Assembly: GCA_964106645.2 (NCBI GenBank)
Contig: OZ067040.1
Origin: Podarcis pityusensis
Lineage: Eukaryota
Length of the DNA stretch: 64,000 nucleotides
Strand: one strand, 5' to 3'
Positions 1 through 64,000 of the stretch are shown here, in pieces (positions within the stretch are counted from its first letter, which is position 1; each line of letters opens with the position of its first letter). The position numbers were made by a program, and so were the translations under genes. The notes below the pieces were generated by a model, which was not told the origin of the DNA, made no database searches, and saw only the letters and a list, made by a program, of their open reading frames with translations.

Positions 1-483
1 CATAATTCTCCGTGGCGGTGGCCTCCTTCAAGGCTGAAGCAAGGGTAACCTCTTCTTTAGCCACGATGTGTCTTCTGGCCTTCTTGCTGCTCAGACCACC
101 GATAAACCGATCCAGGAGAGTCTCTTCCAGATTTTGGAAGTCGCAGTGCTGAGCGAGCTTCCGCAGTTCAGCCAGAAATGCAGATACAGACTCCCCAGCA
201 TGCTGCTGCCTCGCCGAGCCATCTTGGTCTCAGTAGGCGCCAAGTGGCTTGTTAGGCAGGCAAGAATATCTTTGAGAGATGTCTCACTTAGCTTCGCTGG
301 AGCAAGCAATGCCTTGGCCAGCTTGAAGGTCTCCGGCCCACAGTAGCTCAGGAATGTGGCCCTTCTTTTGCTGGCATCGGTGATCCCTTGAGCCTCTGCG
401 AAGAACTCGAAGCGCTCGACGTAGTCTTCCCACGTGTCGGGCTCTGATGGCTGGAAGGGCTCCAATACCCTTGGACTCTCCAT
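1..483 (-). pseudogene. Frameshifted Gypsy gag
   Basis: One frame gives MESPRVLEPF...APTETKMARR. After ~211 the gag homology continues in another frame (RQQHAGESVSAFLAELRKLAQHCDFQNLEETLLDRFIGGL...KEATATENY). Confidence 0.8.
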
Positions 484-588
484 TGTCCTGTGGCAGGGTC
501 GTCTTCTCAGCTGGCCAGTGAGTCTTGTTCTTAGCTGCAATCCGGACTCTGAGGCAGGGCTGCGTTTAACCGCTCCTCAGCATTCCGG

Positions 589-606
589 ATCCCACCTTCG
601 TCGCCA
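589..606 (-). other. Primer-binding site, tRNA-Ser(GCT) type
   Basis: Minus strand reads TGGCGACGAAGGTGGGAT, complementary to a tRNA 3' end ...ATCCCACCTTCGTCG-CCA (vertebrate tRNA-Ser GCT 3' end, recalled from memory). Confidence 0.75.
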
Positions 607-608
607 GT

Positions 609-956
609 TGTTGTGACGTGGGGTTTGTGATTTCAGCTCTCCTGATATAACATGCTGGAGACAGTCTCTAGTAACACTTCTTTATTAAAGCAACAAGACT
701 CAAGACTGGGGAGAGGAAAGCTACATTTATAGGGACAGGGAACTAGCAAGAAAGGATACATTTTGGAGGGAACAATATCACGCAGTCACAGTCCTGCCTT
801 TTGGAGGGAACCAATAAGACAGAGGATCCAAATACAGCAGCTTAAATGAACCAATAGTAGCTGTACCCTCTGGAACCAAAAGGCAGTTACTTTACCCTAA
901 TGCAAATACAGACAATAATAATACAGATATAAAATCCTTTGACTCAATACACAACA
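609..956 (-). repeat. 5' LTR of the Gypsy element
   Basis: 7-bp terminal inverted repeats TGTTGTG/CACAACA. Minus-strand TATAAA (~725-730) lies upstream of minus-strand AATAAA (~681-686). 2-bp spacer to the PBS. Confidence 0.85.
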
Positions 957-3721
957 CTTCCTTCCCCCAGTGTATACAAAATTGGGAGGCTGAAGCATGG
1001 ACACAGCCTATGCCTCACTTACTTCTGAGTAAATACGCAGAGGGTCACGCTGTCACCCTTCCTTTGCAGTATCCTTGAGGCCCATGCAACATTAGTGGCT
1101 TAAAGTACAATGAGGCCATTCGCTCCAGCTTCTTTTCAAGTCACATTTACACATTGCTATACACACCAGAGAAGGGGTAGGGATATCTTCAGCCAATGCA
1201 CGTTACCTATTTGGTTTCCCTGCACCTAAACTCATAGTCATGAAGCTGCCATCTGTGCATGTGCTGTCATCCACACTGACTGTCTCAAGTGCATGTGGCT
1301 TATGTTTTCCTTTCAGCTGGAAGCTGGTTTGGGAGGAAATGCACCACACAGCAGCATTTCTCAAGAAACAACAGCATAGATATGGACTGTGGCTAGCGTC
1401 ATGTGCACACAGCTTCGGACTCCAGCAGTGGGATTGCACCGGAGCCAGAATAAACAGTAATGCGTACACAGCCTTAGCCTTTCCTCTTATGTTTTCTGCA
1501 TCAATGTCAGAACGCTTTATATGTCCACCATTTCATGTGCAGGAAGAGTTCAAATGAGTTCGCCAACTCCTCTTTTCATTTGTTAAACAGGAGGGCTGCT
1601 GCTTCAAACGTATCATTTTTCTAAAAATAAATTTTGCCCTCAGCTAACTCCACTATGAGCAGCATTAGCTGTGTGTGTTTGGATAGCGGAGAGGGCACTC
1701 ATAATAATAGTGAGGGATCTTTCAGCTCGTGACATGGATGTCATGACTGGACCAGGGCTGCACCTTAAGTGATAATTGTAAATGGCAGTGACTACAGAAA
1801 AAAAGGAAATAAAAAGAAATGACCTTGGTGGCGTTCTTGCTTTTGTTTTGCTTTGTTTTCTTCCAGCAAGAGTGATAATGCAGCATGCCTCACTTCTTCT
1901 TTAAATGGAGCGTTGTAGCCTAAAATACATTCTCTGCCATATGAATATGCAATGTAAATGTTTTAAGCAGTTGTTGAGCGTTGGCACAGAGCTGGTCACT
2001 GGGAAAAGACCAGCTTGAAGTGAAGGGGGTTGGAAAACATGGCAAGTGCATCAGGAATTATACAACAGGAGGGGAAAGTGTCCACTGATTTTGTTTGGGG
2101 TCCTGGGAGCATCAGAAATGAGCACACTTTCTTTTCCTTCAGCCATGCCATTTAGAGGAACAACTACTTTGGCTTTGAGTTCATGACCCTCCCGAACCAA
2201 CAAACAGACTGATGAGCAGATGGCTATGCTAAAAGGCACCCTACTTTCTGCATGGGCTGAGCTCACCGCTGGGATAACTCAGGCAGATTGGGGAGAAGGC
2301 TCAAAAGGTTGTTCTGCAGATGCTTCCAAGGGCTGCGCCTTTCCCTGTTCTTTCAGTATGCAAAGTGGCTTTTGTAAAGCTCTCTCTCTTTCTCTCTCAC
2401 TTCCCATAATTCAGTTCCAGAGCTGTCCCTGCTGTTAGGCAGAGTGAGACCGCTGTCCCAGGTGCTGGCAGGGTGGGGGCAGGACCAACTGCTGTTCCTC
2501 ATGAGTTGTTTCCTGTCTGTTTCCCTCTGCTGGAGAACAGGTTTGTGTGTGGTCATGCAGCCTACCCAGTCCACCTTAAAAAAGCCTGGAGCCCTCAAAT
2601 GTTGAAAATAATAGTCCGATCAAATTTTGGGATCACCTAGCTTTAGGCAAAAACAAACTAAGGGAAAGGTTATCTGAAGTAAAAAATGGGGCTGATGTGA
2701 GGCGGTTGTGACCATTTAAATTATCTCAGCAGCATATTTTTTTTCAAAGGGCCATCAAAAAATCTAGGTATCTGGAAGGAAATTTGACAACTTGAGGAAA
2801 ATTTGACATTCTTTCCCTTTCATAGTGTTTTTCTCAAACTGCATTTACAGATCAAAATTCATGCCATGTTGGATGGCATATGCAGACAGGCTCCTGTCAC
2901 CCAACAGATTTGTGTCTGCAATTTGAATTGGAAGGGAAATGTCATTATGTACTGAAATGTCTGCTATACGATGGGCCAAGAGAAAAAAATGCTTGAGAAA
3001 GATTTTGTCTAGGTTAACAACTTATTCTGATAGAGAAATCCTCTGTTTTTTATCAGAAGATTTTCATCCTTTTGTAGCCGATTAAATAGTACTGTATGCT
3101 TCAGTTACAAGGAAACTCCAAGTGAACAAAATGGAAAGAACCAGGGCATGTAGGGGACTCCTCAGCAGATAACAGATCTTTTTAATTTGGTTTAAATGGA
3201 GACTATATTGGGCTGGTTAAAATAACAATAGTTATATATGCAATGTAAATGTTTTAAGCAGTTGTTGATGCTCTATAGTCATTTATGTAATGTAAATTTT
3301 ATCTTGATTTTTTTATCTGGAAGTTGTCAAGGCCAAGGGCTACTGCAGCAAAGTTGAATGCAGACAACAGCTGGTTTTGCAAGTGGAAAAGAGAGGCACT
3401 TTTCTATGTCTGGGGCAACGAAATGTTGGACTGCTAGGTGTTTAGCTAAATGAAGTGGTAGAATCCTGAAGTGGTAGAATGAATCATATCACTTCAGGAA
3501 GATCAGGCTGCAGGTGCCATTCTGTCAAAAGTAAAGTAAGTTTAATGGCTGCCATTGGGGTGTGGCATAACACAAAATGGCTGCCATGACGGCATGTCAG
3601 AAAGGCTGAGCCAGTGTAAACAGAAGTTGAGCAAGAAAACCAAACAGTCTCTCATGAATTGTGGTTTTTTGAGGGGATATTTGGTGAGTCCTTTTGCAGG
3701 TGCCATAGGAGGCACTAGACG

Positions 3722-3859
3722 CAGCGGTTCTCAACTTGTGGGTCCCCAGATGTTGTTGAACTACAACTCCCATCATCCCTAAGCTCTGGCCTTGCTAGCT
3801 AGGGGTGATGGGAGTTGTAGTTCAACAACATCTGGGGACCCACAGGTTGAGAAAGGCTG
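3722..3859. mobile_element. Palindromic hAT-type MITE
   Basis: CAG...CTG ends. Long inverted arms (TGTGGGTCCCCAGATGTTGTTGAACTACAACTCCCATCA and its complement). Imperfect TSD CACTAGA(C)G / CACTAGAG. Confidence 0.8.
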
Positions 3860-6220
3860 CACTAGAGGGAACAAGAGCACCCATGGGCACTGTGTTGACA
3901 ACCCATGAAGACATTTTACAAACATATATGCATACATATATTCACCTGAGACTTTTATTTTCATCTGCAGCTTCAGACTGCAATATCCTTTTTGATAGAA
4001 AGATTTGTTTTTAACAGCTGTGTGACATAAATCAAATAGGTGCAGATTTTTCTGGCATGAAAATGTCATGATGGGAAATTTGCACTGTTGCTATGCATTT
4101 CATGAAACTGTTGAAGGTGTTGTGTGTCAATCAGGAAATAAATACACCCATGATACATCTGGTGTAAGAAATCTGATGGAACAGAAGTGTACTAAACAGC
4201 AGTGTTAAAACTTAGAATAAAAACAGTGGCAATCAACACAACCACAGTTGGTGGCACAAAGGAGTGAAAAAAAGATGTTACTGAGAGTTGCTCCTTAGCT
4301 CGGCAACTCCCTTTTTAGGGGTCCATCAAAATTTATATGCAGATCCTTAAAATGAATCACAATGCTAACTTTTCAGCAGGCATTAATGGCTAGAAATAGG
4401 AATGTGGTCTTAATGTAAGTAGTTTTAGTGTATATTGCCTGTCCTGAGCCTTAAAAAAGGGATCTTCTGGTACAGAAATCAGTGGTTGGCTTACTTTTTG
4501 AGTTTCATTGAGGTAGAGATCACAAGGCTTAGAGACATGTATTATTTGTAGACCATTTGAGCTAGGCATGAACTCACCTGAACCTTACTGCATTTCCTAA
4601 AATGGAACTGCACATTCAGAATCTACATGTTTGCTAAGAGCAGAATGTCTATTAATTTGCTCATTTGGCAAAGCTGTAAGTATAGGACCACAGGAACAGC
4701 TGACACATAATCTTCCTGAAAATATGCAAATGCATACTTTGTATCAAGCGGGGAAGCAAGCTGAAAGCCTGAAGCCTAGGTTAAACCACATTCTGGTTCT
4801 CCATGAACCCTTTTCAGGTGTCGACCTAAAGATGTGTCAATGGAGGAGTAGGACTGTACATCCTAGCCCTGCCTCCAGTATCTCTTCCCCTGCCAGGTGT
4901 AGCCTCAGAACTTTGCCCATTGGGTAGAAGGACTGAACATTCTTTGCATGTTCTACTGAATGCATTTAGAAGACTCCCCGTGACTGGGAATGCCAACCAG
5001 ACTTAGATTCCTTCATATTTTCATACTCAATTGCAGAGAGCTTGGGAATGGAACTGGTAGGGCTGGTGGATAGTGTGGGGTATGTGAGTCTGTGTATAAA
5101 CTAGCCTCTTTACAAAGGTAAACATTTGCATTGGTTGTTCCACCCACTTTTGCTTCTGGCCCCACCCACCAATGTCAGGTGGTTCATTAAGGAATGTGGT
5201 CTTAAGGCTGAAGAGGGTACTCCACCTCTGTTCTACAGAATATTGTAACATTGATGATTGTGCACAAATGCTTATTATAAAATAAACATCCAAATTAGTT
5301 GTTATTATCTGTGAGAATTAATAGGCACATCCCTCTGAATTATTCCTGGATCATAAAATCCCTTTTAAATTGATGGGACTTTAAAATAGACAACTGTGTC
5401 TGATTGCAAACAAAGTAGCAGGTCCCTACAAGGATCAAATTCATTCGCACCAGGAATATTGTGTAAGGAACATTTTAATAGATTCATGTGCTCCCATTCC
5501 TAGATAATTATCTTCCAAAGTGAGTGACACAAAGAATGATTACTTTCTTTTCACCCTAAACCATAATGACCATGTATGCCAGCCCATGCCCAAAGCACCA
5601 GATAATTGGGAAATTAAATACAATTAGCAAACATACTTGAAAGAAAGAAATGCAGTGTGGAAATTGAAATGAACTTGAGGCTAGGATTAAAGGTGACCTA
5701 GAGAAATCTATTGCTCTTGTACAATTTCTCTCCCCCCCCCCCCCCCATGATTTATTCTCACTGTTGGCCCATTATCCCAGCTAAAGTATTTTGGCAGGGC
5801 TACATCCAAGCCGAACAAACAAAATGGCAGCAAAGGATTTTCTTTTCTGTGTCTATAATATTAGTGTGTCTCTAATGTCACCATAACTTTTTACTAGCAA
5901 AGCACATCATAACTTTAAAAGTAAGAGACTAGATTCACTATTTTTAAAGTTCTGAAGTATGTAGCTTGCATACAACCTGCATTCTCACATGCAACTCTGA
6001 TATTCCCTTTAGGATCTTTTTCACACTGAGGCTTGAATGCACTCCAAAGTATGGCACCCCTGGGGTTAACAATGACAAGAAAGATAGAGTGTTTTTCTGT
6101 ATATAAAAAGAAGTATTAGTTTATTAATTAAAGATGCTGAAACAAAGACAACTGGCACACCAACATGTGACTTCAGAGATTCTCATAAATAAGCCTAGTC
6201 ACTTATTACCCAAAGATGTA

Positions 6221-6432
6221 CAGTGGTACCTCGGGTTAAGAACTTAATTCGTTCTGGAGGTCCGTTCTTAACCTGAAACTGTTCTTAACCAGCTAATGGG
6301 GCCTCCCGCTGCTGCCACACCACCGCCGCACAATTTTTGTTCTTATCCTGAAGCAAAGTTCTTAACCCGAGGTACTATTTCTGGGTTAGCGGCGTCTGTA
6401 ACCTGAAGCATCTGTAACCCGAGGTACCACTG
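6221..6432 (+). mobile_element. Tc1/mariner (Tigger-like) MITE, copy 1
   Basis: TIR CAGTGGTACCTCGGGTTA at both ends, flanked by TA. Homologous to 11248-11489 and 54701-54925. Strand label is relative orientation only. Confidence 0.85.
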
Positions 6433-7732
6433 TAGCCAGAACAAACACATGACATAATCAGAAATCCTGCATTTCAAAAGCATTTTGTAGGCTGCACCCT
6501 TCCTTGCCAGATGTCAAATGCAATGGGTATATAGGGGGTGGAGAGCAGATGGATTTAGTGCAACGTATTGCTGGCCTATATACAGTATTGGGTGCTAAGT
6601 TGGCCATTCTAATGTAAAAAGGAGCAGTGAAAGAAAATGTTGGCACACAAAATAGACTTGGAGGAATCACTGCAATGGCACTCAGTTAAATAGTAACAGT
6701 AATGGAAGAGATCATATTAAGGCAATGGTATTAATATGATGGCATTTCCTTGTTGGTGGCAGTGAAGGTAGCAGACATCTAGCCCTCCACAGGTCATCCT
6801 TCCCCAAAATTTATAATATTGATAACACTACAGGTTGGGCAGATTGTCTCCTTCATCTTAAACAGTGACTCTTTTTAGAATGAGGTATGGAGAACAGCAT
6901 GCAGCACTTGTAAAAATCAGTCACTGCATTCAATGATTCTTGGGAATATCTCCACTACTGGTAGCATCCCTAGTGCAATGCATTGTGCATCGTGTCCTAG
7001 TGTAAGGGAGTGACAAAGTGATTACTCAAATTATTTAATCTTCTTTCCAGTTCTCTGGTGTGGTTATGTTTCTTTTAGGCTTTAGAGTATTGGGAAAAAT
7101 ATATTACCTTTGCCGAAGATAGCAGCTGATGAAAAGAACCCACAGGGTAATTATATATTTTAGCCTCTTGGTGACATGGGGCTTAGCTTTATTCTGAATA
7201 CAGTAAAGGCTATCCAGGCAATTGTTACATTCCTAAGAGGGACAACGGCGTTCTCATGTGGTTTCCTTATAGGTGTGCCCACTAAGCCTGTGAAAGGCTA
7301 TATCATAGAGACACCAGCCTTTTAGGGGTTTGTGGGCACATTTGGAATTTTGAGAGTATAATAGGCACCACCCTCTCCTTTTCTGACACACTCTTTCCCC
7401 CACTCCTTCCAACAGTGAGAAAGAGAGAAAGCACATGAGCACACATGCACACTCACATTCTTTGTTATTCCATGGCAGACAATCTACTAGAATTAAAATG
7501 CATCATCTTGAATCTGCATGATTTTATACAGGGTCAATCCTCCAAACACCATCACATTAAAGTTTACAGTGTTGGGAGGGCACAGTAGAACAATAGATGT
7601 GGTACTTGCCAGCACCACAGCAGATCTTCATGGATCTTCACATTTTTCACATAGGATGACAAAGAAAACAACAAATCACAGAACCCGTCACTGACCTATG
7701 CTCTGATATCGATCATTTTGAGGGGATCCCTT

Positions 7733-7733
<1 letters not shown>

Positions 7734-7770
<37 letters not shown>
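7734..7770. repeat. (AAT)n microsatellite
   Basis: About 12 perfect units. Confidence 0.95.
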
Positions 7771-10700
7771 TAGAGAATTCAGAGAATAGCAACATGTGCC
7801 AACATGTTTTTGCACTATAGCACTGTGGAAAGCACAAAATCAGTGATTGTTTGGGTTTAGCCAATGGAGACAGGTGTGATCTGTCATTTGATAGTGATGG
7901 TGGTAATGAAAAAGCTATGCAATTTGAAGCGGATCTGCTTTATCAGTTCTATCTTATGCTTATGTACTTTCTCTTTTTCTCTCTTTGGTGCTCTCTCCCT
8001 CTCTCCCCCTTGCTTCTCCCCTTTGGTCACCTCATTTCCTTCTCCCTAAGGCTCCTAGACTGCAGTCACTCCATCTCCTGCTCTGACTCTTGAATAGCAC
8101 AAAAAATTCTTAACTGCATCAATTATTTCTAAATTAACTTTGAATCTGTGCATAGAAGTTAGCATATGCATATACTGTGGTTGTCTTTGCCCTCTTTTGT
8201 CACCTGTTCTGTTGAATAATTTCTTCTTCCCTGGTGAGGCACAAGTGTCCTCTTACCTTGAGGGCTCCACTGTGGGAGACCTTGGAAGACCTGAGCCTTC
8301 CTGGCTTCATTGCAGTCGCAGATAACTAGAGAAGGGCAGGCACCTTTAAGGGGAGCATCATCTTGCAGCACATATGGTGCTGATAGTTAGGGTGTGTCTG
8401 GTGATTCTGCTGTGAAAGGGTTCTATCTCAGCTTCTTCCTTGCTGGAACAACTTCACAGCTCTGTATTTCCTCAAAGCCTTGACCTGTATCTAGTCTGAA
8501 CTCTGCCTTCTCTTGTGCCCAGCCTGAACTTCACCTTGATGTATACCCTGGCTGAGCAATAAAACACCACAAAGCAGGAAAATGAACCTCCTTCAGAATG
8601 GATCATCACACATAATAGGGGTTTTAACCATTCATCATTTCAGGCATATTGTAAACAAATATTGAAAGAATGCAGTGATTTAGAATGCAATAGAGTAGTC
8701 TGTGATTTATCCTCTTCTGTATTATTAAAAGGGTGGCAATTATTATTGCTGATGGTAATGAAACAAGGGAAATAAAGCATCAGAGTATACAGAAATCCAG
8801 GAACTGAACAAGAGACCTTTTGCCGAAGGTTCACACAGACCATCCCAGATGACCTTGTTCCTTGTTTCTTCCTCTATTTTAATATAGCATTTTACTTTGA
8901 AATAAAGCCAAAACTACATGTAAGGGGGGGGGGGAGAACTTTTGCATAACTGTACTACAAGATTGCTAAGTGAAAGAAAAATGGAAAAATCAGACTGTTG
9001 CATGTTGCGCGCCACTCAATTTCTGATCAGCGAAAGACTTCATGGGTTCCAGCACTTACCTTGGGTTTAGTTTCCTTGCAATGAAAACCATGGGAGACTG
9101 TGACATTTTTATGAGACAATGTTTTATTTACACCTCTATGCAAGCTGAGCATAAGATGGAAGGACTAACAGCATTAACACTCCAACAGATTTTGCTTCAA
9201 AGCCATAGTTTTGGATTCAGCACACAAAGCAAGCCAAGCCTCTCGGTCTCTTGTAAGGATCAGATGGAGTTAGTTTGTTCTCACAATCTAAATCTTGCCA
9301 TTCCTTTACTTACATCTGATATCCATAATAATTAAAATTGGTCATCACATACCTATGTAATTATTACTATTCCAATGCTTCAGAGAACCCCTTTGACTCA
9401 GTGTCATCCAAAAATATTTTGCCCAATGGATAAATCAGTGTTAATTTAAACACTGCAGATGTTAACCTAGTGATGCTAGTGATACAGGGGTTATTTAGAA
9501 AACCCTAAAATTTCTACTTGAATCTTTTCACCATTTCCCATGTCAGAATGAGCAACATTCAAGTTATGTATTGTCAGCAGACCACATCTGGCTTCAACAT
9601 TTATCCTAAAAAAAGTTCCCTAATTAGTCACTGGGGTTTTTTTGCTTCAGGACAGGTAAGTAATTGCAACACAATAACTTCTATCTTCCCGTTTTAATAA
9701 TAAATGAAGAAACCTGGATGAAAATTATAATTACATTAGCATTCCCATAAGTGATATTTCTCCACCTCAAACATTGAGAATGATTAAGGACTAGATCATA
9801 TTGTCAGGCTTCTCTTCTCAGTTACATTATTTGCATCCTGTCCTTAGCAGTAGTTTTGTTTCAGCCACGATCTACTCTTTGGGTTAGCATGGACACATTA
9901 CAATCTATCTTAAATGAAAAGCAAAGCATTTCTATATCTATCTATTTGTAAATCTGCCTACATGAAGCAAGTACATCAAATTGAAATGAGGGCAAAAATC
10001 ATCATTACAGTTTACCTGTTATATACAAAGCATATCATAACCTCATTAACACCTCTTGGCTACTTTGGAAGAGCAATGAATGACCAAATTCAAGTACAGA
10101 GAATTCTTCCAACATAGAAAGCTTTGCTAAGGTTGCTGACATTTTCCCCATACTTTACATAAATAAATGACTTTCAAGTCTAATATTTCCTAAATTTGCA
10201 TTGCAACAATTCACAAAAATTGTCCACCTCTCAACAAATTTTGTGTTGTAAAACACACCATTCCTCTTTAAAGGACAAGCGGGCGCTATTTCTTGAGTCC
10301 TATGGACCACACAGCCATGCCGCAGGGATAGCATCAGGAGAGAGGCCACATAATGAAGGGGTATCCATCTTAATGCCTTTTAAGAGTGTCTAGTGGTCCT
10401 GCAAAAAGGGCAGAGCACAGGAGAGTTGGACTGGAAACAGATGCCCAAAAGAACACAGTCCCCCTTCGTGCCTAACTAAGAGCTACCTGTGGCACTGAAC
10501 CACCAGCCTTCACTGCTGCCTTGTGGGCTCCTTGTTGGGTCCAAGGCAGCCCAGTTCCCCATTCCTCCCCACTTTGAGAAAATGCCTCCTCTCATCCATG
10601 CCAGCTCAGGACAAGATGAATAGACAGCTTTGCGTATTATTACAGAAGAAAGCTTCTAATGCCGTTTCCATCTCGCTGCCTAAATGTAGCACTCTAATCA

Positions 10701-10780
10701 GCTAATGGGGACAGGCGCACAATCATTTAATTATCATTAAGAATTAATATCTGCTCATAGATGTAGACTGTCAGTTCCCA

Positions 10781-11240
10781 TGCCTTTGTATAAATCTGTG
10801 GTGCAACAGCATCTGAAATACTCTGGACAGTTCTGGTTGGCCCATTTCAAAAAGTATGCTGCAGAGTTGTGTAGAAAAGAGCAAAGGAAATCTTGCCCAT
10901 GAGTATAGCTTAGAGTGCTCTGGCTTTGTGAGTTTAGAAAAATAAGGATTTACAGGGTGGGAGAGTGAAGGGGTTTGCACAATTATGCATGATGTATGAA
11001 GAAAGGAGAGGAAGAGCCTTTTTGTTTGGCTCTCATCTCATAATACTAAAGCCAATGAATTTGATGATCACTAGCTTTGGGACAAACTAAAGAAAGTGCA
11101 TCTGTACACAATCTAGAGATAACTTGTGGAATTCACTGCCACAAGATATACTGATGGGCACTACACAGCTTTAAAGGATGGGTTTAAAGAGGGATTAGAC
11201 AAATTATTGGAGGGGTTTGTCTGTCATCTGCTCTTAGCCG
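10781..11240 (+). mobile_element. Degenerate CR1 LINE 3' end
   Basis: Resembles the CR1 ORF2 C-terminal LYKSxVRPHLEYCVQFWxPH region (ttgtataaatctgtggtgcaacagcatctgaaatac...cagttctgg) and the squamate CR1 end (ggattagacaaatt...ggagg). Confidence 0.7.
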
Positions 11241-11247
11241 TAATATA

Positions 11248-11489
11248 CAGTGGTACCTCAGGTTACAAACATCTCGGGTTACAAACACTTCGGGCTACAG
11301 ACTCCGCTAACCCAGAAGTAGTACCTCGGGTTAAGAACTTTACCTCAGGATGAGAACAGAAATCGTGCGGCGGCGGCATGGCAGCAGCGGGAGACCCCAC
11401 TAGCCAAAGTGGCACCTCAGGTTAAAAACAGTTTCAGGTTAAAAACGGACCTCTGGAACAAATTAAGTTTGTAACCAGAGGTACCACTG
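11248..11489 (-). mobile_element. Tc1/mariner (Tigger-like) MITE, copy 2 (opposite orientation)
   Basis: TA-CAGTGGTACCTC...GAGGTACCACTG-TA. Interior is the reverse complement of copy 1. Confidence 0.85.
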
Positions 11490-11577
11490 TATATAAGAAG
11501 AACCTCTGTGAAGTGACTCTCCGGGTGATACAGAACTGCTATGATAGCTTCCCAGCAGATGAGTCATTGTTGCTAAC

Positions 11578-11579
<2 letters not shown>

Positions 11580-11632
<53 letters not shown>
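11580..11632. repeat. (AG)n microsatellite
   Basis: About 26 perfect units. Confidence 0.95.
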
Positions 11633-11636
<4 letters not shown>

Positions 11637-14600
11637 GAAGGGTTACTTCTATACATCTGTAGAAGGGTTACTTTGGTTACTTCTATAGTCTGCAGTTCCT
11701 CAATTTGTCAAAGTACTTTATCTAATTGTCTTTCCCATGGAGTGAGTTTCACCAGCAATTCTTCCAGGGCTGGCAATCCCTTCTGCCTTTTGGCATGGAT
11801 GCCCCACCCCTGCCTCCTCATCCTCTGGTGAACGCTGTGGCTGATGTGGGCACACACATCCCACAGCTGCCGGGGGGAGAGTACCCACAGCATGGGAAAG
11901 TTTATCCACAGCGCAGGCATGGCAAGGGTGTAACATGTCTGAGTAGGAGATGTGGTGGAGAGCAATGCACTCCTTGGGCGCCTGAGGTGCCCTCCTCATC
12001 TCGCCTCATGGGCAGGCCGGCCTTGGACTATCTTAACTGTTTAGATAGTCTGTTGGAGCCCCTGCCTTCAAAATTTTACAAAGGAAGCTATTGAATAACA
12101 TAAAATAACAGAAGCAGAAAGAGTGGCCAAAAACCAAGCATCTATTCCCTCCCCCGCAATTACTATATTCTCATGTCTGATATATTGCACACTTGCAGAA
12201 CTTGTGAACTATATAGCAAGTGTAGCCCACAGGTCATGCATGCCTATCCACCGGGGCCTCAATGAAGCCCCTGTTTTGCTAGCTGCAAAATGCCCATGCA
12301 CACGCACAGGTTGTCAAACACTTGGCAGACCACAATTAATGGCTGGTAAGCTATTTTTGGATTGGGGAGTCACACACTTTGCAGGACTGTTATAATGCTT
12401 TTCCATTGATTTAGTATATTTTCTTTGTGGAATTTAATTTTGTTAGCTATCTTGAGAATGCTAATGCAAAGGCAGGATTTTGAAAACATGAATAAATCAG
12501 ATGGCTTGCTCTGTTCCTATATAATTCTACACCATCAAACAAGCGTTCCACATTTGCGAAGGGATGTGCGATGCTATTTGCCAGATTGGTAATAGTTTAC
12601 CCAAAACATCTGAAACCATTACTGGTTCTAATGTAGAAGTGTAGGGACACTGGTCTCCTGTTTGATTTAATGACCAAACTCAGTTAATTTTTTCAATGAA
12701 TAACTTTAGAAAAACCTCTAAGCAAACACTTCATAATATATAAGGAAGGCTGACACCTCTCCTCATCTCAGAAAGATGGATACTGGCAGATGATGCAGAG
12801 AAGGCTAAATAACTTGGTGCTTCTTTGGCACTATTATTTACAAGATAATATTTCAAATGCAGAAATTGCATTTGAAAATTCATGATACTGGAATGTTTCC
12901 AGGAAAATGGATAATAGCAAATATGGTGTTGTAGCAGAAATGGAGTGTGTGTGTATAACTACAACCCAGTCCATTGCTCCGACAAGAGTCAAACCTAATA
13001 AAAAGTGCTTGTTGCTTATTTAAAAGTTTGTTTAAAAGAGTTTTACAAAAGACTCCTCCCATAATTTGGAGGCATGCTACTTTAAACCTCCTTTCTCCAT
13101 GATTCTTCCCCCCATCCTCACTTTCCACTCAATGACATACTAAATTCTGCATCTTACATATTAAATCATTTTAGGACAGTTTGATGTTGTTTGGTTTTCT
13201 GTGCTTTAGGATTCCACCTCACTCTCAACTCACAGCACCTCAGATGGGGAAAAATACTGGGACATCCAAGGAAATACTAGATCTCAGGATCCTGATCCAA
13301 TATGACCCGTGTTTCTCAGCTAGATCCCTTTACTATTAGCTACAGTAGCAAGTGAAAGCTGCCTCTCCCAGGGATCACACAGCTTGCTGATCTTTAGTAC
13401 CGCCTCCCCCCCAAAATAGCATACTTCTATAGCATGAACCTTACAGGTGATTTCAGAGAAGAGTCCAGGCCAAAATGGTTGCTGAATAGTGGAACAGCTT
13501 CATTGCACAAATAACAGTCTAAACCGCAGCATGACTCACACAGTGCCACCTATAGCTGAAGTAGCAGCATAATGGTTAACTCTACATCATGGAACCCAAG
13601 CAACCTGCTGGCATGAGGGAGATTACAAGAACCCTTGAGATTGGCAGGTGCACACACTCTTGACCCCCAGGAGCCAAGTTTTATGAAATTTTATTAAGAA
13701 GGAAGGTAAGAAGGCAAGTGCACAAAGCAGGTTTAAAATGACAGGAGTGCTGTATGCTGGCCTCGAAAGTTAAAAACAGGTTCTCAGTCTACTGATGAGT
13801 AATAGAATGTAGATGGTTAGCTCTTGGGGGATGATGAACCAAGATGGCAGGGTGGTGGTGGCACAGACCACTTTTAAGGATTCTATTCCCCATATTGGAT
13901 TGACAACTGCCATTTAGTGACCAAGTGGAGCCCACACCTGGCTGGGACTTGGGAAAGATGTTAGATACCATCTGGGGTAGAGGAAGATGGAAAGTGTTGG
14001 TGAAAATTGTCACCCAGATCTTTCCATCTCCCTGTTAATCTATAACTTGTGGACTTGGAGACATTGCAGATATTACATGCTTGGCTTGCTCAGTCTTAAT
14101 GGAGGGAAGGACTTGCCTTGCTTAGGATTAATGGAGAGCAGAAGACCAGTGCTTTTTCATCCGATGATAACCATTAACTTTATAAAGGTCAATATGGCAG
14201 CAGTTTGATCATCATACTGTTATGCTTGCTCCACTTCTCTGAGACATGAGAAGTTCCAGGAACTCTGCTTTTACCTAGCCAACTTTTCAATGGTCACCGG
14301 AAATTGTTGCTATTTCCCATATTTGGCTTTATTTTCAAATATACAGATTGAACATAGGGAAAGGCACAGCTTAAATGTCCACTGCTCCCACATCAATATC
14401 CTGTGAAAGACAGCAAGCATCCCAAAATTCTGTTCGGTCTCTGACTCAAACTGCAGTCTTTCCAGGCAGACAGGCTCAGGTTATAAAAGTCCCAGCTGAG
14501 CGAATTGAAGAGAAAGTCATGTCCTCTTTCAGGAATGTCCTAACAATTAGTTCCTATGGAGATGCGTCTCCTGCAATTTTGTGTAAAAAGCATACTACTA

Positions 14601-17559
14601 GGCCATTTTACCAGGTTTCCAGCAGTAGTATTTCTGAGTGGATCCATTATCCCAGTCCAGTACAAACCTGCAGTACACAAGAGCCTCATTAGAACAGTGT
14701 ATGGATGGTGATTATAAAGCAATGGAAGGGAGGTCAAAGAGATGGATAAATTGGCAAGAGGCAAGAGGCTCAGGTATGCAATAATTCTTTAAATGTGTGT
14801 ACACAGAATATCTGAAGCTTCTTAACCTCCACACTGAATATCAAGGGAAATCAACAAATGACAGCAACCTTTCTGGTGTTTAACCAAATTGAATGAAATA
14901 TGCAGGCACATACAGTAGATTGAAACCTATCAAGTTTCAGGCAAATAGATGCAGAGGTTTTTAATGTAAGCAAGCTTTACATTTTGAGGTGTTTTGTTTT
15001 TTTAAGGCTTGCCTATAACCTTTTGAATTTTTCAGCATAATTCAAAGAAATTTGGAGTGGGGGTGGAAGAAGGGGTTAGATATTTGTTCCTGCTCAGTTG
15101 ATGCTAGCCAACCATTTCCTTCTACATTGCATTACTGAAAGCAGAAGGGAAAAGGAGTGTCCAGGTAAAATGATCCCTTGGTTGGAAGCAGAGCTGTCAA
15201 CCATAAAATAATACCTTTCTCCCTCAACTCTCTAGTGCTTTCCTTACATAGAGAGCTTGCAGGAAAATCTATCAATTTTCACACATTTGCTGCCTGTGTC
15301 TCTGTGCCCTTCCAAATCTCTGAATTGGTCTCAAATGGGTTTCTGAACAGCCCAATTTGGCTTGGATGACTCCTGAATCTTTCTGAGGCAGCTTGCTTCA
15401 GTTCTTGGATTCACCTAGACTGAATGCACACCTCTGGCACATATAACACGCAGAGGCCATTGAAAAGAGGCATTATACTATTGGCTCATGTTCAGGTAAT
15501 TCCTATATCCTCTTTCACCTTCTGCTTCTGTGCCAGCATTTAGCCATTTAGTGATGGCATTTATACCATGCTCTGCAAAGATCAGCTGCAGAGCAGAGCG
15601 GATGAGCTGCTCCCTGCAGTCTATGTCCATATGTTCTTCTTGTCTCCTCAATCTCCCCCCACGTTTTTGCATTTGACCCCTTCTTGTTGTAACACTGTAG
15701 AATATAAGAGGAGCTATGGTAGGCCAGTCCAGATGTTCATCTGGTCTAGTAAGTGTTTTTAGTATTGTGTTAATGTGTAACACATCCTGGGACCTGAGGG
15801 AGAGGAGCAGCAATCCATCATCATCATCATAGTATTCAGTTTCCAGCTGAATACTGGTAGGGTAAGAAAACAGCAGTGCTACCCACATTCATGTCTAAGC
15901 ACATGGTATTTTGAAATATACCTTCTACTGTATTCAAATGTGTTCTGTCTTTATTTTCTTGTTATTAGCCAATATATCAATTTTATTTTTTTGTACCATT
16001 TCGATTCAGATTTGTTTTAAAAATCTGTGCTCCAAAGCACTTTGCAGTGCCACTCAATTCTGTCTCATTGCTGTTGTGTGTCTTACCTAGTCCTTAATTA
16101 GGATGAGGCAGAACACCAGAACCTGAGTGGAGCAGAGAGTTCAAGAAGTGCCACAGAGGAAACAAAGCAGATACTTTCCTCCCAGATATCATTCACTCTG
16201 TCCATCATAGGTGGTTCTTTTCTGCCAATTAGAGCAGCGAGAAACCAGTGTGGATTACAGCTTCCTATATGTATGAGCTGTAGGCATTCAGTGTTCAGAA
16301 TTACACTTGGTTGAAAAAGTATGGCTTAGGTAGCTGCTGACAGTCCAGTATCTGTTGTTGGCACCTGCTTGCCTAATTTCCATATATTTACATCCCCCCC
16401 CCTTGGGCCTTGCACGTCAAAATAAGTTTTGATAGGCTTAAACGTAAATTTACTTGATGGCACTATTTGTTAGTTTTAACAAATCCCTTGAGATGTCCTG
16501 TGCATTCCTGCAAAGCTCTGCATCGCAAACTTCTTCCTGATCCCAGTGTAAGGCTGTTTCTATTTTCAGAAGGTCCCCTTCCTGCGTCTGTTTGGCTGGC
16601 TAGAATCAAGTGCTCAGAACAGAGCATCCTTTCTGTATCCCGAACTCCTTTCTTCCTTCCCAGCTAGACAAGAAAACAAATACTGAGAGCAGCACGTGCG
16701 CAAGCGTCGGGTGCTGCTGCTGGATCTGCCTTTACGCTCGGCTGCCCAGCTCGGACGTGTTTGGATGATACCTTTATTTGCAAAGGCGAAGAGGCAGATC
16801 CAGCCTACCCACCCCCACCCCCCTCTCCGATCTGAAAGGGACATGTCTTTGGCCATCCGCTTTCCTCGCCTCCTCATTGTTGCACGCGCGTTACGTTGTT
16901 GCCAACAAAGGCGATGTGGCAAAACCACACACAAGGGGGACAAATCATCATAGCAGCCAGGAAGGAAAAGCCCGTCTTGCGATGTGTCACACATCCATGA
17001 GGGATGCTTCTGCCTGGCTTTTGCATAACCCTGATTTGCCTGCCTCTTTTTCTCCTCCTTTTCTGAAGGAGGCAGCGCTGGAGAAGCGGGGGGCGCCGAG
17101 CGGGAGGGGAAGAAGACGGAGAGCCGAGAGCGAGCGAGGGGGCGGCCGGGGGCTCTCGCTGCCCTTCTCCCACAGAACGACCTTCCCCGCGGAAGGAGCT
17201 GCTGTGGGTGCGCGGCGCCAAGAGGGGGCCGCGAGAAACCGAGGGGGTGGAGGCCCCTCACAAAAGGAGACCCCTCTGCCTGCGCGCTCCGTCAGCCTCG
17301 GCTCTCCTTCTCGCCCACCCCAGCCCGGCCGAGCGGCTCCGACTTCCTCGGCGAGCGGGTCGAAACCGCGAGGCTTTGCTGCAGGGGGGTGGGGGTGGGA
17401 GGCGAAGCGGGAAGACCGCGGCGACACCAGCCGGCGTCTTCCACAGCAGCAGCAGCAGCAGCGACCCCGCGCGCGCCTCACATCGCCACCAGCAGCCCAG
17501 CCACCCTCTCCCCCCCCCCACCTCGCTCGGTCGCGCGCGCGCCGGTCGCGCGCGTGCGC

Positions 17560-17798
17560 GAGCCCCAGGCTGAGTCCTTTCTCTCTCCGTGTCTCCCTCT
17601 CCTGCTTCTCTCTCTCTCTTTCTCCGAGCCTCCTCCATCCAGCACCGGCGCCGAGGATGGGCAGCGAGAGCGCGCGCAGGAGCAGCCCCGGCTCGGCCGC
17701 TCCCCCCTGCGCCCGCTCTTGCTCGTGCTGCTCCTCTTGCCCCACTGCCCCCAGGGCGGCGCCTCGGCTGCGCTCCCGCCTTTTCCCACCGAGGACGG
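17560..17798 (+). other. FUT9: Probable FUT9 exon 1 (5' boundary approximate)
   Basis: Donor ACGG|GTGAGT at 17798/17799 inside the CpG island. FUT9 is known to have non-coding 5' exon(s) and a single coding exon. The TSS cannot be determined from sequence. Confidence 0.65.
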
Positions 17799-17945
17799 GT
17801 GAGTGAAGGAGTGGCTCCTCCCTCGGAGCACCTGCTCTAGCCGGCGAAGGGGGTGGCGGCGGGGGGCGGGCGAGGGGTGAATTTTGGCGCGCTCTCGGTC
17901 TTCGGGGCAAGTGGTGGGCGGGCGGGCGGCTGCCTGAGGGGGACA

Positions 17946-17971
17946 AGTCAGTCAGTCAGTCAGTCAGTCAG
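17946..17971. repeat. (AGTC)n microsatellite
   Basis: About 6 units. Confidence 0.9.
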
Positions 17972-18419
17972 CGGCATTCCTGCCCCGCAGGGAAAGGGAG
18001 CAGGCTCGCCTTTGGGCAGCCCCTCATAGCTGAGGAGACCGTCTGAGGAGGGAGAGCGAGAAAGGGAGCCTGTTCTTGGGACGAGGATAGAAACAACAGC
18101 TTCCCAATCTCCTCGGGTCCAGCGCCCCAGAACCCTCCAGCGTGGTTTTTGAATAGCACGTGTCCCTCTTGGCCTCTGGGGTCACTGGGCACCCAGGAGG
18201 CATTTCCCTTCTTCCTTTCGCTCATCCTTTTTTTACCCATTTTGAGTCCTCAGCCCAGCCGAAGAGACCTTTCTCTGAGAGCTGCTCCTTTCAGAGCAGC
18301 TATTAACTTTTCCTGGTTTTTTTGGTGCTTGTTTCGAAAGAGAGAAGTGGGTGAAGAGGAGCTGTGGAGGTTTTCCCCCTCGACAGTCCCTTCGTGCCCT
18401 TGCAGGCTTCTCTCCTTTC

Positions 18420-18455
18420 CCTCCTCCTCCTCCTCCTCCTCCTCCTCCTCCTCCT
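18420..18455. repeat. (CCT)n microsatellite
   Basis: About 12 units. Source of the poly-S/P/E/G runs in the ORF track. Confidence 0.9.
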
Positions 18456-19606
18456 GCTCCTTGCCGTACAATGAAGTCTTTAAAAGAGATTCCTGCTTGC
18501 CCGCTAGCTGGCTGGGCTCGCGCCAGGACTTCTCCACGGGAGCGCTGGACCATTCCTCGCGACTGAGCAAAGAATGCCATCTATGCAGAAGAAGAGGGCA
18601 CCCTGCACACCTGGCTCCCCAGGGCTGCGGTGATGTGATTGGGGGCCATAGGTAAGCCGTTAGGATGCTCTCAGGGCGAAGGCAGGAAGGAGACGCCAAG
18701 AATGAATGGCCAAAGCACCCCACCCCTCTTCTTAGGTCTCCTTCCAGATGGGAGAATGGGGATGTTGCATTACTGAAATGCCTTTTTTCTCTTCCCCCTC
18801 CCTTTATATCGCTGTAGGCTGTGTAGTATTTTCAGACTATTTTCAGTATTTCAGTAGTGCTCTGTGGAAGGGTTGTTATGACAGCAGTTTCTCCCTCCAC
18901 TCACCTCCCCCAACACCCCATCATTACTTTATAGACAGCATCGCTGGCTACATTAGAAACATAGGTTTTTGAGCCTGTTGCTGAAGTAACTCTGCAATCT
19001 TGTAATCTTGGAAATATGAGCATACACACACACACACACCTGAGTCAGTGTTTATTGTAATAATGGTTCTGCTGAACTGAAGAAATTGGAGCATGTAGTA
19101 GTAATCCTACTATAATTCTTATTTGGGTTTTCGGTTTTCAGTGCATGTGTGTCTGTCAAATATGACAAAGGGACTTTTCTTCGTTTATACTGCAGCAGCA
19201 TAGATTTTGGATTATAGGACGGAATGCTTTAAAAGCACACACACACCACATTCACACACAGTAAGTTTCACAGGCGCAGTGAAATGTCTTTTTGAATACT
19301 GGTATCTACCTAGAAACCAAGGTTGTAGCACTTGATTTGTGAACCTGCACTTGATTTGTGAGCATTGACAGTAACTTTTGAGAGCTCCTGGATTGCTGAA
19401 AACTAGGTAGTAATTGCTAATAGTTGAAACGTTGTTGGTAGTTCAGAACTATCAGTTCCATGGGTTTTTATGGCAATGAGTCAGTCTGTCATTACTAGTA
19501 ATGGTTATGTCATGGAGGGTTTGTTTTTCTATCACCATATTAAGCTGTAGCTCAAAAGCTACTGCTCTGATTTCTCTTCCCCAAAAAATTATTTTCAGAA
19601 AAAATA

Positions 19607-19723
19607 TAGCATTTGTATATATATGCATACAATGGTGTCACATGTGAAAAAAGAGAGAAGTGGTTCCTTGTTCTCTCTTTTTTCACACGTGACACCATTG
19701 TATGCATATATATACAAATGCTA
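19607..19723. repeat. 53-bp inverted repeat with 11-nt loop
   Basis: 19607-19659 is the reverse complement of 19671-19723 with one mismatch (19642/19688). Confidence 0.95.
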
Positions 19724-22277
19724 CATTTGTGGTTCCTTGTTTCATCTTAACCTTCACTTCCCCCCACCCTTTTAAGGTAAGCATTATTTCATTAGCCACA
19801 TGTGGAGGGTTGTAACTTAAACATAGAATTCTCCCTCCCCCTCGTTTTAAAGGCTTTTGCATTTGTACCACTTCAGCCTAGACCTCTGAGAAGTTTACCT
19901 CCATATATTTAGAAACCTTTGTTCTATGGAGAATAGGAAAGGACTACAGTACAATAAAATAACTAGAGGAAGAAATAGAATGGAAAATGCAACACAGTGC
20001 CTTTGTTTGCAAAAATAAAATAAGTGTCTAATATGTTCAGCATAATATAGGGAATGAAAAATTAAGTAGAATAATTGCTATGTACTAGTAATAAAGGGAA
20101 TAAAATAAGAAATAATTGCATCTATAGACAAAGAAGAATTCTGCAGACTTGCCTTAGTACAAACACTGGTTAGATAAAGTAATTTATTAAGAAATTGGAA
20201 TTAATTGGAACATTTATTATTGGATTGTACATTACATTAAAGCAAATATCAGCTGGATCTTTTATCCCTTAAACTGAACCAACATCATGAACAGGCACCA
20301 TGATCCATGTAGCAGCAGTTGCTTCAGATACCTTACAGTTTGACATAAGCCTGTTGCTGCTGGTTCAATAAAACTCTGATGACGGTGCTTAGTTAGGAAA
20401 ACTCCAGGCACTGAACCCAATCTAGAGATCCTCTGTGTGTGACAGGTGGCTGCATGCCTGCATGCTGTTGTGCACAAGGGCTCTCCATTTGCCCCCACCA
20501 TACATATAGTTAGCTCCATTGGCGTGAGACTAAGGCAGGACTAGGGGAAACAATTTTAATTCATTGATCCCACTTCTTCAAGCAAATGCCAGCCAACCTA
20601 CTGTTAAGAGATTAACATACGCAGGCTTAATTCTGCAAAGATCACTGATATGACGAAACAGCCTTGGATGCTGAATAGAAAGGTTTAGCCCCCATCCACA
20701 AGCACATTTTAGGTATATGAGATGCACTCATTATGGTGACCTGCACCCAGATTGGTTTTGCCAAATCAGCATGAAATTCTAGTATGCCATCTACACCTGG
20801 GGAATATCTGCACCAGAATAATCACTGACGGGGTAAAGGTGAATTTTAGCATAGACTGAATTTAGAATAATACTTCAACACAGGTATATGGAAGATGCTT
20901 GGGGCTTATTGACTTTTAAGAAGGATTGGGCTGGCAATTCATACTTCTGTGTGTGTTCTTTATTTATATACCTTGGATTTTGATTTATTAAAACAAAATG
21001 TCAAAGTTCAACAGTATATGCTTATCTCGCTTTGTCTTTGTAACATCTCTGTCAAGGTAAGAAGTTAAGTCGTCCAAGGCCAATGGCTGAGCATTATGGC
21101 TGAGTGGATGGCTGAAGTAGTGGGGGGGGGGGTGTTCAATCATCTCACTGGTTTATAAATGTGTATGACTAAATTGGTTAATTTTACCTGCAAGGGGGTG
21201 GGGAGGAAGAAATATGCTGGATAAAAGAGATTTCCACTACTAATGCTCTTAAATGATAGTTTCATATATCTGAAATATCTGAATTATATTATTTCATGAA
21301 ATAATATTTTAAGTACAGGGGGTTATATAGCAAAATGTATATTTAAAATAATACTATGAGAATTTACTGTGTTTTAAAAAACTAGAATGCAGCTGAGTCC
21401 AAATGTTGATTTGGGGGTGGGTGTGTTTTGGAAAATGCAACTGAATTCTAATCTGTGATTCTGTGTTAATCATATGCAATCAGTTGGTTGGAACAACTGA
21501 AGAAGATATTATATTGGAAACATTATTGAAAACATTAAAATGGTGTGATACAGGTAAAGATATAAACTTCTGTAATGAATTAGAGAACAGTGGCTGAAAT
21601 TCTTCACTGAAGAAGAGGCAATGGAAAGAAAAAGTCCTTTCGAGGTTCCAAGGGCATGAAAAGTATTAATGTGATAACCAGAACAGACAACAATAAAGAA
21701 TATAATGAAAATAACAATACTGTAATACTATATAATATTTGGAACTTTCAAGTGTTTAAGGCTCTTAGGTTTTGTTTCAGCAAACATGCATATATATTTT
21801 TTCTACTTAAATCATAAACCTTAAACATTTATATCACATTAAGTATCTCTTTCAAAATAACCAATTTCAAATGACTTGGGATTTAATAGAATGGGTGACA
21901 GCCAACATTGTGCCCAATACAATTGGATTTTCCCTTCCTCTCTTGCTCTCTGCAGCCCCCCTGCACACTCCCCAAATCTGCTTGGGACTGTTTGTGGGGA
22001 CCCCTGAAACACATATGGGGGACACATGAGGGATTACAGGGAGGGGAAAGTGTAGGGGAAGTCATGTTGCACAATTCATTACACAATCAGGTGGACATCA
22101 CTTACGGTACTTATAATGGAGCTGGTTTGGGGTTTTGTGGCCAATGATGTCCCTGTATATGCAAAGTGCATATATCCCCTGTATGAGAGGCATTGATTCA
22201 ACCTGTTAAATAAGGGAGACTTTGTAAGCTAGGACACTGAATCCCCCATGTTTCAGGACAGAATTTATGGGATATGG

Positions 22278-22426
22278 CAGTGGTGTCCAAACTTTTTTCA
22301 AAATTGTTGCAGAAGTTGCTGGAGTTTTTTTAGGATTTTACCCCAGGAAATAAGCTACCAAAGAGGCTGGATTAAACTGACCGGCAGGCTGGATTAGGCC
22401 CCCAAAATAGACTTTGGACATGCCTG
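22278..22426. mobile_element. hAT-type MITE
   Basis: Perfect 8-bp TSD GGATATGG (22270-22277, 22427-22434). Imperfect TIRs CAGTGGTGTCCAAA / TTTGGACATGCCTG. Confidence 0.85.
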
Positions 22427-22602
22427 GGATATGGAGACCCTCCATGGTCATGTGTTAAGAGTGCTTGGGAGTTCCATCTCTTTTCTTTGGGTGCTTAAGG
22501 AAGAAATGCAGACATAATGCTCTGGGGCATGGTCTCCCCCTCCCTGCTCAGTCCATTATCCCAATCTTACAAATGTACCCTACATTTTCCATAAAGGTTA
22601 CA

Positions 22603-23010
22603 CCCTTCCTTTCCCCCTAAATATAAAACCGCAGAACAGTTGAGAAATCCTAAAACACTTGACAACACTTTTACAACTGTACAATAAAAACTGCAACTAA
22701 AATAATAAAACTAAACAAATAAAGCAATGGAATAAAACTGGAAAATTCACCTATGATTCAGAAGAACAGATTCCTTCATATAACATAATCCTGCAAATAG
22801 CTTGGAGCATGATGTCTGGTCCTTGCTTGGTAGCACTGACCATCGAGTGCTGGATTTGATGCAGCAGGGGTGGTGAGCAGGATGACATTGTCCCTTTCTA
22901 TTAAGTTATCATATTCGGGTCTTTCAGTGGCAGTGAAACGTGGTTTGATGTGAGATACATTTCTTGTGACTTTGCAGATTCCTGTCTGTGCAGTTTCCAT
23001 TGTGTTCATG
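22603..23010 (-). mobile_element. Gypsy-like remnant: pol C-terminus, 3' UTR and polypurine tract
   Basis: Minus ORF ends ...KVTRNVSHIK...YQARTRHHAPSYLQDYVI*, typical of Gypsy pol/integrase tails. PPT AGGGGGAAAGGAAGGG (22618-22603) is followed directly by TG (TGTAACC), the expected 3' LTR start. Confidence 0.6.
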
Positions 23011-23034
23011 TAGAGTAGCTTCTTTCACTAAGAG

Positions 23035-23307
23035 CATTGGGCAGGCACCTTCAGTGTACTCCTTTCGACACTTGCTAAAAATGTTTTTGTTTTGGCAAGC
23101 CTATACAAACATGTAGATTGTGGACATGTGTTTCAATCTGGCTTTTAGTTTATTGCTGATTTTAATTGTTTTTGAGTGTTTTACATAGTTGGATTTTTTT
23201 GCTGCTATTTCTGTTATTTTATTCTATTTGTAAACCGTTTTGGGGTTTTACTGCAATCACTTTGTATATAAAACCTGCTAAATAAATAAATAAATAAATA
23301 AATAAAT
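23035..23307 (+). mobile_element. L2-like LINE 3' end with (TAAA)n tail
   Basis: ORF2-end-like tcctttcgacacttgctaaaaatgtttttgttttggcaagcctat, then a T-rich 3'UTR and a (TAAA)7 tail. Confidence 0.55.
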
Positions 23308-23461
23308 CCATAGCCGAGACCCACTTCCCATTCTTATAGGCATGGTGTAGCCCTGTGCTATCATAACTGAGCTGTTTTGCTTTGCTGGACTTATATAGTC
23401 CTGGTATTTTGTCAGGATTATTTGATTAGTTATTTGGAATCCTCTTTTCTCATGTAAACAA

Positions 23462-23828
23462 GGGACGCGGGTGGCGCTGTGGGTAAAACCTCAGCGCCTA
23501 GGGCTTGCCGATCGCATGGTCGGCGGTTCGAATCCCCGCGGCGGGGTGAGCTCCCGTCTTTCGGTCCCAGCTCCTGCCCACCTAGCAGTTCGAAAGCACC
23601 CCTAAAGTGCAAGTAGATAAATAGGTACCGCTTTATAGCGGGAAGGTAAACAGCGTTTCCGTGTGCTGCGCTGGTGCTGGCTCGCCAGAGCAGCTTCGTC
23701 ACGCTGGCCACGTGACCCGGAAGTGTCTCCAGACAGCGCTGGCCCCCGGCCTCTTAAGTGAGATGGGCGCACAACCCTAAAGTCGGACACGACTGGCCCG
23801 TACGGGCAGGGGTACCTTTACCTTTACC
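23462..23828 (+). mobile_element. Sauria SINE, full length, young
   Basis: tRNA-like head with B box GGTTCGAATCC. (ACCTTT)n tail. ~16-bp TSD TTTCTC(A/G)TGTAAACAA. CpGs retained. Confidence 0.9.
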
Positions 23829-24484
23829 TTTCTCGTGTAAACAAGAAAGCAAAGTGTTGAGAGCTGATGATGGAGACATTCACATTGGTTTCACCATTGG
23901 TTTCGGTGGGAGTGTTTTAATTTAGCCCAAATTTGCTGTTGGTTTGTCACATTATGTTGTAATTGAGGAGAGTATAAGATCAAAAAGGTTTGGCATCTCC
24001 CTTGCCACTACTCCCCAACTCCAACCATTTTTGTTTCTTATTCTGGCAATGTACTATAAGCAATTACAGTGGCATTGCATAAAGCCTGCACAATGACAAT
24101 GTTATGACAGTATTAATCGACTACATCATGCACAGACATAAGGGATCTAGGAGCAATATTATCCATGTCCATTAGGAATTACTCATGAATACTATTGTCC
24201 TTGACTTATGCTTGATGATTTAATAATTCCATCCTGCAACACCTTCATTCTAAACAAACTTTTTTGAAAGTAAGTTGCCCTGAAATCACTGGGGATTATT
24301 TCAGCTGATTGTTAAATAAATGGATAATCTTACTACAGTGAGTAAATGAAGACACCATTGCAGCATTTTAAAATTATTATTATTGCATAGGCTAAGTAAG
24401 ATGGTGAGGCCCATCATGAATTGTATGAATTCAAAGAGGTCTTGGTGGAAATCACAAATTTGGTATGTACTCTTACCAAGGTCA

Positions 24485-24872
24485 GGGATGCAAGTGGCAC
24501 TGTGGTCTAAACCACTGAGTCTCTTGGGCTTGCTGATCAGAAGGTCGGCGGTTCAAATCCCCATGATGGGGTGAGCTTCCGTTGCTCGGTCCCAGCTCCT
24601 GCCAACCTAGCAGTTTGAAAGCACACCAAAAAGTGCAAGTAGATAAATTGGCACCGCTCTGGTGGGAAGGTAAACGACGGTTCTGTGCACTGCTCTGGTC
24701 TTGGTGTTTTATTGTGCCAGAAGCGGCTTAGTCATGCTGGCCACATGACCCAGAAAAACTGTCTGCGGACAAACGCCAGCTCCCTTGGCTTGTAAAGTGA
24801 GATGAGCGCTGCAACCCCAGAGTCCTCTGCGACTGGACTTAACTGTCAGGGGTCCTTTACCTTTACTTTTGC
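24485..24872 (+). mobile_element. Sauria SINE, full length
   Basis: Colinear with the 23462 copy. 13-bp TSD CTTACCAAGGTCA (24472-24484, 24873-24885). Confidence 0.9.
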
Positions 24873-26689
24873 CTTACCAAGGTCAATATAATTTTGCTGT
24901 TTCCATTGCTTCTCCTTTTTTCCTCTTTGTATTTTTTCATTTTGAATGTACTTTTACATAACCAGTTTTCACAGAGAATGATGAAATAAAAAATCAGTTC
25001 TTTGAAGCATGCATTGATAAGTTAAATAATTCAAAACCTGCATTTTCAGCGTTCTAAAATAGAATGTAACAAGTGGCACCTGCAACAAAAACTTACACTG
25101 TGTGAATTCTTGTGCAAGGATATGTGCAAGTGTGGCAGAACAACACTAGTGTTTCTTCCCTTATTTCCCCTAAAGACTACCACCCAAGTTTCAAGTGAGG
25201 TCTACTTCACACACTTCTGAGCAGCCTTAGAGTAATTCATGTGGATGTCATGAAAGCATTGATGCCTCCCTTAAGACAGCTTCTGTGTCTATACCTTCTG
25301 CATGACAGACAGAAATTCAACAAGTGCACTGATGGGGACATGATCATCTGTGAATTCTGCCTGTTCAGCTGTTAAAGTCATGGGGAATAAAATATGGCAG
25401 CCCTGCAGACTGATGTAATGTTATGAGAATAAATGTACCAGTTATGCAGTGACAGTTTTATTATATAGGCATTAATTGGCTGTGTTCAGATATTCATTTC
25501 GATTTCATCTGCAGCCTGTGAACTAGTGCCATGGCTCCACACTCCTCCCTCCCCTCCTCTACTAGTACATCAGCTTCAGGATAGAGATCATTGCTTACAT
25601 TAACCCCAAATTCTTCATTGCATCCAAACTTAGGAACTCTAGCTTAATGTTGATTAACAAACCCGTGTAATAAACTAGGATCTGATTAGGGCTTATTATT
25701 CTGCCATGTTACCCAACATTAAACCAGACTTCTTATGGAAATGTAATGGCAAGTTAGGAACAACTTTTGCAAACTGAGTTTTCTAATGTTTACAGATTCA
25801 TTTCCAGTCCTTTCTAGTAACTTTTCCCAGAATTAGAATAAGTAAAGGTGCCACTTGCTTTAATAATGAACTCAGGTAGTGAGTGCCAACAGGATTGTAA
25901 CCCAAATGGGGAAACAAGGGGAAGGTACCAGCTCCACCAGTGGCAACCAATTTGTCCAAATTCCAAAGCAAATGAGCACTATTTTGCCCAGAACTTTAAG
26001 AGACTTTTGAAGACTCAATAGTGCTTTGAATGGAGGTTCTGGAGGCTACCTGATACCATTGTGAGATCAGGTGATCAGTGGGTGGGTGACTCCAGCCACC
26101 TGACAGTCTTGGACTTCAAGGGGTGTGGAAGATAATAATGTGACCTACTGGCCAAGTCCAGTTTCTTACCCCGGTCATATAGTATCCTGGATGAATTCAT
26201 GGCTGGCTAGCAGAAATCCTGAACAGGAGCATTCTTGTTATGAGGGGGAAACTACTACAACGTGTAGTTTCAAGACCCACCTATGCTAGATCTGGAGTCT
26301 CCAAGGATTAAACCCTCATCCCATGTGGTCCTGGCCACCAGAAGCCAGTTCTAATAAATATGTCTTGAACTGCTTCTGGAGGATGGCCAGGCAGCTCTGG
26401 CAAGATGCCTACTTAGATGTGTTAAGGATTTTCTACTGTCTCAGAAAAAGTAACTGCACCTAGGTTAGAATACACAGATAAAAGCAAGTTAAAATTTCAA
26501 CGAGACAAGACAAGAAAATAATCAAATAAAAAAATACATCAAAAGAACGTGCCAATATAGTACAATCACAAAAGCAGCAGCAGCAAACTCCTCCCTCCCC
26601 TAATTTAAAACACTCACAGAAGTAGTTGGGTAGAAAAGGTTTTCACTTGCTGTTGACTAGTACTACATAAGGATGCCAAGGTTCAGCTA

Positions 26690-26975
26690 AGGAAGGACAA
26701 ATCTGTGAATTTTGGTTTCTCTCACATTGTTATATTTCCAATTTTAGGTCCGCTTCTCCACATTCCCACATCATTGTGATGTTAAAAAAAAGAAGTTCTC
26801 ATTAAAATTCACCAGCAATTTAATGCAAATTTCTCCTGATACACATTTTTTTAAACGTTGCTTGTTCAGAGAGAAGCATGAATTTCAAAACATAGCTGCA
26901 TTTCAGTTTGTGTATTTTTTCATATTAATTAAAGAGTTTTGCACTGAAATGTGAACCGGACCAAATTTCTTCCTT
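26690..26975. mobile_element. Old non-autonomous DNA-transposon-like fragment
   Basis: Resembles an abundant lizard interspersed repeat and shares motifs with 43290-43535. Family not identifiable without a library. Confidence 0.35.
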
Positions 26976-27924
26976 ATGCTGGTTCAACCCAAAAAGATTA
27001 AAGATTTGTCAGTGCAATTCAAGTTCATGGAGCAACCACCTTCTGTCCCTTTTCCCTTTCCCCATGGACCCAGAAACTTACTGGTGATAGTGTTGGAGGC
27101 AGCAGCAAATACTGACAGAGCATATTCTCATGCTAGGGATGGGACTGAGACCATCCTATTGGCACAATTTCTGCCAGAAAGAATGCCCTCTGAAAAAAGC
27201 AGCATCCGCACCCACCCCAGGTTTATGAGATTAGTGGCTCCAGTCCATCCCCAGCTGGAGATGACACCCCTAAGACCACCTTCTGTCTTTCCTGTTGCCA
27301 TAGGTAAATTGCTAGGCCTTAGGGGAATAGGAATGGTAGTTTGGGGGCAAGTAGAATCTTGGGTACCATTCTCAGCTTGGTATGACTCTAATATGAGAGT
27401 TGTTTAGCTACGTGTCCCTTGGGCACAAGGTGAGTGTTATCCGAAAGCAGAGTTATATCATATAAGTTCTTTACTTGAAACATGATATACACACTAGCAT
27501 TCTCCAGCAGGAGGAGAAGACACAAATCAGAGGGTACAAGTAGTGCTTTTTCTCCCCTACAGCACAATAAAGACAATTTTGGTGGGCATTGTATGTTCTT
27601 TCCAGCTTTCTAGAGCATTCCTTCGCTCATTAGTGTTTTTAAGCGCTGTTGAAAGCATGCGAGTGAAGCTAGAGTGTTGGCTTCATCACCTTGAGCTTCA
27701 GGAGTTGAGACAGTTAAGGATAAGATAATTGGAGTAACTTTTTGCTCAGTTACAATTTTTGAACACATATCTATATACTTTGATTCTTTAAAATGCTATT
27801 AAATGTTTTCAGTATAGGCATTGGCAACACAAATATAATAGTGTGATCTTCAATATTTGAATCAGGGAATTGCAATCTCTTAAATACTTATTAACATATT
27901 CACACACAAATTAGCAGTTGTTGG

Positions 27925-27925
<1 letters not shown>

Positions 27926-27964
<39 letters not shown>
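27926..27964. repeat. (TA)n microsatellite
   Basis: About 19 units. Confidence 0.95.
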
Positions 27965-27966
<2 letters not shown>

Positions 27967-28430
27967 ATTGCATTACTTGTTACAGGAAGCCATACAAAAT
28001 GCAAAACAGGAATTTATACTGATGAAATTGTTGTGATTTATGTTATAGTGAACGTTCAAAATGTTATGAATGTTGGCAGGCACATGTAAATACTGACAAT
28101 ACTGGTTGAATTTTGTGAATACCAAAATTTAGACATTGACTGCAGCATATGCATATTCAGATAAGAATGAACAGATTTCCCTATTTATATGCCTCTTTCG
28201 TTCTTTCTTTCTTGTTTTGAGGGTTTGTTCTGCTCTTATCTAATTTAATGTAGGAAATTTTTAAAATTAATTCCAAAATTAGCACATGGACTATTGGCCA
28301 CAGTTTAATTCACATCATTTTTGGTATTGCATTGTTTAACATTATTCTATACGATAAGAGTATTTTTGGGGGGTGGTACCTGTTATATTTTAAGAGCATT
28401 ATTATTAAGCAGTATAACATATCCATTGCT

Positions 28431-28720
28431 TGTCATGGACTAGTTGGATGCAGAGAGGTGGTGGAAGGAAAGATGGCTTAGAGCCCAAGTTGTCTTGGTG
28501 GGACAATGATGAGTGGGCAGAGGGAAAAGAATGGGAAGAGGAGGTGTTGGAAGCTGAAGGGGTGTTGGAAGCTGAAGGGGTAACAGGGCTTAGTGAGCTG
28601 GGAATGTCTGTGGCAGAGAAGTCCAGAATCAGAGGGAAAAGCTGAAACAGGGTAGGAGGGAAGCCAAGAGGCAAAGATGAGTCAGACTGGTGAAGAGTCA
28701 CAGGTGTGACTCAGGGGGTA
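28431..28720 (+). mobile_element. Probable LTR fragment
   Basis: Starts TGTCA. Purine-rich block contrasting with AT-rich flanks. Internal 18-bp tandem GGTGTTGGAAGCTGAAGG. Confidence 0.4.
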
Positions 28721-31700
28721 AAAAACTTCTATGCACTCACCTCCTGCCTTGCCCAAAGCAAAATTGCCCGGCAGTAGATATGGCAATTTCTATGTTAAAT
28801 TATCTGCCACCACCCATTCCACGTCATACATGCATGGTAGAATTGCCTTGCTAGTGTACTATTCTTCACATGTTTACTCAGTACTATTTGAGAGCCACAA
28901 CAGCAGCAACAAGTTTGAAAAATATTTTGCTGAACTCCTGCTTCTCCATCTGCACTACTAGATGCTATCAAGGTAGGAATCCTCACCAAAGGAATTGATT
29001 ATTGTTGATGTTCAAACACAATGCTATATCCAACTAAGTCCCTTTAAAATCAATGGCCTTGTTAGTCACAACTAACTTGAGTCCATTGATTTCAATGCAT
29101 CTACTCTGAGTATGGTTTAGTTGGACACAACCCACAGTGAGTAAGTTACACATTTTACTCTTTTAAACATTGTAACAGTACCCAAAGCCTCAACCCTCTT
29201 GTCACTATGTTTGCTAGAGGCTTTGTTCCTCTGTAACAGCAAGGAACAGAAACATCACCTGAGGTGTGCATAAATCCAAAAGAAAATGGTTTCACTGAGT
29301 TGATCCAGATGAAATATCTGGATCAAAATGAAATATCTTCTCAGGTTTACAAAATGAAATATCTTCTCAGGTTTACACCTCATAAGGTTTTTTTCCCCAT
29401 GACCAATATATCATGTACATATTAAACCTTAGAAACCCAAAGTCCCATTTTGATGCTGGCTTTCTCTCATGCTAGCCTTCCTACTGCTAAATCACGTTAA
29501 AAAATGGATGGTTTTAAACATGCTTTTTTGGTCTGGGGAAGCTCGGCCTCTTATCTTCCAGAACCCATCCTTTAGGCACGCAGAAGAATGACTTGCTCTC
29601 ATTTGTAAGTTACTGAGACTGGTTTTTAGGATTTATATCCAGTGTTAGGACCAGTTCAGAAACACTGTTTGTTTTATTTAAATGAAGCTAGTATTTCTTT
29701 TGCTTTACTAACTATCTTAGAGACCTGAGGTTGAGTACTGAGCCTTTGCTTGGGCAGTCTTGCCCACACTGACTATTCTGCCTCAAGGCACTTAATTACT
29801 AGGAGGAGAGCTGATCTCTGGTTCTTCACTTTGAGATACTATAGGTCTGAATTCTATGTGCTAAGAGTAAAGTATTAAAATACAGGTGGTAGTGGCACTA
29901 CCATCTGTAAATTATACCAGGGGCATTTCAGCGGTCCTTAATCCATTGGAAATTGAAGCTCTTTAATTGGCATATGTGCTTCCCTTCAGTATATCTTTCT
30001 GTGGCATGCCTGGCATTTGACCTTTCCTCAAACTACTTCATAAACTGTTTAGGATGGTTGTCATTTTATTTGGTCTGATGCAGACTTCTTTATAGCAGAA
30101 ACATTTGAAATGAATAAAAACTATTTTCAAAATAATGATGATTATATGTAGTTAGAAATGTGATTAAAATCCCACAGTAGGGGTAAAATCTACTGGTATT
30201 TATTTTAAAAGTAAATAAATTTATAAGAAGTTCTCTGAACAGAGAAGAATATGCTGCAGATAATTGTTAACACAAAGAAGCATTTAAATCAGTGATAACA
30301 TGCAGTTTTAATCTCTGTTGAAATCAGAAATTTTCTTGTATAGCAAGCAAAGGTTAACCCATTAGAAATAGATTCTGTATAGCAAATGAAATATAGATTG
30401 TGTATTTATTATCATGGGCTCTATATTTCACTCTAAGACTAGCAAGTCACCTATAGACATTAGGCTTCATATAACAGTCCACAAATAGTGTCTGAATTTG
30501 GGCAGTTTCAGAGAAACTTTTAATGCAGAGATATTATTTTGAGAGCATATATTAGGACAAGATCCAGGTGAACATGAGACTAATATCCCCTTGCTCCATT
30601 GACTGTTTTGTTTTTTAATAGGGCTATCACGGCTTCTTATGTAGCAATGTGAAGTAGACCCACTTTTGACAGCGCTTTCTAGAAGGGATGTCGTCTACTT
30701 GGCCACCTCAACCAACATTTCTACATTACAATAAAAGGTTCATGATTGAACTAGTGGATGCAATTTTGACTTTTTTGCTTTTAATTTGAAAATGTCACAG
30801 TGATATAATTTTCTTTTGCTTTCCTTGAGTGTTTATTGCACTCAGCAATTATGATTTTTCCCCTTGCTGTGCAGCTTTGTAAAATATTTATTTTTCCCTC
30901 ATAATAATTAATTATACAATTAATGTTTTCCTTGCCCTCTAGAATATGCTGTGCCCATATTATTATTTGCAAACTGTGAGGTAAAATTGTAGAGCTTTAA
31001 GGGAGCCATGGTCAGAGTGTTTGTTGTTCACCAAAGGCATTCCATTAATTCCATCCATACCACTTATCATCTTGTCACTGTTTTCTTTATTTTGGTAATA
31101 TTTGGATACCAAAAGTACATGGAGGGACACAGGAAAAGATGTGTATTGTTTGACATGTCTTGCTGTCCTAACTGGGCAGGGCTTTTCCCTCTTTTTACAT
31201 AGGGGTACTCATTTTCAGCATGTTCTTGTGCAATCACATCTAGTTTGTTGCTAAGCCACTGGCAAAGGTTGGAGGAATGACTGAAATATTCTGTGGTGGC
31301 TGGTAAGCATTTAAGCATCCCAATTTAAAATAAATAATTGCAGAGCTCCTTTTCTTTTCTTTTCCAAAATTATTTGACATTGCAAACCTGCAATTCTTAG
31401 CATTTGTCCTGTGTTTTATGTGAGAGGTGGGGAAATGCAACCAGCCAGAAATTACCAGCCTTTCACGGATCACTTTGGCATATGGAAAGGGCCACCCACC
31501 TGTCAATCACAAGGGATCATATAACATCAGGAGATTGTAAATTTTATCTGTGACTTGTCTTCAAGTTGCAGCTATAAAGAAAAATGTGCAGAAACTCAAG
31601 AAGCACTGGATTTTGCATGCAAAAGAAGAATCATGAGTGCACATTGCAGGACCTACAGTTTGAACTTTCCCATACCTGGCATCATCAGGCACTGTAAAGG

Positions 31701-34700
31701 TGGGTGTAGCTCACTAACAATAGCTTGGCAGGCCAATCTTTGAGGTTTGGTGTGGCTATTAGACCCTTGGGCTGGTTGTGACCCACCATTCTACACACTA
31801 ACATAATTGAAAAGCAGCAAATGAGTTCCTTTCTGTCATACATATTTTGTGTGAATGTAGCCTGCAGCATATTCACTTGCAGGTTCTAGAATGTGGAAGG
31901 TTTTATTTAGACAGTACAGAACAGGATGATGATTAAACCTAAATATTGCAAACAACATAAACCTCTCTGTATGCAATTTCATTAAATCACAAGTAGATGC
32001 CTTCTGTCTACACAACAATAATAAAAGATGCAATATTAAACTGAATTATTCCATAAATAAGTAGATTTGTTGTAAATAACATGCAACTGTGTCAGGCTGT
32101 AAGCAGATCCTTAATTCTAATTATATCAAGTTGAATTATTATCATTGAAGACAGCTAAACCACTGAATTAAAGTTAGGCTTTCATTTAAAATAACAACAC
32201 TTTCATGGGCTTGGATCTTGGCATATGAATGCAGCAGAAAAAATATATTAGAAAATTGTTATTAGATTAATGCAGCCTAACATATATTTTAGCAGTGATA
32301 ATTTAAAAATAGTACTCTTTTGGGTGGCTCTTGCTGCAATACAGCAAAAAACAGTTCTTTCCTAATTTTGCTCTCTAACAGTCTGATGGAGTCCCAGTAA
32401 CTGGAACTGGGTATGTCTGTAGCCTCAATACCTTGCAAATCTTTAGCATCAACAATCTTATAAAAACCTCAATGACTTTTTGCACATCTCTTTTCAAATT
32501 TTTGGCTATGAAGTGATTAAGAAATTCTCCTTTGTGTAATATCTTTTAAACTATTATTAGAAGATAAGGAAATGTCAGATCTCCATTGTGAAGTTCTTAC
32601 TTCTCATTGTTCTAATATTTAAACTCTCTATTCAATAGCTTTAAAGGGTCAGTAGTAGTGGAGAATGTAACTGATCACCCTTGATTTCACCTTTGGAAAT
32701 CTGAGGCACATTTAGTTGCATTCAGTTTTGTTCCATTTTGCTTCTCCCGTTTGTCAATAGGTAAAACTTTTCAAGTTCCCAGGAAAACAGTACCTCCTTA
32801 TGAACAGATGCCCTAGACAAGCTTTCTTTTGTGTGAATATGTTTCATTCAGTAAAAAGGGTGGTATAATGAACATGTCAGCTTAATTTTCAGTAAAAATG
32901 CTGGATTTCCTTTTGCTGAAATGAGAGGAGCAATCACAGGAGTTATGAAAGGAGAACTCTATTCATGAGCACCGGAAGTTTGATAACATGAAGTGCAATA
33001 ATGGGAAATGGTCAGGCTTTGAAGCAAAGGACAAAACTACTTTGAGTGAAGCAACTGAGCACTATGGAAGTTCCACTGAACAAGGAACAAACATATAGAC
33101 ATTAAATTCCGTACAATGGAGCACAACGCTTTGTCTAAAACATTGGTGGCTGAATTAATACATCTTTTCTAGCCCTGCAGCAATACCAAAATGGCATCAC
33201 CACAAACTCTATATAATACAAGGGAGGCACATATTTTTTTTAAAAAATAATAATGTAATGGTATGACATCTAATATTTTGTTGGTTTTGTGGGGTGAATA
33301 AATATAATGATGAGGAATAATATACATTGCAGAACATTTTCCTATGATGTGCAAAGTTTCAGGGACTTTCCTACATTAAACTAAAAGAGAAAGTAAAACA
33401 ACATCACTGTCATAAGGAGGGGGAAATAATTTGTGCTAAAGACTCATTAGCACCCTAAAGCTATAGTATAATTTATTTAGAAATAAAGGTGTACATGATT
33501 GGGATTTAAGTCCTTGTCACCCAGTAGCTCTGTGTTCTCTGAGTCAGCACTTAGTGCTGAACCATATAGAGACTGCAGATTAATGCAGAAGTCACCACCC
33601 ACCCTTTTTGTTCTCAGGTACCCATATATGTTTATTTTAGGGGAAGTTAAGTGATTTGAGCTCATCTTTTAGTAGAAAAATGGCAAAAATTGAAAGGATT
33701 AAGTATATTTCCCCCATGTAGTGGCCTTTACAGACAAACTCGATGTGTGGGGCAGTTGTGTCTCATTTTTGTATGAGTTTGCCTTATTAATGTAGTATAA
33801 AACAAGGATGAGGATGAGGGTCTAGTTGCTGCACAATCAAAGGAGTTCACAAGGAAAGAAACAAAATCCAGCCTTCCTCCATCTTGCCTAGCTAAGTTGT
33901 GCTCTTTTAAGTCATATTTTCCCCAGCCTACCTTCAGTACTGGAAGTGTGCCAGGCAGGGAGAAAATGCCATAAATCTACACAGCACAGCAAGGTGTGGT
34001 GAAAGAAGGAGCAAATTTAACTTTGTTTTCTCACATGCTTATTTTGCAGTATAGAGTAGACCCCTATCCCTGCTTTATAAATTAACAATACAAGTACGCG
34101 TTTTAGATTCATGTTAATTTGCACTGCACATCTAGTTTGCAGAGTCTGAAGATCCATTTTGCAACACAGAAACCTCCATGTGTTTAATGACTGCCCACAC
34201 AGTGGCCTGTAATTCATATACTCCAATGGCCTGTATACCACACATACAGATGACATGAACAGAACATTTGCAAAAGGCTTATGCTTCTAGTTACCTTCAG
34301 TTAATTTGGCTGGAGTGTCGTTTTCCTGAGATCAAAAAATTGTGCAAGATGCTTTTTGCATTTCATCAAATTAGAACATGTAGTTTCCCACAGTGGTATT
34401 TTGAATCCATTTTTGTTCGTACCTTGCTTTTGTTAAATCAGTAGCCACTAAGACTTGCTCCTATTACGCATCTAAGTCCATCAGAAAATGACTGCTAATT
34501 ATTTCACTATGTCCTAGACAGGTTGAAACTGTCACTTCTGTTTAGAACATGCAAATGCTCCTTATTCACCTAACTATAATGGAACTGTCAAATTATGGTT
34601 ATGTCAGACCAGAGCCAGGACACACCAATTCAGAAGATAGATTCAGAAGAATCTGTTTATTCTTATTTTTATCTGCTGAACTCAGTGCTTGCTTTGTATA

Positions 34701-37700
34701 TTACTATTTCATTAGAAGTTATGGTTTTAATTATACTTGTAAACCACCCTGAATGAAGTGCATGCATTAGAATAGTGGGGTAGAAGTTTGCATTTAAATA
34801 AAATAAATGAACTTATTGGAGGATGGGGTAAAACTTAGGAGGAAAGGCTTGGTGGGCCAAGATAGAAATGAGATACTAAACAGAGTTCAAGAGGCAAAAA
34901 ACCAAGGCATTCAACATCATGCTATTACAAAAGTTCTGTCTTCTGCAGCATATCAGCTTGTCAAGCAGAACAACCCCCCTTCTGCCATGTGCTGTTCTAG
35001 GAGTTCTCCCTACGCCCCCCCCCCCCAGCCAGTTTTAGGAATCACATGGGCATATTTTGTTTTATTATATTTCTATGCCACTTTTCATTCAAATGAATCC
35101 CAAAGCAGCTTACAAACAATAAATAACAATAACATGATAGATTGTAATAGAACATCACAAATAAGCATAAAACATATAGAATAATTAACAAATCATCAGT
35201 GAGATTCCACAAGTCTCTAAGGACAGACCATCTATATCAGTTTCTCCACTGTGAAGGAGGGAAAATGTCACCAGCATCTCAAACCTCACCAGGAAGTCAT
35301 CTGTCAGTTCAGAGCTGTTGCTTTAACCCCAAATCATCAATATGTGGGAAGTGCCTTGAAAGGAAAAGATCATGTCTATTAGAGTAATAATTGATGTTAG
35401 TCAGACATCTGAGAGTTTTTTTTATTTTATTTGGGAAGACCATAGCCATTTGCTTGGCTTACAAAATACTGCAGCAGTAAATGTGGAAAAACAAGTAGTA
35501 ACTTGTATTTACTAATAGAGTAATCTGTATCTCTCCTTTTTAAAATATATTTTTAATGAATATTTCTGGAAGAACCTAAAGTAGGGTGCTATATTTTCAA
35601 ATTATCCACTGCCTATGCCAGTCTGGCATATTGTTTTTCTTGTAAAGGTAGCATGCGTCTTAACCTGATGACCTATAGACATGTTTAGGGTGCAGTTCTG
35701 AGAGCATTGTATTCAGGCAACAAGTCAGTTGTTTTTCACAGAAATTGGTTCTTTCTCTAATATTTTTCATTCTGTACACAACTGTAACAGTCCACAACCA
35801 GGTGAGAATCCAATTCGACACATCTTTGTTCAGAAGTGAGTGATGTAATAAATAAACCCTACTTAACAAGTAAATGTTCATGATTGGAGCCTTATAATGC
35901 CAGCCAAGTCATTATCATTGGTGGTTGTCATTGCCTGCATTTAACACCCAGGTATGCCAACAACAGTTTTAAGAATATCCTTCCTTTCTTAATTGGGAAT
36001 TAAATATCATATTAAAAGGTCAAAGATGGAAATATTATGCTAATTTACAATGTTATATCCAATGGTCTTTTAAAGCAGACACTGACATTCCACAATTGCT
36101 CACACAAACAACATCAAACGTTGTAGGTTGTATATAGTAACTGAGAAAGTTAATTCATCTGAAATAGATGTGAGTTACACAGTACTCATCTTCAGAGTGG
36201 ACCTTTCATCTCATTCCAGGATAAATGATGCACAGTTCTATTCCACTGTAAAATTCTGGAACATTGTAAGCAATGCCATTTGCTGTGGCTGCCAGTATTA
36301 CGTAGTATCCTCACACTATGCATTCATTTGGCAAAATTGCAGTCAATTGACATTTAAAATTCAGCGCTGTTCACTTTTGTGGTTCTGCTTCCAATGTGTT
36401 CAGTCCTCCAGTTGCGTTTTTTCTTGGCATCCCCTGCCTTCTGAAGAATCCTTGGTAGATTGCTCTCTGTAAGAATAGTAAGCAACAGCAGACGTAGTAA
36501 GCAATTGTTTGGCTGAGGGCCATGATGTCTGTCAGCTGCACTTTGATCAAATATGATGTGATTGAACTGCCTTTCATTTCTTTAGATAGAACACATCTCA
36601 AAGCTTTACATATAAACTGAACAGCAGCTGATACTATAATGGACAGACAAGAGATAAGTTCCAAAGAAAACAGTGAAATTTAATTTACTGAATAACACAG
36701 TTTTCATGTTCCTTAGTTTGATTAAGGAGGCTGTAATGTAGACAGTGAGATATTCCTTAATTACATTTTTCTCTAATAGTGTTTGGGCTTTATAATTGGA
36801 AATAATAATTTACAGTGAATGTAAAAAAACTAAATATTTTAAATAGACACTATAATATTTCACAGTGGTATACCCTTATTTTAAAACATTTCCAACATCT
36901 AATAATTTAAATTTTTATACCTTGCTTTTCTTTTTAGATTAAATTCAAAGCAGCTTACAAAAAATAATATAATACATAAACCATAATACAATAAACACAA
37001 CATATGATTCCAATTACAATGATAGTCCATTCTGCAGTATTTGACAGAAATAGCTTTAGGTGATAGACACAAAACATTATTTTGGACTAAAGGTAACTCT
37101 GATATATTACAAAGTTCTGCAAGAAGCAGTGAGCAAAACCAAAGAGCTAGTAGACTAAAAGTGAAACCGTTATGTAAAACAGCCCTATTAATGGGCAAAC
37201 CCATCTCTGATCCATGCATGTCATAACCTGCATGATGTAAAACAAGGCAAGGAGGCACTAGTTGGCTCCAACCGCACCAGAAGGTCTAAATAGCTAATCA
37301 CTGCCGCCTACCTGATTGGCCAGTATGCCCCATGTGGCAGGGAATGAATGCTCTTATGTTCCATAGTCATGTGTCTCCAGCCTGACTTCAACCAGAACAG
37401 AATAAATCCATCTCCCTCCTGAGTACAGAGGGATGGCATTTTAAAACTTCATAGCATGCAACATCAGGATAATATTTTGCCTTTAGCATGTGTGAAAAAA
37501 GTGACCTATAGAAATTATTTAAAATCTTAACTTCCTGAACCACCAGAATGAAACCTCTGCTTCTGTTGCTAACATTGTTGTGGTTATCAGTGGCAAAAAG
37601 TTTTAAAAGAAAATAAATCAGAAAGGGGAAACCACTCAGGAGCTACTAGGAGTTATTCTGCGAGCAGAAAAATTTATAAAAAATTAAAAAGAGAAGACCT

Positions 37701-38397
37701 GGTGAGGCTGTTATCCTTAATGGAGGCCCTAAGCTCTTCTTATCAAGATCTTAACCTTGAAGTAATATTGTTTGGCCATCTCATTGAATTAGTTATTATA
37801 CAGTCCCTAAGTTTAGTTTCTGTCTTATTCTCTCCCACCCCTGCATAGATCTGCAGAGTTCTGTGAATCACAGTCTCTGCCTGGCTTCTTTCCCCAGAGT
37901 CCAGGATACTTATTTCTTTTCTTTAGCTTTCCTGCTCCAGGGTGGTGAAACTTCCAGATGTTGGCCTCTGCAAGCTGTGGAGCTTCCAAAGTATAGGGCT
38001 GTTGCTTCCCTCTCCCTATTTGCCTTATCCTTTGTCTACTGATTAGGGTGGCACTGATGCACCCATTCCTGTCTTGTCACTATCCCAGCCAATTTCCAGA
38101 CCGACTGTGTTTATACTTGACTGAAGACTGGAGCTTCATGTCAACAGTTTAGGATAGGCATTGCATTCATGGTGTCCAAGCCTTCAGTGTAGTATTTCAT
38201 AATATATATACAAAAGGAGTCAACAACTGGCTGCCCTTGGGTTATACTTTCCCTGCGAGGTGCTGCTTGTCCACCAGTTGCTTCCACAAAAGTAGAGGAG
38301 GGAAGATATGAAGGGAGTGGCAGCTGTGGCAACTAGCCTTCCAAGAATCCCACTTGGCTAGTACGAAGTATGTATCATCCCCTTCCTCCTCTCAAAA

Positions 38398-38507
38398 TGA
38401 CTTTTCAGCAGAACTGGTTATTGAACAGGGTTATTCTCTGTAGAATAATTTTATTCTCTGTTATTCTCTGACTTTTCAGCAGAACTGGTTATTGAACAGG
38501 GTTATTC
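38398..38507. repeat. 39-bp direct duplication with TTATTCTCTG micro-repeats
   Basis: 38398-38436 is identical to 38469-38507. TTATTCTCTG occurs at 38431, 38451 and 38461. Confidence 0.9.
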
Positions 38508-41500
38508 AATGTAGCCATTGCATCTGGAGCGGAAATAAAATGTTTCAAGAAGCTAAGTTTTGAAAAAGAAAAAAAATCCAGTCCAGCAATGGTAACCTTG
38601 TGACAAACTGCCACTTTTATTTACCCTTCCCAAATGGTGTGGAGTTCAATGAGCTGTAGAGTATGGTTACCATGTGTATGTTCATCATTCACTGCCTATC
38701 GCATAAAGTGATGACTTGCATGGGTGAATGAGCTATCAAAGATCAATCACCACAGACAGGATTTCCATTATCAGCCAGTGTTTCCACCTCAAATAATTAC
38801 GTCTTGAGTTGATATTTGACACATTCGACAGGGCGCTATCAAGGGTTCAGCAGTAATCAAGTGATCTTGATTTAACTTCTTAGGCACAATATTTGACTTC
38901 TACATTATGAAAGCATTGCTTTGGTATTTGCTTATATAAGATTAATTTTATGGCAGCATTCTGAGCAGGAAATTTGCAACAAAGCATGAGCATGTGAGCA
39001 TATGGTACATAGCAGAAGATCAAAAGCTTGTTTTGTGGAGGTAAGTATGAGGGTTTTTGATATAAATGTTGGAAAATAAAATACTGAGCTCCTTCTAGCA
39101 AAATAAAAATAGACAGTTTATTTCTCATGACATGTCACTGAATGCTGAACCTCTTAATAGATTTTGCCAGCAAAGAATTCATTTAAATACTTTCAGAGCA
39201 GTCTGCTCAGAGGTACAGCTGTGACAATGTATAATTATTATATTTTTAAAGTTTAAAGAGAGAACAAGGGGAAATAAATTGTAACTCCTAAGGTAATTAA
39301 CACTTTTATACATACACAGTAAAATAGAAATTTCCTAATATTTTTTAAAATTATTTGGTTTCTGTTGTGTTATAAGATCAATTGTCTCTTTGCAAAAGGA
39401 ACTAGAATTTAAGAGAAGCTGCCTGACTCATGTAAATGAAGGCACAAAGAAGACGAAAGTTCACATGTATGCAGAAGCAAATCTGTAGAGAGGTCAAATT
39501 TCCATTTAACAACAGTTTATTTCTTATTAGCTCTATTGTTATGTATCATAGGGTACCTCAGTATATATATCCTAGTCCTTCAGTTTATCTGGGGACCTTA
39601 CCCTTCTTGGACTACCTTGTTTGGCTTATAAAGCCTTGCAATCTGTTGAGCATAATGGCCTTGTCTCTTTCTGAGAGTCTCCCTGAGATGTGGCCTTCTG
39701 AACTTTCCAGGAGACTAGTTATTTGATACTAGTCTTCTTCAATGATTACTTTTCCAGGTTAGATGAAAGACAAAAACAATGCTTTCAAACAGGAATAAAG
39801 CTCCAGGAATCCTGGCAACTGTAGCATTGCATAGCAGAGACCTGTCCTATGTTGCAGTTGCTGTTACAATTGACAAAACAAAGGCAGGAAGGCTGGAGGA
39901 AGAAGGTGAAAGAACCTGCACAAAAAGCTGAAAGGACAGTTGGGGAGCTTTCCTGTTATTTGCCAAGGTGCCTGCTGAAAGAGAGAAAACTAACTGTGGT
40001 TCAAGGCCTAAGTTCTACTGAAGGTGTTGAGCAAGAAGCATAGCTTCAAGGCTTGGGTAGAGCTGTAGCTTCTGGACACAGGCATATGAACACTAAACCA
40101 CACCGCTTTGCTTTTGGAAAGTGCTCCTTGCTATCTAGGACAAGCACAAAGTTGGTGACATTTTCTATTTCTTTTTATATTTTTTCATTTATTTCTTTTT
40201 TTTAGAAGCTACCCAGATCCTTATTTAATATCCTTATGCCCAACTGCACAAAAAACTTATTTCACACTGCACTTTTTTCTTTTTTCTTTTTGACAGTGCG
40301 CAAAAAGGCACTGCAGGTTAGAATAAACCCTGATACGGGCAGAATGGAAAGATGGCTGGAAGGGCTGATTTAGCGAAAAGCAATTCTTCAATAGCACCTC
40401 AAAGATTACCAAAAGTTTACATTTGATAATTCCATACAAATATTTACTTGTTTTCTCTGCCAATGTGAATTTTGTTGCTAGGTGGTCTGGAGAAGTTAGC
40501 AAATGTTTCACTTACAGTGGCATGTTAGAAAGCAAATTCCATTTTCAGTCTTCAGAAGCGTGTTTGGTAATCAGACATAGAAATCTGACAACTTGCAGTT
40601 GCTTCTAGTGAGACAAAGAATGACTATAAATCATTAACAGTCAGATACATGACCTTTCGGTGTTCCATATGTTATTAAACACAAAATAAACCTTTATCTG
40701 AGATTTTATAATTTTTTGATTTTCACTTTATGAAAGCAAAAGGATTCAAAATTATTATTCAGTTATTCTTATTCCATAAAACAAGAAAATGGACTTCATC
40801 ACTTACCTTGCTGAAGAAGCATTCTGATAATTGTTTGTTCTATTTCCATCCCTATACCCACATCTCAAAAGGACTCAAATTGATTAGATTTTTATTTTTA
40901 AAAAACCATCAATTTGCACTGCACAGTATAGTAATTTTTGATGCATCATTATGACATACTGGCGTGTCCATTACTATTCATAAACACTGGATATTCATGG
41001 TCTTTAAAATTAGTCTGAAATTAAATATAAATTTAATTGTACATTAGTTTTATGTTATGCAAGCAGTTAAACATGATTACTACTAAAAATATACAGTATC
41101 TCACAGCTGTTCACAGACTACTTAAACAGAAGCACAATGGCATTTCAATTGGGCCAATTTTGTTTAAATCAATAGGAGTGTTTTCAGAGACAAGTTCAAA
41201 AATTTCATGTGGTATTATCCTGTTCACAATTCACATATGCTGTTCCCCTGTCAAACTCTCTGGAAACTATACAGTACTAGGATCTGTCTGCCCCATGTGA
41301 AAGCTCTACACCTATGTACAGCTACTACCTCAGGGATAATAGTCTTCTCATTGACACTATAGCTTTGCACAGATAGGGAGAATGGTGTGGTGGATGTTTT
41401 CAATTGAATGTCCTTCGCTGAATCTTTTGAAACAATGCAGTCCTATGCAAGACATCCTCAGGCATCTGTGAACCTATGACTGTCCCTGTCATGAAATGAA

Positions 41501-43289
41501 AGTCTGCCTATTTAGATGTGCTCTGGACTGCAGTTTCTAGCTATCTATAATAATAAAAAACCTTTTCAAAATAGGTTCAAAACTCAAAACTCAAGATAGC
41601 AAAAGCAGATAACATCAGCTGTGCTGAGAGCTTTTTTCACTACACTGGAATAAAACATCAAAAACAGGTAGGAGAGAGCAGCCACATAGATAGAATGCAT
41701 GAAATTACACCTAGGTTTAATTTTACAGGGTGATTGGTTTCTTTCTCTGCTGATTACCATATGGGTGTTCCATTGATGTACTATTTGTTTATTCATTGTT
41801 GAGCTGAAATTTTCTTAAGCTTGATGTAGGATAAAAAGTACAAGTCTCATTTGGGAACAAAAAATGGGATAAGCTACCCAAAGTTCACAAATTCTAGAGA
41901 ACTGATAAACAAGTGCTGTTTATTTTATTTCATAAACTTATATACCACTGAGGGTGAGGAACAACCTCAAAGCAGTTTACAAAAAGTTGTATGATATCAC
42001 TTTGGGGGTGCTGGAAATATGTATATTGCAGTAGAAGCCAAAATTAAATTGACCATTTGAACTTTTCTGTTTCAAGATTCATATTTTTAAATATCTACTT
42101 TGCATGCATTCCACAAATTAGAAGACTGAAAAGGTTGTTTCCTTATATGACATCCTTCCTGACTTCCATGCAAAATTGGGACATTCCGACTTCTTTAGGA
42201 GATTAGCTGTAGGTAGCAGGGATAATAATCACATTTCCCCATCTCTTGCATGAGGCCCAGAAATAGATGTGGGAAGAATCCAGCTTTCTGTCTCTTTTTA
42301 TCTAGTGTAACATGGACATATGAAGTGGCTTGGATTTCAGAAATTATTTGCTTTTTGATGTTGCATGGTTCTAGAGCCATTCCATGTCAAAACGTCTCAG
42401 ATCTGAGTGAGCATCTACTCCATCCATGTTTACTGTAGCTGCTAGGAAATAACTGTAACAATGTCTTTGATTTAATGCTAGAAATAAAACTTACCCTGAT
42501 ACTTGAAATTATAAGAGCTTACCAATACAGGAAAATGTTATCTTCAAAGAAAAACGTTCCCTGAATTTTATGACACTTCATAAGTGACATTGCCAAAAAA
42601 AAAAAAAGTGACATTGCCATACCCTGTTATAAATTGCTGAAATATTATGAATTCCAGAGTGATTAATTTGTCTTTATTATGTGTAGGGACACACACACAC
42701 CCTGAGACTAAGATTTTGTGATGCTATTTCAAGTGCTGAACACTCATTTAATAATAAGTATCTAGAAATACAGCTAATTTAATAAAGTTCCTCATGTTAT
42801 CATTAATTCCTTTGGCAGACCATTTCTTAAAAGCCAAAGTTATGGCAGCAATTACAAAACTACACAGCTCTTTAGAGCTTGGTCATAAGAGACTAAGTTC
42901 CATCCCTTAAAAATATGCAATTAATTTCAGTTTTAATAAATTCAGTATTTTGTTCCTTTTGCAACAGAAGTGACTGTTGCAGAGAGGAATTATGTTTCAG
43001 TGAAAATTGAAGTATGCTGATACCTGCAGGATTGGGTTTTTTGTTCTTTGTTTGCTGAATTTTATTCAAATGCAATAAAGGAGTTTTCTGCCAACAGGAC
43101 CACACAGCTGGAAACAACAATTCCATGAATCCATAACATGCATTATTTCTGTCTTATTGTCATTGAATGGACCCAATCCAGTAGCAGTTATTACATGATC
43201 GGGCATAGATGCTGGGTACAGAGAGAGAGGTGGAGTGGCATGAGACTTTATCCTTTCATATGCATACATACATCTAATAGAATGAATGC

Positions 43290-43535
43290 AAGCAATTTCT
43301 CTTAGTGGACTGCATTTTTGTATGTTATTTTCACCAATGTATTCATTTCTATGCACAGTGTTACCTAATATATGCACCTTCATAAACATTGGTTGGGGAA
43401 CTGCATTTCAAAATTTGCATAAGTGCCAATTTTGAAGGATGGTTGTGTTTTAGAAAGTGTTAATTATTTTGGAGGCTGCAAACTCAATTGATCCACCTTT
43501 AAAAGTGAATTGAAACAGATTTCTTTCCCATTCCC
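43290..43535. mobile_element. Old non-autonomous DNA-transposon-like fragment
   Basis: Motifs shared with 26690-26975 (gcaatttctc...tgcattt...aaatgtgaa...atttct). Confidence 0.35.
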
Positions 43536-46500
43536 ACTAGAGGTCACATTGTTTATCCAAGCCATCTGGTATTTCTTTATGTAAGATTCAGCCTGGCAGA
43601 ATGGTTCTTGTGTTGCTCCAGTGGCCCATGAATTGGTTCTGTGACTTGGAGCAATGCTACTCTGGAAGATCTCATCTATAATGAGGGCTCATATGGAATG
43701 TAATTCTATGTCTTAATAATACATCCCATTAGTAATCCCTTAAGCGACTATCATTTTATATTATAGACCTATTTTCTTTCGCTTGTATTCTTGCCATGTT
43801 TTTAATGAGCTCCCATTCTTGGTTCTTCTTAATGAAGATTTGTAGGGAAAGCCACAATATTTCCCATCAAGCTTATTTTCTTTGAGCACACATAGTTAAT
43901 ACCCTAGACACACAGGCTTCTTTACTTGACCTACTCTGTCTTGACACTGCATCACCCCTCAGCCCATCTCTTGTGCTCTTTCAGATCCATTTTATCCTTA
44001 GCCAGGGGCAGACAGTGCAGTGCTTACTTGAATTTTTATCTCCAAGGCACTTTTCAAATTTTAACACATTTTCTTCCCACACACAGTGGTGCAAAGGGAA
44101 GATGCATCAACCCTGGTTTGAAGTAGGAAGGAGAAAAACAGTGACAGAAACAGAGGGAGAGGAAAGCCATCTAAATTTAGATTGTGTGTAAAAATAGACT
44201 GCAGAGGTCTGAAAAGATTTTTTTTTCCCTTTTAAAAGGAGGAATGGGCCATACACAACAGCATAAGATTCGGGAGAGGAGGAGAAGGAGTGGGAAGGGA
44301 CCAGAAAAGCACAAACTGAAGAAAAGAACAGCCACTTAGCTGTCATATCTGTGGCCAATATGTGGTTATTGACAGAGATGAAAAGCAACTAGGTATTGCT
44401 ACAAATGTTCTGGCTATTTTGAACTGGATTTGCAAACCAGACCTGTTCACCTTCACCTTTATCCAGAAGTCAGTCCCAGAATATACAGTGGGACTTAACA
44501 TCCAAGTAAGTATGCAAAGGATTTCATTTTTCCAAAGCATACATAGGTTTTCACAGATGTAAATCCCTTTTAGTTAGATGCCTCCTTCCACTTGCTTTCA
44601 TTTCATTTTATTTTTATTAATCAGATTTGTGAGCTGCCTCATAAAATACATTTTCTCATTGTCATGCAGAATAAAAGAATAAAATATAAAAATAAAACCA
44701 TATTATAATAAAACCACAATAAGCTTAATAGACAATCAACATAAAAACTCAAATACAAAATGAGCATGATAAAATACCATATTTAGCACATAACATTAAA
44801 TATGTAAATTAAAACCACCCACCATACCACAGGGATTTAAAACCAGAACTTATAATTCTTAAACAGGAGCCAGGCAGGCTTCCTTAGGCATTCTATAGCT
44901 AGGGATTCACCACTGAAAAGGCCCGCTCTAAAATGGCTTCCCCCTGAGCTTCAGACTGAGGGACACAGGATACTAATCTTACCACTATGTTTTGTTGTCA
45001 TTTGGACAAATGATTTTTGCAATAGTTTCATATCAGCCATTGTCCCCTTTCCTTCACCTTTTTGTTTTCTTGTACACTCTATATGTACACAGTTCATGAC
45101 TCTTGATAAATCCAGAAAGATATTTCAAGGTCTCTGTCCTTCCTTCCTTCCTCCCTTCCTCAATGTTTTGCTTGTGGTTTGCTTGTTTTTAGACCACAGC
45201 AGGCATTTCTGCCTTTTTTAAATGCAAGCCCATCCAATGAACCAAAAGGGTGTGAGAATATGTACAGAGAATACACAATGAGTTGCAAGGGACAGCCTGA
45301 TTCACAAATGCATGTACGCAGCATAATTTCTCCTTTCTTGATTATGCAGTGCTTGATAATTCTCCGTTGAGTATGTGAACTGAATCCATTGACTAGCTGA
45401 ATCCATGGACATTGTATCTAAAAGGAAAAGGCTTTGAAAGTTCAGAATCTGCTATTTGTTCTGTGAGTCTAGTAAATTCTAGAGTCTAGTAAACTGGTCT
45501 AGTAAATTCATTCACACATACAAGCTAACACATATGTTGCAATAATTCAATACTGAATATGCAACCATAAATTTACTATGAAAAACCAGAGAAACAAATA
45601 ACTGCTGTGGAGAGTGTATAGGCATACTGATTAAAGCTACCCAGAATGGCTGGGGCAACCCAGTCAGATGGGTGAAATATGAAGAATAAAAAGTAGTAGC
45701 AGTTGTTGTTACTCTTACTACCTTTGGAATGAGCTGAACCAGGAAGATATGCTAACTGGTAGGACACTTAAACTCTTAAACACACACTTAAACACACACA
45801 CACACACACACACACCACATTGTATGCAGCAGCACAATGCTTCACTTTTCAAGTAAGTGAATTAGAAATACAATAAACCCTGAGGAAATGATGTTTGTCA
45901 ATTCCTTTGTGTTATCAGCTGCTTTGGTGCAATTTACTTGCTTTCTCAAATGACGCAGTACGATAACAACATGTTTTGCTCAAGTAAAAGCTACATACAG
46001 ATTAATGATAAGTAATAATTTGGTAGATGACCATCACATGTAATTTTAGTCTCTCAATAGCACCATCACTACATTACTTGAAATCAAAGCTGATGGGTTT
46101 TACTGGTGCTAAAATTAAATCTGTGTTCTACCTTGTGTAGCCAAAATGGTATCACACCCACATGAGATACCATTATGCTTTGGGGGACCCAAAGGTTTGT
46201 GGAAGTACAAAAAAAACTTTTTTGCATGGGGGGGGGCAAGGGGGACTCATAGATGATAAAAAACATTCTGGCTAACTAACTGGAGCAGTGAACTGTAGCA
46301 CTCCATATTGCAAAATTTTCTTGATGGTCCCACTTCCATTCTGTACATCACATTCTGAATACAGTGAGAGGGATTAATCATAGAAAGCATTATAATATGC
46401 TACAATTTGCATAGCACATTGGCCAAGGGGACCAAATTCATTGACACTAATGCTCTCAGAAGAAGGGCAATACTTATCTATGCTCTTTCATAAAATTGCA

Positions 46501-48325
46501 GAGAAATTATGTACTATTTATGCAAAGAGGCAGCCTTAGAAAAAGACTGTCACGTTTTGAACCCTTCTTCATAAATTGCTAAGATCAAAACTACAGATAA
46601 TATGCATGTGTGAAACATATTTGATCCAAAATCACAGATTTGCCAAGTGCAAATTCAGATAACTCACTATGGTCATCAGTGGGGGACTTCCTTACAGTGT
46701 GACTTGAACCAGAGGTTCACTCCATGTCTTATTGGCTGCCATCTTGTGGAACACACCACCCACTGAGATTAGAAAGACACTAAGATTGTGTATATTCCCT
46801 TGAATGCCAACCTGCACTCCACATTTATTTTTAGAGGTTTTTCTCAGAAAGATGAGCCTATTAACTGATAGCACTTGCTATTTTTTCAAGTACTGTCTTT
46901 TATTGGTTTTGTTTTATTGTTGCACCCAGCTGTGATATTATCTAAATGTTTAGCAGCTTATAACTATTTCTATTTTTATTTTATTTTTTGGGGGGAAAGC
47001 TGCTCTACTTAGTTAAAATGAAATCACCAATAACACCATTCAAAATAGTATTAATAAACAGAGAGATGAAGAAAACTGAGTGGGTTTATAATGAAGGATT
47101 GGTGACTTGAAGAAAAGGTATAGTTACATCACCAAGGCCAGGAAAACTTGCATGTTCCCATAAAGGGATAATTAGTTGCAATTCAGATTGCATCTCTGTA
47201 AAAAGGGCAGTGAGCTATTTCTTTGATACTTAGATTTTAGTGGGACAGAAGCCACTAAAACCGATGTAGCAAATGTACTCATCACAGTTTCAAAACAACA
47301 GGTTAAATTAGTTTGGAGCCCATAACTGTCAACACAGCAGACATTGGGGGGAAAATAGAGAATTCAGATGGTGTAACTTCTATAGTTGGATGTACATGAG
47401 ATGCACTTCAAACCTTTCTTAAAACTGAAATATGCATTGGTGGCTGCTTTCAAAGGACTGCAATACAAGGCTCTGCCTTAAGATTTGGAAAGAAATGCTG
47501 ATATCAGGGAACTGCTTGATCAGAACATAGCTCAGTGCCCAGTTTGCTCACCAGCGTGCTCACCAACCGGTACAAGCAGGAGATCGGAGTCAATACTGAG
47601 CTAGGGAGAGGGAGAACACGGCTTACTTGCCTGCCGGGGTGAGACAGTCAGAGGACGTTTGAGTTTGTAAAGGGCTAGGGAAGAACGTGTGTGTATGTGT
47701 GTGTGCTGAGTGTGAGAGAAGCAAATGGTTTATGTGGCTTTGAAATTGGAGCAGAGAAGGAGCATATCAGGACCAGTGGTGAGCATAACGGCAGATGTGA
47801 AATTGTATGTGTCTAGGAGAGAAGAATGTGAGGGTGAAAGGGACTGGCTTTCTTGCTAGGCATATCCTAGAGGGAATTTACTGTTGGCAACACTGAATAT
47901 CCATGGAGGCAGGGTGATGAATCTTCCTGGTGTAGAAGGCATAACCAGGTAGTCGAGTATAGTATTTCCAGATTCTGAGGACTCGGAATGATGTACAGTG
48001 GCCCAGGCCAGTTACTGAAAGAGTGTGTTCGTAACCACTGGAAACTGCACACACATGTGTGGTGGCAGCAATAGTAGTGGTGATTGCATCACTTATTTCC
48101 TGTTTTGCGCTACTTTTGTATATAAAGTCTTAAGAATTCTCTTTGCATGCTCGTAGATCTGCAGGTGTCTTATTTTTTTACCAACACACAAGGTTGGACA
48201 TTCATTAAACCTTTTTTTTTTTTTACAAGTGAGGTGAACAGTTAATGCTCTCCTTTAAGAAAAGATACTTGCCTTTCCATATAACATTGAACTGGTCTAC
48301 ATGAGGCTGCAATTGTGCCACTTAA

Positions 48326-48605
48326 AAGGTAAAGGACCCCTGACAGTTAACTCCAGTCATGAACGACTCTGGGGTTGCGGCTCTCATCTCACTTTACAGG
48401 CCGAGGGAGCCAACGTTTGTCCACAAACAGTTTTTCCGGGTCATGTGGTCAGCATGACTACGCTGCTTCTGGTGAAACCAGAGCAGCGCACGGAAACGCC
48501 GTTTACCTTCCCGCTGGAGTGGTACCTATTTATCTACTTGCACTTTGATGTGCTTTCGAACTGCTAGATTGGCAGCAGCTGGGACCGAGCAATGGGAGCT
48601 CACCC
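48326..48605 (-). mobile_element. Sauria SINE, 5'-truncated
   Basis: Reverse complement of the SINE body and tail (AAGGTAAAGG). Approximate TSD TG(C/T)CACTTAA at 48316-48325 and 48606-48615. Confidence 0.85.
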
Positions 48606-51600
48606 TGTCACTTAAGAACTATTTATACTCAGTTGCGGAGGATAGAACCAGTTAACTAATGTACACCCTTATTTCAATGGAAAGATGAAAGGGTCTCATT
48701 GTTGTACATGCGTTGAAGATTATTTAAAACTTTTTTTATTCAGATGTAGAGTATATTCTAAAACAAATAAGCAAATATAATGACACACACAAAAAAAACA
48801 CAGCTTAGTGCTGTGTGCCCAGCTATGTGCTGTGGGTTCTGTGTGAATGAAATACAGAATATTTTCAAGATTTAAAAAGTGGGGCTGATCATATCAGAAC
48901 ATGATACAGCACTAGGGGTCTAGGCATGTGCTATGTGTAATATGACCTTGGACCTTGATACTGCATGGCTGAGATTGAAAGGCTGTACCTCATTATCCAT
49001 GAGTGCATTGAGAATTTTCAGACTCCATCTTCAGCACCAGAACTCAACAGCCTTATGTTGAGAAGCCTCTGGAGCTAATTCAATGAGGCTCAGGGGGCTG
49101 CAGCAAAAAGGGAAATAATGGCAGCTCCTCTTCCTTTGGAAAAGGAAACTGTGTGGTTATATTCAAAAGCATATACGCCTTGTTTTTAACATAATGCACT
49201 ATCAAAATGTTTTGCATTTTATAATGACTTTTGCCAGAAAACATATTATGGAAATAAAAATGTAGTTGTAAATGGGAATAGAAAAAATGTAGACATCAAA
49301 CATAGAAAATGTGTCCCTGTGTTTTTTTACAATAGTTATTAAAATTAGTGAAAAGAACCCCCTGTTCCAAGGGAGTAAGGAAACAGCCCTCATTCTCATA
49401 AAGGCTTGTCTGTAGACAAAGGAACTGGCACTGATAAAATCCTTTGAGGGATAGAATCTTTCTGAAGATCAAATTAAAGGAAACTCTTGATGGGACAATG
49501 AGTGCAGGTTCAAGTGTATACACAAGAGATGAAGGAAAGCATTTGATCTTTTAAGAACCAATATAAAAAGTTGTAAAAGGAAATACTTTTTTAATTGAAT
49601 ACAGGCTTTTACAAAAAAGGGGGATTGAGATCTCTTCAGCCATGAAAGTGGAACGAATATGATGCTGAAGAGATAAGCAAATTGGATATTCAAAGTATAC
49701 CAACATTTCAAATTATGTCACAAGTGTATCTGCAGCATTTTCTTTCCATTGACAGTGAAGTTGACATTGTCCTTTAACAATCTACTGGTAATCCTTTAAG
49801 CACCATGGTTTACATTTTTAAAACCACATGTAATTCTAGAACAGAACAGAATTTAAATGTTGCATGAATTGAAATTGAGTCAAGTTTTTGAAACATGAGA
49901 CTGTGGTTTTTAGAAGTTTTATTTCTGAGATTGGTATACAAAGTTCTAAACCTCTGAATATATGTCAGTTATTAGAAGATACATTTTTTTCAAGTGTGTT
50001 TTCCTGAAGTTTGACCTACTTGGAAATAAAATATTTAGCAGCTGCCATTTTGTGTGTGTGTTGTAATTTTACTTTCATGTGTTTTAGAGTCTTCTAAGCT
50101 TCCTTGTAAAGGCAGCATCTGGGCTAAAAATTGGATTAAAAAAATAAAGAACTTTAAAAACTCACAATAAGAAAAAATAAAACACAGAAATATCAAAGAT
50201 ACACAATGCCCAAACTGCAGCAACCTCAACACAACATTAAAATAAATGAATCCAAAGTCAAGAATTTCATAGTCCATATGTTTCAAAATAGAGTTCACAT
50301 ATAAACTCCAGATCTACTTAAATATTTGTTTTCTATCAAAATTTACTTCCGCGCTTATACTTTCTGTGTCACATGCCTAACCCCAATCAGTCATGCCACA
50401 GTTTTGCCCTGGCACTTCCAAGCAACCAAAGGCAAAAGTGAGACCTGCACACCAAAATTAGATTTGTGGGAAAATGGTTCATGTACATTTTATGCAATCA
50501 CTGTTATTTCACATTGATTTCATCACAAGCAGCCATTTGTTTCCAGAGCTGCTTGTGAAACAATGCAACCCAACCAATGCACAGATTGAGATTACCCTAT
50601 TCCTCCGATCACTCATAAATGGAAAGCTTTTTGATCAAGTAATCTATAAATATCCTAAATAAACGAATAAAATAGCTTGTGAACCACTGTCAGACCACTG
50701 TCAGTCTCTTTGCGGATCATTTTGGCCCTGATTGCTTCAATGGCTTGATTTCATCTGCTGTATGTTGAGCAGATTGCAACCTAGCTTGCTATTCTGATTA
50801 TTTAACAAGCATTGTTCCAGTTAATATCAAGAATACAGTGGCATTTTATTGAAAGTTGGACCTGTTCTTGGCTGGCTTTAAGAATGATTGAGACTCTTTA
50901 ATTGAGTTGTGTGAAATACGCCTGCAGCCTCAACATTTATATCCCTGACAATAGCCATTTGTTTCTGCTTCACTGACTCCCAAAAATGGCAGCTTGAAAG
51001 AGAACATCTAATCCTAAAGCAGCCATAACTGCCTCAACTCTAATCCTAAACACTTTGTTAGGAGTAACTTCTCCTGAATTTAACACTACAAATTATATGA
51101 TCCAGTTGCCATTTCTATAGTTGAAAATTTCCAGGCAATTAAAAAAACCAGACACTTCATGATGTATTCTTTTTTTTTTTTCCTGAAGGATAATATACAC
51201 CGACCACTTTTACATAAAATTTTTGAGTTGGTCTAGCAAAACTTAATGAAAAGGAAGTTATAAATTGCTTTTATTGTTTGGGGGCGATTTAAAACTAGAC
51301 AGGAACATGGTGTATAATTATGACCTGTTTTTTCGTAAATTAACTAACCAAAGAATAGCAACAGATACTTGGCATATTTATTGGGACTGGCTTTTATCAG
51401 ACACATAGCTAGGTGAAAACAGTACTGTTTTCCTGAAGGAAACTGCAAACTCATCTAATGAAGGGTATCTGTTTGGCGCAGGCAGAATATTTTTCTAGAT
51501 ATCTATTGATCTTCAGATTGTAGTTGCTTCTGTGATTTATTTGTATGACAGTGTTTCAAATACTTTTTAAAATAGCCTTAGGCTTCTGATACACTTGACA

Positions 51601-51731
51601 TATTTTTAGAATTGTAGTCATATCAATATAAAATGCACATCTTTTCTTTTCTGGGAGTAGATAACACTATACCTACTTTCCTAAAATACATAGGCATTTT
51701 AACTACATCTCTCATACACGTTCCTATTGCT

Positions 51732-51869
51732 CAGGGCTTTTTTTTCCCTGCCAGATCTCAACAGAACTCAGTTCTGGTACCTCTCAGGTGGGGCCATTGC
51801 TATTATGAGAAAACAAGGGATGTGTTCATGGTGAGTTCTGGCAAATCTTTTTCTAGAAAAATAGCACTG
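51732..51869. mobile_element. hAT-type MITE
   Basis: Perfect 8-bp TSD CTATTGCT (51724-51731, 51870-51877). TIRs CAGGGCTTTTTTT / AAAAATAGCACTG. Confidence 0.85.
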
Positions 51870-52073
51870 CTATTGCTGCTTGTGGCGACCACCCTGTCCA
51901 AGCTGTCATACAACCATTTTTCTTTACTTTCATAGTCTTTCAGGGGAAAACCTCTTACAATCCTTATTTATTATGTCTCATTCTGAAAATTTCTGTATTA
52001 AAAATGCAATAGTGCTGCTTTGGAGAAAGCTCCTACAGAAGATTCCTATTTACAATATAGATCTCCTATTGAA

Positions 52074-52604
52074 CAGGGGTATTCAACATGGTTCCTACAT
52101 ATGCTGTTCCTCTTCGTCATCTTCCTTGACTTATAGGAAGCAAGTGGCACTGTGGTCTAAACCACTGAGCTTCTTGGGCTTGCCAATTGAAAGGTCAATG
52201 GTTAGAATCCATGTGATGGGGTGAGCTCCTATTGCTCTTTCTCAGCTTCTGCCAACCTAGCAGTTCGAAAGCATACCAGTGTGAGTAGATAGGTACGGCA
52301 GTGGGGGAAAGGTAAACGGCATTTCCGTGCACTCTAGCACTTGTCACGGTGTCCCGTCACACCAGAAGCGGTTTAGTCATGCTGGCCACATGATCCAGAA
52401 AAGTTGTCTGTGGACAAACACCGGCTCCCTCGACCTGAAACAATATAAGTGCCGCACCCCATAGTCACCTTTGACTGGACTTAACCATCCAAGGGTCCTT
52501 TACCTTTTACTTTTTACCATCCCTGACCATTGACCATGCTATCTATGGATGATGGGAGTTGTAGTCCACAATATTAGGAAAGCCCCACATTAGCTGCCCA
52601 AGCT
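52074..52604. mobile_element. Degenerate hAT-type MITE interrupted by the Sauria SINE
   Basis: Right part contains CATCCCTGACCATTG...GATGATGGGAGTTGTAGTCC, related to the 3722 MITE. Left part starts CAGGGG. Confidence 0.5.
52136..52517 (+). mobile_element. Sauria SINE, older copy
   Basis: Colinear with the 24485 copy, with CpG decay. CCTTTACCTTTTAC tail. Confidence 0.85.
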
Positions 52605-54355
52605 GTGGAACTCAGGTAGCTGTGGAATCTAGTAAAAGCTGTTTGCTATTAAACAAGTTGGAAAGTTGAATTCAACACATTTTTCTGTTGCTGAAGTTCT
52701 CAAATTTTGTCCTATTGAGCCTTGTCAAGTCAGGTGAGGAAGAAAATTTGACTAAAATTGATTAAAATAAAAGATAATAAAGCAATGTGCTAGCTGACAT
52801 ATATAGTGCTGTCAAGCTTTCTGTATACTGCTGTCCCAAGACATTCTGCTGCCTCAAGCAGAGATGCAAGTGCCCTCTCCACCTAGCCAATGCTTTAAAA
52901 GTCTTATTTGCACCCTGCAGAAACCAGCTTATCTACTCTCCTCTGCCTGCCCCCAACTTCAAAATGTCACTTCACCTTGCTGCATGTCAGGACCACCCCT
53001 GATTATGAAAAAAAGAAACTATAGACATAATTGTTTGCCCTAAATGCTTAGGAAGGGCTTTTCTAACTGCCTACACAATGTGTTCTGGATGGAATTGAGT
53101 CATAGATAAATTCTACACAAGTTTGGGTCTTGAATAAGCTTTGCCAAATGCAAGTCTTGCAGCTGAAACTTTTTTGTTATGATCCTTTGTGTGAAGTAGA
53201 TCTCATTACAAGGCAATGGGGAGGGGAACAACTTCATGGTGATAAGAAGAAGAAAAATCATTTGAGTCCATCCTAAGATTTAAATGTGTGTTTTATTATG
53301 ATGTGCAGATTTTTAGATGTTGATAGCTTCCCCATGGATTTACATTAAAATTCAAATCTCTGTCTAAAATTCAGTAGCTTCGTAATACACTGCACAACAG
53401 TTCTATAAGCAGCTTTTAAAAATTAATTTTATGTATGATTTTGTGCTGCAAGAAGTATAAAGCAAGCACTTGCTGACCTTTAATATTTAATCTTCTGGTT
53501 GCACATCATCATATTTTCTTCTTAGTACTTTTCTTTTTTTAGCTCCAGTACCAGAGGGATTCGGAAGGAAAATGAAAATTACCCCTTTACTGAAATTCAT
53601 CAAAGATGCCTCCTCCATATTGTCATTCTAAAAAAGGACATTAAACAATATGATGAATCCACTGAGAGTATGTTTCCTTAGCTTTACAATGGAGGATTTC
53701 TAGATTGCTATAGAAGAAAACAATGTACATTGGTAATGGGCTACCTACATGCCTGATCAGTGATGCAGCACACATAACACAGTAGCAGAATAGGATTGAT
53801 TTGGAAATGTCAGTCTTTTGTGAGAGACGGGGCTTATAGAAAGGGAGAAAGAAATCAAGAAAATATTGAATGCCTCATCCTAAAATTGTATTAATTAGGA
53901 TTGATGCAGGATACTAAGAAATGGTTCTTAGCGGCAAGAAATAACAAGGAAGATTTTCCAAAAAAGCAAGGAAGATTTTCATTTTAGCTGGCTCCTACAC
54001 TATGGAGTGAGGCTTATGGCCTCACTAATTCCTCACCACACCCACCCTAGTACAGTGGTGTACCACATGCAAAAGACCAGAAAATCCAACCTGCCATTGT
54101 TTTGTGATTTTATTCATTGCATTTAAATTATTTACACCTTGCGCTTCACAAGATAGCTTCAATATGGCTTGCAATAAGGAGGCTAAAAATGTCATAAGAT
54201 TTACAAAACAATAAAAACAGAATAAATATCTATACAATGATGAACACATATAAATATGAATAAATATAAAAGCCAGTGGGCATGACAAGGAAAACATGAA
54301 CATAAGTAAAATTTGGAGATGGCAATTAAATAGAACCATTCCCATGATAAATAGA

Positions 54356-54540
54356 AGATCATAAGAACCTACTGGAATAGTCCAGTGGCTCATCTAGTCT
54401 AGTGTACTGTTTTCACAGTGGCCAACCAGACGTCTATAGAGAGTCTGAAAGTAGGACCTGGAAGAGCTATCCCCTCCTGTGGTTTCCAGCAAGTGGTATT
54501 CAGAAACTATGAAAAAATGGAAACTATGACTGATAGTCAA
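54356..54540 (-). mobile_element. CR1 3' UTR fragment
   Basis: CATAAGAA...CATCTAGTCTAG...CACAGTGGCCAACCAGA, the reverse complement of a squamate CR1 3' terminus. Confidence 0.65.
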
Positions 54541-54700
54541 GTTCCCAAAGCAATTGAACTGGTGATCTAAACTATATGGCCAAGTGTGAACTCTATCCAC
54601 TGACCATTGTAGATCTCATGTGTCAAAATCACAAGATTTCTTTTGGCATAAGGTACATTCTGAGGAAACAACCCTTATTGCTGATGGTCACACCTAAATA

Positions 54701-54925
54701 CAGTGGTACCTCAGGTTAAGTACTTAATTCATTCCTGAGGTCCGTTCTTAACCTGAAGCACCACTTTAGCTAATGGGGCCTTCTGCTGCTGCTGCGCTGC
54801 TGGAGCACAATTTCTGTTCTCATTCTGAAGCAAAGTTCTTAACCCGAGGTACTATTTCTGGGTTAGTGGAGTCTGTAACCTGAAGCGTATGTAACCTGAC
54901 GGGTATGTAACCCGAGGTACCACCG
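54701..54925 (+). mobile_element. Tc1/mariner (Tigger-like) MITE, copy 3
   Basis: TA-CAGTGGTACCTC...GAGGTACCACCG-TA. Homologous to 6221-6432. Confidence 0.85.
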
Positions 54926-55949
54926 TAAACCATTGCTGATCCCTTTTTATTGGCTTCGATGCCATTGAAATGTGAGACAAAAGTACAAATATGAAGAAAA
55001 CCGAGGCTGTAAAACTGATATGTGAAACATATTATCAAATCCTCTACACAGATACAGCACTGATACACTATATCAAATGTAGCCTGCAGGCTGTCCCTTC
55101 CCTTTTTACCACAACTTCAGTTTATCCAAACGGTGGTTAGTTTTAACTACAATTTACTCAAGCGTGCCAACTTCAAACCTTTGTTTATGATGTAGGCTTG
55201 CTTCAATAAACAATGGTTAATCAGAACTTTGTGCTTAAAATAACTGCCATGGAAATATGTTGATTATTCTTAGAATTTGTAGAAATGACATTACAAAATA
55301 CAGTTTATGACAGATTTTCCTTGGCAGCATGCCTTCCAAGAAAAGCCCTCTATTTTAGCTAAGAAAGGAACAGTGTGTAATCCTGGTGAAATAAAAGGAG
55401 AAATGGCTAGAGTGGTAAAACAACATCAGTTTCCAAATTACATATTCATGACTTTCACAAAACTCAAATTTAAAGTACCTTTCCAACTGACTTATGGGAG
55501 ACTGATCATATTTAGTCTGGTTTTGAAATTGTATTAGAACTTTTCTACAGAAGCACGTTCAGTTTGCAAGGCTGGTATCAGAACAGTTGGAATTTATTCC
55601 ATTTCATTTAACTTTATCAGCTAAGGATTATCCATCCAAAAAACGTATTTGGATGATAAAGCATTTTGTTCTATTTGTTATCTGAAATAATGTAGAATTC
55701 CAGTCAGGTATTACTATCTTTGGAACACTGGAAGTATAGAAGCTCTGCTGAGCCATCTGTTATGCTCTTTAAAATGTTTAGGGGAGAGTTTCCCCCCGAA
55801 ACTTTTTTCCTTTAGGAAACATTTCCCACATTACCCTGCCTGCTATAGAATCCCTAAGCCTCTTTTCCAGAACCACAATGGATAGCTGTCTGCAATCATT
55901 AAAGGACCCATAGTTAATTCTGTAGTTACATTGAAGCTACATCCCTTGC

Positions 55950-56202
55950 TGAGGCTCCAGTACTTTGGCCACCTCATGAGAAGAGAAGACTCCCTGGAAA
56001 AAACCCTGATGTTGGGAAAGATGGAGGGCACAAGGAGAAGGGGACGACAGAGGACGAGATGGTTGGATAGTGTTCTCAAAGCTACCAGCATGAGTTTGAC
56101 CCAACTGCAGGAGGCAGTGGAAGACAGAAGTGCCTGGCGTGCTCTGGTCCATGGCGTCACGAAGAGTCGGACACGACTAAACGACTAAAGAACAACAACA
56201 AC
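55950..56202 (+). mobile_element. RTE-BovB LINE 3' end, 5'-truncated
   Basis: Translates LRLQYFGHLMRREDSLEKTLMLGKMEGTRRRGRQRTRWLD...WRALVHGVTKSRTRL. (CAA)n tail. 11-bp TSD ACATCCCTTGC (55939-55949, 56203-56213). Confidence 0.92.
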
Positions 56203-58045
56203 ACATCCCTTGCGTCTGAAGGTGAAGGGAAAGCCATATCCCCAGGCTGGGTTGGAGGGAGGGTTAGGTAAGAGTAGAAGGGAGTGCTCTGCAGGTAGCA
56301 CTGGGCCATGGATGCTGAGAACATGAAAAGCTTTTCTCATGCTTCTTTCCTCCTGCGACCCTCTTCCCAACTTCTCTTGCAACATGTGTGTTTCCTGTCC
56401 CTGTATCTACCACCAACCATTTAGTTTGGCTCCAGCTTCCATTGAAATCTTACCTTGGACTTGATTATTCTGCACATATTTACAGTCAGTGCAACATTCA
56501 TTGATGTTATTTGCAAGATCTACATTCTCAAGCAAATCAAAAGCAATTGTCTGTTATACACTCATAACATAAATGTATTGTTTGTTTTTCAAGAGCTGCA
56601 ATAAAAATAGCTGTATTACTGAGCAGTAAATAATTTGATGTGGAAAATTTTAGTTAGCTTCCTTACAGATGATGGTGGCTTGTAAATTAAACCTTATGTA
56701 TTAAACAATGATGTAGATCAAATTTTCATAGTATTTTTTAAGGGGGAGGGGAAGATTTTACATATTATAGTTTTCAATAGAAATGTTTGTAAAGACATTT
56801 AATATTATATGTTCTAGTTTTCTGGTTTCTGCGGTACCTTTTCATTATATTTGTTTGCTTTGATCTGTTGGGGTACTTAGCTTTATGTACAGTTGTTGGA
56901 CATAATCTACCATTATTGGGTGCAATCAAACACCATTAAATTCAATGAGAGCTATGCTATTGACTTCAATCAAATGTTTGATTTCTCTCACTGTAATCAC
57001 TAGTGAATGATCTGACTTGTGTGACTCATTCTCATAACAGAGCATTATTGATTTTTCTCTGTGGGACTTTTCTCTCCTGAATGTAAAGACACATTTTTCT
57101 TTCTCTTTCTTCTTCTGGATTGCCTTTTCTCCAGAAATCAATACACTTTACTAAATTTATAGAGTGTCTTATTAAAAATAATTAGTCAGAACAAAATGAA
57201 GTTCTGCCTTTTTTACTCAGATTGTATTATCTTTTTGGGAAAACATAAATATTCAATAACTTAACTAGCATATCTTATATGATTCACACTGTATAAGAAA
57301 CACAAATGTTTATGTTGTTAGGATGAATGAGAGAAGACAGAAACTCTCCGTGGAGGAATTTGGCATTTTTTTCATTCATTGAGATTCATTCTTAGCAAGA
57401 GGATTACAACCATGAGAACTTGTGTTGGCCTGCATCAATGGTAGAAATTTTCACAGTTTAACATGATGGTGGGTGTGCAAAGTTAGCATTCACTGGGGCT
57501 CCCAGTTTGCAGCAATCAAAATTTGTTTGGGACATTAAGGGTGGTAGTAAGGTATAGAAACCAGGAGCAAAGTTTTGCACAAAGCAACAAGTATCTCTTT
57601 CCAACAGCAGCCAACCGGACTTGTCTCTCGTATTCTGAATTAAAGACTCCATGTACCTATCACAGCTAAGAGCTATTGATAGAAATCCCCATAAATTGAA
57701 CTAAACCTTTCTGTAGAATTTATTAATTAATTAAATTGATCTTCTGTATCAAAAGAACATACAAAATGCATCAAACATAAGCAATACGATTTTAATAAAA
57801 ATCCCAATCACTGTGATTTGAGTATCCTGGGAAAATAATTTACTGTGACTAAAATTTACTGTGTCTTTAAGCTGCCACAAAGACTGTTTTTTTGCTGAAA
57901 TAAATAAATAAAAGAAAAAAGAATATTAGACTGTTTATTTGCTATCAGGTCATTTTACTCTCCTTCAAATCTTTCCATAAAATATTTTATTAAACTTATT
58001 ATTACTATTATATTTAAAACATGTAAAAATGTAACCACCCATCTA

Positions 58046-58441
58046 CCGTATTTTTCGCCCCATAGGACGCACCTAGATTGGGGGGGGGAATAAAGGGGGG
58101 AAAAAATATTTTCCCCCCAGGCGCGGGGCTGGCGTGGGGGAAGCCCGAGCTTCCCCTGACCCCAGCCCCCAGAACAGGCTGCGGACATCTGCAGCACACC
58201 CCGTGCTTCGGGCTGCAGGCTGCCACCCGCAAGCCTTGCGCGCCTGGTGGGACCTCCTGCCGGGCGCGCGAGGCTTGCGGATAGCTTCCTGAAGCCTGGA
58301 GAGCGAGAGGGGTCGGTGCGCACCGACGCCTCTCGCTCTCCAGGCTTCAACGAAAGGCTGCATTCGCCCCATAAGATGCACACACATTTCCCCTTCATTT
58401 TTGGAGGGGGAAAAGTGTGTCCTATGGGGTGAAAAATACGG
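58046..58441. mobile_element. GC-rich Tc1/mariner (pogo/Tigger-like) MITE
   Basis: TIRs CCGTATTTTTCGCCCCATAGGAC / GTCCTATGGGGTGAAAAATACGG, TA flanks, internal 60-bp palindrome. Confidence 0.85.
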
Positions 58442-58950
58442 TACTTTAGCAGAGTTTAATTCATTTCTGCTAAGGCAGCTGCTTGCAGGAATATTGAGGG
58501 GTTGTGGAGATAATGTTTGATAAAGGATTTCCTTGCATATCACTCCATCCATCTGACATATTCTCTATCCAAGGGGGAATATGGGAAGAAGTAACAGTAA
58601 CTTAGATGAGATGTAAATTAGATTCCAATGTCCCTTGAAGTATTGATTTACACTTATGGAAAGAGATGTATCAATTACAAATATAGCTCAAACAAATGTT
58701 TCACCTGCTTTTTCCTGATATTTTGAAAATTTTGCCAACAAAACAACAACTCATTAGGAAATATTGGTGACTCAACTTGGGAAATCCTGCATGCAGAACA
58801 ACTGCTCTACCAGTGAGCCATTTATTTACTTATAGGATTCCTGAAGCAGATTTTTCTCAGATGGTGTTGTTCCACCACTTAGTGGAACAATAATGTATAA
58901 TGTATGACATTGTTACCATGGGGTAACATTACAATAATTTAACGCTTGAT

Positions 58951-58982
58951 GATGACTTCCTATTTCCATCTTCCCTTCACAG
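58951..58982 (+). promoter_or_regulatory. FUT9: Splice acceptor of the FUT9 coding exon
   Basis: cttcctatttccatcttcccttcacAG|ATCAAATTATG. Confidence 0.85.
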
Positions 58983-58990
58983 ATCAAATT

Positions 58991-60067
58991 ATGACATCAT
59001 CACCCAAAGGAATTTTCCGGCCATTTCTGTTTATCTTCATTGTGCTGGGATGCTTCATGGCATGTCTGCTTATTTATATCAAACCGACAAACAGCTGGAT
59101 ATCTGGTCCCATTGAATCAGCCAGCTCTGTTCTAAAAATGAAGAACTTCTTCTCCACCAAAAATGATTATATCAATGAGACAACTATTCTGATATGGGTA
59201 TGGCCGTTTGGCCAGACATTTGATCTGAAATTCTGCCCAACATTTAACATCCACGGGTGCCATCTGACTACAGACCGCACACTATATAACCAGTCTCATG
59301 CCGTTCTTATTCACCACAGAGATATCAGTTGGGATCTGACTAATTTACCTCAGCAACCTAGGCCACCATTTCAAAAATGGATCTGGATGAACTTGGAATC
59401 ACCAACACACACTCCACAAAAGAGTGGGATTGAGCATCTATTCAATTTGACCCTCACTTATCGTCGAGATTCAGACATTCAAGTGCCTTATGGCTTTATG
59501 GTAGTTAGCACAAGCTCCTTTCCATTTGAAATGCCGAATAAAGAAAGACTGGTGTGTTGGGTGGTGAGTAACTGGAACCCAGAGCATGCTAGGGTCAAAT
59601 ATTATAATGAACTAAGTAAATACCTTGAGATCCATACCTATGGACAAGCATTTGGAGACTATGTGAGTGATAAAAATTTGATCCCAACCATCTCCGCTTG
59701 TAAGTTTTACCTTTCCTTTGAGAATTCTATCCACAGAGACTATATCACAGAGAAGCTTTACAATGCTTTTCTTGCTGGATCTGTGCCAGTCGTTCTAGGT
59801 CCTCCTAGAGAAAACTATGAGAATTACATCCCTGCTAGTTCTTTCATTCACGTGGAGGATTTTCTCTCTCCAAGGGACCTCTCAGAGTATCTTCTTTTGC
59901 TCGACAAAAATGATAAACTGTATGTTAGCTACTTCGACTGGAGGAAGGATTTTTCAGTGCACCTTCCTCGATTTTGGGAATCACATGCATGCCTTGCCTG
60001 TGACCATGTAAAAAGACACCAGGAATACAGGTCGGTTGGCAATTTAGAAAAATGGTTTTGGAATTAA
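58991..60067 (+). CDS. FUT9: Alpha-1,3-fucosyltransferase 9 (GT10, Lewis x synthase), 358 aa, single coding exon
   Basis: MTSSPKGIFRPFL followed by a TM segment. Motifs VLIHHRDI, WMNLESP, VVSNW, KFYLSFENSIHRDYITEKL and the C-terminus LEKWFWN match FUT9. Polypyrimidine tract and CAG acceptor 8 nt before the ATG. Confidence 0.98.
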   Translation: MTSSPKGIFRPFLFIFIVLGCFMACLLIYIKPTNSWISGPIESASSVLKMKNFFSTKNDYINETTILIWVWPFGQTFDLKFCPTFNIHGCHLTTDRTLYNQSHAVLIHHRDISWDLTNLPQQPRPPFQKWIWMNLESPTHTPQKSGIEHLFNLTLTYRRDSDIQVPYGFMVVSTSSFPFEMPNKERLVCWVVSNWNPEHARVKYYNELSKYLEIHTYGQAFGDYVSDKNLIPTISACKFYLSFENSIHRDYITEKLYNAFLAGSVPVVLGPPRENYENYIPASSFIHVEDFLSPRDLSEYLLLLDKNDKLYVSYFDWRKDFSVHLPRFWESHACLACDHVKRHQEYRSVGNLEKWFWN

Positions 60068-61356
60068 ACTCCTATCCCTTACTTGCACTTTACATATATA
60101 TTTTTAAAATCTAACAAAACCATTATTCCAAGTGAAGATGGTGGGGGGAATCCCTCCAGAATATGTGACATCTTTGTTTCCTGGATACAACATATTCCAG
60201 TTACACTATCTCTGGATCATTCATCCAAAACTCTCCTTACTTTCCACAGAAAGGTATCTCATTAAAAAAGACTAATGATGTCACGGACATTGGCCATGTT
60301 CTGTGTTGTTGACTTATTTGGAGAGTTGATCATTTTATTTTATATAGATGTGACTTTGAAAAGGAATTAAGAGCTGGCAGCCTGAACAGAAGTTTAATTA
60401 TTTTGTTAAAGCAATCAGCGCTATGGTGACTTCTTGTTATATTTTCATCAAATGCAAACACAAATATCATTTTTTGCAATGTGTACTGAGAAAAACTGAG
60501 AAGTAACTTATGTGGACACTTATTAGAGATCTGTATGTGAAACTGGTGCACCATGGTTGCACAAATTATTCCTCCTGAGCCACTGGCATGCTATCTTATT
60601 TATATTTTGTTGGAAATCCTGCTATGTATATAGCTGGTTATGTGCACTGAATAGTAATTTATTGTTTACCATTTCTTTTTAAAACTTCCCCCCATTTTTT
60701 ATTTGTTTGTAATACAGCAGTCACTGGCCAATACATAGAGTAATGGTGTTTACACTGGCTCAGATAGTTTCTTTCTGGGAGAAAACAGGCTTAGAAAAAA
60801 AATTAAAATTTCTAGCTAAGATTCAATATAGGATTCAAAGAAAAAATATTTGTGAGTTCAACTCTTTAGTGAAATACACATGTGACCTTCTATGCCATTT
60901 TATATACTGCGTACAAGGTACAGTTCCAAAAGCAGTTTTCTATGAAGCATGGAAGGCTTCTACTGAGTAAAAATAAGTCTAAAGACCCGTTTAGCTCATG
61001 GAACTAGTTTCCTAATTATTTGAAATCTGGCCTTGGTAAACAAATACATTTTTTTAAAAATGTGCATTTTCCTCCATCTACTCTAGAATGCTAGTTGATT
61101 GACAAAGTGAACATTTTCTATCCTTGGCGAAGTATTAAGTGGCATGCTTTGAAACCACACAGTCAGAATTAAATACGAACTGAGTGCTTTGTTGAAATGA
61201 AGATTCAGAAGGCAGCAAATGAAAGTCTGTTTCCATTTGGGGACAAAGGAAGCAGCTTTATACCAGGTAAGACTATTTGTCCATCTAGCAGAGGCTGTTC
61301 ATCATTTCAGGATGCAGAAATATTTCCACATCAACTGCTACCTGATGCTTTTAACT

Positions 61357-61431
61357 GGAGATCCCACCAGTTCAGCCTGGGGCCTTCTGCATAACAAAGC
61401 TCATGCTCCACTTCTGAGCTTGGTCCCTCCC
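61357..61431 (-). mobile_element. Degenerate tRNA-derived SINE head
   Basis: cctggggccttctgcat...tgctccacttctgagct...ccctcc resembles a reversed squamate SINE head. A similar fragment lies at ~58776-58820. Confidence 0.4.
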
Positions 61432-61709
61432 ATAAGCAATAAGCAATCTTTTTTGTTGTTGTTTATCTGATAGGACCACTGTTTCAACAGTAGGTAGATA
61501 TTTTATCTAATGCCTTGAAAAGAGTAAAAGATTTATCAGTTAGGTGACAATCTTATACCTGGGAGTAATCACCACTGAACTAAGTGGGACTTCTGGGTAG
61601 CTGGGTGCACAGAATTCTATTTACAGATAGGTAGCCGTGTTGGTCTGCCATAGTCAAAATAAAAAAATCCTTCCAGTAGCACCTTTAAGACCAACTAAGT
61701 TAGTTCTTG

Positions 61710-61748
61710 GTATGAGCTTTCGTGTGCAAGCACACTTCTTCAGATACC
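61710..61748 (-). ncRNA. Minimal hammerhead ribozyme motif (tandem copy A)
   Basis: Minus strand GGUAU CUGAAGA A GUGUGC-UU-GCACAC GAAA GC UC^ AUAC(C). Confidence 0.75.
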
Positions 61749-61787
61749 TTCCAGTAGCACCTTTAAGACCAACTAAGTTAGTTCTTG

Positions 61788-61825
61788 GTATGAGCTTTCG
61801 TGTGCAAGCACACTTCTTCAGATAC
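61788..61825 (-). ncRNA. Minimal hammerhead ribozyme motif (tandem copy B)
   Basis: Core identical to copy A, 78 nt away. Confidence 0.75.
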
Positions 61826-61831
61826 GAAGTA

Positions 61832-61877
61832 TTTGGTATCTGATGAAGTGTGCTTGCACACGAAAGCTCATACCAAG
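61832..61877 (+). ncRNA. Minimal hammerhead ribozyme motif (FUT9-sense copy)
   Basis: UUUGGUAU CUGAUGA A GUGUGC-UU-GCACAC GAAA GC UC^ AUACCAAG. Predicted cleavage after C61869. Confidence 0.78.
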
Positions 61878-64000
61878 AACTAACTTAGTTGGTCTTAAAG
61901 GTGCTACTGGAAGGATTTTTTTATTTAGAATTCTATTGTTAGCCTTGTATTTCTGACAGTTGCAAATTATCTACTTCTCAGATGTAACCATCTGACAATG
62001 ATTCAGCCATTAGCAGGCTGCTATGATAGGAATATTCAGTCTCAGAAGTGATCCCTGAGCTGTGTGCACAATTAAGACAGTACTGGGACACTTACTGGTG
62101 GGAAATGTTTGCAAATTGCTAGATCAGGCTACAGCTGTTTTGGGCTTGAATTTAAGCCCATAGAATAGAGTTTCTCAGTGGTGATATTAATGCACCTCCC
62201 CTATGTCATTATGTTGTGATGATACTGCAGCCTTTTATTGGGGCACAAATATTTTAAGGTCAGAGATCTAAGCAAACATTTCAGTTCATATTTCTTTCTA
62301 AGTTGATGAATACAAATGCTTTTGATTACTTCATGTTTTAACAATAAACATAAAAGCATGATTATCAAGACCACAGTACAACAGAAGGCTGCAGAATGAA
62401 TCATGAAGGCTGACAGAACCTTTCATCTGTTGGGAAAGTGAAAGAAGAGAAAGCAGGACAGCGACTAGAAGGTTGTCGATGTCTTCAGAGTTGTCAGTGT
62501 TCATTATCTTCCAAAGGGGTTGTGCATACAGTTTGGGAGTTGATGACAGATGTGGTGCTCCATGTTCTCCACACTTTCAGAAGGAATGAGCAGTAGCAGC
62601 CAGTGAGGTGAGGCAGCTTACCTGAATAGCTCTGGGGCAGAGCAGTGGGAAGATAGGGGCTGGCAGAGCCAATCCAGCACTTCCACCAGCACACCTGCAC
62701 AGCCCTAACCTTGCTCCGTCCCTGCCCCAGCACTAGCCAAGTAACCTGTAGCAACACTGGTGTTTGGATGCAAATCTGTGGCACTGCCCCACCACATTGG
62801 CCACTATTGTCAGTGAGCAGAAACCTGATTAAAATGGTGGTTTATTTTGATGGGCAATGGCAATAGAACATTTTGATTTACTTGGATCACATTTATAAAT
62901 GCCCCACATTGTGTGGACTGTTGGCACATAGGATATTGAATATTAGGTGATGGCTTTCTACTTGCAGAATACTATTGCCCCTAAGATACATTGATCTACC
63001 TATATATAGCAAGTCCAATCCATGTGTTTCTTAATGTGTTTGGGGAGAAGCACCCATCCTTCTGTTTCAAAGGGTTTTACATTGTCTCAGTACTTTGTGG
63101 CTAAAATCTATTCCTGTCCTTTTATGAATGTATGAATCGAGGGTTTCGTTAACACTAAATCAATGCAATAAAAAAGAACAGCCTTTTAGGCACTGAAAGT
63201 AGACACTTCCCCTGAGAGAAGGACTAAGCTGTTTGCTTAAATGTATTTTATTAAAAAGGTAAAAATTGTAGGTATTAGAACAGGGGTCCCTGGTGTGGTG
63301 CCCTCAGACACACACACTTGGTGCTCAGCAGGGGCCCCTGCCCATCCTATTGTACAAAGAGGTTTTTTGCTTTGGGGGAGGTTGGGTTGGGGCTCCTGTT
63401 CCTGTAAATTCCATCTACTTTGGGAGAAAGGAGAAAATGTTATAGCTGTTCTTAAACTCCCCATGATAGTGAATGGGGCACACAAAGCTCAATTTTATAT
63501 AAAGTTGCTCAGAAATCAGATTGAAAAGGTGCACAGAACAACTCAGAAACAAATCATTTTTTTTAATGCACAACTACAAGATGATACAAAGCAGTTGAAT
63601 TTGAACCTGCACCCATCTACGAAACTAATATGTCTTTGTGCACAAAAGTTGTGCTTTGAACTCTAAGGCTCACATTTCAGTATGTGATACGTTTACTAGT
63701 CAGTAGAATTCAAAATGAAGCATTACCTTTCTCATATTTCTCAGCAAAAAAAAAAGGAAAAAAAAGAGTTTTGGGGGCAAACATTTGGAATTCATTTTCT
63801 GTCAAGCCCTATTTGATGTCTGCCCATCAACAAAATTAGCAATCATATGAGAGGGAGAGCTAGCTTCAAATCCTCCTATCGTGTCCTTGCCCTTTACCAT
63901 GCATGCATGTGAGAGCATGTCTGCAGAGGACACACCCTCTACACACATGGATTCTCCCCATGATGAAGGGAGATCTGGGTTCCACATTGCAGGAGAACCC

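Follow-up and report, generated by a model that had tools for sequence, protein, structure and literature searches.

FUT9 and its 3' flank

The features described here lie near the end of the window, by which we mean the whole 64-kb stretch of Podarcis pityusensis DNA analysed (from contig OZ067040.1; the window contains no N), and the only gene that bears on them is the following:

58946-60067, plus strand: coding ORF of FUT9 (alpha-1,3-fucosyltransferase 9), assigned by Pfam and PDB

The identity of this ORF was established by comparing its protein with Pfam, where it shows Glyco_transf_10 (GT10) and its N-terminal domain, and with the PDB, where it matches FUT9 (8d0o) with E = 9e-200. The stop codon ends at 60067, and a non-coding insertion begins 1,554 nt further on. 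Since the ORF is FUT9, the three hammerhead motifs contained in this insertion stand 1.6-1.8 kb beyond the FUT9 stop, in keeping with the preliminary description of this DNA, which had placed them downstream of it. The first canonical AATAAA after the stop codon is found at 61658-61663 (plus strand), where it arises from the antisense of the A/T-rich stretch of the inserted element; between the stop and the insertion there are only ATTAAA signals, at 60261, 60802 and 61168. The AATAAA lies 180 nt ahead of the sense hammerhead, and, should FUT9 transcripts extend that far, the insertion could supply them there with a lineage-specific poly(A) site.

Three minimal hammerhead motifs

A 30-nt core of the form CTGA(A/T)GA-A-GTGTGCTTGCACAC-GAAA-GC-T-C occurs in three exact copies in the window, with none expected from shuffled sequence:

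61714-61743, minus strand: core copy, exact 30-nt match
61792-61821, minus strand: core copy, exact 30-nt match
61840-61869, plus strand: core copy, exact 30-nt match

The same three motifs, and no others, were returned from the 64 kb by a minimal hammerhead descriptor of our own, which sets a 4-bp minimum for helix I, requires CUGANGA but leaves a bulge optional, has helix II close with G10.1-C11.1 and calls for GAAA, U16.1 and any base but G at position 17; in 200 shuffles the descriptor found no site. The conserved core (C3-U4-G5-A6-N7-G8-A9, G12-A13-A14, A15.1/U16.1 and a non-G at 17) is present in all three copies, each of which builds helix I from its flanks (type I). The motif reads A-GUGUG-CUUG-CACAC followed by GAAA-GC-U-C, with a helix II of 5 bp in the predicted folds that is closed by G10.1-C11.1; positions 15.2-16.2 are palindromic, and a match requires a bulge of one, the unpaired nucleotide between A9 and G10.1. 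Both the predicted folds and the descriptor give helix I as 5 bp in minus copy 1, 4 bp in minus copy 2 and 8 pairs (7 Watson-Crick and one G-U) in the plus copy, where 3-4 of the pairs are supplied by the spacer at the junction between the inverted copies. The two minus-strand motifs belong to a perfect 78-nt tandem (61669-61746 and 61747-61824), and alignment of the three hammerhead copies shows 78 nt that are identical save for N7, the free core position of the hammerhead, which is A, A and U, respectively. Taken alone, the plus copy is predicted to fold as a hammerhead at -13.6 kcal/mol (z = -2.7).

The three hammerhead motifs are therefore confirmed as genuine and as belonging to the minimal type of Penelope-like elements (PLEs). 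Core matches and descriptor scan bear out the preliminary description in its account of three intact minimal type I hammerheads, of which two form a perfect 78-nt tandem on the minus strand and the third lies on the plus strand, as well as in the CUGAUGA and the helix I pairing that it gave for the plus copy. Its assignment to the PLE class likewise stands on the core, the bulge, the G10.1-C11.1 pair and the 1-bp helix III within the palindrome AGCU. The Infernal hammerhead scan that it had called for, on the other hand, came back empty, as no hammerhead family of the Rfam 15 covariance models (Hammerhead_1, Hammerhead_3, Hammerhead_II, HH9 and HH10 were considered) was found at E <= 10 in 4 kb, in 351 nt or in the 55-nt motif alone. 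This null result is expected, because the motif is devoid of helix III, and the hammerhead call hence depends on the published minimal PLE descriptor. A gapped pattern of the hammerhead with its helix I, when run against metagenome contigs, produced 10 matches, all of them unrelated, GC-rich, bacterial-looking sequences without the element.

Minimal hammerheads of metazoan PLEs were reported by Cervera and De la Pena in 2014 (PMC4209133) and, as cited in PMC6765202, by Lunse et al. in 2016. The four emergent features that Cervera and De la Pena list for these motifs (PMC4209133) provide a direct yardstick for the present ones. As in the published examples, the motifs at the FUT9 locus are of type I with a full core, a G10.1-C11.1 pair and, between this pair and A9, one unpaired nucleotide; helix II is long (5-6 bp) and helix I short (4-5 bp in its native context); there is no real helix III, but only a palindrome A-GC-U able to pair between copies; and copies are arranged both in tandem and on opposite strands at a distance of about 100 bp. 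Nothing essential sets the two apart, although the sequence of helix II and its loop is peculiar to the lizard family.

Anatomy of the insertion

The three motifs are parts of a single 305-bp non-coding insertion, spanning 61622-61926, and not three separate devices. From left to right, the insertion and its borders comprise:

61611-61621, no strand: target-site duplication (TSD), left copy, 11 bp, AGAATTCTATT (direct repeat)
61622-61656, minus strand: 35-nt tail, carried by the minus-sense copy only (alignment; the flanks of other copies diverge at 61621/61622)
61657-61746, minus strand: minus copy 1 (3'-proximal), consisting of the 78-nt unit 61669-61746 and the A/T-rich stretch 61657-61668
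61747-61824, minus strand: minus copy 2, the second 78-nt unit, forming a partial tandem (direct repeat)
61825-61836, no strand: head-to-head junction spacer, 12 nt (the columns before GTATCTGA differ between copies)
61837-61926, plus strand: plus-sense inverted copy, 5'-truncated (repeats, alignment)
61927-61937, no strand: TSD, right copy, 11 bp, AGAATTCTATT (direct repeat)

The 11-bp TSD copies abut both outer ends of the inverted structure exactly, and the left one ends in ATT. In RNA sense, the tail is AC-rich and the 3' end of the element falls at 61622. The complete hammerheads span 61709-61748 in minus copy 1 (C17 at 61714, with a predicted cut at 61714/61713), 61788-61825 in minus copy 2 (C17 at 61792) and 61832-61877 in the plus copy (C17 at 61869), whose helix I happens to be extended by the junction spacer. 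All three copies are truncated in 5' at an identical nucleotide (GUAUCUGA, 10 nt before A9). Read in RNA sense, minus copy 1 extends from that point to 116 nt after A9 (61737 to 61622), minus copy 2 repeats the first 78 nt of the same piece head to tail, and the plus copy has its 3' end 81 nt after A9 (61846 to 61926), which is 35 nt short of the minus-sense 3' end. The two 3' ends are thereby located 57 and 92 nt beyond the hammerhead cut site (81 and 116 nt from A9). The inverted arms, of 82 and 95 nt, are 98% complementary.

No ORF for a reverse transcriptase (RT) or GIY-YIG protein is present in or near the insertion. The CUGAUGA of the plus copy contains an ATG, but it opens a frame of only 28 codons (61843-61929, plus strand), and the minus copies read AAG instead.

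Empty site, age and family abundance

A contig from a sister organism lacking the insertion (organism B), 2,218 nt long and with a single-copy depth of 12.7, joins 60538-61609 gaplessly to 61926-63071. It skips 316 nt, corresponding to the 305-bp insert and one TSD copy, and retains a single TSD copy, which makes it an empty site. The TSD and the matching empty site together establish that an insertion does exist here, and its absence from organism B means that it arose after the split of the two lineages. Insofar as organism B lacks the insertion, the plus-strand hammerhead cannot be a conserved feature of FUT9. The near-identity of the three copies, which differ only at N7, points in turn to a recent event, and the insertion is thus both young and lineage-specific. 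Between the two organisms, the flanks differ at 13 positions (6 + 7) over 2.2 kb, or about 0.6%, and the empty-site contig appears to have a T at 61610, just before the TSD, where the window has C.

The element from which the insertion derives is very abundant in both organisms examined (organism A, represented here by short-read contigs, and organism B). Word depth, which is only a rough guide to copy number, reaches 0.5-1 million (summed) within the element, compared with about 12.7 in the flanks, and hundreds of contigs and reads run off at exactly 61621/61622 into unrelated sequence. Such depth and such run-offs identify a high-copy dispersed repeat with its 3' end at 61622 in minus sense. 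Past the boundaries of the 78-nt unit (61747 and 61825), other family copies continue into a shared but different sequence, with a loose-end agreement of about 0.8. The 78-nt unit must hence be a 5'-truncated end-piece of a longer element, and it is private to this insertion rather than a repeat that propagates as such.

Within this family, the letters that the insertion carries at 61686, 61729, 61807, 61854 and 61897 account for about 30-50% of the word depth in organism A and for about 1% or less in organism B. Taken together with the near-identity of the copies and with the empty site, they point to a young subfamily that has expanded in the lineage bearing the insertion. Three of these positions (61729, 61807 and 61854) fall in the helix II loop, which in most family copies is CAUG and forms part of a perfect 14-nt palindrome, whereas the subfamily of the insertion has CUUG, accompanied by four linked letters (compare also 61686, 61764 and 61897).

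The abundance of the family raises the question of whether the 78-bp duplication, or the whole arrangement, might be an assembly artefact of a high-copy repeat. Tandem and inverted PLE structures are known to trouble assemblies (PMC8557442), and the short-read contigs of organism A break inside the element, none of them bridging the tandem junction or the insertion. The structure is nevertheless bounded by a perfect TSD and matched by an empty site in organism B, its arrangement is exactly what the PLE mechanism predicts, and its three copies share the subfamily-diagnostic letters, all of which makes an artefact decidedly unlikely.

Folding and RNA evidence on ribozyme function

In silico folding of the whole insertion yields a near-perfect duplex of about 95 bp for either strand, at -194.3 kcal/mol (z of -25) for the sense transcript and -189.3 kcal/mol (z of -21) for the minus transcript. 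The cost of adopting hammerhead folds was assessed by enforcing them on these transcripts and on the tandem alone. For the minus strand, the enforced structure was a nested double hammerhead with an outer helix I, both helices II, a 4-bp AGCU/AGCU helix III and a spacer-closed inner helix I; for the sense strand, it was the plus-copy monomer. The resulting energies (kcal/mol) are:

Tandem alone, double hammerhead enforced: -27.1; minimum -42.3; penalty 15.2
Whole-insertion minus transcript, double hammerhead enforced: -120.8; minimum -189.3; penalty 68.5
Whole-insertion sense transcript, plus-copy monomer enforced: -137.6; minimum -194.3; penalty 56.7

Two RNA runs, both from organism B and hence from a species lacking the insertion, show zero depth on 60100-61600 and almost none past 62019. 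Neither run has a pile-up of read ends at 61713/61714, 61791/61792 or 61869/61870, where the reads that are seen come from other family copies. In effect, 98% of the RNA reads on the element continue into unlike sequence, which means that they originate at other loci and are silent on the insertion in the FUT9 flank. In the flanks of the insertion, no antisense promoter and no antisense transcription were seen. The absence of signal in these runs amounts to an absence of support, and not to a disproof.

The first reading on which these data bear is that the tandem on the minus strand works as a double hammerhead within one molecule and frees a 78-nt RNA, perhaps circularised, in the manner of a retrozyme. 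Two intact motifs on the same strand do lie 78 nt apart, an intermolecular helix III of 4 bp could form between their AGCU palindromes, and the nested double-hammerhead fold can be drawn with standard pairs throughout. Moreover, vertebrate retrozymes function as dimeric type I hammerheads (PMC7229834), and a recent preprint describes retrozyme consensus lengths down to 51 bp, derived from the pLTRs of PLEs (10.64898/2026.07.22.740005). Even so, the double hammerhead stands well above the minimum in the tandem alone, and further still once the inverted copy is included; there are only two units, and the unit is private to this insertion; no read ends accumulate at the cuts; and the known animal retrozyme RNAs measure about 170-400 nt (PMC7229834), as opposed to a 78-nt unit. 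The release of a 78-nt RNA from the tandem, as put forward in the preliminary description, consequently appears extremely improbable.

The same can be said of the proposal that the plus copy cleaves the FUT9 3'UTR after 61869 and thereby regulates FUT9 mRNA. In its favour, the core of the plus copy is intact and its helix I is the longest of the three, its orientation is that of FUT9 and its predicted fold in isolation is a hammerhead; furthermore, no canonical AATAAA intervenes between the FUT9 stop and the insertion. In a sense transcript, however, the complementary minus copy would be made first and would pair with the plus copy, so that the hammerhead fold would lie 56.7 kcal/mol above the minimum, and the AATAAA brought in by the insertion itself precedes the plus motif. 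RNA depth is zero over 60100-61600 in both runs, with the reservation that the insertion is absent from the species sampled and that the tissues are unknown. In addition, helix III of the plus monomer is a single base pair and loop-loop contacts are missing, and motifs of this kind display no detectable monomer cleavage (PMC4209133). In view of this evidence, we attach next to no credence to cleavage of FUT9 transcripts at this site.

These considerations agree with what has been published on comparable motifs. Monomer cleavage is undetectable and dimer cleavage low in the minimal hammerheads of metazoan PLEs (PMC4209133). The hammerhead of the Anolis element cleaves only with the element's protein, can be dispensed with for insertion in vitro and shows no RNA-seq ends at its site of cleavage (PMC11167929). 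Because a transcript from either strand is predicted to fold into a long hairpin, the hammerheads at the FUT9 locus are most likely idle.

The hairpin might itself be the active feature, in that a near-perfect inverted repeat of 82-95 bp could, if transcribed, serve as a substrate for Dicer or ADAR, give rise to small RNAs against this PLE family or destabilise the host transcript. Its predicted stability is considerable (-189 to -194 kcal/mol, with z of about -20 to -25), the element family is transcribed somewhere in the genome in both read orientations, and Rfam miRNA precursor models respond to the inverted repeat, with 80 bits for MIR7996 and 63 bits for MIR1222, below their gathering scores. 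Against this, the miRNA matches are sub-threshold, appear on both strands and involve unrelated plant and insect families, which is the response to be expected of any long hairpin. An active role for the inverted repeat is accordingly very unlikely in our estimation.

Candidate miRNA genes at 61750-61913, on both strands, were also considered and rejected. The models concerned (MIR7996, MIR1222, mir-977, mir-2062 and mir-1) are all sub-threshold and most of them match both strands; hence, these matches are long-hairpin responses and not miRNA genes. Head-to-head PLE insertions are, by the same token, a likely source of false miRNA annotations.

Discussion

A probable single PLE integration in the FUT9 flank

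The evidence assembled here argues strongly for a single recent retrotransposition event of a very abundant lizard PLE family, which very probably gave rise to the 305 bp of non-coding sequence inserted 3' of FUT9, with the hammerheads as passengers that are most likely idle. The published hallmarks of PLE insertions provide the main basis for this reading. PLE insertions are strongly 5'-truncated and often form partial tandems (Craig et al., PMC8557442), and the locus presents a 5'-truncated, pLTR-like partial tandem of two perfect 78-nt units. They often come with a directly adjacent inverted and 5'-truncated copy (PMC8557442), and one such copy is joined here to the 5' end. A tail of 30-40 bp at one end, often one-sided, is a further hallmark of these elements (PMC8557442, PMC11167929); the insertion has a one-sided tail of 35 nt and two alternative 3' ends, besides an 11-bp TSD and an empty site demonstrated by the organism B contig. 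Finally, hammerheads typically sit in the repeats of PLEs (PMC8557442). Layout, motif features and the positions of the 3' ends thus lead us to file the locus as a miniature PLE insertion. The preliminary description had seen in the three motifs an arrangement of note at a host gene, but a layout combining a tandem with an inverted copy is a normal by-product of PLE integration (PMC8557442, PMC11167929) and calls for no purpose-built device.

The closest experimental counterpart is Poseidon_Ac (PAc), from Anolis carolinensis, whose enzyme cleaves and extends both target strands in vitro, with a preference for ATT, and initiates reverse transcription internally at two sites of the RNA (PMC11167929). 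The spacing of these start sites corresponds to a tail of about 34 nt, situated roughly at nucleotides 85-119 from the AUG (PMC11167929, text and Fig. S2 legend), an AUG that coincides with A9 of the hammerhead and is also the start of the ORF, and the cut occurs after nucleotide 29 (PMC11167929). This places the ends of PAc about 56 and 90 nt beyond the cut, to be compared with 57 and 92 nt in the insertion, the two ends being about 35 nt apart. In both systems, the start region of reverse transcription follows directly on the hammerhead, AC-rich sequence makes up the 3'-terminal segment and the target is nicked after ATT. As in PAc, the use of both target strands as primers accounts for the inverted copy. 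The PLE assignment is made from structure, motif and 3'-end positions, the match to the PAc start sites being positional only, and comparison by eye of the Poseidon_Ac consensus with the insertion revealed no convincing similarity outside the core. A further difference concerns coding capacity. The PAc ORF starts at A9, whereas here the frame of the plus copy ends after 28 codons and the ATG is absent from the minus copies, and the 3' module must hence be non-coding, or belong to another PLE clade, or stem from a non-autonomous derivative.

A plausible course of events can be outlined on these grounds, with the order of priming and jumping being the one that we infer from the layout. Two nicks by the PLE enzyme, one in each target strand and 11 bp apart, would have provided 3'-OH ends, each of which would have primed reverse transcription of the element RNA. 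From the plus-strand nick (after a sequence ending in CTATT), synthesis would have started at the distal internal start site, running through the tail, the post-hammerhead region and the hammerhead; this cDNA would then have stopped 10 nt before A9 and jumped back, with 78 nt being copied again. From the minus-strand nick, synthesis would have begun at the proximal site, 35 nt further in, and come to the same 5' stop, and the two cDNAs would finally have been joined head to head. Each copy thus carries the minimal hammerhead that PLE families keep beside the start region of reverse transcription.

Comparison with retrozymes and with L1 helps to delimit this interpretation. Animal non-LTR retrozymes (PMC7229834; preprint 10.64898/2026.07.22.740005) share with the insertion the presence of tandem units that each contain a type I hammerhead; their hammerheads need dimerisation, they derive from PLE terminal regions and those that overlap exons tend toward 3'UTRs. 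The insertion, in contrast, consists of just two 78-nt units laid down in one event with an inverted copy attached, and its tandem junction is not common to other copies of the family. The dispersed head-to-tail family and the unit-length RNAs of about 170-400 nt by which animal non-LTR retrozymes are recognised were not found for the unit described here. The twin priming of L1 is likewise similar, insofar as cDNAs from both target strands end up head to head, 5'-truncated and within one TSD. In the present case, however, both cDNAs begin at defined internal sites of the template instead of at a poly(A) tail, and a template-jump duplication is present in one of them, both of these being PLE-specific features.

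Significance of the locus

The locus is the ordinary footprint of one PLE integration and is not special to FUT9, and hammerheads such as these have already been described for this class of elements. Its import for ribozyme biology or for FUT9 is hence small, as it constitutes one more young copy of a known class of transposons. Its value, albeit modest, is to document PLE integration cleanly, as it took place in nature, in a second lizard lineage. Enclosed by one TSD and matched by an empty site, this record preserves priming from both strands, the two internal start sites with their 35-nt spacing, and a template jump, in agreement with the in vitro reconstitution reported for the Poseidon element of Anolis. 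The subfamily letters and the empty site also indicate recent activity of the family, and are of use for transposon annotation and as a population marker.

The 5' stop shared by the three copies, 10 nt before A9, may correspond to a defined 5' end of the template RNA. Going one step further, the mobilised template could itself have been a short RNA, about 126 nt long, whose defined 5' end coincides with the 5' edge of helix I and whose 3' end is that of the tail; it would be a SINE-like, hammerhead-plus-tail parasite of the autonomous PLE. We consider this refinement of the PLE reading unlikely, if clearly less so than the alternatives discussed above; were it true, the FUT9 transcripts of the carrier lineage would gain an AATAAA and a long hairpin as a side effect.

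Upstream of helix I (61746/61747 and 61824/61825), other copies of the family read, in RNA sense, a pyrimidine tract, then CAG and then the 5' strand of helix I. To judge from its sequence, this resembles a 3' splice acceptor whose end coincides with the 5' edge of helix I, which is exactly where the intron of the D. virilis Penelope element ends (PMC4209133), and the acceptor-like sequence may be related to the common 5' stop of all three copies.
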